Below are positions 1 to 64,000 of a DNA stretch of 64,000 nucleotides, one piece after another; position 1 is the first letter of the stretch, and the number at the start of each line of letters is the position of its first letter. The stretch covers positions 1,824,001 through 1,888,000 of the forward strand of contig CAXXOA010000001.1 in NCBI GenBank assembly GCA_963666275.2, in the 5' to 3' direction. A program made the translations under genes and the position numbers. Origin of the DNA: Oceanispirochaeta sp. (GTDB taxonomy: Bacteria; Spirochaetota; Spirochaetia; DSM-2461). The notes beneath the pieces were generated by a model. It did not search any database. It saw only the letters and a program-made list of their open reading frames with translations, and was not told the DNA's origin.

Positions 1-362
1 TTTAAAGAAAAAAACAATCCTTATTATCATATCTGACTTCCTGGATACAGGATTTGAACATGCTCTGGGATATCTTGCGGAAAAGCATGATCTCCTCTGT
101 ATTCAGCTGCAGGATGAGAGAGACTCTCCCGCCGCCCGGAGGGATCTTTTCTCTGACCGATCCGGAATCCGGCAGAGAGGCGTATTTTGATTTTTCCAGT
201 AGAAAAGTGAGGCGGGAATGGCTGGCCTCCAATGAAAAGAGGCAGAGGGATCTGGAGACTCTGATGCGAAAGCATCAGGCGGATCTGCTCAGGCTCAGCC
301 GCCCCGAAGAGTGGGTGGATCAGTTAACCCGATTTTTCATTGCTCGGGGGAACCGACAGTGA
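1..362 (+). pseudogene. DUF58 (vWA-like, MoxR-associated) protein, 3' part; reading frame broken at ~113-125
   Basis: Frame starting at nt 2 reads LKKKTILIIISDFLDTGFEHALGYLAEKHDLLCIQLQDER (ISDF..HD motif typical of DUF58) then stops at 188-190; the expected continuation ETLPPPGGIFSLTDPESG... is in the next frame (ORF 54..362); lies upstream of batA-E. May be a sequencing error rather than a true pseudogene. Confidence 0.7.
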
Positions 363-1282
363 GAGCCGCTTTTCTTCTTCCGATCCTGTTTCTGCTTTTC
401 AACTGTTCTTCTCCTGACGAAAACTCCCGGAAGATTAAACAACCCTATGAAACAAGTGTAACACAACAGTCCGGTGAGATTACCATGGAGTGGATGGATC
501 AAACCTTCTTTTTCACTGATATTATCACTGTTAAACTGAGAACCCGCCTTAATGAGGGACGTGTTTTGATTGAGACTCTTCCCGATGAAGGAGAATCCTG
601 GGGCCCCTTTGAAGTGTACAGAAGAGGGATGGACCGGGAGGGAGCGATCCTGTTTCAGCTTTTACCGGAAGCAACAGGCGATCTTGAGCTGCCCTCTCTT
701 TCCGTGGGCGTCAGCGGAGCCTCAGGAGAGGAACTTTTCCCGCTGCCTTCTATCGCTTTCACTATAAAATCCTCTCTTTCGGAAAACAGGGAGGAACCTT
801 TTGATCTTAAAGGGCCGGAGGAACAGAAGAATCGAAAGGGTCTTTTTTTCACTCTCATTCCGCTTTTCCTCCTTTTCGCAGCTGCCGGATTTCTTTGGTA
901 TCTGAAAAAGAGAAAAAAAGCCGTTCCTCTCACTTCCGGAAGAGCGAATCCGGATAAAATTATGCAGGATCTTAATGACCTTTCAACGAAACCCGAGAGC
1001 CCTGAAGCGTACTGTCAGCTCTTTATCCTTTTCAGAGAGGGGCTATCTCTTTTTAAGGAAAATACTCCTGCCGTTTCCGACCCGGAGGAACTGCAGAGTT
1101 CCCTTGGAGAATTGAAAGATATTCCAGATCAGATGATTTTAACGGCAATGTCCATGCTGGACCGGATGGATCAGATCCTGTTTTCTCCTCCCCGGAATGT
1201 ACCGGCATCAGGACTTTTTGAAAAAGACTGTGTTTTTGTACGGTCTTTCCTGCAGTTTCTGCAGGATCAGGAGGCCCGTTAA
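359..1282 (+). CDS. bat-operon lipoprotein/membrane protein, hypothetical
   Basis: GTG at 359 overlaps the upstream TGA; lipobox-like LLFNC signal; internal TM helix followed by KKRKK; position between DUF58 and batA. Confidence 0.7.
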   Translation: MRAAFLLPILFLLFNCSSPDENSRKIKQPYETSVTQQSGEITMEWMDQTFFFTDIITVKLRTRLNEGRVLIETLPDEGESWGPFEVYRRGMDREGAILFQLLPEATGDLELPSLSVGVSGASGEELFPLPSIAFTIKSSLSENREEPFDLKGPEEQKNRKGLFFTLIPLFLLFAAAGFLWYLKKRKKAVPLTSGRANPDKIMQDLNDLSTKPESPEAYCQLFILFREGLSLFKENTPAVSDPEELQSSLGELKDIPDQMILTAMSMLDRMDQILFSPPRNVPASGLFEKDCVFVRSFLQFLQDQEAR

Positions 1283-2283
1283 TGCTGCAGCTTATGTATC
1301 CCTTCGGTCTTGCAGGTTTGGGAATGATTCCCTTCTATCTCTATTTCTCTTTCAGAAAGAGCAGGGGAATACTCTATCCCTCTCTGGAACATCAGAGTCA
1401 GGGAAAAACACTCCGTATCAGGCTTTTGTTCCTTCCCCGACTCCTTTATACGGCCTCTCTCGTTCTCTGGATTATCGCCCTGTGCCGTCCTGTTTCCTTC
1501 GATGCGGACAGCCGGGATTCCAGGAACGGCATCATACTGGAGATGCTTCTGGACAGGAGCGGCAGTATGGGCACCTGGATGGATACGGATCAGAAGGAAA
1601 ACCGTCTTGATATTGCCAAGAGAACATTCCTTGATTTTATCTCCCGGCGGGAAAATGATGTGATAGGCCTGGTAAGCTTTGCCAGGTATGCGGACACCCT
1701 CAGTCCTCTGACGGGATCACATGGTATTTTTCAGGATTTTGTCGCCTCCATCGATCTTGCTCATAAGGATGAGGACGGAACCGCTGTAGGGGAAGCTCTG
1801 GCTCTGGGTGTGGCCAGAATAGAATCCTACAGAGCAGGAATGCCCGCTGATTCGGCCCCTCAGGCTGTGATGATCCTTCTGACGGATGGACAGAACAATC
1901 AGGGGGCTATTACGCCGCAGCAAGCTTCCGATCTGGCAGAGGAAAAGGGAATTACTGTCTATACCATTGGATTCGGAGGAGGGTATTACAGGAATGCCTT
2001 CGGTTTCTGGGACAGAATCCCGAAGGATTACGGTATAGATGAAAAACTTCTGCAGGAGATAGCAGAAAAGACGGGAGGTCTCTATTTCAATGCGGAAAAT
2101 GAAGCGTCCCTTGAAAGTATCTATGAGAAAATAGACAAACTGGAAAAAACGCGCCTTGATACCGTGAATTTTACAAGGAAAAGGGAACTCTTCCAGGGCT
2201 TTCTGCTGGCAGGACTGGTTCTGATGCTTCTCTCACTGTTTCTGCAGGATCTATTCTTTCCCGTCATAAAGGAGGGGCTATGA
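1282..2283 (+). CDS. batA: BatA-like vWA-domain membrane protein
   Basis: N-terminal TM segments, MIDAS DRSGSM, GTAVGEAL, LLTDG, C-terminal TM. Confidence 0.85.
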   Translation: MLQLMYPFGLAGLGMIPFYLYFSFRKSRGILYPSLEHQSQGKTLRIRLLFLPRLLYTASLVLWIIALCRPVSFDADSRDSRNGIILEMLLDRSGSMGTWMDTDQKENRLDIAKRTFLDFISRRENDVIGLVSFARYADTLSPLTGSHGIFQDFVASIDLAHKDEDGTAVGEALALGVARIESYRAGMPADSAPQAVMILLTDGQNNQGAITPQQASDLAEEKGITVYTIGFGGGYYRNAFGFWDRIPKDYGIDEKLLQEIAEKTGGLYFNAENEASLESIYEKIDKLEKTRLDTVNFTRKRELFQGFLLAGLVLMLLSLFLQDLFFPVIKEGL

Positions 2284-3239
2284 ACTTCCTGAATCCCGAA
2301 TACAGTCTGTTTCTGATTATTATCCTGTTGTCGCTGCCTGTATACGTCCTGGCTGAAATACGAAAATCCCGTTTCAGAGCCTATTTTGCTCCTTCCGGAT
2401 CCCGTGTCATATTTCCGGAGAGACTTCCTATCCTGGCGGGGATCATCCTGGCTGTGATGGCCCTGATGAGACCTGTTTCCCATCCCCGGGAGCAGGAGGT
2501 TCAGCTCAAGGGGCGGGATATCGTATTTCTTGTGGATGTGTCCCGGAGTATGCTGGCGGAAGATCTTGTTCCCAGCCGTCTGGACCGTACCAGATTTGAC
2601 ATTGAAGGGGCTATGAACGCACTCTACGGCAACCGGGTAGGTCTTGTTGCTTTTGCCGGGGATGCGGTACTCAAATGCCCTCTTACCACGGATTACGGGT
2701 TTTTTCTGCAGACTGTGAGAGACCTTTCCGTAAATAGTGTCACAAGGGGAGGCAGCAGTATCGGAGACGCGATCCGCTTTGCCATTGATCAGTTCTACAG
2801 GGACGGTGAGGGCAGCGGTCTGGATATATTCCTAATCACTGATGGAGAGGATCAGAATACTTTTCCTCTGGAAGCCGCTGAAAAGGCAGGGGATCTGGGC
2901 ATCTCCCTGATTTCCATTGCCCTGGGAGATCCGGAACAGGGCGCCATCGTCCCTGATACACAGTACCGGGGCAGTGAGGTTTATTCTGTTCCCGATGCAG
3001 ACACACTGAAAGCCATTGCTGAAAGGTCGGGGAGTGGACTTTATCTTTCTGTTCCCGGTGGAGCCATTGATTTTTCCTCTCTGATCGGGCAGATCAGCAG
3101 CAGAGAGAAATCCACAGGCAATGACAGATATACCAGCTATTCGGAACATTATCTCTGGTTTCTCATTCCCGGATTTCTTCTGGTTACTATTGGCGTTCTG
3201 ATGAGAAGATTCTTTCCAGAGAGGAGGCCCGGCCAATGA
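2280..3239 (+). CDS. batB: BatB-like vWA-domain membrane protein
   Basis: DVSRSMLAED..PSRL, CPLTTDY, LITDGED; 4-bp overlap with batA. Confidence 0.85.
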   Translation: MNFLNPEYSLFLIIILLSLPVYVLAEIRKSRFRAYFAPSGSRVIFPERLPILAGIILAVMALMRPVSHPREQEVQLKGRDIVFLVDVSRSMLAEDLVPSRLDRTRFDIEGAMNALYGNRVGLVAFAGDAVLKCPLTTDYGFFLQTVRDLSVNSVTRGGSSIGDAIRFAIDQFYRDGEGSGLDIFLITDGEDQNTFPLEAAEKAGDLGISLISIALGDPEQGAIVPDTQYRGSEVYSVPDADTLKAIAERSGSGLYLSVPGGAIDFSSLIGQISSREKSTGNDRYTSYSEHYLWFLIPGFLLVTIGVLMRRFFPERRPGQ

Positions 3240-4099
3240 AATGGACAAGGGTTCTCTTCCCCCTCCTGTTTATTCCAGTTCTTTTGTGGTCTCAGGAAAA
3301 AGACAGGCCTGTGAGAGATGGTTTTTCATTTTATGATCAGGGTGAGTATAGCAAAGCGGCAGATGCCTTTCTGGAGAAAGCTCTGGAGCAAACAGATTCT
3401 GAGGAAAGGAGCCGCAGCCTCTACAATGCAGGCTGTTCTCTCTATCAGGATTACAGGGAGCAGGGGAATGGCGAATCTTTGGAAAGGGCTGTTTCTGTTT
3501 ATTACAGGGTTCTGCAGCTGGATCCTTCAAACAGGGAAGCGGCGCACAATCTGGAAATAGCCAGGAAAGAGCTGCTGAATCAGAATCGGGAGCAGGACAA
3601 TCAGATAAATGAAAATCAGAACCGGGAGCAGAGCCAGGAGACTTCAGAACAGAGTCAGAAAAGTTCATCCCCACTGGCGGATAAACAGGATTCCCTGGCT
3701 CAAAGGCAGGATCAGACAAGCCAGCAGCATCAGAAAGAGCAGGAGGAACTGAATCAGCAGACCCGGGAGGCCATGGAGAATGCCGATGATCCCGACGAAA
3801 AAAACAGGTTCTCAGAGGCACTGGAAAAGCAGCAGCAGGCGATGGAACAGATGCAGAAGGGAAATGCTGAGGAAGCGAGAAAACGGCAGGAGGAGGCGGC
3901 AGCTTCGCTGAAGCAGCTGAGTCCCTCCGGGGATATGGGGGATTCAGCTGCTTCAATGGAATCAGCTCAACAGGATGCCACTGGTCCGGAAAATCCTCTC
4001 GATCAGGAACTGCAGCAGATACTCAATGCGGAACAGAGAAGAAATGATAAGGAAGCTGAGGGAGATGCAAACTACAACCAAGTGGAGAGAAACTGGTGA
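3236..4099 (+). CDS. batC: BatC-like TPR protein with Q/E-rich low-complexity tail
   Basis: Signal peptide, YNAG..LY and AAHNLEIA TPR, Gln-rich linker, C-terminal ERNW; operon context. Confidence 0.75.
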   Translation: MKWTRVLFPLLFIPVLLWSQEKDRPVRDGFSFYDQGEYSKAADAFLEKALEQTDSEERSRSLYNAGCSLYQDYREQGNGESLERAVSVYYRVLQLDPSNREAAHNLEIARKELLNQNREQDNQINENQNREQSQETSEQSQKSSSPLADKQDSLAQRQDQTSQQHQKEQEELNQQTREAMENADDPDEKNRFSEALEKQQQAMEQMQKGNAEEARKRQEEAAASLKQLSPSGDMGDSAASMESAQQDATGPENPLDQELQQILNAEQRRNDKEAEGDANYNQVERNW

Positions 4100-5859
4100 A
4101 AAAAAAGAGTGAACTTTCAATTTTTCTTTTTCTCCTGATCATGATACCTCTGGGAGCCCAGAGCGTCAGAGCCAGTATGGAAAGTACTACAGCCTATGTG
4201 GGGCAGTCTGTGATGTATACAATTCAGATCAGCGGTACAGAGAGTGCGGAACGGCCTGAACTATGGGGGTTTTCGGATTTTTCTGTGGCAGAAGCCGGGG
4301 AATCCAGATCTGTCAACTCATCCTTTGTGAACGGCAGGGCCAGCCGCCAGGTTATCAGTGAGTTCAAATGGGCTTTAACTCCTCTGAAAACAGGAGATTT
4401 AACCATTCCCGCCGTGGAAGTTGAGATCGACGGAAAGACACTGGCTACCCGGAAGGGGGTCCTCCAGGTAAAAAAGCCGGGAAAAATTGCCGGATACGAG
4501 CTCTTTCTGACAGCGGACTCCCTTAAGGCTTTTCCGGGTATGCCTGTCAGACTCACCCTGAAATGGCTCTTTTCCTCCCAGGTCTCATCTCCCGAATTTG
4601 TACTGCCTTTTCTTGAGAATCCGGACTTGGAAGTCCATGGTGTTCCGGCCCCCTCCAGCGGGAGCAATGATATCTATGAGTTGCTTATCAATGGAGAGAA
4701 GGTCTATGCAATGCAGTCTTCGGAGATTTACGAAGGCAAACAGTACGCCTCTTTGACTATGTACTGGGATCTCTATCCTCTGAAGGCAGGTTCCCTTGAA
4801 ATCAGCGGTACTCTCCTTTCATTCAAAAGAGCCACAGGACGGGACGGATGGGGGAATTACTCCTATGAAAATGCTGTTATTCCCGGAAATTCTCTCACAC
4901 TGCAGGTTGAGGATATTCCTTCTGAACTGGCGGATTTTCCCGGAGGCGTGATCGTCAGCCGGGGAACTCTGGAGCTGGAACTGTCTCTGGACCAGAAGAA
5001 GGTCTATCCCGGCGATCCTGTCTCCCTTAAGGGAGAATTCCGGAATCTCTCCAATCCTGATGTTATGGATTTCAAGGGGTTCGGAAATATTCCTGAAGTG
5101 AACTCTCTTTTCAGAGTGGACAAAGCCGGTCTGACGACCGCAGTGGAAGAGGGGATCCTGACTTTCTCTCAGACCATTCGGCCTCTCTCTGGAAATGTCG
5201 GAGAATTCCCTCCCTTGAAGATTCCCTATTACAATCAGCAGGAGGGGCATGTGGATATTTTTGTCTCTGAACCTCTGAATCTGGAGGTCCTGGCCCTGAA
5301 CAGGGGGAAAAGTGTTCCGGAAGTAGGTGACGGCCTGATCCGTGAGTATGAAAATTCAGAAGAAGAGGACGCCTTATCCATCCATCACAATATGTCTGTT
5401 AATTCTCTGAAGACAGGTCCTGAAATCAGAATTTCCCTCTTTATCTTCCTGATGGCGCCTGTTCTGATCTACCTGATCATTACAGGGGGGCTTTGCTTCT
5501 ATCGGCGTCACTCCCGGTCTCTTATGGATAAAATCGGAGGAAAACAGAAATCCTTCCGCCGTCTGGAAAAAGAGCTCAATCATCTGAAAAGAGACCCCGC
5601 ACTGGATCGCTTGCGTGAGTTTAATGCCTATCTTATCTCCTGGCTGAAAAGTGAGTATGACGGCCTGGTGACTGAGGATCTCACTATTGATCCTGAAATG
5701 GCCTGTCATTATTTCTCTGAATCCCAAACGGATGATCTGAAAGAGATCCTTGAGGAATTGGATGACCTGTGCTGGTCGGGAAAGTCAGTGGATGATCTGT
5801 CATTCCAGGTAAACAGGATTGCAGAGAAATTTTCTGGAAAGAGGAAATCCCTACTATGA
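4096..5859 (+). CDS. batD: BatD family protein
   Basis: Signal peptide, repeated beta-sandwich segments (PLKTGDLTIPAV), C-terminal TM; operon context. Confidence 0.8.
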   Translation: MKKKSELSIFLFLLIMIPLGAQSVRASMESTTAYVGQSVMYTIQISGTESAERPELWGFSDFSVAEAGESRSVNSSFVNGRASRQVISEFKWALTPLKTGDLTIPAVEVEIDGKTLATRKGVLQVKKPGKIAGYELFLTADSLKAFPGMPVRLTLKWLFSSQVSSPEFVLPFLENPDLEVHGVPAPSSGSNDIYELLINGEKVYAMQSSEIYEGKQYASLTMYWDLYPLKAGSLEISGTLLSFKRATGRDGWGNYSYENAVIPGNSLTLQVEDIPSELADFPGGVIVSRGTLELELSLDQKKVYPGDPVSLKGEFRNLSNPDVMDFKGFGNIPEVNSLFRVDKAGLTTAVEEGILTFSQTIRPLSGNVGEFPPLKIPYYNQQEGHVDIFVSEPLNLEVLALNRGKSVPEVGDGLIREYENSEEEDALSIHHNMSVNSLKTGPEIRISLFIFLMAPVLIYLIITGGLCFYRRHSRSLMDKIGGKQKSFRRLEKELNHLKRDPALDRLREFNAYLISWLKSEYDGLVTEDLTIDPEMACHYFSESQTDDLKEILEELDDLCWSGKSVDDLSFQVNRIAEKFSGKRKSLL

Positions 5860-6671
5860 AGACACGACTATTCTCCGGCCTTCTCCTTGTTATACTTTCT
5901 GTCTCGCTCTGGGGAAATCAGGATATACCCTCCTGGCAGGATTCTCTCCACCGGGGGGAGGAAGCCTTTCACAGAGCCCTTGAAAACAGCCTGGACATAA
6001 ACGATCTTTCTGTAGCTGAAAAACATTACAAAGACGCCCTGAAAAAAGGGGCGGATGGCTGGGTAATCCATTACAATCTGGGAAATATCGAGTATCTGCT
6101 GGATAAGGCGCCCTATGCACTGCTGGAATACGCCAGAGCGGGCTATCTCTCTCCGGGCAGAAAGGTACTCCAGGAAAACATTGCCACTGTCAAAGGATTA
6201 TCGGAACAGGAAAAATCCCTTGAGTGGCTGCGGCCTATTCTGTTCGGATCTATCTATCTCCTGGGCTATAGGAATGCCTATTTCTGGGGACTGATTTTCT
6301 ATCTGCTTGCCTGGGGTCTCCTTATAGCCGGAAAATTACTGAAAAAGAGATCTTTGAATCTTACCGGTGTGATTCTGCTTCTACTGGCTCTCTGGAACAC
6401 GGGGCTCTGTTACAGCTGGAATCATCTTTACAGCCGCAGGGGGATTGTTCTCGCGGAAAAGCCGGCTCTCTACAGGGGAGACAGCCGGACCTACGGTCAG
6501 GTGGTTTCGGAATCCCTCAAAGGGGGAGTCTCCGTCACCAGGCTGGAGGAACGGCAGGGTTGGTCCTATGTGAAACTGCCGGACGGGGCAGAGGGCTGGA
6601 TGGAAAACTCAGATTTTCAAATGATCCTTCTTACTGAAGAAACTCTTGATTTTGAAAGCATATCAAAGTAA
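5856..6671 (+). CDS. batE: BatE-like TPR + SH3 protein
   Basis: HYNLGN TPR, two TM helices, C-terminal SH3-like GWSYVKLPDGAEGW. Confidence 0.8.
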   Translation: MKTRLFSGLLLVILSVSLWGNQDIPSWQDSLHRGEEAFHRALENSLDINDLSVAEKHYKDALKKGADGWVIHYNLGNIEYLLDKAPYALLEYARAGYLSPGRKVLQENIATVKGLSEQEKSLEWLRPILFGSIYLLGYRNAYFWGLIFYLLAWGLLIAGKLLKKRSLNLTGVILLLLALWNTGLCYSWNHLYSRRGIVLAEKPALYRGDSRTYGQVVSESLKGGVSVTRLEERQGWSYVKLPDGAEGWMENSDFQMILLTEETLDFESISK

Positions 6672-6680
6672 TTTATATAT

Positions 6681-7049
6681 ATGAAAAACGAGAACGTAGC
6701 TATTTTAGGCGCCAGTAACAAGCCGGACAGATACTCTTTCAAAGCTCTGAATATGCTGATGGAAAATGGTCATCAGGTCTATCCGGTGCATCCTGTTCTA
6801 GAAAAAATACAGGACCAGAACGTATATCCTTCTCTTGCGGATATTGATGAGAAAATTGACACTCTCACAGTGTATGTAGGGCCTCAGAGGATTGTTCCCC
6901 TGATACCGTCCATTGTAAATCTTGCTCCCAGGCGGGTTATACTTAATCCGGGAACCGAATCGGAAGAGCTTAAAACCGCCCTGGAGAGCGCAGGAATTCC
7001 CTATCAGGAAGCCTGCACTCTGGTTCTCCTGAGAACCGGACAGTTCTGA
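6681..7049 (+). CDS. CoA-binding protein (YccU-like)
   Basis: VAILGASNKPDRYS, VYPVHP, ILNPGTE motifs. Confidence 0.88.
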   Translation: MKNENVAILGASNKPDRYSFKALNMLMENGHQVYPVHPVLEKIQDQNVYPSLADIDEKIDTLTVYVGPQRIVPLIPSIVNLAPRRVILNPGTESEELKTALESAGIPYQEACTLVLLRTGQF

Positions 7050-7050
7050 T

Positions 7051-8751
7051 CTAGTCTTTCAGAGCCTCTTCCAGAATTGATAAGGAGAGTATTTCAGGCA
7101 GAAGTCTGGGATCCTCTCCTTTTTTATACAGCACATAGAGAGGAACTCCCGCTCTGTTAAAACTGTATATCCACTCCATAGCGGTTTCATTGGTCTTCGT
7201 TAAATCCGCCTTGTAGAGCTTTACATTTGCCTCCGCAAACAGCCTGTCCGCTTCCTCTGTGTATAGAACTGTTCTTTCGTTGATTTTACAGGTTGTACAC
7301 CAGCTGGCGGAAAAAGCCAGAAATACGGTATCACCATCTGCTCTGTTCCTTTCTATACTTTCAGGAGAAAATTCCTTCCAGTTTCCCCGCAGCTGCGAAT
7401 TGGTTGAAATATTATCCGGAGAATCCAGATTCCGGAAGAGGATCACTCCGGAAACGACCAGGAATGCTCCAATCAGGAGGATGAGAAGGTTCCTTGTCAC
7501 TCTTTTTCGGGCGGATACCATGATCCAGCCCCAGGCCCAGCCTGCCAGCGCCAGAATCAGCAGATACCACAGGAGGGTGATGAAACCGGTTCCGATCTGT
7601 TTTATCAGGGTCGTGCTGAGATACACCACAGTTCCCATCAGGAGGAATGCCATAAACTCCCTGAATTTATCCATCCACTTACCCGGTTTGGGAAGATAAC
7701 GGAAAAAAGAGGGGATAAAGCCGAGGATCAGAAATGGAAGAGACAGTCCCAGCCCTGTGAACAGCATTATGGCAAGAATGATACCCGCTGACTGGGAAAA
7801 GGCAAATCCCATGGCGGCCCCGAGAAAGGGTGCCGTACAGGGCGTCGCCACAAAGACGGCAAATACACCAGTAAAAAAGGATCCGGCATAGCCTTTTTTT
7901 GATGAAAGAGAAGAGGCTTTATTCAGCCCCGACGAGGGGGGAAGGAGAATAAAGACTTCGAAGAGAGAAAGAGAAAAAAGAAAAATCACGCTGATCAGAA
8001 TGATAAGGAAGTAGGGGTTCTGAAACTGAAACCCCCATCCCAGAAGCTGTCCCGATTGCTGCAGGAGGATTATGGTAAGTCCCAGTCCGGCAAAAGAAGC
8101 CAGGATTCCTCCTGTATAGAAGAGGGAGTTCAACAGGATGGATTTTTTATCACCTCCGCTCTGATTTACTAGATTCAAAGCCTTTACACTCAGCAGAGGC
8201 AGCACACAGGGCATCAGGTTCAGAAGAAAACCTCCCAGCAGTGCCAGCAGAAGGTAGTAAAAAACAGACAGATGTCCCACCGCTTTCCCTTCTACTGTGA
8301 GGGTAAAAGGAATCACCGTGGATTCGGGGAAAAAACATATCCCGTTCTCATCGCAGAGCTGGTAGAAGACATTCAGATCAAACTGATGCTCCCCCTCGTC
8401 CAGTGTATCCGCCAGGAAAAATTCAAGTTCCAGCCGGGCGGTCCTGTAGTAATTGATGATCCCGTCCTCTTCCTCGCCTTCAGGATAAAGGGTTTTACCG
8501 AATATAATGCCGGGAGCCGCAACTCCTTCGAGTTTGAAAGTTTCGGGAGTTTTCGTCTGATGGTAACCTTCGGGAAAAATGAAATCAACCTGAAGAGTCC
8601 CGGACTCACCCGGTCTGAATGAGGAGTTATCCCAGTGAATGGATATTTCCGGATCCGGAATTTTTTCGGCCCCGGGAAGTGCAATCTGAGAGAACAGAGT
8701 TCCTGCAAAAAGGAACACAAATAAGTAACCATATAGGATATGTTTAATCAT
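7051..8751 (-). CDS. dsbD: Thiol:disulfide interchange protein DsbD
   Basis: N-terminal YQLCDENGICFFP, membrane NLMPCVLP and ATPCTAP, C-terminal thioredoxin WCTTC. Confidence 0.9.
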   Translation of the reverse strand: MIKHILYGYLFVFLFAGTLFSQIALPGAEKIPDPEISIHWDNSSFRPGESGTLQVDFIFPEGYHQTKTPETFKLEGVAAPGIIFGKTLYPEGEEEDGIINYYRTARLELEFFLADTLDEGEHQFDLNVFYQLCDENGICFFPESTVIPFTLTVEGKAVGHLSVFYYLLLALLGGFLLNLMPCVLPLLSVKALNLVNQSGGDKKSILLNSLFYTGGILASFAGLGLTIILLQQSGQLLGWGFQFQNPYFLIILISVIFLFSLSLFEVFILLPPSSGLNKASSLSSKKGYAGSFFTGVFAVFVATPCTAPFLGAAMGFAFSQSAGIILAIMLFTGLGLSLPFLILGFIPSFFRYLPKPGKWMDKFREFMAFLLMGTVVYLSTTLIKQIGTGFITLLWYLLILALAGWAWGWIMVSARKRVTRNLLILLIGAFLVVSGVILFRNLDSPDNISTNSQLRGNWKEFSPESIERNRADGDTVFLAFSASWCTTCKINERTVLYTEEADRLFAEANVKLYKADLTKTNETAMEWIYSFNRAGVPLYVLYKKGEDPRLLPEILSLSILEEALKD

Positions 8752-8789
8752 ATATAGAAATATAATGAATCTATTCTACGAAATCAATA

Positions 8790-8818
8790 TTGACCTGTGA
8801 TGATTTGGCTGGTAAATT
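8790..8818 (+). promoter_or_regulatory. Putative sigma70 promoter of ndk
   Basis: TTGACC-17 nt-TAAATT with an extended -10 TG. Confidence 0.5.
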
Positions 8819-8850
8819 GATTGAAAAGTATGTTATGAAGGAAACTATTA

Positions 8851-10035
8851 ATGGCTGAAGAACTCTCATACATTATTATCACTCCCTACACAATAGCCAA
8901 ATCCCGTACAGGCGGTGTGATATCAAGACTATTGTCCAGAATCGATCTGGATCTTGTGGGGGCTCAGATTTTTGCCCCTACTCAGGAACTCGCAGAAAAA
9001 TACGCTGCCTCTTTATATAAACAGTCAGTCGTAACAAGTTCGAGGAGTGCGAACCTGTTAAGCGATTTTGTACTGAAAACCTTTACTCCCTCCGGAGGCA
9101 GAAGGCATCGTGTTATGCTTCTTCTTTTCAGAGGAGAAGACGCCTGCCGGAAACTCTCTGATATTGCCGGAGCCCTGTATCCGGAAAACAGAAGTCTCGA
9201 GTCCGTAACAGGAGAGACAATCCGTGACACCTATGCGGATCTGGTCAAGGAAGAAGGGGAGGATGGAAAGATTCTCTACTTTGAACCGGCTGTGATGACC
9301 CCCCGGAGTGAAAAAATCGCTCTGGAAAATCTTAAAATATTTGCCCCTTTTCTTAAAAATGAAGCGAATATAGTAGAGAATGTTGTTTATCCCAATCCTG
9401 ATAAAGTGGAAAGAACACTGGTTATCATCAAACCTGACAACTGGAAGTTTCCCAGTTCCCGTCCCGGTACGATCATCGATATGTTCAGCCGGACAGGATT
9501 GCGCCTCATCGGATGTAAAGTCTATCAGATGAGTGTTGCGGAAGCCCTTGAATTCTACGGACCGGTCCGGGATGCCCTGGTCAGCAAGCTGGGACCGCTC
9601 TTCGGCTCTAAAGCGAAAGTCGTTCTGGAAAAAGAATTCAGTCTTCCTCTGGATGAAGAAATCGAAGCAAAACTTCAGGAGTGTTTCGGGGTCAAGTATG
9701 CGGAAGACCAGTTCGCAAAAATTATTGAATTCATGTCCGGTGTCAGACCCGACCGCTGTCCCGAGTCTGAGTTAACGGCACCTGGTAAAGTAAAATGTAT
9801 GGTACTTATCTACGAAGGTGAGAATGCCATACAGAGGATCCGGGATGTACTGGGTCCGACGGATCCCACAAAAGCTCCCGGAGGAACAGTCAGAAGAGAA
9901 TTCGGTCATGATGTCATGGTCAATACGGCTCATGCTTCGGACTCTGTTGAAAGTGCTGAAAGAGAGATGAATGTTATCAAAATTCAGGATAACAACACCT
10001 ATAAAATTATTGATAAGTTTCTCAGTGAACGCTGA
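8851..10035 (+). CDS. ndk: Nucleoside-diphosphate kinase, two-domain form
   Basis: ERTLVIIKPD, GPTDPTKAPGGTVRREFG, NTAHASDS (catalytic His) in the C-terminal domain; degenerate NDK-like N-terminal domain. Confidence 0.88.
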   Translation: MAEELSYIIITPYTIAKSRTGGVISRLLSRIDLDLVGAQIFAPTQELAEKYAASLYKQSVVTSSRSANLLSDFVLKTFTPSGGRRHRVMLLLFRGEDACRKLSDIAGALYPENRSLESVTGETIRDTYADLVKEEGEDGKILYFEPAVMTPRSEKIALENLKIFAPFLKNEANIVENVVYPNPDKVERTLVIIKPDNWKFPSSRPGTIIDMFSRTGLRLIGCKVYQMSVAEALEFYGPVRDALVSKLGPLFGSKAKVVLEKEFSLPLDEEIEAKLQECFGVKYAEDQFAKIIEFMSGVRPDRCPESELTAPGKVKCMVLIYEGENAIQRIRDVLGPTDPTKAPGGTVRREFGHDVMVNTAHASDSVESAEREMNVIKIQDNNTYKIIDKFLSER

Positions 10036-10048
10036 GTAATCCTGTCAT

Positions 10049-10082
10049 AAAAAAAGGCTGCCTTCTGGGGCAGCCTTTTTTT
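10049..10082. terminator. Bidirectional intrinsic terminator (ndk/lysC)
   Basis: A-tract-GGCTGCC...GGCAGCC-T-tract between convergent genes. Confidence 0.85.
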
Positions 10083-10099
10083 GTTTTACACAAAGGGAA

Positions 10100-11437
10100 T
10101 CAGGATAAAAACTTATCGTGAAGTTTCTGCACTGTATCATCGATCCTGTCCATGGGAACAACAAGTGACAGATTGATGTCTGATGAGCCCAGAGAGATCA
10201 TTCTTACAGGGGTATCTTCCAGAACACTGAAGACTTTGGAGATAAACCGGGAGTCTTTCCAGAGATCCTGACCTACCAGACAAATGATCCCTTTGTGCTT
10301 TTCCACATTGACATTGGCAAAAGACGCCATCTCTTCTGTAATGAGGTCAATCTTATGATCATTCTCTATTGTAATAGAGACTGATACTTCTGATGTGGAG
10401 ATCAGATCTACAGGGGTTTCATGTTTTTCAAAGATTCTGAAAATTCTACTGAGGAAACCATAGGCATTCAGCATCTTGCAGGATGTGATATTAACAAGGG
10501 TAATATCCTTTTTGGAAGCAATGGCTTTTAAACCCTTTCCTGTCAGAGTCCCTTCAATTCTGGTTCCGCTGTGATCGGGTTCTCTCGTATTTTTAACAAG
10601 AACTGGAATGTCTTTTCCCACTGCCGGCTGAATCGTTGCGGGATGGACAACTTTGGCACCGAAATAGGCCAGTTCTCCCGCTTCGCTGTAGGTTATGGAA
10701 GAGATGGATTTCACTCCTTTGACCTTACGGGGATCTGATGTCATGATTCCATTGACATCAGTCCAGATCTGCACTTCCTCTGCAGCCAGGGCGGCTCCAA
10801 TAATGGCGGCGGAATAATCACTTCCCCCTCTGCCCAGGGTGGTTGTCACTCCGGATTCGGTGGAACTGATAAATCCCTGAGTCACAATCAGTTTTCCCGG
10901 GGCCGGTTTTACCTGTTCCCGGATTCTGCTGTTTGTCAGACTCATAAGAGGTGAGGCGGATGTAAAATTTTCATCGGTAATCATAAAGTTCCTGGCATCC
11001 AGAAACTCGGTATCAATGCCCCTCTCTTTAGCTCTAAAGGCAATTATTGTCGTAGAAAGGCGTTCTCCGAATGATAAAAGAGCATCTTTGCTTCTGGGAG
11101 AACACTCCCGGAGAAGTGAAAGGCCCTTGAGAAGTGAAATGAACTGATTCAGAAGTTCATTCAGCTGTTTTTCCGCTGCTTCCAGATTCTCGCCGCTGAG
11201 AAAGGAATAGGCTGTCTGTATATGATTATTTTTCAGAGTGTCGATATGAGTCAGACACTCGTTCAGGTTCCCCTGTTCCGCCAGGTTTGTCATTTCAACA
11301 ATAAGATCAGTTGTCTTTCCCATGGCTGATGACACAAGGACGGGAGCCCTGTCCAGCTGTTTTTCAGTAATATCAATAGCGTTATCAATCCAGTCTGCAT
11401 TCTGGACGGAAGTTCCGCCGAATTTTAGAACAATCAT
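10100..11437 (-). CDS. lysC: Aspartate kinase (lysine-sensitive type, two ACT domains)
   Basis: LKFGGTSV, TTLGRGGSDYSA, YFGAKVVHP, STSEVSVS. Confidence 0.92.
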   Translation of the reverse strand: MIVLKFGGTSVQNADWIDNAIDITEKQLDRAPVLVSSAMGKTTDLIVEMTNLAEQGNLNECLTHIDTLKNNHIQTAYSFLSGENLEAAEKQLNELLNQFISLLKGLSLLRECSPRSKDALLSFGERLSTTIIAFRAKERGIDTEFLDARNFMITDENFTSASPLMSLTNSRIREQVKPAPGKLIVTQGFISSTESGVTTTLGRGGSDYSAAIIGAALAAEEVQIWTDVNGIMTSDPRKVKGVKSISSITYSEAGELAYFGAKVVHPATIQPAVGKDIPVLVKNTREPDHSGTRIEGTLTGKGLKAIASKKDITLVNITSCKMLNAYGFLSRIFRIFEKHETPVDLISTSEVSVSITIENDHKIDLITEEMASFANVNVEKHKGIICLVGQDLWKDSRFISKVFSVLEDTPVRMISLGSSDINLSLVVPMDRIDDTVQKLHDKFLS

Positions 11438-11598
11438 ATTAGTTCCTTCTGTATATTTTGTGAAAAAATATACATTTTATGAATCTTTGTCAATGAAGGT
11501 CAAAATGTTGCTTTAATTGATTTTACTCCCGGTTTCTGCTATCTTGGACTATCATATCTTTATTCTCATTTCCCGGAGCCGGATAAAATTATACAAAG

Positions 11599-14034
11599 AT
11601 GATAAACATTGAAGAACGAATAACAGAACCAGTCCGGGAAAAAATGCGCCGGGATGTGGAAGAAGCCGGAGGATTTGAAGTCCTCTGGTCCGGAACTCTC
11701 GACGAAGAAGGGGTTATTTCTCACGTTTTTGCCGCTTCCCGGGGGCATGAATCGGCTACGCCTGCCATCAGATCCCATATGCAGGAAGGTAATGTTGTAA
11801 TTCATAATCATCCTTCGGGGATTCTCCGTCCCAGTGATGCGGATCTCTTCCAGGCGTCCCAACTGGGAAATGAGGGAATAGGTTTTTACATAGTCAACAA
11901 TGATATAAGCGAAATCTATGTTGTTGTGGAACCGGTTCCCACAGAAGTTGAAATTCCCCTCAAAGAGGATTTCGTCGAGTCTGTTCTTTCTCCTGAAGGT
12001 CCTCTGTCCCGTGAATTCGGTCAGTACGAGGAGAGACCTTCCCAGATTGCGCTGGCCCGTCTGATCAGTGAGGGCTTCAATCAGGAGAAAATTATCATTG
12101 CTGAAGCCGGGACCGGGGTAGGGAAATCCTTCGCCTACCTGATTCCTGCTCTTCTGTGGACCTATCACAACCATCAGCGTGTCGTTATATCCACAGCAAC
12201 AATTAACCTGCAGCAGCAGATTCTTGAAAAAGATCTGCCTCTGGCCCAGAAAATAACGGGCACTCAGTCGGTCAAAGCTGTTCTTGTAAAAGGCCGGGGC
12301 AACTATCTCTGTCTTAACAGGCTTCAGGAGGCCCTGGACGAGGATTCTTTATTCCGGGACGAGGATGATGAGCTGTTTCAGATAAAAAACTGGTCGGAAA
12401 CAACCAAAGACGGTTCCCTTTCAGAACTCCCTGTTCTTCCGGATAACACTCTCTGGTCCCGCGTCTGCAGTGAAACAGATACCTGTCTGGGTCCCAGATG
12501 TCATTTCTACGGAAAATGTTTTGTCATGAAAGCAAGACGGGAAGCCGCTGCCGCTGGAATTCTTATTGTAAATCACCACCTGTTTTTTGCAGATCTGTCC
12601 CTGAGAATTCATGGAATGGGTTATGAGAATGCCGCTGTTCTTCCTCCCTATCATAAGATCATCTTTGATGAAGCCCATAACATTGAAAATAGCGCCACAT
12701 CGTTTTTTTCTTCCGATTTTTCCCGGATGGGTATGCGTAAATACCTGACCCGTCTGTTCAGGCAGAAACGGGGTCGGAGTTCGGGGCTTCTCCCCCGTCT
12801 GGAGCAGATATGCCGGGCACCGGACGATTATATGTACTCTGAAAAGATCCGGGAACTTAATTCACAGCTGGAAGTTCTGGATGCTCTTTCCTTCGATTTC
12901 GGTCATCCGGAAAAAACTCTTAGAATTCGTGATACCGAAAACAGCGATTACCTGGAAAAAGTCATAAAGCCTCTGAGGCTCAGCCGGGATAAAATCCGTT
13001 CTCTTCTGGATGCTCTGATGAAATGGAACGATGCCATTGAAGATCAGGATCGGGAGAATCAGACGGTTCTTGAGTTTAAACTGCTCATAAACAGGATAAA
13101 CCAGATTGCAGGGTTCCTCGAAAATTTCTGCAGCTATAATGGAGAAGATGAGGAAAATGTCTACTGGATGGAAAAGAAAACCTACAGGGACAAACCGACA
13201 GTCAGGTTTGTGATTACACCGGTGGATATCTCTTCCTGGATGCGATCGGGAATTTATGATACCTACGGCACTGTGATTTTTACTTCCGCCACACTGACGA
13301 TGGACAGGAAATTTGATTACTGGGTGAACCGGGTGGGGATGCAGTATCTGGATTCCCAGAGGCTTATAAAAGGACAGTTCGCTTCTCCCTTTCCCTACAG
13401 GGAAAATGTTATGCTGACCCTGCCCAACGATATACCCGATCCCACATCGGAAGAATTCAGGCCGTTTTTATCCTCGGCGGTGAAGCAGCTTATTGAATTG
13501 AACGAAGGCAGAGCACTGATCCTTTTTACCTCTTATGAAATGCTGAAATTATGCTATAATACAGTGAATCAGAACTGGAGTCGAAAAGATATTCCTCTGC
13601 TGAGGCAGGGAAGTGATGAAAGAAGCCGACTTCTGAAACAGTTTACCCGGGATACAGCCAGTGTGCTGTTTGCCACAGACTCATTCTGGGAAGGGGTTGA
13701 TACTCCGGGAGAGTCTCTCCGGATGGTTGTGATCTGCCGGCTTCCCTTTCGGGTTCCCTCTGATCCGGTCTATCAGGCCCGTTTGGAACTTGTAGAAAAA
13801 AGGGGAGGAAATCCTTTCCTCGAACTGTCCCTACCCGAAGCTGTTATGAGATTCAGACAGGGATTCGGACGCCTTATGCGAAGAAAAACTGACCGGGGCG
13901 CTGTGGTTGTCCTGGATGCCAGAATACTTCGCAAGAATTATGGTTCTCTATTTCTTCGTTCTCTGCCGGAAACGGGGGTTTTAAATAAGACCTTCGAAAG
14001 AGTGCTTGAGAATTTAGAAAATTTTATATATTAA
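11599..14034 (+). CDS. dinG: DinG/YoaA-family Fe-S helicase with N-terminal JAB/MPN-like domain
   Basis: AEAGTGVGKS, KGRGNYLC, Cys cluster, DEAH, SFWEGVD, QGFGRLMR; N-terminal HNHPSG...PSDAD. Confidence 0.88.
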   Translation: MINIEERITEPVREKMRRDVEEAGGFEVLWSGTLDEEGVISHVFAASRGHESATPAIRSHMQEGNVVIHNHPSGILRPSDADLFQASQLGNEGIGFYIVNNDISEIYVVVEPVPTEVEIPLKEDFVESVLSPEGPLSREFGQYEERPSQIALARLISEGFNQEKIIIAEAGTGVGKSFAYLIPALLWTYHNHQRVVISTATINLQQQILEKDLPLAQKITGTQSVKAVLVKGRGNYLCLNRLQEALDEDSLFRDEDDELFQIKNWSETTKDGSLSELPVLPDNTLWSRVCSETDTCLGPRCHFYGKCFVMKARREAAAAGILIVNHHLFFADLSLRIHGMGYENAAVLPPYHKIIFDEAHNIENSATSFFSSDFSRMGMRKYLTRLFRQKRGRSSGLLPRLEQICRAPDDYMYSEKIRELNSQLEVLDALSFDFGHPEKTLRIRDTENSDYLEKVIKPLRLSRDKIRSLLDALMKWNDAIEDQDRENQTVLEFKLLINRINQIAGFLENFCSYNGEDEENVYWMEKKTYRDKPTVRFVITPVDISSWMRSGIYDTYGTVIFTSATLTMDRKFDYWVNRVGMQYLDSQRLIKGQFASPFPYRENVMLTLPNDIPDPTSEEFRPFLSSAVKQLIELNEGRALILFTSYEMLKLCYNTVNQNWSRKDIPLLRQGSDERSRLLKQFTRDTASVLFATDSFWEGVDTPGESLRMVVICRLPFRVPSDPVYQARLELVEKRGGNPFLELSLPEAVMRFRQGFGRLMRRKTDRGAVVVLDARILRKNYGSLFLRSLPETGVLNKTFERVLENLENFIY

Positions 14035-14080
14035 TTTGATATATCTAGAAAATGAATTGAAATTCGTAAAGGAGCAGAAC

Positions 14081-15064
14081 ATGGCAAATCTGCAGACAAC
14101 TTACATGGGATTGAAACTTGCCAATCCTTTTATCGTATCCAGTTCGGGCTTAACCGACTCTGTTGAAAAAGTAAAAAAAGCCGCCGAAGCCGGGGCTGGG
14201 GCAGTTGTACTAAAATCTCTCTTTGAAGAGGATATTGTTAAAGCTGTTGAAAAAGACGCATCACTTGATACCTATTCCATTCATCCCGAGGCTTCTGAAT
14301 ACATCAATGAACTGGGAATGCTCTCGCAGCCGGACAGCTATCTGGAACTTGTAGAAAGTTCTGTGAAAGCAGTGGATATTCCGGTTATTGCCAGCTTGAA
14401 CTGCTTTACAGAAAAGTGGTGGATTGATTATGCGGTCAGAATTGAAAAGATGGGTGCTGCCGCTCTGGAACTGAACGTAGCCCTGATTCCCGTGACTGTT
14501 AAAGAGAAACCCGAAATGGTGGAAGAAACCATCTGCAATATGGTGAAAGCGGCCGTTAAAGCTGTGAAGATTCCCGTTGCCGTCAAGATCGGTTCCAATT
14601 TTTCTTCTCTTCCCGCTTTTGTTGAAAGACTGCGTAAAGCAGGTGCCTCTGCAATCGTTCTGTTCAACAGATTCTACAGACCTGATATAGACATTGATAA
14701 TATTGTGTTTAAAAACGGAAATCCCCTGTCTGACCCAGGTGAGTTCGCTCAGGTTTTGCGCTGGACGGGAATACTTTCCGATCTTGTGGAAGCAGACTTT
14801 TCCGCTTCCACCGGTATCCATGACGGAAAAACTGCCATTAAAATGATTCTTGCCGGAGCCAATACCGTACAGGTCTGTTCCATCCTCTATAAAAAGGGTG
14901 TCTCCTATATCGGTGAAATGGTGAAAGAGATGGAATCCTGGATGGATGAAAAAGGCTATCAGGAAATCTCTGACTTCTTCAGTCTTCTGAGTCTGGATGA
15001 CGATGAGAAGCACATCTACTATCAGAGACTTCAGTATGTGAAAGCACTGAAAGGATTGAAATAA
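14081..15064 (+). CDS. Dihydroorotate dehydrogenase-like flavoprotein
   Basis: YMGLKLANP, VVLKSLFEE, IPVAVK, LFNRFY, GANTVQV; GGAG SD before ATG 14081. Confidence 0.8.
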   Translation: MANLQTTYMGLKLANPFIVSSSGLTDSVEKVKKAAEAGAGAVVLKSLFEEDIVKAVEKDASLDTYSIHPEASEYINELGMLSQPDSYLELVESSVKAVDIPVIASLNCFTEKWWIDYAVRIEKMGAAALELNVALIPVTVKEKPEMVEETICNMVKAAVKAVKIPVAVKIGSNFSSLPAFVERLRKAGASAIVLFNRFYRPDIDIDNIVFKNGNPLSDPGEFAQVLRWTGILSDLVEADFSASTGIHDGKTAIKMILAGANTVQVCSILYKKGVSYIGEMVKEMESWMDEKGYQEISDFFSLLSLDDDEKHIYYQRLQYVKALKGLK

Positions 15065-15087
15065 TCTTTCCCGAACAGAAAAGATAT

Positions 15088-15125
15088 AAAAAAAACCGCC
15101 ATCTTATCGATTGGCGGTTTTTTTT
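15088..15125. terminator. Bidirectional intrinsic terminator (DHOD-like/groES)
   Basis: A-tract-CCGCCA...TGGCGG-T-tract. Confidence 0.85.
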
Positions 15126-15142
15126 GTCAGATAAATATCTGA

Positions 15143-15409
15143 TTATTCTACAACAGCGATAATATCCTGCATCCTGATAATGAGATGATCCACGTCATCG
15201 ATGCTGACAGAAGTTCCGGCGTATTTATCATACATAACATTTTCACCGGGTTTTACTGTAATCATGTCTTTATCGTCACCGATAGCGACTACAGTAGCAG
15301 TCTGTGTCTTCTCCTGAGCTGTTTCAGGGATGTAGAGCCCGGAAGCCGTTTTTGTTTCTGCTTCTTTGACTTTCAGCAGAACACGATCTCCTAAAGGTTT
15401 TACTGTCAT
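15143..15409 (-). CDS. groES: Co-chaperonin GroES
   Basis: KPLGDRVL, TASGLYIPETAQEK, DKYAGT; GAGG SD upstream of ATG 15409. Confidence 0.95.
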   Translation of the reverse strand: MTVKPLGDRVLLKVKEAETKTASGLYIPETAQEKTQTATVVAIGDDKDMITVKPGENVMYDKYAGTSVSIDDVDHLIIRMQDIIAVVE

Positions 15410-15550
15410 ATTTTTCCTCACATAAGGTTATTTTTTTTTCTGTATGGATAATATACGTATTCGGAGGACTGTGGTCAAGAAAAAATCACCATGTATAATT
15501 AGATGAAAAAGTTTCTTTCCGATTTCTTTGAGTTTTAGTATTTTAACTGT

Positions 15551-15946
15551 ATGAAAATGGGAAAAACTATATTCAAAAATGACAGGGACCGGTGTACTTT
15601 CTATTCTGTTCAGATTGAACGGTATCTGAAAAGGAAGACCATCCATAAATTCTGCAGCGAAGCGGAAAAAGATGTGGTGAATCAGATCATTTCGGATGCC
15701 TGGGAGCACTGCTCAGGTGAAATGAAACATAAGTCTGATTATTCGGAAAAAGTTCTGTTCTGCTATTCCTGCGTTCTTGTCTTTCCCTATTTCATAGCAG
15801 AAGAAGAGACTGTGATTCCTGTGGATTTTAAAGCCGGAAAAGTGATAAATTACAGAAATAACTGTACCTGCGGCAGTGGATTGCCCTATTTTGAGTGCTG
15901 CGGGAGCGTCTCCGGCTGGGACAGTCCGGATATTGGTCCTTTTTGA
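15551..15946 (+). CDS. SEC-C motif-containing hypothetical protein
   Basis: C-terminal RNNCTCGSGLPYFECCG fits the SEC-C metal-binding motif. Confidence 0.7.
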   Translation: MKMGKTIFKNDRDRCTFYSVQIERYLKRKTIHKFCSEAEKDVVNQIISDAWEHCSGEMKHKSDYSEKVLFCYSCVLVFPYFIAEEETVIPVDFKAGKVINYRNNCTCGSGLPYFECCGSVSGWDSPDIGPF

Positions 15947-15959
15947 TACACAAATATTC

Positions 15960-16005
15960 CTGTAAAACCCATTTGTTTCAAAATGACACAGTATGGATTT
16001 TACAG
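15960..16005 (+). promoter_or_regulatory. Candidate upstream activator sequence for a sigma54 enhancer-binding protein
   Basis: Imperfect palindrome TGTTTCAAAATGACACA (15974-15990) nested inside the inverted repeat CTGTAAAACCCAT/ATGGATTTTACAG, ~120 bp upstream of a -24/-12 element. Confidence 0.5.
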
Positions 16006-16099
16006 AGATTTTTCCGGCCATAGACTCCTGAATGGACTAGTTTTAGCATTTCTATACAATACAAATAATTAAATAATTTATACATTTCTTTCTGCATTT

Positions 16100-16115
16100 T
16101 GGCATGTTTCCTGCT
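16100..16115 (+). promoter_or_regulatory. Sigma54 (-24/-12) promoter
   Basis: TGGCATGTTTCCTGCT = GG-N10-GC, close to the TGGCAC-N5-TTGC consensus, ~22 nt before the start codon with an AGGAGG SD in between. Confidence 0.75.
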
Positions 16116-16137
16116 TATATACTAGCAGGAGGTCATT

Positions 16138-16992
16138 ATGGCTTACATGAACAATACACACGACGATGAAAATATACTTTCCCTTTACTTGAAAGAAATC
16201 AATAAGATTCCTCTTCTGACAAGAGAAGAAGAAGATACTATAGCAAGAAAGGCTGTCAAGGGAGACAAAGCTGCTCAGGACAGACTTGTAAAAGCTAATC
16301 TCAGATTTGTTGTTAATGTTGCAAAAAAGTATCAGAACCAGGGACTGCCCCTGGATGACCTTATCAGTGAAGGCAATATCGGCCTTATGAATGCCATAGA
16401 AAAATATGATCCTGATAAGGGATATCATTTTATATCCTATGCGGTATGGTGGATCAGACAGGCTGTTCTGAAAGCAATATATGAAAAATCAAGAATGATT
16501 CGTCTGCCCCTCAACAGAGCGAATGAACTGGTTCAGATAGAAAAAGTAAGAAAAGAGCTTTCCAAAATAAACGGAGAGGATCCTACGGCGGAGGAAATAT
16601 CTTTCCATGTCGGTGTATCCACAGAAGATGTCAGAACTCTTCTGGATATTTCCCGTGATCTTGTTTCTCTTGAAACCCCAACTTTCCGGGAAGGTGACAA
16701 CTCGGTTCTGGGTGATTTCCTGGAAGACGATAACTATAAAAGTCCTGACAATGTGGTCATGGAAACCCTTCTTCATGAGGATATCAATTCCGCCCTGGCT
16801 ACATTGGACAGTAAAGAATCCAGTATTCTGGAATATAGATTCGGACTGAACGGAAAAAAACCTCTGTCTCTGAAAGAGATCGGTGACAGATACAATCTGA
16901 CTAAAGAAAGAATCCGTCAGATTGAGAAGAAGGCGCTCCAGAGACTGCAGCATCCTTCCCGCTCCCACTACCTGGATTCCTACGTAGCCTGA
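16138..16992 (+). CDS. Sigma70-family sigma factor lacking region 1.1 (RpoS-like/group 2)
   Basis: LSLYLKEINKIPLL (region 1.2), NLRFVVNVAKKY..DLISEGNIGL..SYAVWWIRQ (region 2), LTKERIRQIE (region 4.2); 284 aa. Confidence 0.92.
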   Translation: MAYMNNTHDDENILSLYLKEINKIPLLTREEEDTIARKAVKGDKAAQDRLVKANLRFVVNVAKKYQNQGLPLDDLISEGNIGLMNAIEKYDPDKGYHFISYAVWWIRQAVLKAIYEKSRMIRLPLNRANELVQIEKVRKELSKINGEDPTAEEISFHVGVSTEDVRTLLDISRDLVSLETPTFREGDNSVLGDFLEDDNYKSPDNVVMETLLHEDINSALATLDSKESSILEYRFGLNGKKPLSLKEIGDRYNLTKERIRQIEKKALQRLQHPSRSHYLDSYVA

Positions 16993-17020
16993 TCGAAAGC
17001 ATAACATACGTTTAGTGTCC

Positions 17021-17073
17021 CCCGGCTTAATACTTTGCATGTGTATAGTATTAAGCCGGGCTTTTGTTTTTTT
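17021..17073 (+). terminator. Intrinsic terminator after the sigma gene
   Basis: CCCGGCTTAATACT...AGTATTAAGCCGGG 14-bp stem followed by a T-rich tail. Confidence 0.8.
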
Positions 17074-17111
17074 AAACTAAACACCCGTGTAGTGGTTGAA
17101 GATATAAAAGC

Positions 17112-17140
17112 TTGACGGACTGTAAAAAGGGGCTTAAAAT
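17112..17140 (+). promoter_or_regulatory. Putative sigma70 promoter of ppdK
   Basis: TTGACG-17 nt-TAAAAT. Confidence 0.6.
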
Positions 17141-17179
17141 TTCTCAGGATTTTTCATAAAACGTTAAAAGAAGGGAATA

Positions 17180-19846
17180 ATGAGTCAAGAAAAGTTAGTT
17201 TATTTTTTTGGTGGAGGATCAGCTGAGGGAAAAGCTGATATGAAAGATTTTCTGGGTGGAAAAGGGGCAAACCTGGCGGAAATGACCAATATAGGCATTC
17301 CTGTCCCTCCGGGATTTACAATCTCTACAAAAGTTTGTGATATATATTATAAAAACGAGAGGACCTATCCTGAATTCGTTGTAAAAGCCGTAGAAGAGAA
17401 CCTTAAAAAACTTGAATCTCAGATGAAAATGACTCTGGGTGATGCCGATAATCCTCTTCTTGTCTCTGTCCGTTCCGGTGCGGCTGTATCCATGCCCGGT
17501 ATGATGGATACGGTTCTGAACCTTGGGCTGACTGAAAAAGCCGTGGAAGGTCTGGCAAAAAAATCCGGTAATGAAAGATTTGCCTGGGATGCGTACAGAC
17601 GTTTTATCCAGATGTTCGGCGATGTTGTAAAGGGTGTTCCCCATTCCTCTTTTGAAGGGGCTCTGGAATCCATCAAAAAAGAAAAAGGCGTCGAGTATGA
17701 TAATGAGCTTGATGCGGCAGATCTGAAAAAGGTCGTCTCCCGGTATCTGTCAGTCTATAAGGATGCGGTGAAAGAACCTTTTCCTCAGGACCCTAAAGTT
17801 CAGCTCTGGGCAGCCATTGATGCTGTATTCGGCTCCTGGAATAATGAAAGAGCCATTAAATACAGAGATATTAATAAGATTGAAGGTCTTATCGGAACAG
17901 CTGTGAATGTACAGTCCATGGTTTTCGGAAACTTTGGCGATACTTCCGGTACAGGAGTCTGTTTTTCAAGAGATCCCTCTACAGGAGAAAACTACTTTTA
18001 CGGTGAGTATCTTATGAATGCCCAGGGAGAAGATGTCGTTGCGGGTATAAGAACCCCTCAGACTCTGAGTTCCCTTAAAGATAACAATCCTGCCGTGTAT
18101 GCACAGCTTGTTGAAATCAAGGACAGGCTGGAAAGTCACTACAGGGATATGCAGGATATGGAGTTTACCATCCAGGATGGACAGCTCTATCTCCTTCAGA
18201 CAAGAAATGGTAAAAGAACCGGCCAGGCCGCCGTACAGATTGCCTATGATCTTGTGAAAGAGAAAATGATAGACAAGGAAGAAGCTGTTATGAGGGTGAC
18301 ACCGGCGCAGCTTGACCAGCTCCTTCACCCCATGATCGATCCAAAAGTGAAAAACGAGATTAAGCCTATTGCAACAGGTCTCAATGCCTCTCCCGGCGCT
18401 GCAACAGGAAAAATTGTTTTTTCCGCGGAGGATGCAGAAGCCTGGTATCTGAGGGGAGAGCAGGTTGTTCTTGTCAGAAAGGAAACGTCTCCTGAAGATA
18501 TCGGAGGAATGAATGTTGCTCAGGGAATCCTGACTTCCACTGGAGGAATGACTTCTCACGCGGCTGTTGTTGCCAGAGGTATGGGAACACCCTGTGTGGC
18601 CGGTTGTAAGGAACTGACAGTGAATGAGCAGATGAAAACACTGACAGTGGGAGATAAGGTTTTCAATGAAGGAAACTGGATCTCTCTGGACGGTACAGAC
18701 GGACAGGTATATGAAGGAACTGTCAATCTTGTTCAGCCTGAACTGTCAGGTAATCTGAATACCTTCCTGACCTGGGCCGATGAGATCCGGAAAGCCGCCA
18801 AAAGAGAAGGGGTTGCCGACGGTTTTGAAATACGGACCAATGCGGATCTGCCCAAGGATGCGGAAAAAGGCCGGGAGTTCGGTGCGGAAGGTATCGGACT
18901 CTGCCGGACAGAGCATATGTTCTTTGATGAGGATAAACTGAAATCCTTCAGAATCATGATTGTGGCAGACAATAAAGAAAGACGTCTTGAGTCTCTCAAA
19001 AAGATCATGGCTCTTCAGGTGGAAGATTTTGAAGGTATTTTCCGCGCTATGAACGGACTTCCTGTCAATATCAGACTGCTTGATCCTCCTCTCCATGAGT
19101 TTGTTCCCCGTTCCAAACGGGATATTGTAGAACTGGCAGATACCATCGGTATCAGCAAGGAAGATCTGCAGATAAGACTGAACAGTCTTGAAGAGCAGAA
19201 CCCCATGCTGGGTCACAGAGGATGCCGTCTGGGTGTTACCTATCCTGAAATCTACGATATGCAGGTGGAGGCCATTGCCAGAGCAGCTGTGAAAGTTCAG
19301 AAAGAGGGTATCAAAGTCCTTCCTGAAATCATGATACCTCTTGTGGGGACCTATAAGGAATTTGTTCCTTTAAGAGAAAATGCAGAGAAGGTTCTGAAGA
19401 GTGTCTTTGAAGAAACCGGTGAATCCGTAGAGTATAAAATCGGAACGATGATTGAAATTCCCCGTGCGGCACTTACAGCCGAAGATATTGCAAAGTACGC
19501 GGACTATTTCTCTTTCGGTACCAACGATCTGACTCAGATGACCTTCGGCTACTCAAGAGATGATGTGGGAACTTTCGTACCCGAGTACATCAACAAGAAA
19601 ATCCTGAAGGCTGATCCTTTTCAGACTCTGGATCAGCATGGTGTGGGACTCCTAGTCGAACTGGGTGTTCAAAAAGGTCGTTCTACCAAAAAGGATCTGA
19701 AAACAAGTATCTGCGGTGAACATGGAGGAGATCCGGAATCTATCGATTTCTGCTATAGAACAGGTTTGAATACCGTATCCTGTTCTCCTTTCCGGGTGCC
19801 TGTAGCCCGACTGGCTGCCGCCCAGGCTGTCGTCAGAAACAGATAA
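17180..19846 (+). CDS. ppdK: Pyruvate, phosphate dikinase
   Basis: GGKGANLAEM, SVRSGA, GGMTSHAAVVAR phospho-His, GTNDLTQ, ICGEHGGDP. Confidence 0.97.
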   Translation: MSQEKLVYFFGGGSAEGKADMKDFLGGKGANLAEMTNIGIPVPPGFTISTKVCDIYYKNERTYPEFVVKAVEENLKKLESQMKMTLGDADNPLLVSVRSGAAVSMPGMMDTVLNLGLTEKAVEGLAKKSGNERFAWDAYRRFIQMFGDVVKGVPHSSFEGALESIKKEKGVEYDNELDAADLKKVVSRYLSVYKDAVKEPFPQDPKVQLWAAIDAVFGSWNNERAIKYRDINKIEGLIGTAVNVQSMVFGNFGDTSGTGVCFSRDPSTGENYFYGEYLMNAQGEDVVAGIRTPQTLSSLKDNNPAVYAQLVEIKDRLESHYRDMQDMEFTIQDGQLYLLQTRNGKRTGQAAVQIAYDLVKEKMIDKEEAVMRVTPAQLDQLLHPMIDPKVKNEIKPIATGLNASPGAATGKIVFSAEDAEAWYLRGEQVVLVRKETSPEDIGGMNVAQGILTSTGGMTSHAAVVARGMGTPCVAGCKELTVNEQMKTLTVGDKVFNEGNWISLDGTDGQVYEGTVNLVQPELSGNLNTFLTWADEIRKAAKREGVADGFEIRTNADLPKDAEKGREFGAEGIGLCRTEHMFFDEDKLKSFRIMIVADNKERRLESLKKIMALQVEDFEGIFRAMNGLPVNIRLLDPPLHEFVPRSKRDIVELADTIGISKEDLQIRLNSLEEQNPMLGHRGCRLGVTYPEIYDMQVEAIARAAVKVQKEGIKVLPEIMIPLVGTYKEFVPLRENAEKVLKSVFEETGESVEYKIGTMIEIPRAALTAEDIAKYADYFSFGTNDLTQMTFGYSRDDVGTFVPEYINKKILKADPFQTLDQHGVGLLVELGVQKGRSTKKDLKTSICGEHGGDPESIDFCYRTGLNTVSCSPFRVPVARLAAAQAVVRNR

Positions 19847-19897
19847 TATTCTGTATTTAAAGGTCTGAATTTTCAGCCTTTTTATAGTATTTGTGTT

Positions 19898-19933
19898 AAG
19901 GGATCACCGGTGTTACCGGCGGTCCCTTTTTTT
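19898..19933 (+). terminator. Intrinsic terminator after ppdK
   Basis: AAGGGATCACCGG...CCGGCGGTCCCTTTTTTT. Confidence 0.75.
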
Positions 19934-20034
19934 GTCCTTTCCCTTCCGCTATTTAGGATCAGTAACTATTGACAATATCTGTATATATCTCTAACGTTCT
20001 TCTCTGAAGACAATATTGATTTGAGGAGTTTTTT

Positions 20035-21672
20035 TTGATTACAGCTAGTAATATCACCCTTTCTTTCGGACATAGAGTACTGTTCAAAGATGTTAATATA
20101 AAGTTTACGCCGGGAAACTGTTATGGTCTCATTGGAGCAAACGGCTCCGGAAAATCTACGTTTCTTAAAATTCTCTCCGGAGAGATAGAACAGGACACAG
20201 GAGAAGTTATTATTCCTCCCGGAATGCGTCTGGCCGTACTGGCTCAGGACCATTTCGCCTTCAATGATTTTACTGTTCTGCATACAGTCATTATGGGTCA
20301 TAAAAAACTGTATGAGGTAATGACCGAAAAAGATGCGATTTACATGAAAGAAGACTTCACTGATGAAGACGGTATCCGTGCTTCTGAACTGGAGGCTGAA
20401 TTTGCCGATCTGAACGGATGGGAAGCGGAAAGTGAAGCGGGAACACTCCTGGCCGGTCTGGGTGTTCCCGAAGATTTTATGGACAAACAGATGAAGGACG
20501 TGGATGACACCTATAAGGTCAGGATCCTTCTGGCACAGGCCATCTTCGGTAATCCTGACATTCTGCTCCTGGACGAACCGACAAACCACCTGGATATCGA
20601 ATCCATCAAATGGCTTGAAAATTTTCTTTTCAACTTTCAGAACACTGTTATTGTTGTTTCCCATGACAGACACTTTCTGAATAAAGTCTGTACCCATATT
20701 GCGGATATTGACTACAACAAGATACAGGTTTATGTGGGTAACTATATGTTCTGGCAGCAGGCCAGTCAGATGGCTGCTGCACAGCGAAAGGATCAGGCCA
20801 AAAAACAGGAAGCCAAAGCGGCTGAGCTGAAGGCCTTTATTCAGCGATTCTCTGCCAATGCGGCCAAGAGTAAACAGGCTACGTCCCGTAAAAAAGAACT
20901 TGAGAAGCTTGAACTCAATGAATTGCCCAGAACGTCACGGCGCTTTCCCTATGTTGCCTTTGAACCTGAACGGGAACCGGGGAAGATTATCCTTGAAGTA
21001 GAAGGACTTTCAAAAACAGTCGACGGTGAAAAACTCTTTGAAAATCTGGATTTCTTTGTAGATAGTACCGATAAAATCGGATTTGTCGGGCCTGACAATC
21101 AGGCCAAAACAGCGTTTATGGAAATTATCATGGGTAATATGGAACCCGATGCTGGTACTTTCAACTGGGGAGTGACAACGACAACATCCTATTTTCCGAA
21201 AGATAATACGGAATTTTTTGATACAGACGAGAACATGACAGAGTGGCTCAGAAAATATTCTAAAGAACAGGATGACTCCTATGTCAGAGGCTTTCTGGGA
21301 AGGATGCTTTTTTCCGGAGATGAGTCTCTGAAAAAGGTCAATATCCTCTCGGGAGGGGAAAAGGTCCGCTGTATGCTTTCAAAAATGATGCTCAGCGAAC
21401 CCAATGTGGTTGTCATGGATGATCCCACTGCTCACCTTGACCTGGAATCTATCACCTCCCTGAATAATGGCCTGATTGATTTTAAAGGGGTTGTTATCTT
21501 CTCCAGTCATGACCATCAGTTCATAAATACTGTGGCCAACAGGATTGTGGAGTTCACTCCGGGGGGAGTTATTGACCGGAGGATGACTTTTGAAGAATAC
21601 CTTGAATCTGCAGATGTGAATGCTCTGAGAGATAAAATGTATGGGGGCAGCCATCAGCGGATGATGCTCTAG
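20035..21672 (+). CDS. ABC-F ATPase (YbiT/YkpA-like ribosome-associated factor)
   Basis: Two ABC domains (GANGSGKST, LLLDEPTNHLD; LSGGEK), linker QATSRKK, no TM; TTG start after GAGGAG. Confidence 0.92.
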   Translation: MITASNITLSFGHRVLFKDVNIKFTPGNCYGLIGANGSGKSTFLKILSGEIEQDTGEVIIPPGMRLAVLAQDHFAFNDFTVLHTVIMGHKKLYEVMTEKDAIYMKEDFTDEDGIRASELEAEFADLNGWEAESEAGTLLAGLGVPEDFMDKQMKDVDDTYKVRILLAQAIFGNPDILLLDEPTNHLDIESIKWLENFLFNFQNTVIVVSHDRHFLNKVCTHIADIDYNKIQVYVGNYMFWQQASQMAAAQRKDQAKKQEAKAAELKAFIQRFSANAAKSKQATSRKKELEKLELNELPRTSRRFPYVAFEPEREPGKIILEVEGLSKTVDGEKLFENLDFFVDSTDKIGFVGPDNQAKTAFMEIIMGNMEPDAGTFNWGVTTTTSYFPKDNTEFFDTDENMTEWLRKYSKEQDDSYVRGFLGRMLFSGDESLKKVNILSGGEKVRCMLSKMMLSEPNVVVMDDPTAHLDLESITSLNNGLIDFKGVVIFSSHDHQFINTVANRIVEFTPGGVIDRRMTFEEYLESADVNALRDKMYGGSHQRMML

Positions 21673-21681
21673 CAGAAAGAG

Positions 21682-21710
21682 GGGACTGTATTCTTACAGT
21701 CCCTTTTTTT
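21682..21710 (+). terminator. Intrinsic terminator after ABC-F
   Basis: GGGACTGTA...TACAGTCCC-T7. Confidence 0.8.
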
Positions 21711-21726
21711 AAGGAGGATTTCCTGT

Positions 21727-22278
21727 ATGTTTCTGGAAACCGAACGACTGATCATACGCTCCCTGAAGGCCGAAGATATTCCGGCCCTGCAGGATTATTA
21801 CATAAGGAATCGTGATTTTCTTCAGCCCTGGGAACCTTTAAGGAACGAAAGCTACTACTCCCGGGAATCCCTTGCAAATATGGTAAAAGCTGAAGAGATT
21901 GAAGAGATCCGCCGGAAAGCATTCAGGGGATATCTGTTTCTCAAAGAGACTTCACAGAAGATCATAGGTTTCACAGGCCTGACAAACATCCAGTCCGCTT
22001 ACGATCAATCCGCTCGGGTAGGGTATAAACTTGATAAACAGTATATCAATAAAGGTTATATAACCGAGGCTCTGGTATCCCTGATAAGCTTTGGATTTCA
22101 GACAGAATCTCTGCACAGGCTGGAAGCCCATGTGATGCCGAAAAACCTGGCGTCACAGAGAGTAATGGAGAAACTGCATTTCAAAAAAGAGGGAGTGAGT
22201 CTTCATTTCAGAAAAATCAATGGTGCCTGGGAAGATCATATTCTCTATGCCCTGATTAATTCAGGAGTGGAGATCTAG
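21727..22278 (+). CDS. RimJ-like GNAT acetyltransferase
   Basis: LETERLIIR, NRDFLQPWEP, LHRLEAHVMPKNLAS, INGAWEDH. Confidence 0.88.
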   Translation: MFLETERLIIRSLKAEDIPALQDYYIRNRDFLQPWEPLRNESYYSRESLANMVKAEEIEEIRRKAFRGYLFLKETSQKIIGFTGLTNIQSAYDQSARVGYKLDKQYINKGYITEALVSLISFGFQTESLHRLEAHVMPKNLASQRVMEKLHFKKEGVSLHFRKINGAWEDHILYALINSGVEI

Positions 22279-22280
22279 TC

Positions 22281-22940
22281 TCAGTCGTTCCCCTTATAGA
22301 GCGGCATATGAAGGGATAATACCGCAAAGCCGGATGAGAGATCTTCCATGACAACAAGTATATTGTCTCTGACTTTCAATTTTATATTGGTAAAGTTCCA
22401 TATTGCCTTGATATCCGTATCATTGAGGATATCTGCCACAGACTGGGCATGTACGGGAGGAACAGTCAGAATTGCCAGAGTGGCTTTGGTTTCTGCAATG
22501 ATCTGAACCAGATTATTTATATCCTGGATGATAAGACCGTTTTTTTCTTTTCCGATTTTATTTTCGTCAGCATCAGTAATGGCTACAATATTCAGACCAT
22601 GGTTTTTCAGTTCACGATATCCCATGAGAGCGGATCCGAGGTTTCCTGATCCGATAATGACGGCTTTATGGGCTTTATCCCAGTTGAGAAACGCCTCGAT
22701 AGACTGAATCAGATCTGAGACCTGATAACCGATCCGGGGCTTTCCTGTAATACCGGTAACCGCAAGATCTTTTCTTACCTGTATGGGTTCCAGGTCCAGA
22801 TCTTTTGCTATGGTGGTTGCCGATATGATGGAAACACCATCCTCTTCCGCTCTTTTCACTAAATTCAAATAAGAGGGTAATCTTTTTATTGTGGGTATGC
22901 TTGCTACTGATTGCTTGAAATTTTCACTAATTTTGCTCAT
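22281..22940 (-). CDS. rex: Redox-sensing transcriptional repressor Rex
   Basis: PTIKRLPSY, QVRKDL..G..IGY, IIGSGNLGSAL, AIWNF. Confidence 0.92.
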   Translation of the reverse strand: MSKISENFKQSVASIPTIKRLPSYLNLVKRAEEDGVSIISATTIAKDLDLEPIQVRKDLAVTGITGKPRIGYQVSDLIQSIEAFLNWDKAHKAVIIGSGNLGSALMGYRELKNHGLNIVAITDADENKIGKEKNGLIIQDINNLVQIIAETKATLAILTVPPVHAQSVADILNDTDIKAIWNFTNIKLKVRDNILVVMEDLSSGFAVLSLHMPLYKGND

Positions 22941-22985
22941 ATATCTTTCCGTTGGAACCTATTATTGGCATAATACTATTATAAT

Positions 22986-24155
22986 ATGAAAAAAATGAAA
23001 AGATGGATTTCATCAGGAAATGCATCAGAAGAGAATATATTGCAGAATATTTATATAGAAACGATTGTTTCCGGAGGCGATGGCCTTGCCAGAGCAGAAG
23101 GGAAAGTTGTGTTTGTACCACTTGTCATTCCCGGCGAAACTATCGATTTATCGATTATTGAAGAGAAGAAAAAATTTCGCAGGGGCATCTGCCGTCAAAT
23201 TATTAAACCCTCCGAACATCGTTTGGAACCGTTCTGTCCTTACTATGGAGTCTGCGGAGGCTGTAATCTCCAGCATATGGATTATGATTATCAGTTACAG
23301 GTAAAAAAGGAGATCCTTAAAGATCTTTTCAGAAAGTTTGCCGGTATAGAGCTGCATCAGGACGTCAGGTTTGTTCCTTCACCACCTCTCGCATACAGAC
23401 ATAGAATTCAGATCCATTCAGATGGTAAAGCTGTGGGCTTTAAAAAGCGGGGCAGTGATGCGATTGCCGCGATAGAGAAATGCCCTCTTCTGACAGAACC
23501 CCTGAATTCCCATATAGCTGCACTGTCTCCCGATTCTTTCCGGGGGCGGAAAATGCTCTTTAACCAGGGAGATTCCATTTTCGAAGAGGGTGATGAGAGA
23601 GAGATCTCCTACGAACTCCTCGACAGAACAATCCGCTTCCGGGCGGATCTCTTTTTTCAGAGCAACCATTTCCTCCTTCCTGAACTTGTCAAATATGTTA
23701 TGGAGGATCTTTCACCGGGAGAGGAAGCTCTGGACCTCTACTGCGGAACCGGACTGTTTTCCCTTTTCCTGAAAGACAGGTATAAAAAAATTACAGCCAT
23801 TGAAATGAATCCTCTTACAGAAAAATACTATCACAGTAATATGAAAGGGAGCGATTACAGCTATTACGGATTTTCACTGGAACAGTGGATCAGGAAAGGC
23901 CTTCACAGGAAGCATCGCCATCTTGACCTTGTGATTGTTGATCCTCCCCGGACCGGTCTTTCAGAATCTGTCAGATCATTCCTGACGCAGTGTTCCATCG
24001 ATAAACTTATCTATGTCTCCTGTGATCCTGTGACTCAGGCAAGAGATACAAAGATTCTTCTGGAAAAGGGATATATAATGGAGGATATGCGCGGGTTTGA
24101 TTTCTACCCCCATTCAAATCATATGGAAAATGTGGTGAAATTCACCAGGAACTGA
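22986..24155 (+). CDS. rlmD: 23S rRNA m5U methyltransferase (RlmD/TrmA family, TRAM + Fe-S)
   Basis: CPYYGVCGGCNLQH, FFQSN, DLYCGTG, VDPPRTG, YVSCDP; exact start uncertain. Confidence 0.85.
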   Translation: MKKMKRWISSGNASEENILQNIYIETIVSGGDGLARAEGKVVFVPLVIPGETIDLSIIEEKKKFRRGICRQIIKPSEHRLEPFCPYYGVCGGCNLQHMDYDYQLQVKKEILKDLFRKFAGIELHQDVRFVPSPPLAYRHRIQIHSDGKAVGFKKRGSDAIAAIEKCPLLTEPLNSHIAALSPDSFRGRKMLFNQGDSIFEEGDEREISYELLDRTIRFRADLFFQSNHFLLPELVKYVMEDLSPGEEALDLYCGTGLFSLFLKDRYKKITAIEMNPLTEKYYHSNMKGSDYSYYGFSLEQWIRKGLHRKHRHLDLVIVDPPRTGLSESVRSFLTQCSIDKLIYVSCDPVTQARDTKILLEKGYIMEDMRGFDFYPHSNHMENVVKFTRN

Positions 24156-24160
24156 TCATA

Positions 24161-25591
24161 ATGAACCGGAGATACACGATACTGCTGATTCTCTCCCTGC
24201 TGCTTCAGAATCTGACTGCCGCTACCTGGGAAACAGCTATTGCCGGTGTGATTACGACCCCTCCCGCGGAAGGACTGGACGGTAGAATTTTCTGTACGGC
24301 AGATGACAGGGCTCTTCACGCCCTGAATGGTGTAAGCGGCCGGGAGTACTGGAGTTACCGTCCCGGCAGAAAACTCATCGGGTATACAACGGTCTCACCC
24401 GACGGAATCATCTATATACAGACCGAAAGAAATGAACTGATTGCTGTCAGTCCCGGAGGATGGGAGCTCTGGAGGTATTCCCTGGGAGCTGCGCCTGCAG
24501 CGGCCCCTGCAATTGATCCTTTCGGTCGAATCTTTATTCTGACTGGAGATCATATCCTCCATATACTAGACAGGCTGGGCAGAGGAGAAAAATACAGATT
24601 CCCCTCTGCTGACTATAGCGGGCTCTACAGTTTTGATAACCATCTTGTATTGAAAACCTCTGATACCCTTGAAATCTATACCCTGCCGGACAAACTGGAG
24701 AAAACTATCGATATTGCCGTTGAATATCTTCTGATCAGAGAAGATTCCTTCACTTTGAAGGGAAAAAACGGGGCATGGAATTCTCTGGATTTCAATGATT
24801 TTTCTCTGCAGAGTATTCAGCCTCCTGTAGATGAGGGACTCCTTTATCCCCAGCCTGAACTCCTTATTACAGATGCGGGAAGGATTGTCTCGGGCAGAAA
24901 AGACTGGTTTATGGAAGCCTATCAGGAAGGCATAGACTCCTATGAGAGTTATTTTCAGTTCGGCTGCAATTCATCCCGGACCAATTCTCCCCGGATAAAT
25001 CTTCTTTCCGCGGAAAAGGACAGACTCTTTGCCCGGGGATACAGCGACTTTATCCTGGATGATCCTTCCTATCTGAATGAGATCCTGAAAGAACTGGAAG
25101 ATCAGAAGACCTTTCACCAGCTCTTAAACAATCATCCCGATTATGACCTGTTTCTGCAGGAACTTCTCAAAAACCGGGCCATCATCAACAACTACAGGGA
25201 AAACCCTGTTTCACCCGATCTCTACAGCCAGTTCCGGATGTACCTTCTTCTGACTCGCTGGGGAGATCTCAGAACCCGAGATGCCGTCATAGGGCTTAGC
25301 CGTCTGGAAGACGATCCTGTCAGTCTTTCCATTCTGATTACTGGCCTTGGAAGGATCGGAGCCGACAGGGACGGAAGGAGCATGAATGCCATATTTGATA
25401 TAATACGCCGGGAGAGGGGAAATGAAGCCCTCTATCAGAACGCCCTGAAAGCGGCATTCGAAATCGGCCGTTACAACGGGGAAAACTCCATGATAACATT
25501 TTTTCAGATATTGCAGTTTGTCACTGATCAGACACGTTCTCCTTCTACGAAAAATTTAATACAGCAGATTATCAGGGAAATTCATAACTGA
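24161..25591 (+). CDS. Exported hypothetical protein with PQQ-like beta-propeller repeats and a helical C-terminus
   Basis: Signal peptide; LHALN..SGREYWSY and LIAVSPGGWELWRY repeats. Confidence 0.65.
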   Translation: MNRRYTILLILSLLLQNLTAATWETAIAGVITTPPAEGLDGRIFCTADDRALHALNGVSGREYWSYRPGRKLIGYTTVSPDGIIYIQTERNELIAVSPGGWELWRYSLGAAPAAAPAIDPFGRIFILTGDHILHILDRLGRGEKYRFPSADYSGLYSFDNHLVLKTSDTLEIYTLPDKLEKTIDIAVEYLLIREDSFTLKGKNGAWNSLDFNDFSLQSIQPPVDEGLLYPQPELLITDAGRIVSGRKDWFMEAYQEGIDSYESYFQFGCNSSRTNSPRINLLSAEKDRLFARGYSDFILDDPSYLNEILKELEDQKTFHQLLNNHPDYDLFLQELLKNRAIINNYRENPVSPDLYSQFRMYLLLTRWGDLRTRDAVIGLSRLEDDPVSLSILITGLGRIGADRDGRSMNAIFDIIRRERGNEALYQNALKAAFEIGRYNGENSMITFFQILQFVTDQTRSPSTKNLIQQIIREIHN

Positions 25592-25677
25592 AAAGATAGT
25601 GAAAAAACAAGCTGATTTTTCTTGATATCATTCCTATAATAATAAGTAATCGTTAAGAAATCAGAGGGAGCTGTCAA

Positions 25678-27207
25678 TTGAAGAAATCTATTGCTCTATT
25701 GTTTATGGTCCTATCCTTTCTGCTTCCAGTTACGGCCCAGACCGTTTCTGAAGAAGAGATCCTTTCTATAAGTGATCAGACCGGGGATATCCTTTTTGAA
25801 AACTATGTCGGTCCCGTTACAGTCTTCAATACCCGGGAGGAAATCACCGGGATAGGGCTTTTTCTGGGCACCAGGAGTTCAGAATCTCCGTCTTGGGGAA
25901 ATAAATATCAGCTGTATCACTCCTATCAGCCCGAAATTCCTGAAGGGCTGGATGGAGACATCCTTGTCCTTCTTCCCGATGCGGGGGTGGATCATATCAG
26001 AAATCTGAGGATGATCCTTTCCGGGTATCTGCAGGGAGTATACAGCTACGAACAGAAACGGGCGGACGTACTGGCAGAGTTTATAACCTATTACAATGCC
26101 ATCTACTACAAAAACCTCACCCATTTCACTTCACGGTACAAAGAGGGAGTTCTCCAGTATCTTTCAGCCCAGAATGCCGGATTATCAACACATTTCAGTG
26201 AATGGGCCGGAAAATCCAGGATTGTAATACCGGTAAAGTCAGACAGGGCTCTTCAGGAGGATCAGGAGGCTCAACCCGGACTGGATACCTCTATTATTTC
26301 CCAGCCGGAAGTGGTTGAGGAAATGCGGAAAGAAGAGGATAAAGCTCTTGATACCAGAAAAGAGATGGTTGAGATCCGGGAGGAAGAGCTGGATCAGCAG
26401 CAGGAGGTTCTGGACCGGAAACAGGATGAACTCCAGCAGGAGGAGAACGCTGTTGACGAGCAGATCAGAGAACAGCAGGAAATAATTGCATCCGCAGAAG
26501 AGGACTCTCCGGAAGCACAGGAGGCTCAGGAAGAGCTCAAAACCCTGGAAGAGGAAAAGGAAGTCATCCAGGAGGAAAAGGAAGTTCTGGAGGAGAAACA
26601 GGAAGAGATCCGCAAGGAACAGGAAGAGGTCTTTGAAATGCGAGAGGATATCGCGGAGGATGAGAATACCCTGAACCGCCAGGAGGACGTTATTCCTTCG
26701 GCCGGGCTGATAGCTTCTAGCGACACAAAAGCTCTCTGGTTTATTAAAATAGACGAATCAGGAACCCCCTCTTCTTTCGGGCGTCTGTGTAAAATTGCAG
26801 AGAACGGGGAGATCCTTCAGGAATCCCCTTTAAACAGTATCCGGGGAAATTCCATTATTGATTCGGGAGAGAACATCGTTGTGATCGCCGGAAATGAAGG
26901 GGCTAATACCAGCGTAAAACCCGTACTGATTGACAAGGAAACCCTGGAAGTTGCCAAACAGGGAGATCTGGCTGTTTATGCCGGAAACAGGATATGGACA
27001 GATGACAGGAATCTCTTTATTATAACCCGCAATAATTCGGACTGGGTTCTTGGTAAATATACCTATGATTTGGTTTTACAGGAGACCAGTGAAATCAGGA
27101 TACATCCTGATACGCCAATACTTTTCGATGGGGATTCGGTATTGATTCAAAATGCGAATGGAGACATTTCAGTTTTATCTGTACAGGATCTTTCAGAAAT
27201 ACAATGA
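25678..27207 (+). CDS. P83/100 family spirochaetal protein
   Basis: FENYVGP, VDHIRNLRMILSGYL, LAEFITYYNA, acidic coiled-coil centre; TTG start. Confidence 0.8.
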   Translation: MKKSIALLFMVLSFLLPVTAQTVSEEEILSISDQTGDILFENYVGPVTVFNTREEITGIGLFLGTRSSESPSWGNKYQLYHSYQPEIPEGLDGDILVLLPDAGVDHIRNLRMILSGYLQGVYSYEQKRADVLAEFITYYNAIYYKNLTHFTSRYKEGVLQYLSAQNAGLSTHFSEWAGKSRIVIPVKSDRALQEDQEAQPGLDTSIISQPEVVEEMRKEEDKALDTRKEMVEIREEELDQQQEVLDRKQDELQQEENAVDEQIREQQEIIASAEEDSPEAQEAQEELKTLEEEKEVIQEEKEVLEEKQEEIRKEQEEVFEMREDIAEDENTLNRQEDVIPSAGLIASSDTKALWFIKIDESGTPSSFGRLCKIAENGEILQESPLNSIRGNSIIDSGENIVVIAGNEGANTSVKPVLIDKETLEVAKQGDLAVYAGNRIWTDDRNLFIITRNNSDWVLGKYTYDLVLQETSEIRIHPDTPILFDGDSVLIQNANGDISVLSVQDLSEIQ

Positions 27208-27230
27208 GATTACACAGATAAGGAGCTCAA

Positions 27231-28811
27231 GTGAAAAGAGGACCATTTGCCGGTAGAACAATAAGCATCGTCAATGATCTGTCCCGGGATGAACAGCTGT
27301 ACCTATACAGAAAAACAGCAGAACTGAAGAAAAAATATCTCAATAACGAAGATGTTTCGGAATTCAGGATTAATGACCCGGATATGTCTGCCTATCTGAT
27401 ATTTATGGAGAACAGTACCAGGACGAAAGAGTCCTTCCGTAATGCTGCTCAGTTCCATGATATCAAACTGAATATATTTGATGCCCAGAGCTCGTCTTTC
27501 AGTAAACAGGAAAGTTATCTTGATACCATAAAAATGCTTTTCGGTTACAGCAAAAGATCCCTGTTTATCATGAGGACAGGGGAGGAAGGGGTCTGCCGCT
27601 TTCTGGATGAGGAACTGGATAAATATGCGGAAAAAACCGGCTATGACAGAGCTGCCTTTATCAACGGCGGTGATGGAAAGCATGAACACCCCACCCAGGA
27701 ATTTCTGGATGAGTTTACTTTTCTTGAAAAAAAAGACTGGGACAACAGCGAAATCCATATTGTTCTGACAGGAGACCTCTATCATGGAAGAACAGTCCAT
27801 TCCAAAGTGGCGGGACTCAACATCTTTGAAAAGGTCAAGGTTGACCTGATAGCTCCTTCAGAGCTTGCCATGCCTGATTACTACGAAAGACAGATGGTGC
27901 ACAACGGCTTCGAAGTCCGGAAATTCGACTCCATAAAGGAGTATCTGGGGCAGGAGGATATCGCTGATATCTGGTATTTTACGCGTCTCCAGCTGGAACG
28001 GATGGGTGACAAAGTCAAAGAGAAAGAACAGCAGCTGCGTGATGCCGTTACTTTTCGGAAAGAGTATATGGACAAGGTTCCTGGGAGTTCAAAATTTTAC
28101 CATCCTCTTCCCCGGCATAAAGTGTATCCCGTTATCCCCGGATTCCTTGATGAAACAGATTTTAACGGATGGGATGAGCAGAGTATCAATGGTTTTTTTA
28201 CAAGGACTATTGAAATTGCCATGGTCGGAGGTAAACTGGGCGATGACTTCAGGGGATCCGGCTACGACAGTCCCGAAGGAGCTGATGATTTCATTGAACC
28301 CATCGCTATTACCCGGAAATCTCTGGTACAGGATAAATACAAAGTCGGTATTAAACCTGTGGATGAAGGGATTGTCATTGATCATATCGGCAAGGGTGAG
28401 GACGTGGAAACCATCTGGCATATGATTGATAAAATACGGAGAATCCTGAAACTGAACTGCCGCAGTTCCCATGGTGTTTTTCATACAGGTGATGGAAATA
28501 CCTTCAAAGGGATTATCTCTCTTCCGGACATTCTCTCCCTGAATGATGTGGATATCAAAAAACTGGCAGCTGTAGCTCCCGGATGTACATTGAACCGGAT
28601 CTCAGATCAATCGGTGAAAGAGAAGTTCAGACTTCATATGCCTCCCAAGATATACAATTTTGAGGAGATCTCCTGTAAAAATGAGAACTGCATCTCACAT
28701 CCTCAGAAATTTCAGCATGTAAAAACATTCTTCATACGGTCTGATGAGAACAGATTTGTCTGCAAGTACTGTGAGAAGAGTCACTCTTTTAATGAGATCT
28801 GGGATATCTAA
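27231..28811 (+). CDS. pyrBI: Aspartate carbamoyltransferase, fused catalytic + regulatory chains
   Basis: ENSTRTKESF, HEHPTQ, GRTVHS, TRLQLER, HPLPR, then GIVIDHI and Zn motif CKNENC..CKYC. Confidence 0.93.
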   Translation: MKRGPFAGRTISIVNDLSRDEQLYLYRKTAELKKKYLNNEDVSEFRINDPDMSAYLIFMENSTRTKESFRNAAQFHDIKLNIFDAQSSSFSKQESYLDTIKMLFGYSKRSLFIMRTGEEGVCRFLDEELDKYAEKTGYDRAAFINGGDGKHEHPTQEFLDEFTFLEKKDWDNSEIHIVLTGDLYHGRTVHSKVAGLNIFEKVKVDLIAPSELAMPDYYERQMVHNGFEVRKFDSIKEYLGQEDIADIWYFTRLQLERMGDKVKEKEQQLRDAVTFRKEYMDKVPGSSKFYHPLPRHKVYPVIPGFLDETDFNGWDEQSINGFFTRTIEIAMVGGKLGDDFRGSGYDSPEGADDFIEPIAITRKSLVQDKYKVGIKPVDEGIVIDHIGKGEDVETIWHMIDKIRRILKLNCRSSHGVFHTGDGNTFKGIISLPDILSLNDVDIKKLAAVAPGCTLNRISDQSVKEKFRLHMPPKIYNFEEISCKNENCISHPQKFQHVKTFFIRSDENRFVCKYCEKSHSFNEIWDI

Positions 28812-28840
28812 CAGTCCTTTGTACTGTTCAATCCTGAAAT

Positions 28841-28872
28841 AAAAAAAGAGTCCCTTTCCGGGACTCTTTTTT
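28841..28872. terminator. Bidirectional intrinsic terminator (pyrBI/PBP1A)
   Basis: A-tract-GAGTCCC...GGGACTC-T-tract. Confidence 0.85.
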
Positions 28873-28922
28873 ATTGTTACCCATACAGGGCATTCCCCGG
28901 AGGGAAACTTTTCCCTGGGAGA

Positions 28923-31460
28923 TTAATCCAGCAGGTAGGTGTTCTCGCTGCTGCTCTGATCATTGGAAAAGGGATCATCCAGCAGAAAATCCATCATTCC
29001 GGAATCAATTTCGTCATACCCTGTGTCTGTATCGGAGGAATCACTAAAAGGATCTTCCAAAAGACCCACACCGTCCACACTGATCATTTCGGTGGCAAAA
29101 TCATTCAGGTACTTCTGAGTCATAGTTTCATCTCTGGACTGCTCAAAGGGGTGGATAGTACAAAAGCCTTTCGGCTCTGTTCCGGCCAGGAATATTTCAT
29201 GGATGGTTTCCGGACAGAGATCTGTCGGCAGAGATCCGGATTCCTCACAGACTTCCATTTCCACTAGTCCCGTATTGGGTTTGGCAAACTGTTTAACAGG
29301 AAGCTGGCTGTTGATGTAGGCCATGTATTCACCCCACATCCATCCTGTTGCGGTGGCACCAGTCTGATTGACACCGAGCGAACTTCCCCTCTGGTCAAAA
29401 CCGGCCCACATGATGGTGGTAAAATAGGGAGAGAATCCGGAGGTCCAGGCATCAGCCCAGTTCTGGGTTGTTCCGGTTTTTCCTCCCATGGGCATCCTTG
29501 CAAATCCGTCAACATAACGGGGGAGGTGCTTCAGAGTTCCCTCCTGTACTGTGGACTGGAGAAGATTTACCATAATATAGGCTTCCTGAGGACTCATGAC
29601 CTGAAGATCCTCTTTTTTCTGTTCATCCCGGAGTTCCCGTTCAGGATTCAGGATGATTTCACCATTCCTGTCCTCAACATAGCGGATCGCAATGGGTTCC
29701 ACAGATTTTCCCTGATTGGGAAATGTGGCAAAGGCCCTTGCCATCCGGATGGGGGAAATTGTAATAACACCCAGTCCGAGGGGGTATACCCGTGGAAACC
29801 GTCTTCCGATTTCTACAGGATCGGAGATTCCCAGCAGACGGGAAGCCCTGTTAATGGCCGCTTCAAATCCGATTCCCTCCAGAACCGTGATGGAAGGAAC
29901 ATTCATGGAGTGAGCCAGAGCCTCTCTGAGCCTTACTGCGCCCTCCCATTCGCCTTTGTAGTTCATAGGAGTATAGGAGGACCCGTCAGGACTGCGGAAG
30001 ACTTTGGGGCCGTCATAGATCCTTGTGGCAGGGGTGTATTTGCGGGAGGAGATGGCTGCTGAATAGTAAAGGGGTTTAAAAGTGGACCCCGGCATCAATT
30101 CACCGTCTACAGCCCTGTTGAACTGGTTGGTTCTGCTGAACTCGCTGCCGCCGATCATAGCCAGGATGTAACCTGTCTCATTTTCCAGTGTTATAAGAGC
30201 CGATTCAACTGTAGACTGCTGGTTCTTCTGAACAGAATTGTTGTAGGAGAACTGAGCCAGATAGTTCATGTCGCTCATACCGAACATGAGAGAGAGCACA
30301 TCCATGGTGGGATTTATGTTTTCGTAAAACTCATCTTTTGCCCGAATGCGTTCCTGGGAACCGGCAATCCGGATATCTTCTATGTTAAATACAAGAGAAA
30401 GAAGATCAATCATTGGTACATACTGATCATCCACAACATCCATTCTATTTCCGATGTTCTCTCTATAATTCTTATTCCAGCGGACAAGACCCTGTTTTAC
30501 AATTTCATCCGCTTTCTGCTGGAAATCCAGGTTCAGAGTCGTATGAACAGTGTAGCCGTCCCGATAGATATCCTGTTTTCCATAGAGCATTTCATCAAGT
30601 TCCGTCCGGATATACTCGCTGAACCAGGGCGCCTGATCCTCCCTGTCAAAGAAAGCGGTGGTCTGATTGTCCCGGGACCAGTCATAGCGGTTATTCCAGT
30701 AATCAGCCATGGTAAGATCCGCATCCTGTCTGGTGATGTAACCGTTGTTAACCATCTGGTCAACGATCTCACTCTGGACTTTTCTGGCTCTCTCGGGATA
30801 GCGGATGGGGGAATAGAGACCGGGGCGTACAAGCTGGATAACAAGCATGACAGACTCGGCTACTGTATTTTCTTCTGCGGAATGGCGGAAAAAGAATTCC
30901 GATGCCGCTTCCACACCGTATGTATTGTGACCGAAAGGCATCTTGTTGATATACATTTCCAGAATTTCATACTTGGTAAGCTGTCTTTCCAGCTGGAAGG
31001 CCCACCAGAGCTCTTTCAGTTTTCTGGTGACAGAGATATCGCTTCTGTCTGCATATAAATGACCGGCCAGCTGCTGTGTCAGAGTACTTCCTCCGGAAAA
31101 ATACTGGCCTGTTATAATTTTAACAACCGCCCGGACGGTACCGTACAGGGAAAATCCGTTGTGTTTGAAAAAAGAGCCGTCTTCCCTTGTGATAAGGGCA
31201 TAAATGAGACTTTCGGGAAGATCATTGATTGATACTATTTCTCTTTTTTCATCGGAAAAAAATTCTGTGATCAGATTGCCGTTAATATCAAGGATCTGTG
31301 AGGGAAGGGCCGGATTATCCTCTCCGAAGTTTTCCATATTCTTGATATTGTAATTGGTGGCAAGCATCAATCCTGTTGAAATGCCAATCCCTGCAGTAAA
31401 GAGGGCCAGAAGGGACGTAAAAATCAGTACAATCAGTTTGCGCTTACCAGTAAAAATCAT
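28923..31460 (-). CDS. Class A penicillin-binding protein (PBP1A)
   Basis: TM anchor, REDGSFFKH, GGSTLTQQL, RKLKE (transglycosylase); STFK, SMN, KTG (transpeptidase). Confidence 0.93.
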   Translation of the reverse strand: MIFTGKRKLIVLIFTSLLALFTAGIGISTGLMLATNYNIKNMENFGEDNPALPSQILDINGNLITEFFSDEKREIVSINDLPESLIYALITREDGSFFKHNGFSLYGTVRAVVKIITGQYFSGGSTLTQQLAGHLYADRSDISVTRKLKELWWAFQLERQLTKYEILEMYINKMPFGHNTYGVEAASEFFFRHSAEENTVAESVMLVIQLVRPGLYSPIRYPERARKVQSEIVDQMVNNGYITRQDADLTMADYWNNRYDWSRDNQTTAFFDREDQAPWFSEYIRTELDEMLYGKQDIYRDGYTVHTTLNLDFQQKADEIVKQGLVRWNKNYRENIGNRMDVVDDQYVPMIDLLSLVFNIEDIRIAGSQERIRAKDEFYENINPTMDVLSLMFGMSDMNYLAQFSYNNSVQKNQQSTVESALITLENETGYILAMIGGSEFSRTNQFNRAVDGELMPGSTFKPLYYSAAISSRKYTPATRIYDGPKVFRSPDGSSYTPMNYKGEWEGAVRLREALAHSMNVPSITVLEGIGFEAAINRASRLLGISDPVEIGRRFPRVYPLGLGVITISPIRMARAFATFPNQGKSVEPIAIRYVEDRNGEIILNPERELRDEQKKEDLQVMSPQEAYIMVNLLQSTVQEGTLKHLPRYVDGFARMPMGGKTGTTQNWADAWTSGFSPYFTTIMWAGFDQRGSSLGVNQTGATATGWMWGEYMAYINSQLPVKQFAKPNTGLVEMEVCEESGSLPTDLCPETIHEIFLAGTEPKGFCTIHPFEQSRDETMTQKYLNDFATEMISVDGVGLLEDPFSDSSDTDTGYDEIDSGMMDFLLDDPFSNDQSSSENTYLLD

Positions 31461-31505
31461 AGTCTAAAAGTACGTGTGACCCGGGAGTTTGTCAAGAAGG
31501 GGAGG

Positions 31506-32495
31506 TCATTGCTTTTCAAGCAATATTTCAGGAATCATGGTGATTCTGAAAGAATCCCGCATTTCTGCTGTAAATTCCCGGCTGAGCTGGTAATCTCCGA
31601 TTTCAAATCGAATGATATGGGTCCCGGGCTGTACTTCAAAAGATTGAGAGAGTTCTTCCGGAGTCACAGGTTTTTCATCCAGGAATACTTTCATTCCCTC
31701 TATCGTATTAATACGCAGTGTGGGAAACTGCTGCTGCAGAACATGGTCCAGAACAAGTGTCTCTCCGGCGGAAAGAGCGAATTCGATCGTATCCTCCACT
31801 CCGGATTCACTTCTTATCTGAATCGTATGAAGTCCTGCATCCACGACTGTATCACGGGAGGGATCCTCCATGATTTTCCCGTCTATCTGAAAATAAAGGG
31901 GATCCTCTACCGGAAGCCCCTGGCTGTTGAGAACATTCAGCCTGACAATTCCTTTCTGGAAATATACAGGTTCAACCTTATAGGAAACACGGGCATTGTA
32001 GATATCATCGGGGATTCCCTTGGTGATAGGAAGAATCGTCATAATGAGGGGAAATTCGGAAAGCTTGTTTTTTTCTGATACAAGGAATGTCGCCCGGTCG
32101 GGAGAAAGGGTATGGGTATCAGAGAGAGGTATGATAAAGCTTACAGGTTTGCCGAAATCCATAAAGCGCATATATGTCTGGGTACCTTTATAGCTTGTCT
32201 GATCAGGAGACGGGACGCTATCAAGATTTTTATAGAAGTAGAGAGCGAAACTGTTACGGTAAAGGGTCAGAGAGTCATCTGCTGTAACAGTAATTTTCAA
32301 TCCCTGAAGGAGAGGCGTCAGAGGTTCCTGCAGGATCAGACCTACGAGGGATTCTACAGAACCTTCGAGAATTTCAGTTTTTCCATGGGAGAATTCCAGG
32401 ATCCCCGAAACAGGACCTCTGATATTTTCCGCACTGACCGAAAAGAGAATCATAAGAGAAAAAAGTATGTGAGACAGTAACTTTTTCAGATTCAT
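31506..32495 (-). CDS. Exported hypothetical protein with PEGA-like C-terminal repeats
   Basis: Signal peptide; IDGK..GLHTIQI and LDEK..GTHIIRF repeats; overlaps the upstream gene. Confidence 0.6.
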   Translation of the reverse strand: MNLKKLLSHILFSLMILFSVSAENIRGPVSGILEFSHGKTEILEGSVESLVGLILQEPLTPLLQGLKITVTADDSLTLYRNSFALYFYKNLDSVPSPDQTSYKGTQTYMRFMDFGKPVSFIIPLSDTHTLSPDRATFLVSEKNKLSEFPLIMTILPITKGIPDDIYNARVSYKVEPVYFQKGIVRLNVLNSQGLPVEDPLYFQIDGKIMEDPSRDTVVDAGLHTIQIRSESGVEDTIEFALSAGETLVLDHVLQQQFPTLRINTIEGMKVFLDEKPVTPEELSQSFEVQPGTHIIRFEIGDYQLSREFTAEMRDSFRITMIPEILLEKQ

Positions 32496-33391
32496 AGTCC
32501 GCCTGTGTTTAATAAATTCTCTGGATTCTGAGGCAATCCGTTTTTTCTTATTTCAAAGTGCAGATGGGGGCCGGTGGATAATCCGGTGTTTCCGGATCTT
32601 CCTATAACATCACCTTCATCCACGATTTGTCCTTTTGTTACATCTATGCTGTTCAAATGACCATAGAGACTGGTATATCCGTTTCTATGCTGAATTATAA
32701 TGTATTTCCCGTAATCTTCCAATTCTCCATAGGCAAAAATTTCCCCATTTGAACAACTTCTTACAGGGGTTCCCACAGAGGCTCTGTAGTCTGTCCCTTT
32801 ATGCAGTTCCCATTGTCCTGTAAAAGGATGGTCTCTGTAACCGTAGGGAGATGTCACATAAAGAGTTTCGAGCGGCGGCAGGAAGAGGGGCTGAATAAAA
32901 CGGATCCTCTGAGAATCGGGCAGGTAGGTGCCGGGAAAATATCTGAACTCTTTTCTGGTTTCATCTATGGTCAGGACAATAGACTGGAATTCCTGCTCTT
33001 TCAGAGATTCTGCCAGGAGTCTGTTCCATCGGGATGTGCTATTCTGATCGAGAAATACTCCGGGATTGGAAGGTATAATGAGCAGTGAACCCGGTTCAAA
33101 CTCGTAAATACTCTGAAATCCGTTTATTGTTGCCAGTGTATCAATGGGCAGGTTGAATACTGCGGCCAGCTGAAAAAGTGAGTCATCAGGCTTTGAACGA
33201 TACTGATAGATGGAGAGCGGGGGCGCAGGCCTTGCTCTTGCCTGGTTGAAATACCAGGATTCGGTTTCTTTCTGCTGTTGTTTGAAAAGCGGGTCGGAAA
33301 TGACAGAAGTATGCCGGATCTCGGGATAATTCTGCGCCTGTACGCCGGCATACAGGAATAAAATCATAAAAAAACAGAAATAGTATTTCAT
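32492..33391 (-). CDS. LysM/M23 family peptidoglycan endopeptidase
   Basis: LysM-like DSLFQLA..LATING; HKGTD, SLYGHL, GPHLHFE. Confidence 0.9.
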   Translation of the reverse strand: MKYYFCFFMILFLYAGVQAQNYPEIRHTSVISDPLFKQQQKETESWYFNQARARPAPPLSIYQYRSKPDDSLFQLAAVFNLPIDTLATINGFQSIYEFEPGSLLIIPSNPGVFLDQNSTSRWNRLLAESLKEQEFQSIVLTIDETRKEFRYFPGTYLPDSQRIRFIQPLFLPPLETLYVTSPYGYRDHPFTGQWELHKGTDYRASVGTPVRSCSNGEIFAYGELEDYGKYIIIQHRNGYTSLYGHLNSIDVTKGQIVDEGDVIGRSGNTGLSTGPHLHFEIRKNGLPQNPENLLNTGGL

Positions 33392-34215
33392 GATAGAAAA
33401 GCAAGGTACTCATCGGAAACCGGTTTTCTGCCGCCCCCCAGGCCCAGTTTTCTGTCTTTCCTGTTCTCTCCGTGATAATCAGAACCTCCGGTAACAAACA
33501 ATCCCAGGGAATCGGCCAGCTTTTCAAGACGGTTCCCCTGATTTGCGTTGGCTCCTGAATGCCAGGCTTCAATCCCTTCAATTCCCATGGCCTTCCACTC
33601 TTCCAGTCTCGCAGGGAGTTTTCCCCAGGAAAGGTAGAGAGACAGGGGGTGGGCAATAACAGGATGACCCCCCGCATCTTTTATAAGCCTTAAGGCATCT
33701 TCCAGAAGAATAACCTTTTTAGGGATATAGTATTTCTGATCCACCCCCAGAAACTTGTCAAAGGCATGTTTCATACTCTTGGCAATATTCTTCTCAACCA
33801 GAAGTCTGGCAAAATGCGGCCGCGCAATAATGCGTCCTTTAGCGGTTTCTTTCAGTTCCTCTTCAGTAATATCAAATCCGTCTTTCTGCATAAGAGAAAG
33901 GATTTCACTGTTTCTGTTATTTCTGTGATGCCTGAGGAATTGAAGACTGCTTTCAAGCGAGGAGCCCCGCCAGTGTTCAAGGCCCAGGCCGAGAAGGTGG
34001 AACTCTCCGGGATGATGTTCAATTTCAAGCTCAATTCCCGGTACAAACTGTATACCCAATCTGATGGCGGCGTTTTCCGCTTCTTCCAGTCCATCCAGAG
34101 TATCATGATCTGTCAGTGCCAGAGCAGTTAAACCGATAGAAGAGGCTTTCTGGATTAATTCTGTGGGGGTCAATGTCCCGTCCGAACTGGTGGAATGGGT
34201 ATGAAGATCTATCAT
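33388..34215 (-). CDS. PHP-domain phosphoesterase (TrpH/YciV-like)
   Basis: IDLHTHSTSSDG, LTDHD, ARPHFA, IAHP, TGGSDYHG. Confidence 0.9.
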   Translation of the reverse strand: MIDLHTHSTSSDGTLTPTELIQKASSIGLTALALTDHDTLDGLEEAENAAIRLGIQFVPGIELEIEHHPGEFHLLGLGLEHWRGSSLESSLQFLRHHRNNRNSEILSLMQKDGFDITEEELKETAKGRIIARPHFARLLVEKNIAKSMKHAFDKFLGVDQKYYIPKKVILLEDALRLIKDAGGHPVIAHPLSLYLSWGKLPARLEEWKAMGIEGIEAWHSGANANQGNRLEKLADSLGLFVTGGSDYHGENRKDRKLGLGGGRKPVSDEYLAFLS

Positions 34216-34376
34216 AGAGGAAGCATAGACATTTAAAATTGATTTTTCAAGACAGAGTGTTTTGTAAAAAATATTAACTTATTCTTATAAGTGAAAGGGA
34301 ATATCTTTTAAATATGATTGACACGCAAGAGTACAAGGAATTAATATTCTAATAAGCCTTTACATCAGGAGACGGG

Positions 34377-35342
34377 ATGCCCCCAAAAGCTATAAATTAT
34401 AAAGCTAACTCAATTGTCTACTTCAGCGGGGATAAAGGGGAATTTGTCTATATCCTCCAGAAAGGCCAGGTTTCTCTGAACTCCCAGGACATCCAGACAG
34501 GTCAGGATCTCCATGATTTTGTTCAGACAGGTGAGTTTTTCGGCGTCAAAGCGGCATTCGGCCGTTACCCCCACGATGAAACGGCTGTCGTGCTTGTGGA
34601 TTCAACTATCATCCAGTTTTCCGTTGATGATTTTGAACAGCTCCTGTCGACCAATGACAGAGTCATTCTGAAAATGCTTAAAGTTTTTTCCAATCAGCTC
34701 AGGCGGATTCACAATCAGGTACAGAGCCTACTCTCTTCGGATGAAACCATCAATCAGGAAAAAGGTCTGTTTTCTGTAGGGGAGTACTATTTCAACAATA
34801 AAAAGTACAGACAGGCTGTAGATGCCTTCCGGCGCTATCTTATTTACTATCCCAGCGGAAGGTTTGAAGAAGAAGTCAGAAAGAAACTGGAATACGCGGA
34901 AACCCAGAAAAATTCCGCCATGGAAGAGTCAGAAAGCATTCAGACGACTCCTAAACCGGCAGCAGAAAAAAAATATACCATTGAAGAAGCCAGGCAGCTG
35001 CGGGACAGAAAAGATTACGCCGGTGCTTTTAATACCTATATCAAATCCATACAGGCCAATCCGGAAATCCGTCTTGAAGCGGAGTTCGAAGCGGGAATCT
35101 GTCTGTATGAACTGAATAAAACCAAAGATGTGATAACCCATTTCACAGGTATTCTGAAAAGGAATCCTGTTCACAAAAAGATGGGTGAGTGCCTCTATTA
35201 TATAGGGAAGTCTCATCTGGCCCAGAAAAATATGGATAAGGCCAGAGGTTTTCTTACTAAATCCGTTTCACTTATGAAAGAGGGATCTCCCGAATCAAGA
35301 GATGCCCTGCTCCTACTCAGTCAGATAGAGGAGAAATCCTGA
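34377..35342 (+). CDS. Cyclic-nucleotide-binding domain + TPR protein
   Basis: YILQKGQV..GEFFG cNMP fold; C-terminal TPR helices (YYPSG, LYYIGKS). Confidence 0.82.
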   Translation: MPPKAINYKANSIVYFSGDKGEFVYILQKGQVSLNSQDIQTGQDLHDFVQTGEFFGVKAAFGRYPHDETAVVLVDSTIIQFSVDDFEQLLSTNDRVILKMLKVFSNQLRRIHNQVQSLLSSDETINQEKGLFSVGEYYFNNKKYRQAVDAFRRYLIYYPSGRFEEEVRKKLEYAETQKNSAMEESESIQTTPKPAAEKKYTIEEARQLRDRKDYAGAFNTYIKSIQANPEIRLEAEFEAGICLYELNKTKDVITHFTGILKRNPVHKKMGECLYYIGKSHLAQKNMDKARGFLTKSVSLMKEGSPESRDALLLLSQIEEKS

Positions 35343-35344
35343 TT

Positions 35345-36007
35345 ATGGCCCTAGATTTATCTGTTTTCAACCGGTTTGCTGTTACCTTCAAAGCTGGTGA
35401 TATTATTTTCTGCGAATTCGAACCGGGAGATTCATTTTACCTGATTCAGTCGGGTAAAGTGAAAATCGTCAAGATTTTCGGTGATATTGAAAAAACCATT
35501 GATATCATGGAGCCCGGGGAATTTTTCGGAGAAATGGCCCTTCTTGAAGAAGCGCCCAGGAGTGCGTCGATCATTGCCATGGAAGAGACGAAACTTCTTG
35601 AATTCAACCGTCAGAATTTTGAAATCCTTATGAAAGGAAATCCTCAGATAGCTCTTAAGCTGCTGAAACTTTTTTCTAAGAGAATCTACGATCAGAAAAG
35701 GCGTTTTCAGATTCTCACTCTGGAAGATGAACATGCTAAAGTTGCCGACGTCTTCCTGATGCTGGCAGAAGGAATTACCCCCACAGAAGAGGAGGAGGAT
35801 TCCGGTAACAGGACTTTTTCCACAACAATTGACGACATAGCTCACTGGTGCGGAATGTCCCCGGCAAAATGCCGGTCCATACTGGAACATTTTTCCTCTC
35901 AGAGAAGAGTCGAGATTTTCAGTGATAAAATCATTGTGAAGAATATTAATGATTTCAAACGCTTTGTTTCAACAAGAAGAAAAAATCAGGATAAAAAAGA
36001 TAACTGA
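35345..36007 (+). CDS. Crp/Fnr family regulator
   Basis: FYLIQSGKV, GEFFGEMALL..PRSAS, C-terminal HTH-like TIDDIAHWCG. Confidence 0.88.
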   Translation: MALDLSVFNRFAVTFKAGDIIFCEFEPGDSFYLIQSGKVKIVKIFGDIEKTIDIMEPGEFFGEMALLEEAPRSASIIAMEETKLLEFNRQNFEILMKGNPQIALKLLKLFSKRIYDQKRRFQILTLEDEHAKVADVFLMLAEGITPTEEEEDSGNRTFSTTIDDIAHWCGMSPAKCRSILEHFSSQRRVEIFSDKIIVKNINDFKRFVSTRRKNQDKKDN

Positions 36008-36012
36008 TTTCC

Positions 36013-36381
36013 TTAGTGGAAATTCTTCAGAAATGCCAGTTCCTTTTCAATTTCCCCTTCGTTGGGAGTATTCAGTTCCAGTAAACGCCTGAGATGGATC
36101 ATACTGTCCAGATCTATCTCTTTGAAATAGAATCCCAGTTTTTCACCTTCTTTGTGAACCAGTACTGAAAGTGTTTTAATCTCAATGTCTGTGGAGACCA
36201 GTTTGATCCTGAGATCATAGGTTTCTTCCATCTCGAGTGAACTTTCAGGCATTTCCACCAGTATCCCTTTCAAAGAGATATTAAGCAGATTAAACGGTAG
36301 TTTTTCTGATTCACTTTTAAGAATATATCCATTGGTTTTAAAGTCAGCTCTGTAAAATTTTCTATGATCTTTTGAACTCAT
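36013..36381 (-). CDS. PilZ-domain c-di-GMP receptor
   Basis: RKFYR (RxxxR) and NISLKG (D/NxSxxG); IDLDSMIHLRRLLELN. Confidence 0.88.
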   Translation of the reverse strand: MSSKDHRKFYRADFKTNGYILKSESEKLPFNLLNISLKGILVEMPESSLEMEETYDLRIKLVSTDIEIKTLSVLVHKEGEKLGFYFKEIDLDSMIHLRRLLELNTPNEGEIEKELAFLKNFH

Positions 36382-36479
36382 ATAAGTTAATCCTCTTTCC
36401 TACAATTATTGTTTTATTTTTCCTCAGTGTCAATTTTGAAATGAAAAATAAAGCAGTAAGTCATTTTTTATGAAACCAC

Positions 36480-36507
36480 TTGAATATATTCTGTTTGAAT
36501 GTATAAT
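36480..36507 (+). promoter_or_regulatory. Putative sigma70 promoter of the tRNA gene
   Basis: TTGAAT-16 nt-TATAAT. Confidence 0.55.
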
Positions 36508-36523
36508 TGTCACCGTATTTAAT

Positions 36524-36595
36524 GCCAAAATAGCTCAGGGGTAGAGCAACGCTCTCGTAAAGCGTAGGTCGTGGGTTCAATTCCCACTTTTGGCT
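36524..36595 (+). tRNA. tRNA-Thr(CGT), CCA not encoded
   Basis: Acceptor GCCAAAA/TTTTGGC, D arm GCTC..GAGC, anticodon arm ACGCT-CTCGTAA-AGCGT, T arm GTGGG-TTCAATT-CCCAC. Confidence 0.95.
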
Positions 36596-36617
36596 GGATT
36601 GAAAATATATTACCAAT

Positions 36618-36648
36618 AAAAAAAGGCTGCCTGAGAGCAGCCTTTTTT
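36618..36648. terminator. Bidirectional intrinsic terminator (tRNA/dapL)
   Basis: A-tract-GGCTGC...GCAGCC-T-tract. Confidence 0.85.
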
Positions 36649-36664
36649 ATTATTTGTACAATTT

Positions 36665-37888
36665 TTATTTCAAAGCGTCTGAAATTCTTCCCATAGCTTT
36701 CTGGACATTCTCCAGGCTATTGAAAGCACTGATACGGATAAAACCTTCTCCGCAATTTCCAAATCCTGTACCGGGTGTTACCACAACGCCGGCCTCATTC
36801 AGAATTTTGTCAAAAGTTGCCCAGCTGTCGGTTCCTGTATTAACCCAGATATAGGGTGAGTTCTCTCCACCAGTACACTGGTATCCCGCTTCGGTCATAG
36901 CCTTGAGTATGATGGAAGCATTGTTCAGGTAGTAATCAATCAGCTCTTTTACTTCTTTCTTTCCTTCGGGAGAGTAGATTGCTGCAGCTGCTTTCTGAAC
37001 AGGGTAGGAGACTCCATTAAACTTGGTGGAATGCCGTCTGTTCCACAGGTCTTTCAGGGCGTACTCTTTGCCATTGGAGTCCCAGACCTTACAGGCTGAG
37101 GGAATCACCGTGTAGGCACATCTTGTCCCTGTGAAACCGGCTGTTTTTGAGTAGCTTCTGAACTCAACGGCAACCTCTTCGGCTCCGGGAATCTCAAAGA
37201 TACTGTGGGGGATGGAATCATCTCTGATAAAGGCCACATAAGCAGCATCAAACAGGATCAGGGCTTTATTCTTTTTTGCATAATCCACCCAGGCTTGAAG
37301 CTGTTCTTTTGTCGCTGTGGCTCCGGTGGGATTGTTGGGAAAGCAGAGATAGATAAGATCGGCTTCGACGCCTTCCGGGGAGGGAACGAAACCATTGTCT
37401 TCATTTCCTTCCATATAAACAAGACCTTCGTACCTGCCGTCAATGGACTTACCGGTTCTCCCGGCCATCACATTGGTATCCACATAGACTGGATACACAG
37501 GATCGGGTATGGCAACCCGGATATCATTGGAAAAAAGTTCCTGAAAGTTACCGGTATCGCATTTGGCACCGTCACTGACAAAAATATCATCCGCAGAGAT
37601 TTCTACACCCCGGCTTTTGTAGTCGTGTTCGGCAATCAGTTCTCTTAAAAAGGCATATCCTTTTTCAGGTCCGTAACCTTTGAAGGAACCCTCAGACGCC
37701 AGTTCATCAACACCTTCATGGAAGGCTTTCAGACAGGCTTCGGGAAGGGGTTTGGTCACATCACCAATACCCATTTTAATCAGTTCTTTTCCAGGATTTT
37801 TCGTCTGGAAATCCGCTACTCTTTTGGCTATCTCAACAAACAGATAGGACGCTTGCAGTTTTGAATAATTCTCATTAATTTGGATCAT
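36665..37888 (-). CDS. dapL: LL-diaminopimelate aminotransferase
   Basis: [46 protein letters not shown]. Confidence 0.95.
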
Positions 37889-37929
37889 AATGACATATTA
37901 TAGCGAGAATCATTATCAGTATCTATGAT

Positions 37930-38916
37930 TTAGTCGGCAGAAGGATAATATTCCGCCAAAAAATCTGAAAGCTTTTCAAGGGATTTAGCCCTTTTCCTGT
38001 CCTCTCTGCGGAGCTTCATATTCATAAGATAAGAAGCAGGTTTGATCTTTTCCCGGATAATCTGGTTGGGAAAAGCATCCAGAGCCTCAGCAGCATTGCC
38101 TTCGTTAATAAAATCTTCAATACTGTGGAGTGGCGTAAAACCTTTCTCTATGCCGGCCAGCAGCAAGCCGTCGAATCTTTCTCTCACCGGAACTCCCTGT
38201 TCCCTGTCTCTCTCATTAAAAAACAGGCCGCCGAAGGGAGAGTGAGAGAGATCAATACCGGCATATCTGTACTGAGGCCATTTATGAATCAGCAGATAGT
38301 AAAGCTGCCCCTGAAAAGGAAAATAGCTTTTCTTTTCAGGAGTCTCTACAGGGTTATGAATAAAAATGGTGTAGGCATCATTCCGTGATGAATCAGCTGG
38401 GAGATCTTGATAGGGAATATAGCTGAGAAAGGGAGTATTGTCCCCGGTTTCAGCTCCCCGGATAAGCCAGGACGTATCTGCAGGAAGAGATGTAATGAAA
38501 TCTCTCAGATATTCCAGAAACTCTTTATACTCCATATAGCCTGTCATCGAAGGATCTGACGCAAACAGAAGGTCTTGAGCCTCAAGATCGGAAGAGTCCC
38601 CGGAAAAATAGCCGTCTATCATAGAGGAGGGCACATTATCCAGAAACCACAGTCCCAGAGAGAGTTCTCCCATATCCATCAGAACGGGAACAAAATAGGC
38701 AAGGAGTTCCAGATCCGATTCGCCCCCCCGGGCCCCGACAAGTAAAACAGATCGGTTCTGTTCCCTGATCTGCCTGATCAGGGACGCCGGGGAAGCGGCT
38801 GATTCCTCTAGGTAGTCTGTCAGGGCGTTCTCTACTTCAGCGGAAGGAGGTATGATCTCCTGCCTGCCACAGGACGCCACAAGAGCAATAGTAAGAATGA
38901 TGAAGAGCTTTTTCAT
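37930..38916 (-). CDS. Hypothetical lipoprotein
   Basis: MKK-hydrophobic-LVASC lipobox; 328-aa ORF within an operon. Confidence 0.7.
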   Translation of the reverse strand: MKKLFIILTIALVASCGRQEIIPPSAEVENALTDYLEESAASPASLIRQIREQNRSVLLVGARGGESDLELLAYFVPVLMDMGELSLGLWFLDNVPSSMIDGYFSGDSSDLEAQDLLFASDPSMTGYMEYKEFLEYLRDFITSLPADTSWLIRGAETGDNTPFLSYIPYQDLPADSSRNDAYTIFIHNPVETPEKKSYFPFQGQLYYLLIHKWPQYRYAGIDLSHSPFGGLFFNERDREQGVPVRERFDGLLLAGIEKGFTPLHSIEDFINEGNAAEALDAFPNQIIREKIKPASYLMNMKLRREDRKRAKSLEKLSDFLAEYYPSAD

Positions 38917-38920
38917 AGGA

Positions 38921-39319
38921 TTAACTTATTCTGATTCCTTTCTCTTTGAGGATTTTAACAATTTTTTTTATATCGCCGGGATTCACATTCAGACGGACCG
39001 GTTTATAGTCCTGTGAATGGATCCTGATAGAGTGACCAGAGATCCTTTCTACCAGAGAGATCTTTTCAATCTGATGAACCTCCGGGGTCTGGTAGTAATG
39101 CAGATTCAGAATCATCTTATCTTCACGAAGAATAATATAGGGCGATCTGTTGCTGAAAATAATAAGGACCATGATAATAACAGTCCCCAGAGCGTAGAGG
39201 ATAAGATCCAAACGGGAGTATCGCAGAAAAAGAGGTCTGAATCCGATCACAAAAGGGATCAGAAACAGAAAATTCAGGAGCCTCGTCAATGTATGCTTCC
39301 GTATGGTCACAGCTTCCAT
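38921..39319 (-). CDS. Small hypothetical membrane protein (2 TM + soluble domain)
   Basis: Two hydrophobic segments; start overlaps the stop of the upstream gene. Confidence 0.7.
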   Translation of the reverse strand: MEAVTIRKHTLTRLLNFLFLIPFVIGFRPLFLRYSRLDLILYALGTVIIMVLIIFSNRSPYIILREDKMILNLHYYQTPEVHQIEKISLVERISGHSIRIHSQDYKPVRLNVNPGDIKKIVKILKEKGIRIS

Positions 39320-40437
39320 CAGGCCAGTTCTTCCGGGTTCAGCAATTTCAGATCAGGGTGAACAAAATATCCGTCTTCCCTGATCAGCCTGTCATCAAAA
39401 AAGATTTTCCCGCCCCCGTAGGCCGGGGTCTGTATAGCCACAAGATCCCAGTGTATGGAAGAATGATTCCCGTTGGATGCTTCATCGTAGCAGCGGCCCG
39501 GGGTAAAGTGAAAACTCCCCTTAATTTTTTCATCAAACAGAGTATTCTTCATGGGATTCTCAATAAAAGGATTCACTCCGATAGCGAATTCTCCGATGTA
39601 GCGGGCTCCTTCATCCGTATCGAGAACCTGGTTAATCCTTTCGCTGTCATTGGCCACAGCATGGACAATTTTTCCATCTTTGAATTCAAACCGGATATTT
39701 TCATAGGTAACACCCTGATAGACTGCCGGACAGTTGTAACTGAGAGTTCCCTGAACGCTCTCTCTGAGAGGAGCCGTATACACTTCTCCGTCAGGAATAT
39801 TGATCCGTCCATCGCATTTTATGGCTTTCATCCCTTTGATGGAAAACTCCAGGTCTGTACCGGGTCCTGTAATTCTGACTTTATCGGTTGATTCCATCAG
39901 CCTGATAAGATTATCCATGGCGGCGGACATCTTTCCATAGTCTAGATTGCATACCCTGAAAAAGAAATCTTCAAATCCGCTGAGACTCATTCCCGCAGAC
40001 TGGGCCATCGAATCCGTAGGGTAGCGGAGAACGACCCATCGGGTATTTTTCACCCGTTCCTCACCGTGGAGGGGGGTCATAAAGTATTCCATATAAAGAT
40101 TCATTTTATCGGATGGAACATCCGCTGTGGCTGTCGCATTGTCTGTGGCTCCTATACCGATATAGGCATCCATCTGTTTCATCCTGACCAACTCGGATTC
40201 GGCCATGATCTGGAGCTGTTTTTTTTCAATATGCAGAAGCTGTTCCCGCAGAATCCTTTCGTTCTGATAGGATATATGAGGGTAGGCGCCGCACTGATAG
40301 GCCTTTTGTATCAGTGCCAGGACCAGAGGTTCACAGGCTATTCCATTGGCATGAATAAGAACATTTTCCCCTTTCTGAAGAGCCAGGGCATAATGGATAA
40401 TATTCTCTGCCAGTTCGAGCAGTCTCGGATCAGTCAT
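39319..40437 (-). CDS. M29 family aminopeptidase (AmpS/AmpT-like)
   Basis: NIPDGEVYTAP, GARYIGEFAIG, LFDEKI, HFTPG, SSIHWDLV. Confidence 0.92.
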   Translation of the reverse strand: MTDPRLLELAENIIHYALALQKGENVLIHANGIACEPLVLALIQKAYQCGAYPHISYQNERILREQLLHIEKKQLQIMAESELVRMKQMDAYIGIGATDNATATADVPSDKMNLYMEYFMTPLHGEERVKNTRWVVLRYPTDSMAQSAGMSLSGFEDFFFRVCNLDYGKMSAAMDNLIRLMESTDKVRITGPGTDLEFSIKGMKAIKCDGRINIPDGEVYTAPLRESVQGTLSYNCPAVYQGVTYENIRFEFKDGKIVHAVANDSERINQVLDTDEGARYIGEFAIGVNPFIENPMKNTLFDEKIKGSFHFTPGRCYDEASNGNHSSIHWDLVAIQTPAYGGGKIFFDDRLIREDGYFVHPDLKLLNPEELA

Positions 40438-41767
40438 GATTTTCTCCTGTTTTTTCCAATAGATTCACAATCTCCCCCGAAAGAAAGAATGAGCCGCAGA
40501 CCAGTACCGGAGTCCCGGGGAAATCCCTGCGAATACAGTTGAACGCTCCCGAGGGATCTTCTATCAGTGTAACATCATGGCAGTGGCGGCGAAATATTTC
40601 CGCTGTATTCCGGGGATCCATCTTTTTAAAAAAACCGGGAGTAGTAATAAAAATCCGGGAGAATGACGCGGACATCCTGGCCATGGTATCCGCATCTTTG
40701 TCCTCACCGCAGCCGAAAAGGAGGATCTCTTCCTGATCTTTACTGATAAGCTGCCTGAAACTTGTAATGGCAATCTCAAAAGAGTTGGGTGTATGGGCGC
40801 CGTCTGTAATGATAACGGGATTTTCATTCAGCACCTGCATCCTTCCAGGCAGTGAGGCCGTGGAGAACCCTCTTATCCAGGAGACAGGACTTTCCTCCGG
40901 AAACAGCTGTTCCAGAACTGTTAAGGCTGTCACGGCGTTTCTGAGCTGAATGTCTCCTATCAGACTGAGCTGTACAGAGTAGGAATTACCTGATTTTAAT
41001 GATACCAGCTTTCCCCTTGTTCCAGTCAGACTGATCAGGCTTTCACCCACTTCATAATGATCGGCTCCGCGGATAAGGATTGCATTCTTTTTCCGGGCTA
41101 TATCGCTGAGAACGCTCTGGACCACAGGAGTCTGTCGGGATATGACCAGAGGAACGCCATCTTTTATGATACCGCCTTTTTCAAAAGCCACTTTTTCAAG
41201 TGTTTCTCCCAGCCATTTCGTATGCTCAAGCTCTATAGGCGTAATGACGGAACATTCGGGAATAACTGTATTCGTCGCATCCAGTCGGCCTCCCAGCCCT
41301 GTTTCAATTACCGCCCAGTCGCATTTCTGTTCTGAAAATATGAGAAATCCCAGGAGAGTGAGAAGTTCAAATGTGGTGGGACTGTCTCCTCCGGGGAGTG
41401 AGTAATCATCCTGTTTCTGCCCCAGGGTGCTGTATATCCTGTTGATCTGATCCAGGTAGACTGTGTCATCCAGGATTTCCGAATTGACGCGGATCCTTTC
41501 CTGATAGATCTGAATATGGGGTGATGTATAAAGACCGGTACGGAAACCAGCCTCTTTCAGGGCTCCCGAAAGGAGCACCGCAGTGGAACCTTTACCTTTG
41601 GAACCGGCTATATGGATTGATTTGAATTTTTTCTGGGGTGAATCAAAGAGCTCAAGCAGAGCAAACATCCGTTCAAGCCGGTAGAATCTCTTCTGTTTAT
41701 CCGGTTCCTTTTCAAGATTGGTAAATGATTCAATCCAGTTGAATCCTTCTGTCAATGATTGAAACAC
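40430..41767 (-). CDS. folC: Folylpolyglutamate synthase/dihydrofolate synthase
   Basis: HIAGSKGKGST, YTSPH, ETGLGGRLDATN, DGAHT. Confidence 0.93.
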   Translation of the reverse strand: MFQSLTEGFNWIESFTNLEKEPDKQKRFYRLERMFALLELFDSPQKKFKSIHIAGSKGKGSTAVLLSGALKEAGFRTGLYTSPHIQIYQERIRVNSEILDDTVYLDQINRIYSTLGQKQDDYSLPGGDSPTTFELLTLLGFLIFSEQKCDWAVIETGLGGRLDATNTVIPECSVITPIELEHTKWLGETLEKVAFEKGGIIKDGVPLVISRQTPVVQSVLSDIARKKNAILIRGADHYEVGESLISLTGTRGKLVSLKSGNSYSVQLSLIGDIQLRNAVTALTVLEQLFPEESPVSWIRGFSTASLPGRMQVLNENPVIITDGAHTPNSFEIAITSFRQLISKDQEEILLFGCGEDKDADTMARMSASFSRIFITTPGFFKKMDPRNTAEIFRRHCHDVTLIEDPSGAFNCIRRDFPGTPVLVCGSFFLSGEIVNLLEKTGENHD

Positions 41768-41776
41768 AAAACTTCC

Positions 41777-43069
41777 TTAACGTTTTTTCAATGCGTTGCC
41801 GTGGGTTTCAAAACCCTCGTAATCAGCCAGATTAATCACATGGGGTTTCATTTCCTCCAGTCCGTTCTCAGTGACGTAGACAACAGAAGAGTATTTGATG
41901 AAATCCCGGACGGATACCGCCGAATAGGTTCTGGCGTTTCCTCCTGTAGGCAGAACCGCATTGGCTCCCACAGAATAGTTGGCAATCGAAAAGGGTGTAT
42001 TTTCCCCCAGAAGGATCTCTCCCGCGTTTGTAATGAGAGAGAGGGTCTGAAAAGGTTCTTTCGTCTGTATCTGGAGATGCTCGGGGGCAAAAAGGTTTAC
42101 AACCTCTGCAGCTTCATCAGGGGAGTCGGTCAGGATAATTCCACCGTAACCTTTAAACACATCTTCTACGAAACCTCTGCGCGGTTCTCCCAGTTCGGAA
42201 ACCAGGTTTTTTATATGTTCCTGAACCTGACTGCTGAGAGTTTCTGAATCTGTGATAAGAAGGGCTGATGAATCAGAGCCATGCTCTGCTTCTATAAGAA
42301 GATCCAGTGCGACTTTATAGGGATCCGCCGTGTCATCTGCCAGTACAATGGATTCGGAAGGACCTGCGGGCATACCGATATCAACAGAACCTGAAACCAG
42401 TCTTTTGGCGGCTGTTACGTACATACTACCCGGGCCATTCAATTTAACCACAGGTTTTATAGACTCAGTTCCATAGGCCAGTGCGGCGATGGACTGGGCT
42501 CCGCCTGTTTTATAGATTTCAGTCACGCCGCAGAGACGGGCGGCATAAAGGCATGCCGGGTCTATACTGCCGTCTTCTCCGGGAGGTGTTACGATACAGA
42601 CCCTGGGAACTCCCGCCACCACGGCCGGTACTGCCAGCATATAGAGCATGGAGGGGAAATTTCCCCGTCCTCTTGGTACATATAATCCGGCGGATTCTAT
42701 GGGAATCGCTTTTTCTCCGGCCAGGACTCCCGGACGGACTTCCATAAAATTCATGGCTTCCGGTTTCTGGGCTTCATGGAAGCGTTTTACATTTTCTACT
42801 GAGTAGGCAAGGGCGTCCTTAACCTCATCGGAAATAAGGGCTTCCGCCTGATCAAACTCTTCCTCAGATACCCGAAGGGACATATCCAGAGGAGTGCGAT
42901 CAAATTTATTGTTGAAAAATCTGACTGCTTTATCGCCATTGTTTTTAACATCATCAATAATTTCCTGAACAGACTCTTTGACTTCACTGATATCCAGTTC
43001 TGAACGTGATAAAAGAGACTGCTTTTTCTCTTCCGGTATGTTTTTCCATGAATAGATGTTAATAGTCAT
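41777..43069 (-). CDS. Histidinol dehydrogenase homologue (atypical active site)
   Basis: GGAQSIAALAYGT, GMPAGPSE, APEHL, EGFETH; but IEAEH and ANY..GANAVLPT replace the canonical SQAEH and GDY..GxNHxLPT. Confidence 0.85.
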   Translation of the reverse strand: MTINIYSWKNIPEEKKQSLLSRSELDISEVKESVQEIIDDVKNNGDKAVRFFNNKFDRTPLDMSLRVSEEEFDQAEALISDEVKDALAYSVENVKRFHEAQKPEAMNFMEVRPGVLAGEKAIPIESAGLYVPRGRGNFPSMLYMLAVPAVVAGVPRVCIVTPPGEDGSIDPACLYAARLCGVTEIYKTGGAQSIAALAYGTESIKPVVKLNGPGSMYVTAAKRLVSGSVDIGMPAGPSESIVLADDTADPYKVALDLLIEAEHGSDSSALLITDSETLSSQVQEHIKNLVSELGEPRRGFVEDVFKGYGGIILTDSPDEAAEVVNLFAPEHLQIQTKEPFQTLSLITNAGEILLGENTPFSIANYSVGANAVLPTGGNARTYSAVSVRDFIKYSSVVYVTENGLEEMKPHVINLADYEGFETHGNALKKR

Positions 43070-43080
43070 GTTTATATTCC

Positions 43081-43425
43081 TTATATCATTGTCAGTTCGA
43101 CCCGGGTTCCGAGCCGGATAATATCACCGTTTTTAATTTTTATATATTTATCGGGAGATACGAGTCTACCATTTAAAAAGGTACCGTTACTACTCCCTTT
43201 ATCTTTGATAAAATAGCTCCCGCGGATCTGCTGGATCTCCATATGATACCGGGAGACCATGCTGTCTTCTATGACAAAATCGTTCTCTTTGGCCCGGCCG
43301 ATAGTCAGCTTACTGTGGACTTTGATCTCTTTTCCATTGAAAAGCAGGCAGTGGATACTTTTTTTCCCGATATTCCTGAGCCGTTTCCCCACCGGACTGG
43401 ACTGCATGATTGTATCGTCTTTCAT
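43081..43425 (-). CDS. Stand-alone FHA-domain protein
   Basis: IGR, VSRYH, SSNGTFLNG. Confidence 0.9.
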   Translation of the reverse strand: MKDDTIMQSSPVGKRLRNIGKKSIHCLLFNGKEIKVHSKLTIGRAKENDFVIEDSMVSRYHMEIQQIRGSYFIKDKGSSNGTFLNGRLVSPDKYIKIKNGDIIRLGTRVELTMI

Positions 43426-43572
43426 AATTTCTTTTGCCTCTCTTTCTCTAAATATAGCAGACTCAGGGTTATAATAGGAATCTCTCAGATTAAAGGAATT
43501 CCGGACTTTTCAAGACTCTACTTTACTTTTATTTATACCGATATATATTATATAATAAAATCGGAGGCAACC

Positions 43573-44007
43573 ATGAAAGCCAGTGCGGATTTTCCGACAA
43601 TTAACAGTAAAAAACCCGATGGGTTGAGTCCGGCAGGGATTCCATACAAAGTTCTGATTATCGATGATTCCATTTTTGTCAGAAAACAGATCTCACAGAT
43701 ACTGACTTCTGAAGGTTATGAAATTGCAGGTCAGGCGGGAGACGGAGTTGAGGGAATAGAGATGCTCAAAGAGCTGGTCCCCAATGTCGATCTGATTACT
43801 CTTGATATAACAATGCCCAGAATGGATGGGGTAACCTGTCTTGGCGAACTTCTTAAAATCGATCCTGAAGTAAAAGTGGTTATGGTCAGTGCTCTTGGGA
43901 AACAGGACCTTGTAAAACAGGCCATTATGACGGGAGCAAAAAATTATATTGTCAAACCCCTGGACAGAAAAAAAGTTCTGGAAAGACTGAAATCTGTTCT
44001 GGAATAG
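43573..44007 (+). CDS. cheY: Single-domain response regulator, spirochaete CheY type
   Basis: GGAGG SD; N-terminal extension FPTINSKKPDG, VLIIDDS, LDITMP, YIVKP. Confidence 0.8.
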   Translation: MKASADFPTINSKKPDGLSPAGIPYKVLIIDDSIFVRKQISQILTSEGYEIAGQAGDGVEGIEMLKELVPNVDLITLDITMPRMDGVTCLGELLKIDPEVKVVMVSALGKQDLVKQAIMTGAKNYIVKPLDRKKVLERLKSVLE

Positions 44008-44700
44008 TCAGCGGCGAATTTCAGTAGCACAGTTGTGAAACTGAAATTCCTTCTGATACAGGGACAGAGTGTCCGCGGAAACAGGGGGAAGGCTGTTACA
44101 CTCTTCACTCAGACAGTTTCCCGGTTTAAACCCGCTGATAAAGTGGGGGCTTGTATCAATGATTTCGGCTAATGCAGGAATATCTTCCATCGGAAGGAGT
44201 GAGGGCAGCAGGGTTGTCCTGAACTCATAATTCCTGGATGAGACATTTTTCTGAAGCCATATGACAGATTCCCTGATTTTATCGGGAGTATCCGAGTCGC
44301 CTCCCAGAAGGGAATATTTTTCGGGAAGGACTTTTATATCCATGGCAATATAATCGGCTCTGATTTCCCTGATTCTATCGGGTTTCAATCCGTTTGTATC
44401 AATTTTTACAGGGAGATGGGTCAATTTCCTGATTGTATCTATGAAGGCCTGAAGTCCGGGATATAAAAGGGGCTCCCCTCCTGATAAAACAACCCCTCCC
44501 AACAGGGGAGCCCGGAATTCTAAAAATTCTAAAATTTTATTTCGGGTTAAAAGACCCTCTGATCTTCCCAGTGCCAGATCGGGATTGTGACAGTAGGGAC
44601 AGCGAAGGTTGCACCCCGGGAAGAATATGACAGGGGCAATCTTCCCGGGATAGTCAACCAGAGACGTTTTCTGCAGTCCGAAATAAGAGGGAATCCCCAT
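44008..44700 (-). CDS. nrdG: Anaerobic RNR activating enzyme (radical SAM)
   Basis: SLVDYPG, GCNLRCPYCHN, SGGEP, YEFRTT; directly downstream of nrdD. Confidence 0.93.
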   Translation of the reverse strand: MGIPSYFGLQKTSLVDYPGKIAPVIFFPGCNLRCPYCHNPDLALGRSEGLLTRNKILEFLEFRAPLLGGVVLSGGEPLLYPGLQAFIDTIRKLTHLPVKIDTNGLKPDRIREIRADYIAMDIKVLPEKYSLLGGDSDTPDKIRESVIWLQKNVSSRNYEFRTTLLPSLLPMEDIPALAEIIDTSPHFISGFKPGNCLSEECNSLPPVSADTLSLYQKEFQFHNCATEIRR

Positions 44701-44702
44701 TC

Positions 44703-45215
44703 TCAGGCAATAGCCGCAGATTTCTGAAAAAGTTCATTAACCTCTTTTGGGTTTCCGGTTCTGTAAAGTTCACTTCCGTTTTTATCAAAGAAAACAACTG
44801 TTGGAGCTGAAAATATACTCAGGGCAGATGCTTCTTCCATTCCCGCTTCGGTATCTACATTAAAGGAACGGGATGTCAGTTCCACACCCTCAAGAGCTTC
44901 TTTCATGGGAGGACAGTTGGGACAGGTGTTCCGATAGAAAAAGGAATAGGACCAGAAGGTACTGTTATCGGAGATTTCATCAGTAGAAGCTTCCCGGGAG
45001 GGCTCTGAAAGTTCTTCCCGAATTTCTCTTCCCGTTAATCTGGAAAATGTCACCCGGTCCTTGTATTCTCCCTGCTTTCCCAGGTTCCAGTTCCTGACGG
45101 ATCTGTAATAGCCTACGATTCGGGAATAGACTTCTGTTTCCTGTCCCTGAACGGTATTGATTTTTTCTTTTAAACGGGTGATTTCCTGATCAATTGCTGT
45201 AATTTCATCTGTCAT
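44703..45215 (-). CDS. Separate NrdD glycyl-radical domain fused to a thioredoxin/glutaredoxin-like domain
   Basis: TEVYSRIVGYYRSVRNWNLGKQGEYKDR (NrdD C-terminal Gly-radical motif); TCPNC and SAPT redoxin motifs; GGAGGT SD 10 nt before ATG 45215. Confidence 0.85.
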   Translation of the reverse strand: MTDEITAIDQEITRLKEKINTVQGQETEVYSRIVGYYRSVRNWNLGKQGEYKDRVTFSRLTGREIREELSEPSREASTDEISDNSTFWSYSFFYRNTCPNCPPMKEALEGVELTSRSFNVDTEAGMEEASALSIFSAPTVVFFDKNGSELYRTGNPKEVNELFQKSAAIA

Positions 45216-45216
45216 G

Positions 45217-47331
45217 TTATTTCGCACCTCCCTGGGCGATTAATTGAGCTTTTTTATTTTCCAGTTCTTCAATCTGATTTTTCAGCTTTTCCTTCTCTTC
45301 CTCCCGGCAAAGGGGACAGTTGAAGTGCTCACCGCTGAGATAACCGTGGATTTTACAGATGGAAAAAGTGGGTGATATGGTGAAATAGGGGAGTCTGTAA
45401 TTATAGGCTATTGTTTTAACAAGCTCCTGGCAGGCTCTCCAGTCGTTGATGGATTCTCCCAGAAATCCATGAAAAACAGTTCCGCCCGTATAGCGGGTCT
45501 GCAGATCATCCTGGAAATCCATGGCTTCGAAAATATCCCTTGTATAGTCCACAGGCAGCTGTGTGGAATTGGTATAATAGGGATTGTCTTCTGTACCGGA
45601 AGTGAGAATATCGGGATAGTGTTTTTTGTCATGTCTGGCAAGCCTGTAGCTTGTACTTTCTGCAGGGGTTGCTTCCAGATTGAACAGGTCTCCCGTTTCC
45701 TCCTGATAGTCGGCCAGTCTGTTTCTCATATGATCCAGAATTTCACAGGCAAAAGCCTTGGATTCGGCATCGGTGATATCTTTTCCCAGAAAATTCAGAA
45801 GACTTTCGTTCATTCCATTCAGACCGATGGTACTGAAATGGTTATTCAAATGCTTGAGGTATCGTTTTGTATAGGGGAAGAGTCCTGCCTGGAGAAGTCT
45901 GTTGATCACTTTCCTTTTGATGGTCAGGGACTGTTTTGCCAGATCCATAAGATAGTTAAGACGTTCAAAATATTCCGACCGGGAACGGGCAAGATATCCG
46001 ATCCGTGCCAGATTTATTGTGACAACACCGATTGAACCTGTAAACTCATCCGAACCGAAAAGACCGCCGCCCCGTTTTCTCAATTCCCTTTTGTCGAGCT
46101 GAAGCCGGCAGCACATGGATCTCACATCATCGGGATTGAGATCCGAATTGATGAAATTCTGAAAATAGGGTGTCCCGTACCGGGAAGTCATTTCAAAAAG
46201 CAGTTTGGCATTTTCAGAATCCCAGTCAAATTCTTTTGTCACGTTATAGGTGGGGATCGGATAGGCAAATCCTCTGCCGTCGGCATCGCCCTGGATCATC
46301 AGTTCGATAAAGGCCTTATTGATCATATCCATTTCACTGCGGCAGTCTCCGTAGGTGAAATCCTGTTCTGTTCCGCCTACAATGGCTTTTTTCTCCACCA
46401 GATCATCCGGGACTGTCCAGTCAAGGGTAATATTGGTAAAAGGAGCCTGGCTTCCCCATCGGGAGGGCGTATTGACTCCGAATATGAAGCTCTGGATACA
46501 CTGCTTCACCTCTTTGTAACTGAGGCTGTCAGCTTTTACAAAGGGAGCCAGATAGGTATCGAAACTGGACAGGGCCTGAGCACCGGCCCATTCGTTCTGC
46601 ATGATCCCCAGGAAGTTTACTATCTGAAAAATAAGGGTGGACAGATGACTTGCGGGTTTGGATGTTATCTTCTCTTTGACACCTCCCAGGCCCTCTTCGA
46701 TCAACTGACGGAGAGACCAGCCGGCACAGTATCCGCTGAACATGGAAAGATCATGGATATGCATGGCGCCGCTTTTATGAGCTTCGGCGATATCAGGTGA
46801 ATAGATATTTTTCAGCCAGTAGTTGGCGGTTATGGTTCCGGAGTTGTGAAGAATGAGTCCACCGAGAGAGAAATTCACATTGGCATTTTCATTGACACGC
46901 CAGTCGGACTGGGAAAGATAACCGTCCATTGTTTCATTGATGTTGAGCATCAGTTTGCGGGTATCGCGAATGGCTTCATGTTTTGCCCTGTAGAGGATAT
47001 AGGCCCGGGCGATTTCAACTTCGTTGTTTTCAATCAGAACCGTTTCGATCAGATCCTGAATTTCCTCTACCGCGGGAGCTGAATTGGGGTGTCTGTCCGA
47101 CATGAAGACGATCAGTTTGGCTTCGGTGCTTTTGGTAAGTTTTTCCGTCAGTTCAGGATCATTTCCATTCACGGCCTTCACAGCTTTTTCTATTGCCTCG
47201 CGGATCCTTTTCCTGTCGTAGGAAATAACCCTTCCATCCCTTTTTACAACCCGTTTGATAATGGATTCAGTCGGTGTGGGAGTGCTTTCCTCAATACCCA
47301 GAAAAGCCCTCCAGTCGTTTTGTGAATTCAT
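45217..47331 (-). CDS. nrdD: Class III (anaerobic) ribonucleoside-triphosphate reductase catalytic subunit lacking the glycyl-radical tail
   Basis: ATP cone VVKRDG, HIHDL, GYCAGWS, SMCCRL, EATPAES, YTGGTVFH, Zn site CKIH..CPLC, then a helical tail and stop; GGAGG SD before ATG 47331. Confidence 0.93.
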   Translation of the reverse strand: MNSQNDWRAFLGIEESTPTPTESIIKRVVKRDGRVISYDRKRIREAIEKAVKAVNGNDPELTEKLTKSTEAKLIVFMSDRHPNSAPAVEEIQDLIETVLIENNEVEIARAYILYRAKHEAIRDTRKLMLNINETMDGYLSQSDWRVNENANVNFSLGGLILHNSGTITANYWLKNIYSPDIAEAHKSGAMHIHDLSMFSGYCAGWSLRQLIEEGLGGVKEKITSKPASHLSTLIFQIVNFLGIMQNEWAGAQALSSFDTYLAPFVKADSLSYKEVKQCIQSFIFGVNTPSRWGSQAPFTNITLDWTVPDDLVEKKAIVGGTEQDFTYGDCRSEMDMINKAFIELMIQGDADGRGFAYPIPTYNVTKEFDWDSENAKLLFEMTSRYGTPYFQNFINSDLNPDDVRSMCCRLQLDKRELRKRGGGLFGSDEFTGSIGVVTINLARIGYLARSRSEYFERLNYLMDLAKQSLTIKRKVINRLLQAGLFPYTKRYLKHLNNHFSTIGLNGMNESLLNFLGKDITDAESKAFACEILDHMRNRLADYQEETGDLFNLEATPAESTSYRLARHDKKHYPDILTSGTEDNPYYTNSTQLPVDYTRDIFEAMDFQDDLQTRYTGGTVFHGFLGESINDWRACQELVKTIAYNYRLPYFTISPTFSICKIHGYLSGEHFNCPLCREEEKEKLKNQIEELENKKAQLIAQGGAK

Positions 47332-47348
47332 TTCCCCTCCCGCATACT

Positions 47349-47810
47349 TCACTTTTTATCATTTAAAGATTCAATTACTTTTATAAACTCTTCTACATTC
47401 TCAAAATGCCTGTAAACAGAGGCAAATCTGACATAAGCGACCTTATCCAGTTGAAAAAGCTGGGTCATAATCAGCTCTCCCAACTCTTCTGAAGGGATCT
47501 CATGAGTAGATTTTCCACGGATATTGGCTTCATCTTCAATGGCATGGAGAATCGTATCGACCTGGAACTGGGAAATGGGCCTTTTTTCAATAGCCCTCTG
47601 CAAACCTCTTTCCAGTTTTTTTAAATCAAAAGGCTGACGGGTTTTATCTTTTTTTACAACCATCAGAGGGATTTCCTCGACTTTTTCATAGGATGTAAAA
47701 CGATATCCGCAGGAAGCACACTCCCTCCGTCGCCTGATAGAAGTTCCGCTAATGTTTTGTCTGGATTCAATTACCTTGTCATCCAGAGTTCCACAGAGAG
47801 GACATTTCAT
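47349..47810 (-). CDS. nrdR: Transcriptional repressor NrdR
   Basis: MKCPLC, IRRRRECASCGYRFTSYE, ATP cone, VAYVRFASVY. Confidence 0.96.
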   Translation of the reverse strand: MKCPLCGTLDDKVIESRQNISGTSIRRRRECASCGYRFTSYEKVEEIPLMVVKKDKTRQPFDLKKLERGLQRAIEKRPISQFQVDTILHAIEDEANIRGKSTHEIPSEELGELIMTQLFQLDKVAYVRFASVYRHFENVEEFIKVIESLNDKK

Positions 47811-47822
47811 CCATGCCTCCAT

Positions 47823-47893
47823 GCCCTATATACGGGGCCCTACATAGTGTGTTAATTTGGTGTATTTTTACTATACCACACTAAATGTGGAAC
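47823..47893. promoter_or_regulatory. NrdR boxes upstream of the nrdR-nrdD operon
   Basis: gccCTATATACGGggc (47823), gccCTACATAGTGtgt (47837) and acaCTAAATGTGGaac (47878) resemble acaCwAtATaTwGtgt; the last two start 41 bp apart. Confidence 0.65.
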
Positions 47894-47957
47894 AACAATC
47901 TTTCCGGGATGATTTTTACAAAAATATATTGAACAGCGATGAACTTATTCAGATCTA

Positions 47958-50162
47958 TTACTGCACATCTGTTAATGAGGAAAAGAGAATACTTTTCCTA
48001 AGTGTCATTTCTGTCTGAATTTGCATAAAATCCTTCTTGAGAAGGAGAGAATAGGGGGTGTCGTTGAAAATGACATCCAGAATAAAATCCGGTTTGGAGG
48101 ATTTTGAAAAAATCATGGGTATCCGGAGAGGAACGGGGGGGAATTCCCCTATAAATATTTCGGCACTTTTTTCGTCCGGGGCAACTTCATAGGGAAAAGG
48201 ACAGTCATAAAATACAATGGGATCCTCTGAAATGACATGGAGTCTTATGCCTGCTGGTTCCTGAAAGGAAGACACAGTCAGGGTTACCGAGCGTCTGTCC
48301 AGAAATGTATCTGTCTCCACCGCAGTTTCCAGAAGATCTTCCTGAATTTCCCCCTGAATTTTTATTTCAGTCCCCCCGTTGATCAGCGGTATGGAATTGT
48401 CATTGAAGATCAGTTCGCCGTCTCCGATGGCACTTTTGCTGCTGATTAGAATCTCCCGCATTCCTGAATCAAGATACTGTATATCCGACAGGATGACCCT
48501 CTGGGGAGCCCTGTCGCTGTAGGGTTCCAGATGCATTATATGATAGGAGAGAAAAAGTGCTGCCGATGCCCACCAGAGTATCCCCAGAGCACTTCTGACT
48601 TCTCTCCTGCTTTTTTCATAGTGATGATGATAGAAGCTGAGGCTGGTGATCATCGAGGTGAAGGGCAGAGATGCGAAGGTCAGAAAGACATTTCCCCTGA
48701 CTCTGGAAGTCAGAATGAAGTTGAAAAGATCTGTAGAGGACCCTGTAAAGACAGCCAGTGCCAGAAGGATCACCGGAGCCAGTGACAGATAGAAGAAGAT
48801 ATGTTTTCTGACTTTGTTTCTGGAGATATTGAAAAGTATGCTCATCAGAAGGATCCAGAGAAAGAATATGCTGAAAATTATGTTTATAAGAACACTGACG
48901 CATACGTTGATAAAAGCAAAGATAAAAGCCATATAGGAATAGAAAGTCGGGTTCTTGGGAAAAGGAAGCCCCTTGAGCAGATTCAGCATAAATCTTGAGA
49001 AGAAAAGGATCAGCGTAGCCTTGAAAAGAAAGAATACAAGGGGTTTCTGCGCAGCCAGTTCGGGATAGTTTCTGTAGACCAGAAGCTCTTCAATGATAAG
49101 AGTCGCCAGCATGGAAAACTGAAAGGTCAGATACATGATGACCGGGACTGTCCAAAGCTGATGACGAAACCGTTTATAGTTCAGATGAATCCGTCTTTCC
49201 TGGAATAGAGGGAACAGGACGGAAAGAGCAAAAAGAATGAGGAAAACCAGAACGATACTCTGTTCCTGTATAAGGATAAATTCGTTTTCCGAATAATTGA
49301 AAATCAGATAGTTATTGTCCCATTTCAGAGGGATTCCCGCGGAAAGCCCCCCGATCAGATTTGAGAGCATGAAAAACTGGTTATTCAGATTTCTTGACGT
49401 AACAGGCAGATTTGAATCCCCGGATACGGCGGTACTGATCGCAACGGAAGGGATCCCTTCAGAAAGGAAATAGGATATTGGCGGGTCCCTGTCGGGGACT
49501 CCTGTTTTATTCAGGAGCATGGAAGAAGTATTGTAATTGATGTTTACCCCGTTTTCCGAAGCGGCTGATCCGACTTTTTCCATTAACCAGGACGGGGCCG
49601 TATAACCGGGAACATCCCCTTTAATCTCTATGGTGTTCTCTGAAATATCAGGCCTGTAGTAGATGAGGGCCGATTGATTTTCATAAGAGTATCTTTCCAG
49701 AAAATCCAGAGATCCTAAAGGGTCTTCTCCCGGAAGATCAGCTCCTGTGATGAGAAAGATCAGCGTTAAAGGAGGTTTCTCTAGGCTGTATTTTCTTATT
49801 AGTTCCACGAGTACTGCTATATTGGCAAAGGAATTTCTGTTTCCCTTTATAGGTTGGATCAGAATCAGAACTTCCTCTTTCTCACCCGGAAGAGTCACGA
49901 TCATATTGAAGGAGAATGAGTGGGCAGATTCAATATTTTCAAGGGACTGATATTCATAGGCGATGCCCTCCCGGGAAAAGAGATCTGACAGATAGGCAAA
50001 GAGTCGGTTTTCATTCTGGGGATTTTCAGAAAGAGGAAAGAATCCTGAGAGGGTATCTCTGCTTTCTATCAGATTTTCATTCTGCGAAGAAGCTCCATAA
50101 AAAGGGAGAACTGAGAGGCATGTAAGGATAGTCAGTAAAATCAGTTGTTTAGGCTTCTTCAT
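47958..50162 (-). CDS. Large membrane protein with a degenerate M28-peptidase-like N-terminal domain
   Basis: Signal peptide, NMIVTLPG, LIFLITGAD..GS, FLSEGIPSV, multiple TM helices, soluble C-terminus; canonical Zn ligands not evident. Confidence 0.6.
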   Translation of the reverse strand: MKKPKQLILLTILTCLSVLPFYGASSQNENLIESRDTLSGFFPLSENPQNENRLFAYLSDLFSREGIAYEYQSLENIESAHSFSFNMIVTLPGEKEEVLILIQPIKGNRNSFANIAVLVELIRKYSLEKPPLTLIFLITGADLPGEDPLGSLDFLERYSYENQSALIYYRPDISENTIEIKGDVPGYTAPSWLMEKVGSAASENGVNINYNTSSMLLNKTGVPDRDPPISYFLSEGIPSVAISTAVSGDSNLPVTSRNLNNQFFMLSNLIGGLSAGIPLKWDNNYLIFNYSENEFILIQEQSIVLVFLILFALSVLFPLFQERRIHLNYKRFRHQLWTVPVIMYLTFQFSMLATLIIEELLVYRNYPELAAQKPLVFFLFKATLILFFSRFMLNLLKGLPFPKNPTFYSYMAFIFAFINVCVSVLINIIFSIFFLWILLMSILFNISRNKVRKHIFFYLSLAPVILLALAVFTGSSTDLFNFILTSRVRGNVFLTFASLPFTSMITSLSFYHHHYEKSRREVRSALGILWWASAALFLSYHIMHLEPYSDRAPQRVILSDIQYLDSGMREILISSKSAIGDGELIFNDNSIPLINGGTEIKIQGEIQEDLLETAVETDTFLDRRSVTLTVSSFQEPAGIRLHVISEDPIVFYDCPFPYEVAPDEKSAEIFIGEFPPVPLRIPMIFSKSSKPDFILDVIFNDTPYSLLLKKDFMQIQTEMTLRKSILFSSLTDVQ

Positions 50163-50246
50163 TGCATCAAAGAATAGGAAAAAGAAAACCTCCGGGTCAA
50201 TACACAGTTTATTATATTATCAAATCTGTGCTATGATCTGAAGCAT

Positions 50247-50756
50247 ATGGAACTGTTATCAGAGATTCAAAATAGACAAACGGTCAAAACCTTCTTATCC
50301 GACCCTGTAGATGAAAGGAGTCTTGATAGAATCCTTGAAGCGGGACGACTGGCTCCTTCTGCCAAAAACAGGCAGCCCTGGCGTTTTATTGTTATGCAGG
50401 ACAGGGAACTGAAAGAGAAAATGAAAGAAGCCGCCTACGGGGATGAACGATTTTGTCAGGCCCCTGTCGCTATTGCTGCCTGTACGACCAATATCGGCTA
50501 CAGAATGCCCAACGGTGAACTTTCCTATCCCATCGATCTGAGTTTTGCGGTGTCGCATATGATGCTTCAGACTGAACATGAACAGCTTGGCTCTGCTCTT
50601 ATCACCACTTACAGGGAAGATCAGGTAAAAAATCTCCTGACTATTCCCTATTCTATGAAAGTGGTTCTTATTCTTCTGATAGGCCATTATGAAAAGGGAG
50701 AGGATCTAAAGGACAGACTTCCTAAAAATAGAGTTGTTGCATATGATCACTGGTAG
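50247..50756 (+). CDS. Nitroreductase family protein
   Basis: ILEAGRLAPSAKNRQPWRF. Confidence 0.9.
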   Translation: MELLSEIQNRQTVKTFLSDPVDERSLDRILEAGRLAPSAKNRQPWRFIVMQDRELKEKMKEAAYGDERFCQAPVAIAACTTNIGYRMPNGELSYPIDLSFAVSHMMLQTEHEQLGSALITTYREDQVKNLLTIPYSMKVVLILLIGHYEKGEDLKDRLPKNRVVAYDHW

Positions 50757-50827
50757 TATAATTTCAAGATATCCGTAATATCGCATCGCTAAAATGCATA
50801 AATTATCAAAATCATAGGAGATTATTA

Positions 50828-51913
50828 ATGAATCATGCACTAAATTTTTATGCAGGTCCCTCTGTCCTTCCTCTGGAAGTTCTGAAGGATCTTCAGGCAG
50901 AGATGGTCGATTACAAAGGCACCGGTCTTTCACTGGTTGAGACCAGTCACAGATCCCCCGAGTACGACGAAGTTCATATGGGAGCAATCAATCTGCTGAG
51001 AGAGATCTATTCGGTTCCTGATAATTTCAAAATACTGTTTCTGGGCGGCGGAGCAACAATGCAGTTCTCCATGATTCCTCTGAATTTTCTCGCGGGAGGA
51101 AAATCCTGTGATTATACACTGACCGGAGCCTGGTCCAAGAAAGCATATGAAGATGCCGTAAAAGTTGGAAATGTCAATGTGGCATACGACGGAAAAGGTG
51201 AAAAATATCTGAGTCTACCGGATGTGAAAACTCTGAAAGCTTCAGAAGGTTCCTCCTATTTTCATATGACTTCCAATGAAACCATCGGCGGTATCCAGTG
51301 GAAAGAGTGGCCAGAAACCGGTGACACTCCCATAATCTGTGATATGTCCAGTGATATCCTCAGCCGCCCTGTCCCCTTTGAAAAATTCGGAATGATCTAT
51401 GCCGGAGCCCAGAAGAACCTCGGTCCCAGCGGACTGGCGGTGGTTATCATAAGAGAGGACATGCTTGATAAGTGCCCCGATAATATCACAGCCTATCTGG
51501 ACTACAGAATTCATGCCGACAAGGACTCTCTGTATAACACTCCACCTGTTTTCCCCATTTATGCCATGTATAAGGTTCTTCAGAAACTGAAAGCAGACGG
51601 CGGCCTGGAAGGAGTTGTGAAAAGGAACGGAGAGAAAGCCGGACTTCTGTATGATGCTATAGACAACAGTCAGGGATTCTATAAAAATCCGATTGAAAAA
51701 TCTGTCAGATCAGAAATGAATGTTGTTTTCACCATGGCCAACGAAGATCTGGAGAAAAAGTTCATTGCCGAAGCCAAAGCACAACGGATGTATGGTCTGA
51801 AAGGACACAGAAGCCTAGGCGGCTGCAGAGCCTCCATTTACAACTCGCTTCCTATAGAAAATGTTTCCGCCCTGGTGGATTTCATGAAAGATTTTCAGAA
51901 AAAGAACAGCTGA
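50828..51913 (+). CDS. serC: Phosphoserine aminotransferase
   Basis: NFYAGPSVLP, SHRS, DMSSD, AGAQKNLGP, YNTPP, GHRSLGG. Confidence 0.96.
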   Translation: MNHALNFYAGPSVLPLEVLKDLQAEMVDYKGTGLSLVETSHRSPEYDEVHMGAINLLREIYSVPDNFKILFLGGGATMQFSMIPLNFLAGGKSCDYTLTGAWSKKAYEDAVKVGNVNVAYDGKGEKYLSLPDVKTLKASEGSSYFHMTSNETIGGIQWKEWPETGDTPIICDMSSDILSRPVPFEKFGMIYAGAQKNLGPSGLAVVIIREDMLDKCPDNITAYLDYRIHADKDSLYNTPPVFPIYAMYKVLQKLKADGGLEGVVKRNGEKAGLLYDAIDNSQGFYKNPIEKSVRSEMNVVFTMANEDLEKKFIAEAKAQRMYGLKGHRSLGGCRASIYNSLPIENVSALVDFMKDFQKKNS

Positions 51914-51935
51914 TCCGGGAGAATGGAAACTATTT

Positions 51936-52379
51936 ATGATTGTGGACGATCTGAACAAAAGAATACTAAAAGAACTGAAAGACGGCAGAAAATCCTATAA
52001 ATTGATAGCCGAAGAGCTGGATGTTACAGAGAACACAGTCAGATCCCGGGTCCGGAAGATGCAGGAAGACGGAATTCTTGATATTTCCGGTTATGTTGAT
52101 GTTGATAAATTCGATGGTTTACAAATTATCATGATCGGAATCCGGACCAGCTCAATGGACTATATATCCAAGGGAGAGGAGATCAGCAATCTGAAAGGGG
52201 TCATTTCTGTCTCGGTCGTTACCGGCAGATTTGACCTTATTGTCACAGTACAGCTGGATGAAGATCTCCCTCTTCTTGAATTTCTGAAAAATGAATTATC
52301 CAATGTTGAAAGTATTGAAGCCATTGAAACATTCCTTGTCTATAAGGGCTTTAATCTTAAGACACCGTACCTCCATTAA
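51936..52379 (+). CDS. Lrp/AsnC family regulator
   Basis: DGRKSYKLIAEELDVTENTVRSRV HTH; VTGRFDL. Confidence 0.92.
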   Translation: MIVDDLNKRILKELKDGRKSYKLIAEELDVTENTVRSRVRKMQEDGILDISGYVDVDKFDGLQIIMIGIRTSSMDYISKGEEISNLKGVISVSVVTGRFDLIVTVQLDEDLPLLEFLKNELSNVESIEAIETFLVYKGFNLKTPYLH

Positions 52380-52399
52380 AAAGAAATAAGGAAAAAACT

Positions 52400-53701
52400 A
52401 TGAGTTCTTCAAAAGAGAAACTTCAGTCCTGTGGTCTGGCAGTTCCAGAGATACTGATGCCCCGGGAAGGTATCGATTATGATAAGTGGGCTGTTATTGC
52501 CTGTGATCAGTTTTCCTCTGATAAAAAATACTGGAAGGATGTGGAATCCCATGTCGGGGATACGCCTTCCACTCTGAATATGATCCTTCCCGAATGCTAT
52601 CTGGATGAATCGGATTCCCGGGTACCCCGGATTAATTCCACCATGAGAGAATACCTTGAGAAAGGGATTCTTCAGGAAGCCGGTAAGGGCTTTGTCTATC
52701 TGACGCGGTCCACCCCCTGGGTAAAATCCCGAAGAGGCCTTATGGTGGCCCTGGATCTGGAAGAGTACAGTTATGAAAAAGGAGCAGAATGCCAGATCCG
52801 TCCCACCGAAGGCACTGTTCTGGAAAGGCTGCCTGTCAGGGCGGCTATAAGAAAGAATGCGGCTCTGGATATACCCCATATTCTGGTTCTCTTTGATGAT
52901 CCGGAAGACAGCATATTTTCCCTTCTTGAAAAGGCGTCTGATGAACTGCCTCTTCTCTATGATTTTGATCTGCCCGGCAATGCCGGTCATCTTGCCGGAA
53001 GATTGGTGTCTGATGAAAATCTGATCGATCGTATTTCTGATTTTTTTATCCAGCTGAAGGATCGGGGAGATTTTCTTTTTGCCGTGGGTGACGGGAACCA
53101 CTCTCTGGGAGCGGCAAAACAGCTCTGGGAAAAAATCAAAGCCTCCGGAGAAGAGGATCTGATGAACCATCCCGCCCGCTGGGCAATGGTGGAATTGGAA
53201 AATATCCATGACAGGGGATTGAATTTTGAACCGATTCACAGAGTTCTCTTCAATGTCGATAGAGAGGAGATTCTGAAAGACCTCAATTCATTTTCAGGAT
53301 TTTCAGCAGAAATTGTTTCGGACGGGAAAATACTGAAAGAGAGAGTAGATGAGCTTTCCGGCAAAGGCCGGCATGCACTGGGAATTATCGAAGGACACAG
53401 ATACTGGCTTCTCTCTATGGAGAATTCGAATGTGACTCTTTCAGCGGAAGCTTTCCATCTCTTTCTTGACCCCTGGCTGGAAAAACATAAAAATGTGGAA
53501 ATAGACTATATTCATGGATCAGATGTTCTGTTTCAGCTTTCGGAAAAAGAGGAGAATATCGGGTTTTATCTTCCCTCGATAGATAAATCCACCTTTTTCA
53601 GCCTGATCAGCCGGAAAGGCCCTATGCCTCGGAAAACTTTTTCCATCGGCGAAGCCGAAGAAAAGCGGTACTATCTGGAATCCAGAAAGATTCTGCGCTA
53701 G
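52400..53701 (+). CDS. DUF1015 family protein
   Basis: KWAVIACDQF, IRPTEGTV.ERL, AVGDGNHS, MPRKTFS; next to serC. Confidence 0.82.
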   Translation: MSSSKEKLQSCGLAVPEILMPREGIDYDKWAVIACDQFSSDKKYWKDVESHVGDTPSTLNMILPECYLDESDSRVPRINSTMREYLEKGILQEAGKGFVYLTRSTPWVKSRRGLMVALDLEEYSYEKGAECQIRPTEGTVLERLPVRAAIRKNAALDIPHILVLFDDPEDSIFSLLEKASDELPLLYDFDLPGNAGHLAGRLVSDENLIDRISDFFIQLKDRGDFLFAVGDGNHSLGAAKQLWEKIKASGEEDLMNHPARWAMVELENIHDRGLNFEPIHRVLFNVDREEILKDLNSFSGFSAEIVSDGKILKERVDELSGKGRHALGIIEGHRYWLLSMENSNVTLSAEAFHLFLDPWLEKHKNVEIDYIHGSDVLFQLSEKEENIGFYLPSIDKSTFFSLISRKGPMPRKTFSIGEAEEKRYYLESRKILR

Positions 53702-54454
53702 ATGTTTTTTAACAGAGCTGTTTCAGCCCTGCTTCTGCCCCCGGGGATATTTATTGCTCTGGGGGTTATTCTCTTTCTGTTGAGAAACAGGGTGCCATCA
53801 AAAATCAGAATGGTTCTTTCCCTGGGACTACCACTTTGTCTCTACCTCTTATCCATCCGTCCTATGGAGGATCTTCTTCTTTATCCTCTGGAATCCAGGT
53901 ATTCTAAAGTGAAATCTTCCAGTGAGTTTTCCGGAGCCCGGTACATTGTTGTTCTGGGTGGGGGAAGTGTCAGCAGAGAATCCGAAAGTTCCCTCTCCAC
54001 CTCAGGGATGACCAGGTTAATGGAAGGGGTTATCCTTTACAGACAATTGGATGTCCCCCTTATTTTCTGCGGCGGAAAAACAATTCAGGGAGCAGAGTGG
54101 CCCTCGGAAGCAGAGATTGCATCTGATACGATGAGAAAACTGGGAGTTCCGGAGAAGGATATCCTTCTGGAGGAGACCAGCAGAAATACCTATGAAAATC
54201 TGAAGAATATGATGGCGCTGTATAGCCCCGAATCTTTTGTCCTGGTGACATCAGCCTATCATATGCCACGGACCATGATCCTGCTCAGAGAATATGAGGG
54301 AGTTAAAGTGATCCCCCACTGTGTGGATTATAAAGTGGAACACAGAAGGTATTCCCTGCTGGATTTCCTGCCCTCCATGGGAGCCCTGAACTCCAGTTAC
54401 AGGGCTCTTCATGAATACATGGGGCTTGTCTATTATGCTTTACGCTATTCCTGA
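53702..54454 (+). CDS. YdcF/ElyC (DUF218) envelope protein
   Basis: IVVLGGG, SEAE, SRNTYEN, LVTSAYHMPR, HEYMG. Confidence 0.88.
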   Translation: MFFNRAVSALLLPPGIFIALGVILFLLRNRVPSKIRMVLSLGLPLCLYLLSIRPMEDLLLYPLESRYSKVKSSSEFSGARYIVVLGGGSVSRESESSLSTSGMTRLMEGVILYRQLDVPLIFCGGKTIQGAEWPSEAEIASDTMRKLGVPEKDILLEETSRNTYENLKNMMALYSPESFVLVTSAYHMPRTMILLREYEGVKVIPHCVDYKVEHRRYSLLDFLPSMGALNSSYRALHEYMGLVYYALRYS

Positions 54455-55707
54455 TCCTGCCGGGAGTGCTCCAGAGCTGCCAGCCTTTCTGAAAGTGCCG
54501 GATGACTGTAATGAAAAAAACTGTACGCCCTGTGTGGAGTGAGATTGCTCATATTGTCCACTCCCAGCTTCAGCAGGGCCCTTTTCATAGGTTCGGCGCC
54601 CTCAATCACATCCCGGGCAAATCGGTCTGCTTCATACTCATGCTTTCTAGACCAGCTGTTGCTGAGAGGAGAGAGGAGCAGACTGAAAGGGGAGAGACAG
54701 ATACTGAGAATCACCAGAATCGCATGGTATCCCGGCTCTGAAAAACCGAAAGCCCTGTACAGAGGAAGCCATCCCATGAGAGCATGTATGATAAAAAACA
54801 TTAGTCCCGTAGAGATAATCGAAAACAGAAGCCTTTTCAGTATATGTTTCCTTTTGTAATGTCCGATCTCATGGGCCAGAACCGCTTCCAGCTCATCGGT
54901 GCTTAAGGAATCGATAAGTGTATCAAAAAGGACAATCCTTCTGGCTTTCCCGAATCCTGTAAAATAGGCATTTGAATGCGAAGATCTTCTGCTGCCGTCC
55001 ATCATGAAGATTCCATTGGTCCTGAATCCTGTTTTTTCTGCCAGTTTCAGCAGACGTTCTTTCAGCTCTCCCTCTTCCAGAGGGGTAAACTTATTGAATA
55101 GAGGAGCAATGAGTACCGGGTAGAGAACCATCATGATAAACTGAAGGGCAATCAGAAAGGCTGTTGCGAATATCCACCAGAAATTTCCCGTTTTATCCAT
55201 AAAGAAGAAAAGTCCCAGAAGGAGGGGTACGGCAATCACAGGTGTTATGACTATCTGTTTGAGAAGATCTGTAAGATAGGTTTTCAATGCTGTTTTATTA
55301 AAATTATATTTCTCTTCGATATAAAACTGGGAATAGAGGGAAAAAGGAGCAGATACTGCGGAAAACAGAAGAGAGACGACAAATATATAGAGAATATTGT
55401 AAAGATAGCCCGGGGGGATTAAAGCGCTCAGAATCTGATCGATTCTCCCCAGCGAACCTGTAAAAACCATAACAATAAGGAATGCGGAAGAGACAAAAGC
55501 GGATATGAGGCCGAATCTTCCTTTTTCCAGGTTATAGGCCACCGTCACGTCATATTTTTCCTGAGAAAAGCTTTCCTGAAACTGGTCTGGAATTTTTTCC
55601 CTGTTCTTAAGGATATTTCCCATATTTATGACAGATAAAAACCAGGAAACCGTAAACTCAAGCAGAAACAGAATAAGATAAACAATTAAAATAAGGGTTG
55701 AAGACAT
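54445..55707 (-). CDS. M48 (Ste24-like) membrane metalloprotease
   Basis: DGSRRSSHSNAYFTG, AHEIGH, EYEAD, YSHP..ER. Confidence 0.92.
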   Translation of the reverse strand: MSSTLILIVYLILFLLEFTVSWFLSVINMGNILKNREKIPDQFQESFSQEKYDVTVAYNLEKGRFGLISAFVSSAFLIVMVFTGSLGRIDQILSALIPPGYLYNILYIFVVSLLFSAVSAPFSLYSQFYIEEKYNFNKTALKTYLTDLLKQIVITPVIAVPLLLGLFFFMDKTGNFWWIFATAFLIALQFIMMVLYPVLIAPLFNKFTPLEEGELKERLLKLAEKTGFRTNGIFMMDGSRRSSHSNAYFTGFGKARRIVLFDTLIDSLSTDELEAVLAHEIGHYKRKHILKRLLFSIISTGLMFFIIHALMGWLPLYRAFGFSEPGYHAILVILSICLSPFSLLLSPLSNSWSRKHEYEADRFARDVIEGAEPMKRALLKLGVDNMSNLTPHRAYSFFHYSHPALSERLAALEHSRQDQE

Positions 55708-55791
55708 TCTTTCCTCCCATAAAAGAGATACAGGATACCCTTTATTGCTTTAATTATGCAGAAAAGCGGGCTCCCATGTGGAATAATAAGC

Positions 55792-55821
55792 AAAAAAAAT
55801 CCCTGCCTGAAAGGCAGGGTT
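55792..55821 (-). terminator. Intrinsic terminator after the small Zn-ribbon gene
   Basis: CCCTGCC...GGCAGGG stem followed by a U-tract on the minus strand. Confidence 0.8.
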
Positions 55822-55838
55822 CAATGATAAAATGTAAA

Positions 55839-56033
55839 TTAAAGAGCGGCAATCGCTTCTTTCATTTTACCTTTAGCAACAGCAGAATTGCACTGTTTGC
55901 AGATAGTTACTTTTTTACCATCAAAATCCTGTTCGTAGACAGTTTTAATGGATGTTCTTTTACAGAGAGGGCAAGTTCCTCTTCCGCTCTTTACCTGATC
56001 ACGAATTCCACTGCCTCTGTGAGCTTTAGACAT
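55839..56033 (-). CDS. Small basic Zn-ribbon protein (64 aa)
   Basis: TAAGGAG SD, CPLC..CKQC, Lys/Arg-rich, own promoter-like TTGACT-17 nt-TATATT and terminator. Confidence 0.8.
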   Translation of the reverse strand: MSKAHRGSGIRDQVKSGRGTCPLCKRTSIKTVYEQDFDGKKVTICKQCNSAVAKGKMKEAIAAL

Positions 56034-56117
56034 ACAATCTCCTTAAAGCACAAATGCCGGTATTTAACTTACAGAAATATATAGAGAGGTTTCTAAAAAG
56101 TCAATCCTGTTAAGGCT

Positions 56118-57392
56118 TTAGAAATATAAAACTGAACTAATTGAGAGCTCCCTTTCACTGAAATCATGAATATTCACGCCGTAATCCAGATTTATCTGAA
56201 CATTCGGGATGGGATAGGGAAAAATCGTTGCGGAAAAACCAGCAGTAAAAAGCATATCGTTCCGGTAGAACAGCTCATTTGTGTCTCCCACATACCCCAT
56301 ATCCAGAAAAGGAGAGATGTGGACATCAGTAATATAGGGAATTTTTATTACAGGTATGACAAAATTCTGATTCCAGAAAAAACCTCTGTTTCCCGTCAGT
56401 TTGTAGTCCAGGATCCCCCTGAGACGATCTCCTGATTTCTCTCTGTATCCATTGAAATAGTAAAAGCCGCTGACTCTGCTGTTGTAATTGAAGACAGGCG
56501 TGTACATATAGGTGGTGAGAATCCCGTCGTTCCAGAAGACAACTTCATTACTTGTGGACTGATAATTGATTCCGCTCTCAAGAGAGGCTGTGATCCCCTG
56601 CCTGAGATTTCCGATCCAGTTAACATGATCATATAGAATTTTCTGACTGATAGCGGGAATGATGCCCCGTTCCTGAAAATAGCGGTTTTTTTTTCCTGTA
56701 TTGTTTATCTTAAAGTCATAACTGTAGGGAAAGTAGATTATGGGAGTGACCACATAATCCAGAAATCCCAGGACATCAAACTGAAAGTCCGTATCAAAAA
56801 TAGTTTTGATATAGCTGTACTGAAGGTTGAGTTTCCCCTCTTCGTCAACCGCCCGGATGGTCTCCCAGAGCTGGGTAAAACGGACGTCCATATCAAAGCT
56901 TCCTATCCTCAATCCTTCCATAGCCGATGACAGTTCTGATTTCAGTGGAGAATAGTATCCCCTGAGACTCAGATCTGTCAGAGTGCCCAGAAAATTCCTA
57001 TAATAGAGATTCAGACCTGTAATCATTCCGTAGTTTGTGTCGTATGTATAAATGGGAATGGGATAAATATTCCAGGCCTCCTCCAGGGAGACAAAAATTT
57101 GCAGCGCATTATACCCGCTGGAATCATCAAGAACAGCATAATCAATTTTGACAGATTTGAAAATTTTCTTATTGATAAGCCCCTGTTTCTGCTCTCTCAG
57201 ATACTCCTCAAGTGATATTTTGTCATTGAAAATATTCTGGGTATCCCAGTCGAGAAATGCATTGAGGGAAGACTGGCGGACAATGCCGTCAATCTCATTG
57301 GTGACAGTCTGAATCTTGTACTTATCTGAATCGGCCGCAAGCGGGAGGAGGATTGTGAGCAGAAGTAAAAGAAGAATTTTCAGAGATTTCAC
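56118..57392 (-). CDS. Omp85-superfamily-like outer-membrane beta-barrel with one POTRA-like domain
   Basis: Signal peptide, VSLEEAWNIYPIP junction, aromatic-rich beta strands, RLRGI (VRGY-like lid motif), terminal Phe. Confidence 0.65.
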   Translation of the reverse strand: MKSLKILLLLLLTILLPLAADSDKYKIQTVTNEIDGIVRQSSLNAFLDWDTQNIFNDKISLEEYLREQKQGLINKKIFKSVKIDYAVLDDSSGYNALQIFVSLEEAWNIYPIPIYTYDTNYGMITGLNLYYRNFLGTLTDLSLRGYYSPLKSELSSAMEGLRIGSFDMDVRFTQLWETIRAVDEEGKLNLQYSYIKTIFDTDFQFDVLGFLDYVVTPIIYFPYSYDFKINNTGKKNRYFQERGIIPAISQKILYDHVNWIGNLRQGITASLESGINYQSTSNEVVFWNDGILTTYMYTPVFNYNSRVSGFYYFNGYREKSGDRLRGILDYKLTGNRGFFWNQNFVIPVIKIPYITDVHISPFLDMGYVGDTNELFYRNDMLFTAGFSATIFPYPIPNVQINLDYGVNIHDFSERELSISSVLYF

Positions 57393-57523
57393 ATTTTTAT
57401 AATAAACTTCAAAGCTGTCCGGTGAAAAGTCCTTTCTCAGTTTTGGTATCGGGAACTTTAAAAAAAAAGTTTTCCCGGAGAGACTCTGAAAGAGTTCTAT
57501 TGCAGGGCTGATTTTTTCTGTTT

Positions 57524-58312
57524 ATGATACAGAATATGTTCGAAACGATCGGTTGGTGGTTTAGAAAAAAAATCCAGAGCTTTCTCTACGGGTTTAATTT
57601 TTTCCTCTTTCTTCTAAAAGAAACAGCCCATTTCCCCTGGAATAAACGGGTAGGATTTAAAGTTCTGATCATGCAGATCTATTTTACCGGTGTGGAAGCC
57701 CTTTCTGTCATTGCCCTCATATCCCTGGGTATCGGAGCTGTTATCATCATACAGGGCGTGGCGATCCTCCCCATGTTCGGACAGGGCTCTCTCATGTATT
57801 CCATTCTCATTATGATTATTACAAGAGAGCTGGGACCCTTGCTGACAGCTTTTATCATTACAGCCCGATCGGGCAGCGCCATAACTACCGAGCTGGGGAA
57901 TATGGTAATATCCCATGAAATGGAAGCCTATATGTCCATTGGCCTTCACCCCATCTCCTACCTGGGAGTTCCTAGGCTGTACGGGGTGGTTCTGGCCATG
58001 CTCTTTTTAAATATCTACTTCAACCTTTTCGGTCTGATGGGGTCCTATATTGTGGCATCCTTTATTCACAGTATCCCTTTTGATGAATATACATTCAATC
58101 TGATACAGGCCCTGACTATGGAGGATATACTTTCGGCTTTGCTGAAAAGCATCGTCTTCGGAATCATTGTTGCGGTGGTATCCATCTATTATGGATTTGA
58201 TGTCAACAGAGCCGTAACAGAAGTTCCCCAGAAAACGATCAAATCCATCGGAACAAGCATCACCCTCTGCATCCTGGCAGATGCGGTGATCGTCGTTCTG
58301 ACAAGGATGTAA
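57524..58312 (+). CDS. mlaE: MlaE-family ABC permease
   Basis: QIYFTGVEAL, RELGPLLTA, ARSGSAITTELG. Confidence 0.9.
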   Translation: MIQNMFETIGWWFRKKIQSFLYGFNFFLFLLKETAHFPWNKRVGFKVLIMQIYFTGVEALSVIALISLGIGAVIIIQGVAILPMFGQGSLMYSILIMIITRELGPLLTAFIITARSGSAITTELGNMVISHEMEAYMSIGLHPISYLGVPRLYGVVLAMLFLNIYFNLFGLMGSYIVASFIHSIPFDEYTFNLIQALTMEDILSALLKSIVFGIIVAVVSIYYGFDVNRAVTEVPQKTIKSIGTSITLCILADAVIVVLTRM

Positions 58313-58323
58313 AGGAGAGTGGT

Positions 58324-59088
58324 GTGAACTGGAATGAGGTCCCTGTGATTCTGGAGGATGTTTCGGTTACAGATGACAGAACTGTCATTCTTAATAATAT
58401 TTCTCTCGAATTTGTCCCGGGAAAAGTCACTGTGATCATGGGAACCTCGGGCTGCGGTAAATCCACCGCCCTCAAAGCGGCGGCAGGACTGATCCCCATA
58501 TCCAGAGGAACTGTAAAATACGGCGACATGAAGCTGTACAAACTAAACCAGAAAGATTTTGCCATGGTTCAGAAACACACAGGTTTCATGTTTCAGGACG
58601 GGGCTCTCTGGGCCAATAAAAATCTTTATGACAACCTGTCGCTGCCTCTGATTATTTCAGAGCCGGAAATTGATAAGGAAACCCTGGACAGAAAAGTCCG
58701 GGAGCTTCTCTCCTCTTTTCAGATGGAAGGAGAGATCATGAGCCGGCCTGTGGCCCTATCGGCGGGAGAGAAGAAGATCATCTCTTTTCTCAGAGCCATC
58801 ATTTCTGATCCACAGATCCTTTTTATGGATGAGCCGACCACCTACATAGACAGGAAAAGCACACTTCTTCTTATTAAAAAGATATTTCAGTTTAAAAAAG
58901 AGGGCAAAACAATTGTCCTTGTCACTCACGACCTGACACTGGCCAGGAGTCTGGCAGATTACTTTATTTTTCTCCACCAGGGAAATATCATTATTAATGA
59001 TACTCTTTCCAATGCCATGAAATCTGAAAATGAGCTGCTGAGAAGCTTCATTGAAGACCAGTCTCCGGATGGAGGAACCAGAGAATGA
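58324..59088 (+). CDS. mlaF: MlaF-family ABC ATPase
   Basis: GTSGCGKST, FQDGAL, LSAGE, FMDEPT, VTHD. Confidence 0.85.
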   Translation: MNWNEVPVILEDVSVTDDRTVILNNISLEFVPGKVTVIMGTSGCGKSTALKAAAGLIPISRGTVKYGDMKLYKLNQKDFAMVQKHTGFMFQDGALWANKNLYDNLSLPLIISEPEIDKETLDRKVRELLSSFQMEGEIMSRPVALSAGEKKIISFLRAIISDPQILFMDEPTTYIDRKSTLLLIKKIFQFKKEGKTIVLVTHDLTLARSLADYFIFLHQGNIIINDTLSNAMKSENELLRSFIEDQSPDGGTRE

Positions 59089-59122
59089 ACAGGATAATTC
59101 TAATTGTTACAGGATGGGCTTT

Positions 59123-60163
59123 ATGAAATTCGGATTCAGACATGCAGATAAATTTGTCGGACTTTTTGTCCTGATTGCCATGGTTTTCATTACGGCATCT
59201 GTAGTTGTCACGGGAGTCAATAAAAGATGGTTCGCCAGGGACTATGAATTTTTCTCCCGTTTTAATACGGCGTCCGGTCTGAGCGTGGGAATGCCTGTGA
59301 AGCTCCGGGGATTTGAAATAGGAAAAGTGGAGAGGATCACTCTCAATGAAAAAAATCAGGTGGATATAACCTTTGTTATTTATGATACCTATATTGATAA
59401 AGTCGTGGAAAATTCCATGATAGAGTTATCCTCCAATCCCCTGATGGGGGGCGGATTGAATTTCTACCCCGGAAAAGATTCCCAGACAGGCATACCTGAA
59501 TTCAGCTTTATACACTCCAACCATACCGAAAGAGGCAGGGAACTCCTGGCATCCCAGCTTGTGGATAAACCGGCAGGAACCGACCCTATAAGCGATATAC
59601 TGGGGAATGTTGATCCTATTCTCAAGGATCTGGACGGACTGCTCCTCTCCATGTCGGGTATACTGAACACTCTTGACGGGGCTCTTCTCGGAGATACCCG
59701 CAGCCCTGTCGGGGGGATGCTCCTGAATCTGGAAGGCACAACAGCCGCAGTAAACACTGTTTTCCCTGTGGTGGAAGCGATCATGAAAGATGTGGACAGC
59801 ATGACAACCTCACTGTCACTCCTTATGAAAGAGCTGGAAGATCCTACGGGGATTGTACCCAAACTGATAGACCCCACAGGGACACTGGATACAATTTTTC
59901 ATGATGACAATGTTCTGTTTGAGCAGATTGTAACCATCCTTGAGGATGTTCATGCCAACCTCGCGAATCTGGCAGTTCTGACAGACGATCTGAAAGGTAT
60001 CACTCCGGAATTGAATGCTGTACTGAATGAGGCATCCGGCGCATTACGGGAAGGGGAAAAAGTCCTGGAAGGACTGTCCAACAATCCGATCCTGCGGAAA
60101 GGCATCAGTCAGGATGTGGATGCTTCTTTTCAGCAGACGACCCTAAGGGATGAGGAATTCTAA
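59123..60163 (+). CDS. mlaD: MlaD/MCE-family protein with a long helical extension
   Basis: N-terminal TM, SGLSVGMPVKLRGFEIGKV MCE motif; start could also be 59114. Confidence 0.85.
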   Translation: MKFGFRHADKFVGLFVLIAMVFITASVVVTGVNKRWFARDYEFFSRFNTASGLSVGMPVKLRGFEIGKVERITLNEKNQVDITFVIYDTYIDKVVENSMIELSSNPLMGGGLNFYPGKDSQTGIPEFSFIHSNHTERGRELLASQLVDKPAGTDPISDILGNVDPILKDLDGLLLSMSGILNTLDGALLGDTRSPVGGMLLNLEGTTAAVNTVFPVVEAIMKDVDSMTTSLSLLMKELEDPTGIVPKLIDPTGTLDTIFHDDNVLFEQIVTILEDVHANLANLAVLTDDLKGITPELNAVLNEASGALREGEKVLEGLSNNPILRKGISQDVDASFQQTTLRDEEF

Positions 60164-60165
60164 AA

Positions 60166-61068
60166 ATGAAAAAAAGCGCTTTACTCTTTATAACGACCCT
60201 GATTTTTTTCTCAGCCTGTTCTTCCATGCCGAAAGATGAAAAGGCTCAGCTTGTCACCACGGGACGAACCCAGAGCGCTCTCCAGCTGGAGAGAGGAAAC
60301 AATGAATACCGCTGGAACAACTATGAATCAGCTCTGAATCTCTACAATAAAGCTCTGGCTTCTGCTTCCGCCGTAGACTGGCAGGAAGGGATCATCCGGA
60401 GTTTTGTGCAGATAAGCAGGACTCTGGATCAGTTGAACCGGCCTGATGAGGCATTTACCTATGTGGAACTGGCTTCACAGCTTCTGGAGGGACTGGATTC
60501 TCCGGTCCTTCAGGTTCTTGTCATTAACAGACGCAGTGAATGGAGTCTATTCCAGGAAAACATGGAAGAGGCTCTGTCTATTATTGAGACAGCCATAGAA
60601 GAGGGAGAAAAGATTTCCACCGAAGAAGCAGGGGAATCATGGAGAATCAAAGCGGCTATTCTGAAAAGAATGGATCAGTTTTATTTGGCTCTGGAAGCGG
60701 TGGAGGAAGCAGAACAGATAGACAGCAAAGGTCCCTATCTGGCGGAACTGGCCAGTGATTACTATATCAAAGGTTCTCTTCATTCTGTGATGGGAAACTA
60801 TCCTGAAGCTGTTAAAAATATGGAAAAAGCTCTCGAAAAAGATAAATTCATAGAAAATTCCGCCGGAATTGCTTTAGACCTTTTCGGTTTATCCCGTATT
60901 TATGAAAAATCCGGTGATATTGAGATGTCACAGTTGTATCTTAAAAGGCTTTATCTTGTAAATCTCTATGCAAACCCGGGGACTGTCCCTGAAAAGCTTC
61001 TTCAAAATGAAAATTCTCAGCCTGAACTGACAGAATGGACATCCCTTTTCGAAACAGGGCAAAACTAA
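60166..61068 (+). CDS. TPR lipoprotein
   Basis: FSAC lipobox; repeated TPR-like helices. Confidence 0.8.
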   Translation: MKKSALLFITTLIFFSACSSMPKDEKAQLVTTGRTQSALQLERGNNEYRWNNYESALNLYNKALASASAVDWQEGIIRSFVQISRTLDQLNRPDEAFTYVELASQLLEGLDSPVLQVLVINRRSEWSLFQENMEEALSIIETAIEEGEKISTEEAGESWRIKAAILKRMDQFYLALEAVEEAEQIDSKGPYLAELASDYYIKGSLHSVMGNYPEAVKNMEKALEKDKFIENSAGIALDLFGLSRIYEKSGDIEMSQLYLKRLYLVNLYANPGTVPEKLLQNENSQPELTEWTSLFETGQN

Positions 61069-61150
61069 ACACAACTGAATTTCTCTTGTAAGAATGAAAT
61101 AACTTCGATAAAATACCAGCAACACAAATACTATCAAAAAGGATTAGGAT

Positions 61151-63310
61151 ATGCTTGGATTTATCGTAATCGTTGTACTGGGAGCACTGGCATTTGCCGC
61201 TCTCAACTACAGCGCTGTGAAGAAAAAGGATGCCGGTACAGATCAGATGAAGGTCATTGCCGGAGCTATCCAGGAAGGCGCAGACGCTTTCCTTCGTCAT
61301 GAGTACAAACTGATACTGAAAATTGTCATTATCATTGCCGTACTCCTGTTGGTTGTTGTTTCATGGTATGCGGCGGTAGCCTTTATCATCGGAACAATCA
61401 TGAGCGCCAGTGCGGGATGGATCGGAATGAAGATTGCCACCATTGCCAATGTACGGGTATCAAACACTGCCAGAGAAACAAAAAGCATCGGAGCAACCCT
61501 CAAGGTGGCTTTTCAGGGCGGAAGTGTTATGGGTCTTTCTGTGGGCGGCTTCTCACTGCTGGGCCTGGCAATTATCTATTTTGTATTCGGAAAAGCACTG
61601 GGGCAGATTCATACGGATCATCTTGTGATCAAAGTCAACTGGCTCGGAATCAGCGACATTCCCTTTACCATGACCGTTTCCGGTTATGCCCTGGGATGTT
61701 CCATTATCGCCATGTTTAACAGGGTCGGCGGCGGTATCTATACCAAAGCGGCAGACATGGGTGCAGACCTTGTAGGAAAGACCGAAGCAGGAATTCCTGA
61801 AGACGACCCCCGTAACCCCGCCACAATTGCCGACAATGTAGGAGACAATGTGGGAGATGTGGCGGGACTCGGATCGGATCTCCTTGAGAGTTTTGTAGGA
61901 GCTATTATTTCCGCCATTGTTCTTGCTGCCTATATTTTCTTTTCTTCCAGCCACTCGGGAAACCCTGTTTCTGAAAAGCTTGTAGAGAAACTGATCACCT
62001 TTCCCATACTGTTTGCCGCGGCCGGTCTTGTATCATCCATGCTGGGTGTATTCATCCTGCTGAAGAGTAAAGTTTCCGACAAACCCCATAAAGAGCTCAA
62101 TAAGGCTACGTTCATAGCAGCCGGTTTTACCATTGTTATCAACGGGGTTCTCACATATTTTTATTTCAACGGAATCGAAGTCGTCTCCGCAGGATTCAAA
62201 ATGGGGATCCTTTCTCCCTGGATCTGCGCCGTACTGGGTGTTGTCTCAGGAATTCTGATCGGACAGCTGGCGGAAAGATATACAAGTTACGATTATAAAC
62301 CTACCAAAGGAATCTCTGCGGCCTCTCAGGAGGGTGCGGCACTGACCATCACACAGGGAATGGCTGTGGGGATGAAGTCTGTGATTGCTCCGGTTATAGC
62401 CCTGGGTGTGGCTATCATTGCTGCTCATTCGGTGGCCGGGCTTTATGGTGTTGCCATGGCCGCCATCGGGATGCTCTCTTTTGTTACCATGACTGTATCT
62501 GTAGACACCTACGGTCCCATTGCCGACAATGCCGGCGGGATCAGTGAGATGGCTCATCTGGATCCTGAAGTCCGGGAAATCACTGATGAGCTTGATGCGG
62601 TTGGTAATACTACGGCCGCTATCGGAAAAGGTTTTGCCATAGGAAGTGCAGCCCTGGCGGCTCTTTCCCTTTTTGCATCCTATCTGTATGCCCAGGCGGG
62701 TGAAGCCGCAGCCGATGGAATCAATCTGGTTCTGAACATGATCAATACCATGACTCTGGCAGGTGCTCTTGTCGGGGCGGCCTTGCCCTATCTGTTTTCC
62801 GGAATCCTTATCGAAGCTGTGGCCAATGCGGCCCGGAGCATGGTTCAGGAAGTAAGACGACAGTTTCATGAGATGCCCGGAATTCTGACTGGGGAGGAAA
62901 CACCCGATTACAGGCAGTGTATTTCCATCTCCTCTGCCGGAGCGCTGAGAGAGATGAAACTGCCGGCTCTTGTATCGGTTGTGACCCCCCTTGCCAGCGG
63001 TTTTATTTTCGGCCCCGAATTTGTCGGCGGTCTGCTGATCGGAACAACCCTCAGTGCTATTATGCTGGCACTCTATACGGCCAATGCCGGCGGTGCCTGG
63101 GATAATGCAAAAAAATATATTGAGAATGGCCACTTCGGCGGAAAAGGTTCGGATGCCCATAGTGCGGCTGTTGTCGGCGACACCGTGGGAGATCCTCTGA
63201 AAGATACAGTGGGCCCCTCACTGGATATTCTCATTAAAATAATGTCCGTTATCTCTCTTATTTCGGTTTCCATTTTTGGAAAGTTCAACCTATTTTCTTT
63301 GCTCCAGTAA
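61151..63310 (+). CDS. hppA: Membrane-bound ion-translocating pyrophosphatase (K+-dependent, probably Na+-pumping)
   Basis: GGGIYTKAADMGADLVGK, DNVGDNVGD, GSDLLES, GNTTAA (Ala variant = K+-dependent), GGAWDNAKK. Confidence 0.95.
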   Translation: MLGFIVIVVLGALAFAALNYSAVKKKDAGTDQMKVIAGAIQEGADAFLRHEYKLILKIVIIIAVLLLVVVSWYAAVAFIIGTIMSASAGWIGMKIATIANVRVSNTARETKSIGATLKVAFQGGSVMGLSVGGFSLLGLAIIYFVFGKALGQIHTDHLVIKVNWLGISDIPFTMTVSGYALGCSIIAMFNRVGGGIYTKAADMGADLVGKTEAGIPEDDPRNPATIADNVGDNVGDVAGLGSDLLESFVGAIISAIVLAAYIFFSSSHSGNPVSEKLVEKLITFPILFAAAGLVSSMLGVFILLKSKVSDKPHKELNKATFIAAGFTIVINGVLTYFYFNGIEVVSAGFKMGILSPWICAVLGVVSGILIGQLAERYTSYDYKPTKGISAASQEGAALTITQGMAVGMKSVIAPVIALGVAIIAAHSVAGLYGVAMAAIGMLSFVTMTVSVDTYGPIADNAGGISEMAHLDPEVREITDELDAVGNTTAAIGKGFAIGSAALAALSLFASYLYAQAGEAAADGINLVLNMINTMTLAGALVGAALPYLFSGILIEAVANAARSMVQEVRRQFHEMPGILTGEETPDYRQCISISSAGALREMKLPALVSVVTPLASGFIFGPEFVGGLLIGTTLSAIMLALYTANAGGAWDNAKKYIENGHFGGKGSDAHSAAVVGDTVGDPLKDTVGPSLDILIKIMSVISLISVSIFGKFNLFSLLQ

Positions 63311-63346
63311 GCAGGGAAAGACTATAATTGAAATAGGAGTTCTATT

Positions 63347-64000
63347 ATGACAGTACATTATTATATGACAGTTTTTCCTATGGAAGCATTGATAGCCTCT
63401 CAGCTTGAGCCGGAACAGTTCGGTTCCTATATGGCTCTGGGCAGCAAAAAAGCGGCTGCTGAGCAATTGATGTTCATTGAAGTGGCCGGCGGTTTCGGAT
63501 CCTTTTTTGACTGGGATTTCGCAGACAGAAAATGTGTTCCCCATTCTGACGGCAGGTTAAAGAATTCATTGTACCTCAGTACATACCGGGTCCTTGAGAA
63601 TGTCCCCCTGAGTGCCATGGGTTCACTGTATCTTGTAACAAAAGACGGAAGATCCCTCAAACTGGATAAATCAGAATATAAAGCTCCGGAAAACTGGATT
63701 GGTTATGCACTTTACAGGGAGTATGCCCCCATGTCGCCTCTTGCAGTCAGTACCCTTGATCCCAAGAATTACGGGGAATATATGACTGAGACAGGCAATA
63801 AGGTCCATGTCCCTGCTATTTTCTTTGCCGATCTTAAAATCGGTAATATTGATGATATTGAAAACAGCGGAAATGTGGGCCAAATTTATGATAAAAATCT
63901 GGCCCATCTGAAAGACTGCATCACATCTCTTCAGTCCGGGAAGGGAAAGATGACAAAGATTGTAGACAGGTCCAATTTCAATTCTTCTTTCTACCAGATC
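63347..64000 (+). CDS. Hypothetical protein, truncated by the window end
   Basis: AGGAG SD, ATG 63347, open frame MTVHYYMTVFPMEALIASQLEPEQFGSYMALG... to the end of the window; absent from the ORF track because it has no stop. Confidence 0.75.
   Translation, partial: MTVHYYMTVFPMEALIASQLEPEQFGSYMALGSKKAAAEQLMFIEVAGGFGSFFDWDFADRKCVPHSDGRLKNSLYLSTYRVLENVPLSAMGSLYLVTKDGRSLKLDKSEYKAPENWIGYALYREYAPMSPLAVSTLDPKNYGEYMTETGNKVHVPAIFFADLKIGNIDDIENSGNVGQIYDKNLAHLKDCITSLQSGKGKMTKIVDRSNFNSSFYQI

Follow-up and report, generated by a model that had tools for sequence, protein, structure and literature searches.

The class III ribonucleotide reductase (RNR) encoded at positions 44,703 to 47,331 of the window, the whole 64,000-nucleotide stretch of Oceanispirochaeta sp. 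DNA analyzed here, is best explained as an obligate two-chain enzyme (probability roughly 0.8), with its catalytic barrel on a 704-aa chain that lacks the glycyl-radical loop and the loop on a separate 170-aa chain. That a two-chain enzyme is formed with its radical on the small chain is very likely. The two genes lie in a tight minus-strand operon in the order nrdR, large nrdD, small gene, nrdG, with the following features.

47349..47822, minus strand: nrdR, heading the operon, repressor of RNR gene transcription with Zn ribbon and ATP-cone (TIGR00244 NrdR, E 4.7e-55; PF22811 and PF03477)
45217..47331, minus strand: nrdD large chain, 704 aa, with ATP-cone, ten-stranded barrel, Zn ribbon and C-terminal helix, without glycyl-radical loop (PF13597, NF006126)
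46975..47253, minus strand: ATP-cone, residues about 27-119 of the 704-aa chain, coordinates converted from a 711-aa numbering (PF03477, E 1.1e-20)
46714..46734, minus strand: GYCAGWS, C202 being the conserved beta-A active-site cysteine (aligns to Y124-C125 of Thermotoga maritima NrdD, residue names from PMC4493059)
46105..46116, minus strand: finger-loop MCCR (M406 C407 C408 R409), double-cysteine type (aligns to T. maritima SCCR 328-331; motif classes after PMC9669993)
45658..45681, minus strand: NLEATPAE, E553 being the counterpart of the proposed proton-donor glutamate (aligns to T. maritima NrdD E495, named in PMC9669993; invariant in alignment A2)
45307..45357, minus strand: Zn ribbon CKIH..CPLC with C659, H662, C672 and C675 (4/4 invariant in 21/21 large chains)
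45220..45306, minus strand: large-chain tail, residues 676-704, predicted amphipathic docking helix not found in unsplit relatives (heptad pattern, complex model)
45226..45231, minus strand: small-gene Shine-Dalgarno GGAGGT, within the last codons of the large gene and 10 nt upstream of the ATG (sequence)
44703..45215, minus strand: small chain, 170 aa, with helix, glycyl-radical loop, linker and thioredoxin-fold domain (PF13597 profile 531-562)
45150..45212, minus strand: predicted small-chain N-terminal docking helix, residues 2-22 (AF2, helix 2-21; heptad conservation, complex model)
45054..45140, minus strand: glycyl-radical loop, residues 26-54, with the presumed radical Gly35 at 45111-45113 (conservation, complex model)
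44706..44954, minus strand: thioredoxin-fold domain, residues 88-170, with C98-P-N-C101 at 44913-44924 and cis-Pro P138 (conservation, AF2, Foldseek)
44008..44700, minus strand: nrdG, radical-SAM activase (TIGR02495 NrdG2, E 3.7e-45; PF04055)

The large ORF starts at an ATG with the Shine-Dalgarno sequence GGGAGGGG upstream (a GTG at 47352 is an alternative start) and ends in a TAA at 45217-45219, followed by the single base C at 45216 and the ATG of the small gene at 45213-45215; nrdG starts 2 nt past the small-gene stop and scored 153.7 bits against TIGR02495 (cut-off 131). The first-pass annotation had described a large ORF with ATP cone, GYCAGWS, MCCR and Zn site that ends 29 residues later without an RxxGY motif, and had placed the missing tail on the next ORF, 1 nt after the stop and with its own GGAGGT; every one of these elements was found. 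Against Pfam NRDD (PF13597) the large chain matched profile positions 1-531 of 562 (E 8.7e-177, 589.6 bits), while the small chain, whose ORF includes TEVYSRIVGYYRSVRNWNLGKQGEYKDR, matched positions 531-562 (E 4.4e-8, 32.7 bits, cut-off 26.2), and the NCBIfam profile NF006126 was divided between the two chains in the same way. The large chain scored above the curated cut-offs of NF006126 (1100 bits, cut-off 548) and TIGR02487 (482 bits, cut-off 326), and its nearest solved structure was T. maritima NrdD (4COI, E 1.1e-38). The residues for thiol reduction, namely MCCR (invariant in 21/21 large chains), C202 and E553, are all in the large chain, and in its Zn ribbon a His replaces the second Cys. 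No RxxGY motif occurs in the large ORF, which stops 29 residues past CPLC and at profile position 531 of 562, so that the glycyl-radical loop is not on the barrel's own polypeptide; lacking a radical glycine, the large chain would have to be provided with one in trans by the small chain.

The small chain is a standalone protein with a glycyl-radical loop, in which R32, I33, V34, G35, Y36, Y37 and R38 were kept in at least 90% of 68 small-chain sequences and W43, N44, G46, K47, E50 and R54 were invariant. The PFL-type domain PF01228 was absent, with only PF13597 and PF13098 found by the Pfam scan at E ≤ 0.01. Its C-terminal part is a thioredoxin-like domain: C98, C101 and P138 were invariant in 68/68 small chains and P99 was kept in at least 90%, residues 90-160 of the AF2 model had pLDDT 96-98 and the order beta-alpha-beta-alpha-beta-beta-alpha, and the top Foldseek matches were thioredoxins (E 2e-5, probability 1.00). 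A profile of the 68 homologues searched against the PDB matched 1a8l (5e-10), 1fo5 (4e-7) and NrdH 1h75 (3e-4), and the thioredoxin matches of the small chain itself scored below the gathering level (PF13098, 20.7 bits vs. 27; TIGR01068, 16.2 vs. 96.8). The thioredoxin domain, the docking helices and fused NrdD-thioredoxin relatives were absent from the first-pass annotation, and together they move the picture to a tethered radical-plus-reductant subunit.

We found the small gene in 29 of 41 related genomes. The continuous ORF in close relatives that would have spoken for an artefact was not seen: at 28 of the 29 loci the large ORF ends in a stop and the small ORF comes after it on its own, and the 29th is cut by a contig end. 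Six relatives seemed to carry fused genes with open frames of 863-936 aa; their DNA has 1-2 in-frame stops, and they are hence split. Junction spacing in the 28 loci varied between 14 nt of overlap and 75 nt of gap and covered all three relative frames, with 1-2 stops between the genes at each of the seven in-frame junctions; most junctions were overlaps of 1-4 nt that appear translationally coupled. A Shine-Dalgarno core at -17..-4 preceded 78 of 90 small-gene starts vs. 516 of 4500 random positions (11.5%), and 88 of the 90 small genes start with ATG, signs in the sequence that the small gene is translated independently.

The split layout is common among spirochaetes, in samples from gut, rumen, oral and sediment sites. 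Small-chain homologues numbered 369 (93-298 aa), and at E ≤ 1e-10 there were at least 221 representative clusters, the best 150 of which were all 102-345 aa long. Current annotations of the small chain are inconsistent ("hypothetical", "glutaredoxin", "thioredoxin family", truncated "ribonucleotide reductase"), and the split layout may consequently be lost or misnamed in surveys that apply length or profile-coverage filters. Five relatives retain a separate one-chain MGCR (formate-type) NrdD, which marks the split enzyme as a distinct system. At one spirochaete locus (L103) the small piece is 76 aa long and without the thioredoxin domain, as are the phage versions described below (41-126 aa), so the domain appears dispensable for the two-chain design. 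The small gene is single-copy in genome G000, which also has a second RNR with a PF02867 barrel; with that enzyme present, essentiality is no guarantee that the split class III RNR is active.

Fused NrdD-thioredoxin relatives occur in Bacillota and archaea, and a plausible order, read from the sequences, leads from one-chain NrdD to this fusion and then to the split form with helices in Spirochaetota. The present layout probably arose from the one-chain fusion by a two-helix insertion of ~52 residues containing the stop and restart. In a FastTree tree of the barrel, three fused and two canonical sequences were nested within the split clade. On this tree, 4 changes of the "split" label are required, and well-supported branches force at least 3. 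An independent split appears to have occurred in archaea (L087).

The break is flanked by a heptad helix on either side. Positions 683, 687, 690 and 697 of the large-chain tail were large hydrophobics in 76-100% of 21 chains and the remainder were mostly charged, while positions 5, 8, 12, 15, 19 and 22 of the small chain were hydrophobic in 84-100% of 68 sequences. Among the best 80 loci in genome contigs, the N-terminal helix was present at 59/59 split loci, and at 19/19 fused loci just 8 residues separate CxxC from RIVGY; the helices were also missing in the fused P0122-P0124 and the canonical P0141. One 476-aa protein, P0121, was considered as a fused form with the helix and rejected, as it reads on from the large frame into sequence ahead of the small gene that is out of frame, and the second CxxC is missing; a related locus (L058) is split, and we treated P0121 as a gene-call or assembly quirk.

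Modeling of the large and small chains together with ESMFold2 gave ipSAE values of 0.79, 0.74 and 0.78 (median 0.78) vs. 0.00 for the best of three controls, with at least 81% of contacts in common between runs and a partner pLDDT of 70-72. Of 157 solved complexes, 116 attained this ipSAE level, as did 2 of 215 mismatched pairs; because our own alignments were used, these counts apply only approximately. In the model, large-chain residues 676-698 run antiparallel to small-chain residues 1-19 with i, i+3/4 spacing, and small-chain residues 22-38 lie inside the barrel and against the Zn ribbon. The prediction is thus of an antiparallel coiled coil formed by the helices flanking the break. The docking score of the glycine loop in the barrel may reflect mere likeness to the solved one-chain NrdD structures (4COI, 1H78). 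The coiled coil is the sole part of the model that is new relative to those structures. Past small-chain residue 65 the model had no confident contact between the thioredoxin domain and the large chain. The earlier proposal of a two-gene class III RNR with its radical delivered in trans is supported by the profile division at the break, the conservation of the split and the complex model.

In the two-chain mechanism that we propose, the 704-aa chain would contribute ATP-cone, Zn ribbon and a catalytic barrel with C202, E553 and the MCCR finger loop, and the 170-aa chain the Gly35 loop. Three predicted holds would keep them together: an antiparallel coiled coil between the last ~25 residues of the large chain and the first ~22 of the small one, a strand of small-chain residues 26-31 that pairs with the Zn ribbon, and the glycine loop lodged inside the barrel. 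NrdG, encoded alongside, would place the radical on Gly35, from where it would move to a finger-loop cysteine, with nucleotide reduction proceeding as in one-chain NrdD. A flexible linker of ~25 residues tethers the thioredoxin-fold domain, which with its C98-P-N-C101 is presumably redox-active and could serve as a built-in reductant that re-reduces the active-site disulfide; we put the chance that it is the reductant of the split RNR at about even.

Small radical pieces of the same type are also found in phages. Among the best 80 viral loci (IMG/VR), 59 encode an NrdD-type radical loop on a tiny ORF of 41-126 aa that has no homologue of the large chain within 4 kb of it, and 15 of these 59 have a heptad helix resembling the spirochaete one. 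Whole viral records, 10/10 of those searched (7 of them at least 90% complete), contained only NRDD positions 522/531-562 and no catalytic barrel. The neighbors are phage genes, with ThyX close by at two loci, and no radical-SAM activase was found among 60 phage ORFs scanned, so the phage pieces would rely on a host NrdG. In the INPHARED phage collection the sole match was a weak one (MT835493, 28% identity), and the phage evidence consists of IMG/VR contigs.

Several other accounts of the break were weighed. That it stems from faulty sequencing or assembly, or marks a pseudogene in decay, is favored only by the a-priori oddity of a one-base gap and is exceedingly improbable: 44900-45500 was identical in contigs from three runs of a single sample, which may be the source, the break is kept in 28 of 29 loci, and the catalytic residues are invariant in both chains. 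Programmed recoding, by a +1 frameshift or stop readthrough that would yield one fused chain and leave the split in the DNA only, draws on the GGAGGT that lies 3 nt before AAA-TAA-C in the window, where a +1 slip would enter the small frame; the junction GGAGGT-GCG-AAA-TAA-C, in this genome alone, is one that we take to resemble the prfB +1 frameshift site, and a minor fused product may be made here. As the general explanation recoding is very improbable, since the variety of junctions over 28 loci (three frames, overlaps to 14 nt, gaps to 75 nt, stops in the in-frame cases) fits no single recoding rule and the small genes have their own Shine-Dalgarno and ATG. A split intein or trans-splicing was also considered and set aside, the flanks being plain 20-25-residue heptad helices without a further domain.

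Two further readings concern why the two chains are separate. The split may be neutral, a functionless consequence of a hairpin inserted between the Zn ribbon and the glycine loop of an NrdD-thioredoxin fusion: the hairpin would have held the parts together, so that a stop and restart in its turn was costless and drifted to fixation. In the complex model the break does fall where the antiparallel helices would turn, junction spacing is strongly variable, helix-less fused forms work elsewhere, judged from their wide occurrence (19 of the best 80 loci), and the nesting of fused and canonical forms in the split clade indicates that the state is apparently easy to change. We nevertheless consider neutral fission rather unlikely, as the fused intermediate with helices was seen in 0/120 of the best large-chain tails (none in a protein > 734 aa), in 0/23 of a search for longer proteins and at 0/19 fused loci, the split is kept over the whole class, and the apparent independent archaeal split and standalone phage pieces suggest a recurring advantage. 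Alternatively, the split may be kept because the radical chain is replaceable, which the first-pass annotation had put forward as a possible aerotolerance strategy. O2 cuts the backbone at a glycyl radical, and after such cleavage only the 19-kDa chain would have to be remade and re-activated, as with GrcA/YfiD; this idea addresses why the split persists and is compatible with a two-chain enzyme. The large chain has no glycine loop of its own, and the lone phage pieces, found without a barrel and in part with the spirochaete-like helix, lend the idea some support. Set against it, the prevalent 1-4 nt overlaps suggest fixed co-expression and not a separately regulated spare part, G000 has a single small-gene copy, the predicted coiled coil and strand pairing would form a stable complex that is not easily swapped, and the phage pieces would depend on a host activase. 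We regard replaceability as a tentative possibility, with odds somewhat short of even.

Extended to the whole class, the replaceable-chain idea becomes a cartridge, a small radical protein that would dock by its zipper helix, be charged by NrdG, carry its own thioredoxin and be swapped after oxygen damage, with phages shipping only the cartridge; this broader reading is doubtful. If true, a phage cartridge would restart or take over the host large chain, and the system would be the first for repair by replacement, and the first phage "radical spare part", in ribonucleotide reduction. The split RNR offers a clean system for asking how an activase reaches a barrel-buried loop, whether the loop is activated free or docked, and whether oxygen damage is repaired by subunit exchange. 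The tethered thioredoxin domain bears on the choice of reductant in the large MCCR group of class III RNRs, and the coiled-coil zipper at the break is a ready template for engineering split or repairable radical enzymes.

To our knowledge, all characterized glycyl-radical enzymes have the radical glycine on the catalytic chain. A split class II RNR (NrdJa/NrdJb) in Pseudomonas aeruginosa reportedly has its catalytic chain made from two genes; class II RNRs have no glycyl radical. No published description of a split NrdD was found in the openly accessible literature searched, and we judge the two-chain layout, undescribed in print as far as we found, to be a variant of a known enzyme type. One-chain NrdD with NrdG (T. 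maritima 4COI/4U3E, phage T4 1H78, P. copri 8P23) has the same barrel, finger loop, Zn ribbon and glycine-loop sequence and likewise an adjoining NrdG, and the closest one-chain relatives are near-identical around the loop, such as P0141 with "...CPICGAETEVYSRIVGYYR". In these enzymes the glycine and the thiyl cysteine are on one chain with 8-12 residues from the Zn CxxC to the loop, whereas the split enzyme has 60 residues, a stop and a restart in between and a thioredoxin domain after the loop.

Thioredoxin-dependent class III RNRs (N. bacilliformis, T. maritima) share the double-cysteine finger loop and the Glu aligned to T. maritima E495, but their motif is SCCR, with no Met, and their thioredoxin is a free protein, in contrast to the MCCR and tethered domain here. 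By the subclade definition in PMC9669993, the split enzyme has the double cysteine and E553 but keeps the Met in MCCR and so falls outside the thioredoxin-only group; there, MCCR is the majority type, and of the two reductants, formate and thioredoxin, it "could use either". A precedent for a redoxin domain within an RNR subunit is Facklamia ignava NrdB, whose fused glutaredoxin domain works as the enzyme's own reductant (PMC6187632), although that enzyme is class I, with an N-terminal fusion to the radical-generating subunit, and depends on glutathione; the same paper lists just one grx::nrdD fusion (Lachnospiraceae TWA4) and no split.

The nearest functional parallels are the autonomous glycyl-radical proteins GrcA/YfiD of E. 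coli and Y06I of phage T4, which serve pyruvate formate-lyase. According to PMC8683613, only YfiD and Y06I are validated as spare parts, with further ones speculated, and in a 2026 review (PMC13450708) formate lyases are the sole glycyl-radical enzyme class with known spare parts. Like the small chain, GrcA and Y06I are small separate loop proteins; they are activated by the partner's radical-SAM activase and dock in a barrel without a working loop (PMC8683613), as the small chain is predicted to do, and the lone phage NrdD-type pieces parallel Y06I. GrcA, however, is encoded elsewhere and serves as a spare to a partner enzyme with a loop of its own, while in the split RNR the large chain is loopless and the genes are adjacent, and the small chain further differs in its NrdD-type rather than PFL-type loop, its predicted docking helix and its redoxin domain.

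Examination of the window places the reductase among four tightly packed genes, all on the minus strand:

47349-47822, minus strand: nrdR, one of the four packed genes
45217-47331, minus strand: large nrdD ORF, 704 aa from its ATG
44703-45215, minus strand: small ORF, between large nrdD and nrdG
44008-44700, minus strand: nrdG, last of the four packed genes

For the large ORF, whose ATG is preceded by GGGAGGGG, we recovered every motif listed in the first-pass annotation, namely GYCAGWS with C202, MCCR at residues 406-409 and the Zn site CKIH..CPLC at residues 659-675, and the chain ends 29 residues past CPLC. At the junction, the TAA stop (45217-45219) is followed by a single base and then the small-ORF ATG, with GGAGGT 10 nt 5′ of that ATG. 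Profile searches bore out the claim that the glycyl-radical loop is encoded by the next ORF: the Pfam NRDD profile matches the large chain over positions 1-531 of 562 (E 8.7e-177) and the small chain over positions 531-562 (E 4.4e-8, exceeding the curated cut-off), and NCBIfam NF006126 is divided between the two chains in the same way. Because the break in the family profile coincides exactly with the boundary between the genes, chance resemblance is excluded. Within 45220-45232, and at the equivalent junctions of loci L002-L010, the small gene's Shine-Dalgarno (SD) sequence GGAGG also encodes the last residues of the large chain (..GG..), so that a ribosome-binding site dictates a protein C-terminus.

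A sequencing or assembly artefact is ruled out by the conservation of the split in related loci. While the contigs of three sequencing runs are identical across 44900-45500, this is weak support because all the runs come from a single sample, possibly the source of the genome itself. Among 41 related genomes, the small gene is present in 29 and an NRDD match in 32, and base-by-base examination of the junction at 29 loci revealed in 28 of them a large ORF that stops after a helical tail, followed by a separate small ORF; the 29th (L016) is cut by a contig end. At ten loci, L013 and L015 among them, the genes overlap by 1 nt (TAATG or TGATG); the overlap is 4 nt (ATGA) in four, and 8 nt and 14 nt in one locus each, with a +1 gap at two loci (one being the window) and gaps of 3 to 75 nt at the remaining junctions. 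Small genes were found in all three relative frames, and the seven in-frame cases have one or two intervening stops; apparent open frames of 863-936 aa in relatives are misleading, since in-frame stops had been read through. These varied junctions, three frames and intervening stops rule out a single conserved frameshift or readthrough rule. The SD reported for the window recurs as well, with an SD core at -17 to -4 of 78 out of 90 small-gene starts, compared with 516 of 4500 random positions, and the start codon is ATG in 88 of the 90. We take the comparative evidence, drawn from sequence, as decisive for a real split; the initial observation of a split NrdD is confirmed, and gene structure together with conservation supports its two-chain reading well.

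Two features went unnoticed in the first-pass annotation, a thioredoxin-fold domain at small-chain residues 88-170 and amphipathic helices flanking the break on both chains. In the domain, C98, C101 and the cis-proline P138 are invariant across an alignment of 68 diverse homologues, pLDDT is 96-98 in the AF2 model, and the top Foldseek matches are thioredoxins. The family profile matches small archaeal-type redoxins (1a8l, 5e-10; 1fo5, 4e-7) and also NrdH (1h75, 3e-4); the single-sequence Pfam thioredoxin match falls short of its cut-off (20.7 versus 27 bits). For the helices, large hydrophobics recur in 84-100% of 68 sequences at small-chain positions 5, 8, 12, 15, 19 and 22, and in 76-100% of 21 sequences at large-chain positions 683, 687, 690 and 697, with mostly charged positions in between.

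Co-folding of both chains with ESMFold2 (alignments of 21 and 68 rows) gave ipSAE values of 0.79, 0.74 and 0.78 for the complex (median 0.78) and 0.00 for the best of three controls. Of solved complexes, 116 of 157 attain that mark, as do 2 of 215 mismatched pairs; these counts are a rough guide here, since our own alignments were used. Runs of the complex share at least 81% of contacts, with a partner pLDDT of 70-72. The model places small-chain residues 22-38 inside the barrel (large-chain residues 353-359, 385-387, 556-565, 578-600 and 619-628), paired with Zn-ribbon strands 655-661 and 667-673. This loop-in-barrel part looks much like one-chain NrdD structures already solved, which the predictor may simply be reproducing; the modelled part without solved precedent is the helix pair, formed by large-chain residues 676, 679-680, 683-684, 686-687, 690-691, 693-694 and 697-698 with small-chain residues 1, 4-5, 8-9, 11-12, 15-16 and 18-19. 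The pairs I687-I12, I687-L15 and L683-L15 make the modelled helices antiparallel, which puts the break at the turn of a helical hairpin. Past small-chain residue 65, the complex model has no confident large-chain contact, and the thioredoxin domain therefore appears to hang on a flexible linker.

Turning to catalysis, the beta-A cysteine C202 aligns with Thermotoga maritima C125, the finger loop of the large chain is of the double-cysteine type, and E553 aligns with T. maritima E495, taken as the proton-donor glutamate in PMC9669993; judged by these alignments, the residues needed for thiol-based reduction are in place on the large chain. Enzymes of the MCCR type are described as 83% of double-Cys enzymes and as equipped for formate or thioredoxin (PMC9669993), and in a class I RNR, a redoxin joined to one of the subunits has been shown to serve as that enzyme's reductant (PMC6187632). 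Beyond the observed gene layout, conservation, motifs and predicted interface, we infer radicals, activity and electron flow in the split enzyme, and it is these residues, the either-reductant capacity and the fused-redoxin precedent that lead us to propose a route. NrdG would charge Gly35 of the small chain, the radical would move from there to the finger loop, and the tethered CPNC domain would re-reduce the turnover disulfide, with a cellular reductase in turn recharging this domain. The tethered thioredoxin domain is a plausible built-in reductant.

Other reductases occur alongside or in related genomes. In five relatives there is also a separate one-chain NrdD of the MGCR (formate) type, 749-757 aa long (L111-L115, in genomes G001, G002, G022, G013 and G018), consistent with the split enzyme forming a system of its own that uses another reductant; in G001 (85% complete) it is the only NrdD seen. 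The 912-aa ACCR-type NrdD of genome G030 (L116) sits on a very long branch. The window's own genome encodes a second RNR with a class I/II barrel (L110, G000:C1:2057418-2061833; PF02867 E 3.5e-111), making the split enzyme one of at least two RNRs there.

Across species genomes, we surveyed the best 80 of 593 matches, of which 59 are split loci with helix and CxxC, 19 are fused NrdD-loop-Trx proteins and two are odd. The 59 split loci carry Spirochaetota-type labels except for one on a 124-kb contig of a MAG labelled Mycoplasma sp. (L076), the sole non-spirochaete-labelled split among the best 80, which could reflect mis-binning or horizontal transfer. Homologues were seen in Treponema bryantii and Spirochaeta isovalerica, cultured spirochaetes of free-living or rumen habit. 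Fused forms derive from Lachnospiraceae, other Clostridia, Oscillospiraceae, Eubacterium hominis, a Bacillales MAG, Latescibacterota and one Spirochaetia MAG, plus two archaeal loci among the best 80, and have 8 residues from the Zn CxxC to RIVGY. By comparison, 60 residues separate CPLC from R32 in the window, indicating that the split was accompanied by an insertion of about 52 residues. Canonical one-chain relatives such as P0141 (labelled Rectinema) read '...CPICGAETEVYSRIVGYYR...' and terminate shortly past the loop; the fused P0122-P0124 (806-853 aa) share this short junction but continue into a thioredoxin domain. No fused protein keeping the helices was found among the 19 fused loci of the best 80 or among 23 in a search for longer proteins, and none of the best 120 large-chain tails came from a protein longer than 734 aa.

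In a barrel-core tree (FastTree, 100 rows), all 73 split sequences fall within one clade of 78 (SH-like support 98) that also includes three fused and two canonical sequences, with the Bacillota and archaeal fused forms outside it. Explaining the split label on this tree takes 4 changes, of which well-supported branches force at least 3. Given that helices across the clade are homologous, our preferred reading is that the split with its helices arose once from a fused ancestor, and that later re-fusions would have come about via in-frame deletion.

As for the two odd loci, L103:767-3930 (a Spirochaetales MAG) has a split NrdD whose 76-aa small chain consists of helix and loop without a redoxin domain and is directly followed by NrdG. 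In L087:849-4187 (a Nanoarchaeia MAG), a 678-aa NrdD terminates inside the Zn ribbon and is followed by an 81-aa ORF with CGKRC and the radical loop, an 81-aa standalone CVKC redoxin, and NrdG; this apparent three-way split seems to have arisen by independent fission at another position. Among database proteins, P0121 (476 aa) joins large chain to small via out-of-frame sequence and is missing the second CxxC; its genome counterpart in Treponema lecithinolyticum (L058) is split, and P0121 is probably a gene-call or assembly quirk. P0013 (255 aa, ENA contig) is a small-chain homologue running on into the NrdG N-terminus, which may reflect a lost stop, a frameshift or an assembly error.

The first-pass annotation had also proposed that the small chain would be a replaceable part after oxygen damage, which could be an aerotolerance strategy. 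In IMG/VR, 393 stretches encode a small-chain relative; we examined the best 80 (L117-L196). At 59 of these, an ORF of 41-126 aa carries the NrdD-type loop (for example L121:3988-4176 and L129:4003-4173) and large-chain homologues are absent within 4 kb; at 17 the loop lies inside or beside a large NrdD, and 4 escaped the motif pattern. By a simple rule, the N-termini of the 59 tiny ORFs comprise a spirochaete-like heptad helix (15), a short Cys-containing lead (24), a Zn-ribbon-like segment (10) and 'other' (10). PF13597 searches of 10 whole viral records (seven at least 90% complete, three with terminal repeats) gave in each a sole match, to profile positions 522/531-562 in a 60-103-aa frame, and no NrdD barrel anywhere in any of them. 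The pieces lie among phage genes (terminase, portal, SSB, helicases, methylases, and ThyX at two loci), and no radical-SAM enzyme was found among the 60 ORFs scanned there. One of the 17, L118:888-4165, is itself a phage-borne split NrdD with a 1024-aa large ORF followed by a 75-aa small ORF; the large-chain profile aligns to this large ORF as two segments (5-341 and 331-618), a pattern suggestive of an insertion, for example an intein.

Phages that carry just the radical piece suggest that a large chain whose gene lies elsewhere can receive this piece in trans. Within the bacterium, however, most small/large junctions look translationally coupled, G000 holds a single small-gene copy, and the predicted helix zipper would argue for a stable complex, all of which speak against a spare-part role there. 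Repair by small-chain replacement is a plausible hypothesis.

A split NrdD is of real interest to the RNR and glycyl-radical fields. Searches of full-text literature other than subscription journals and RNRdb turned up no account of either a split class III RNR or an autonomous radical protein of the NrdD type, and an earlier mention elsewhere may exist. The RNR surveys PMC9531940 (which excluded sequences under 400 residues) and PMC9669993 place the glycyl-radical domain C-terminally on the alpha chain, and PMC6187632 lists one grx::nrdD fusion and no split. Formate lyases are presented in a 2026 review (PMC13450708) as the only glycyl-radical enzyme class with known spare-part proteins. YfiD and Y06I alone are given as validated in PMC8683613. 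The NrdD-type pieces of phages parallel T4 Y06I, which serves pyruvate formate-lyase (PMC8683613).
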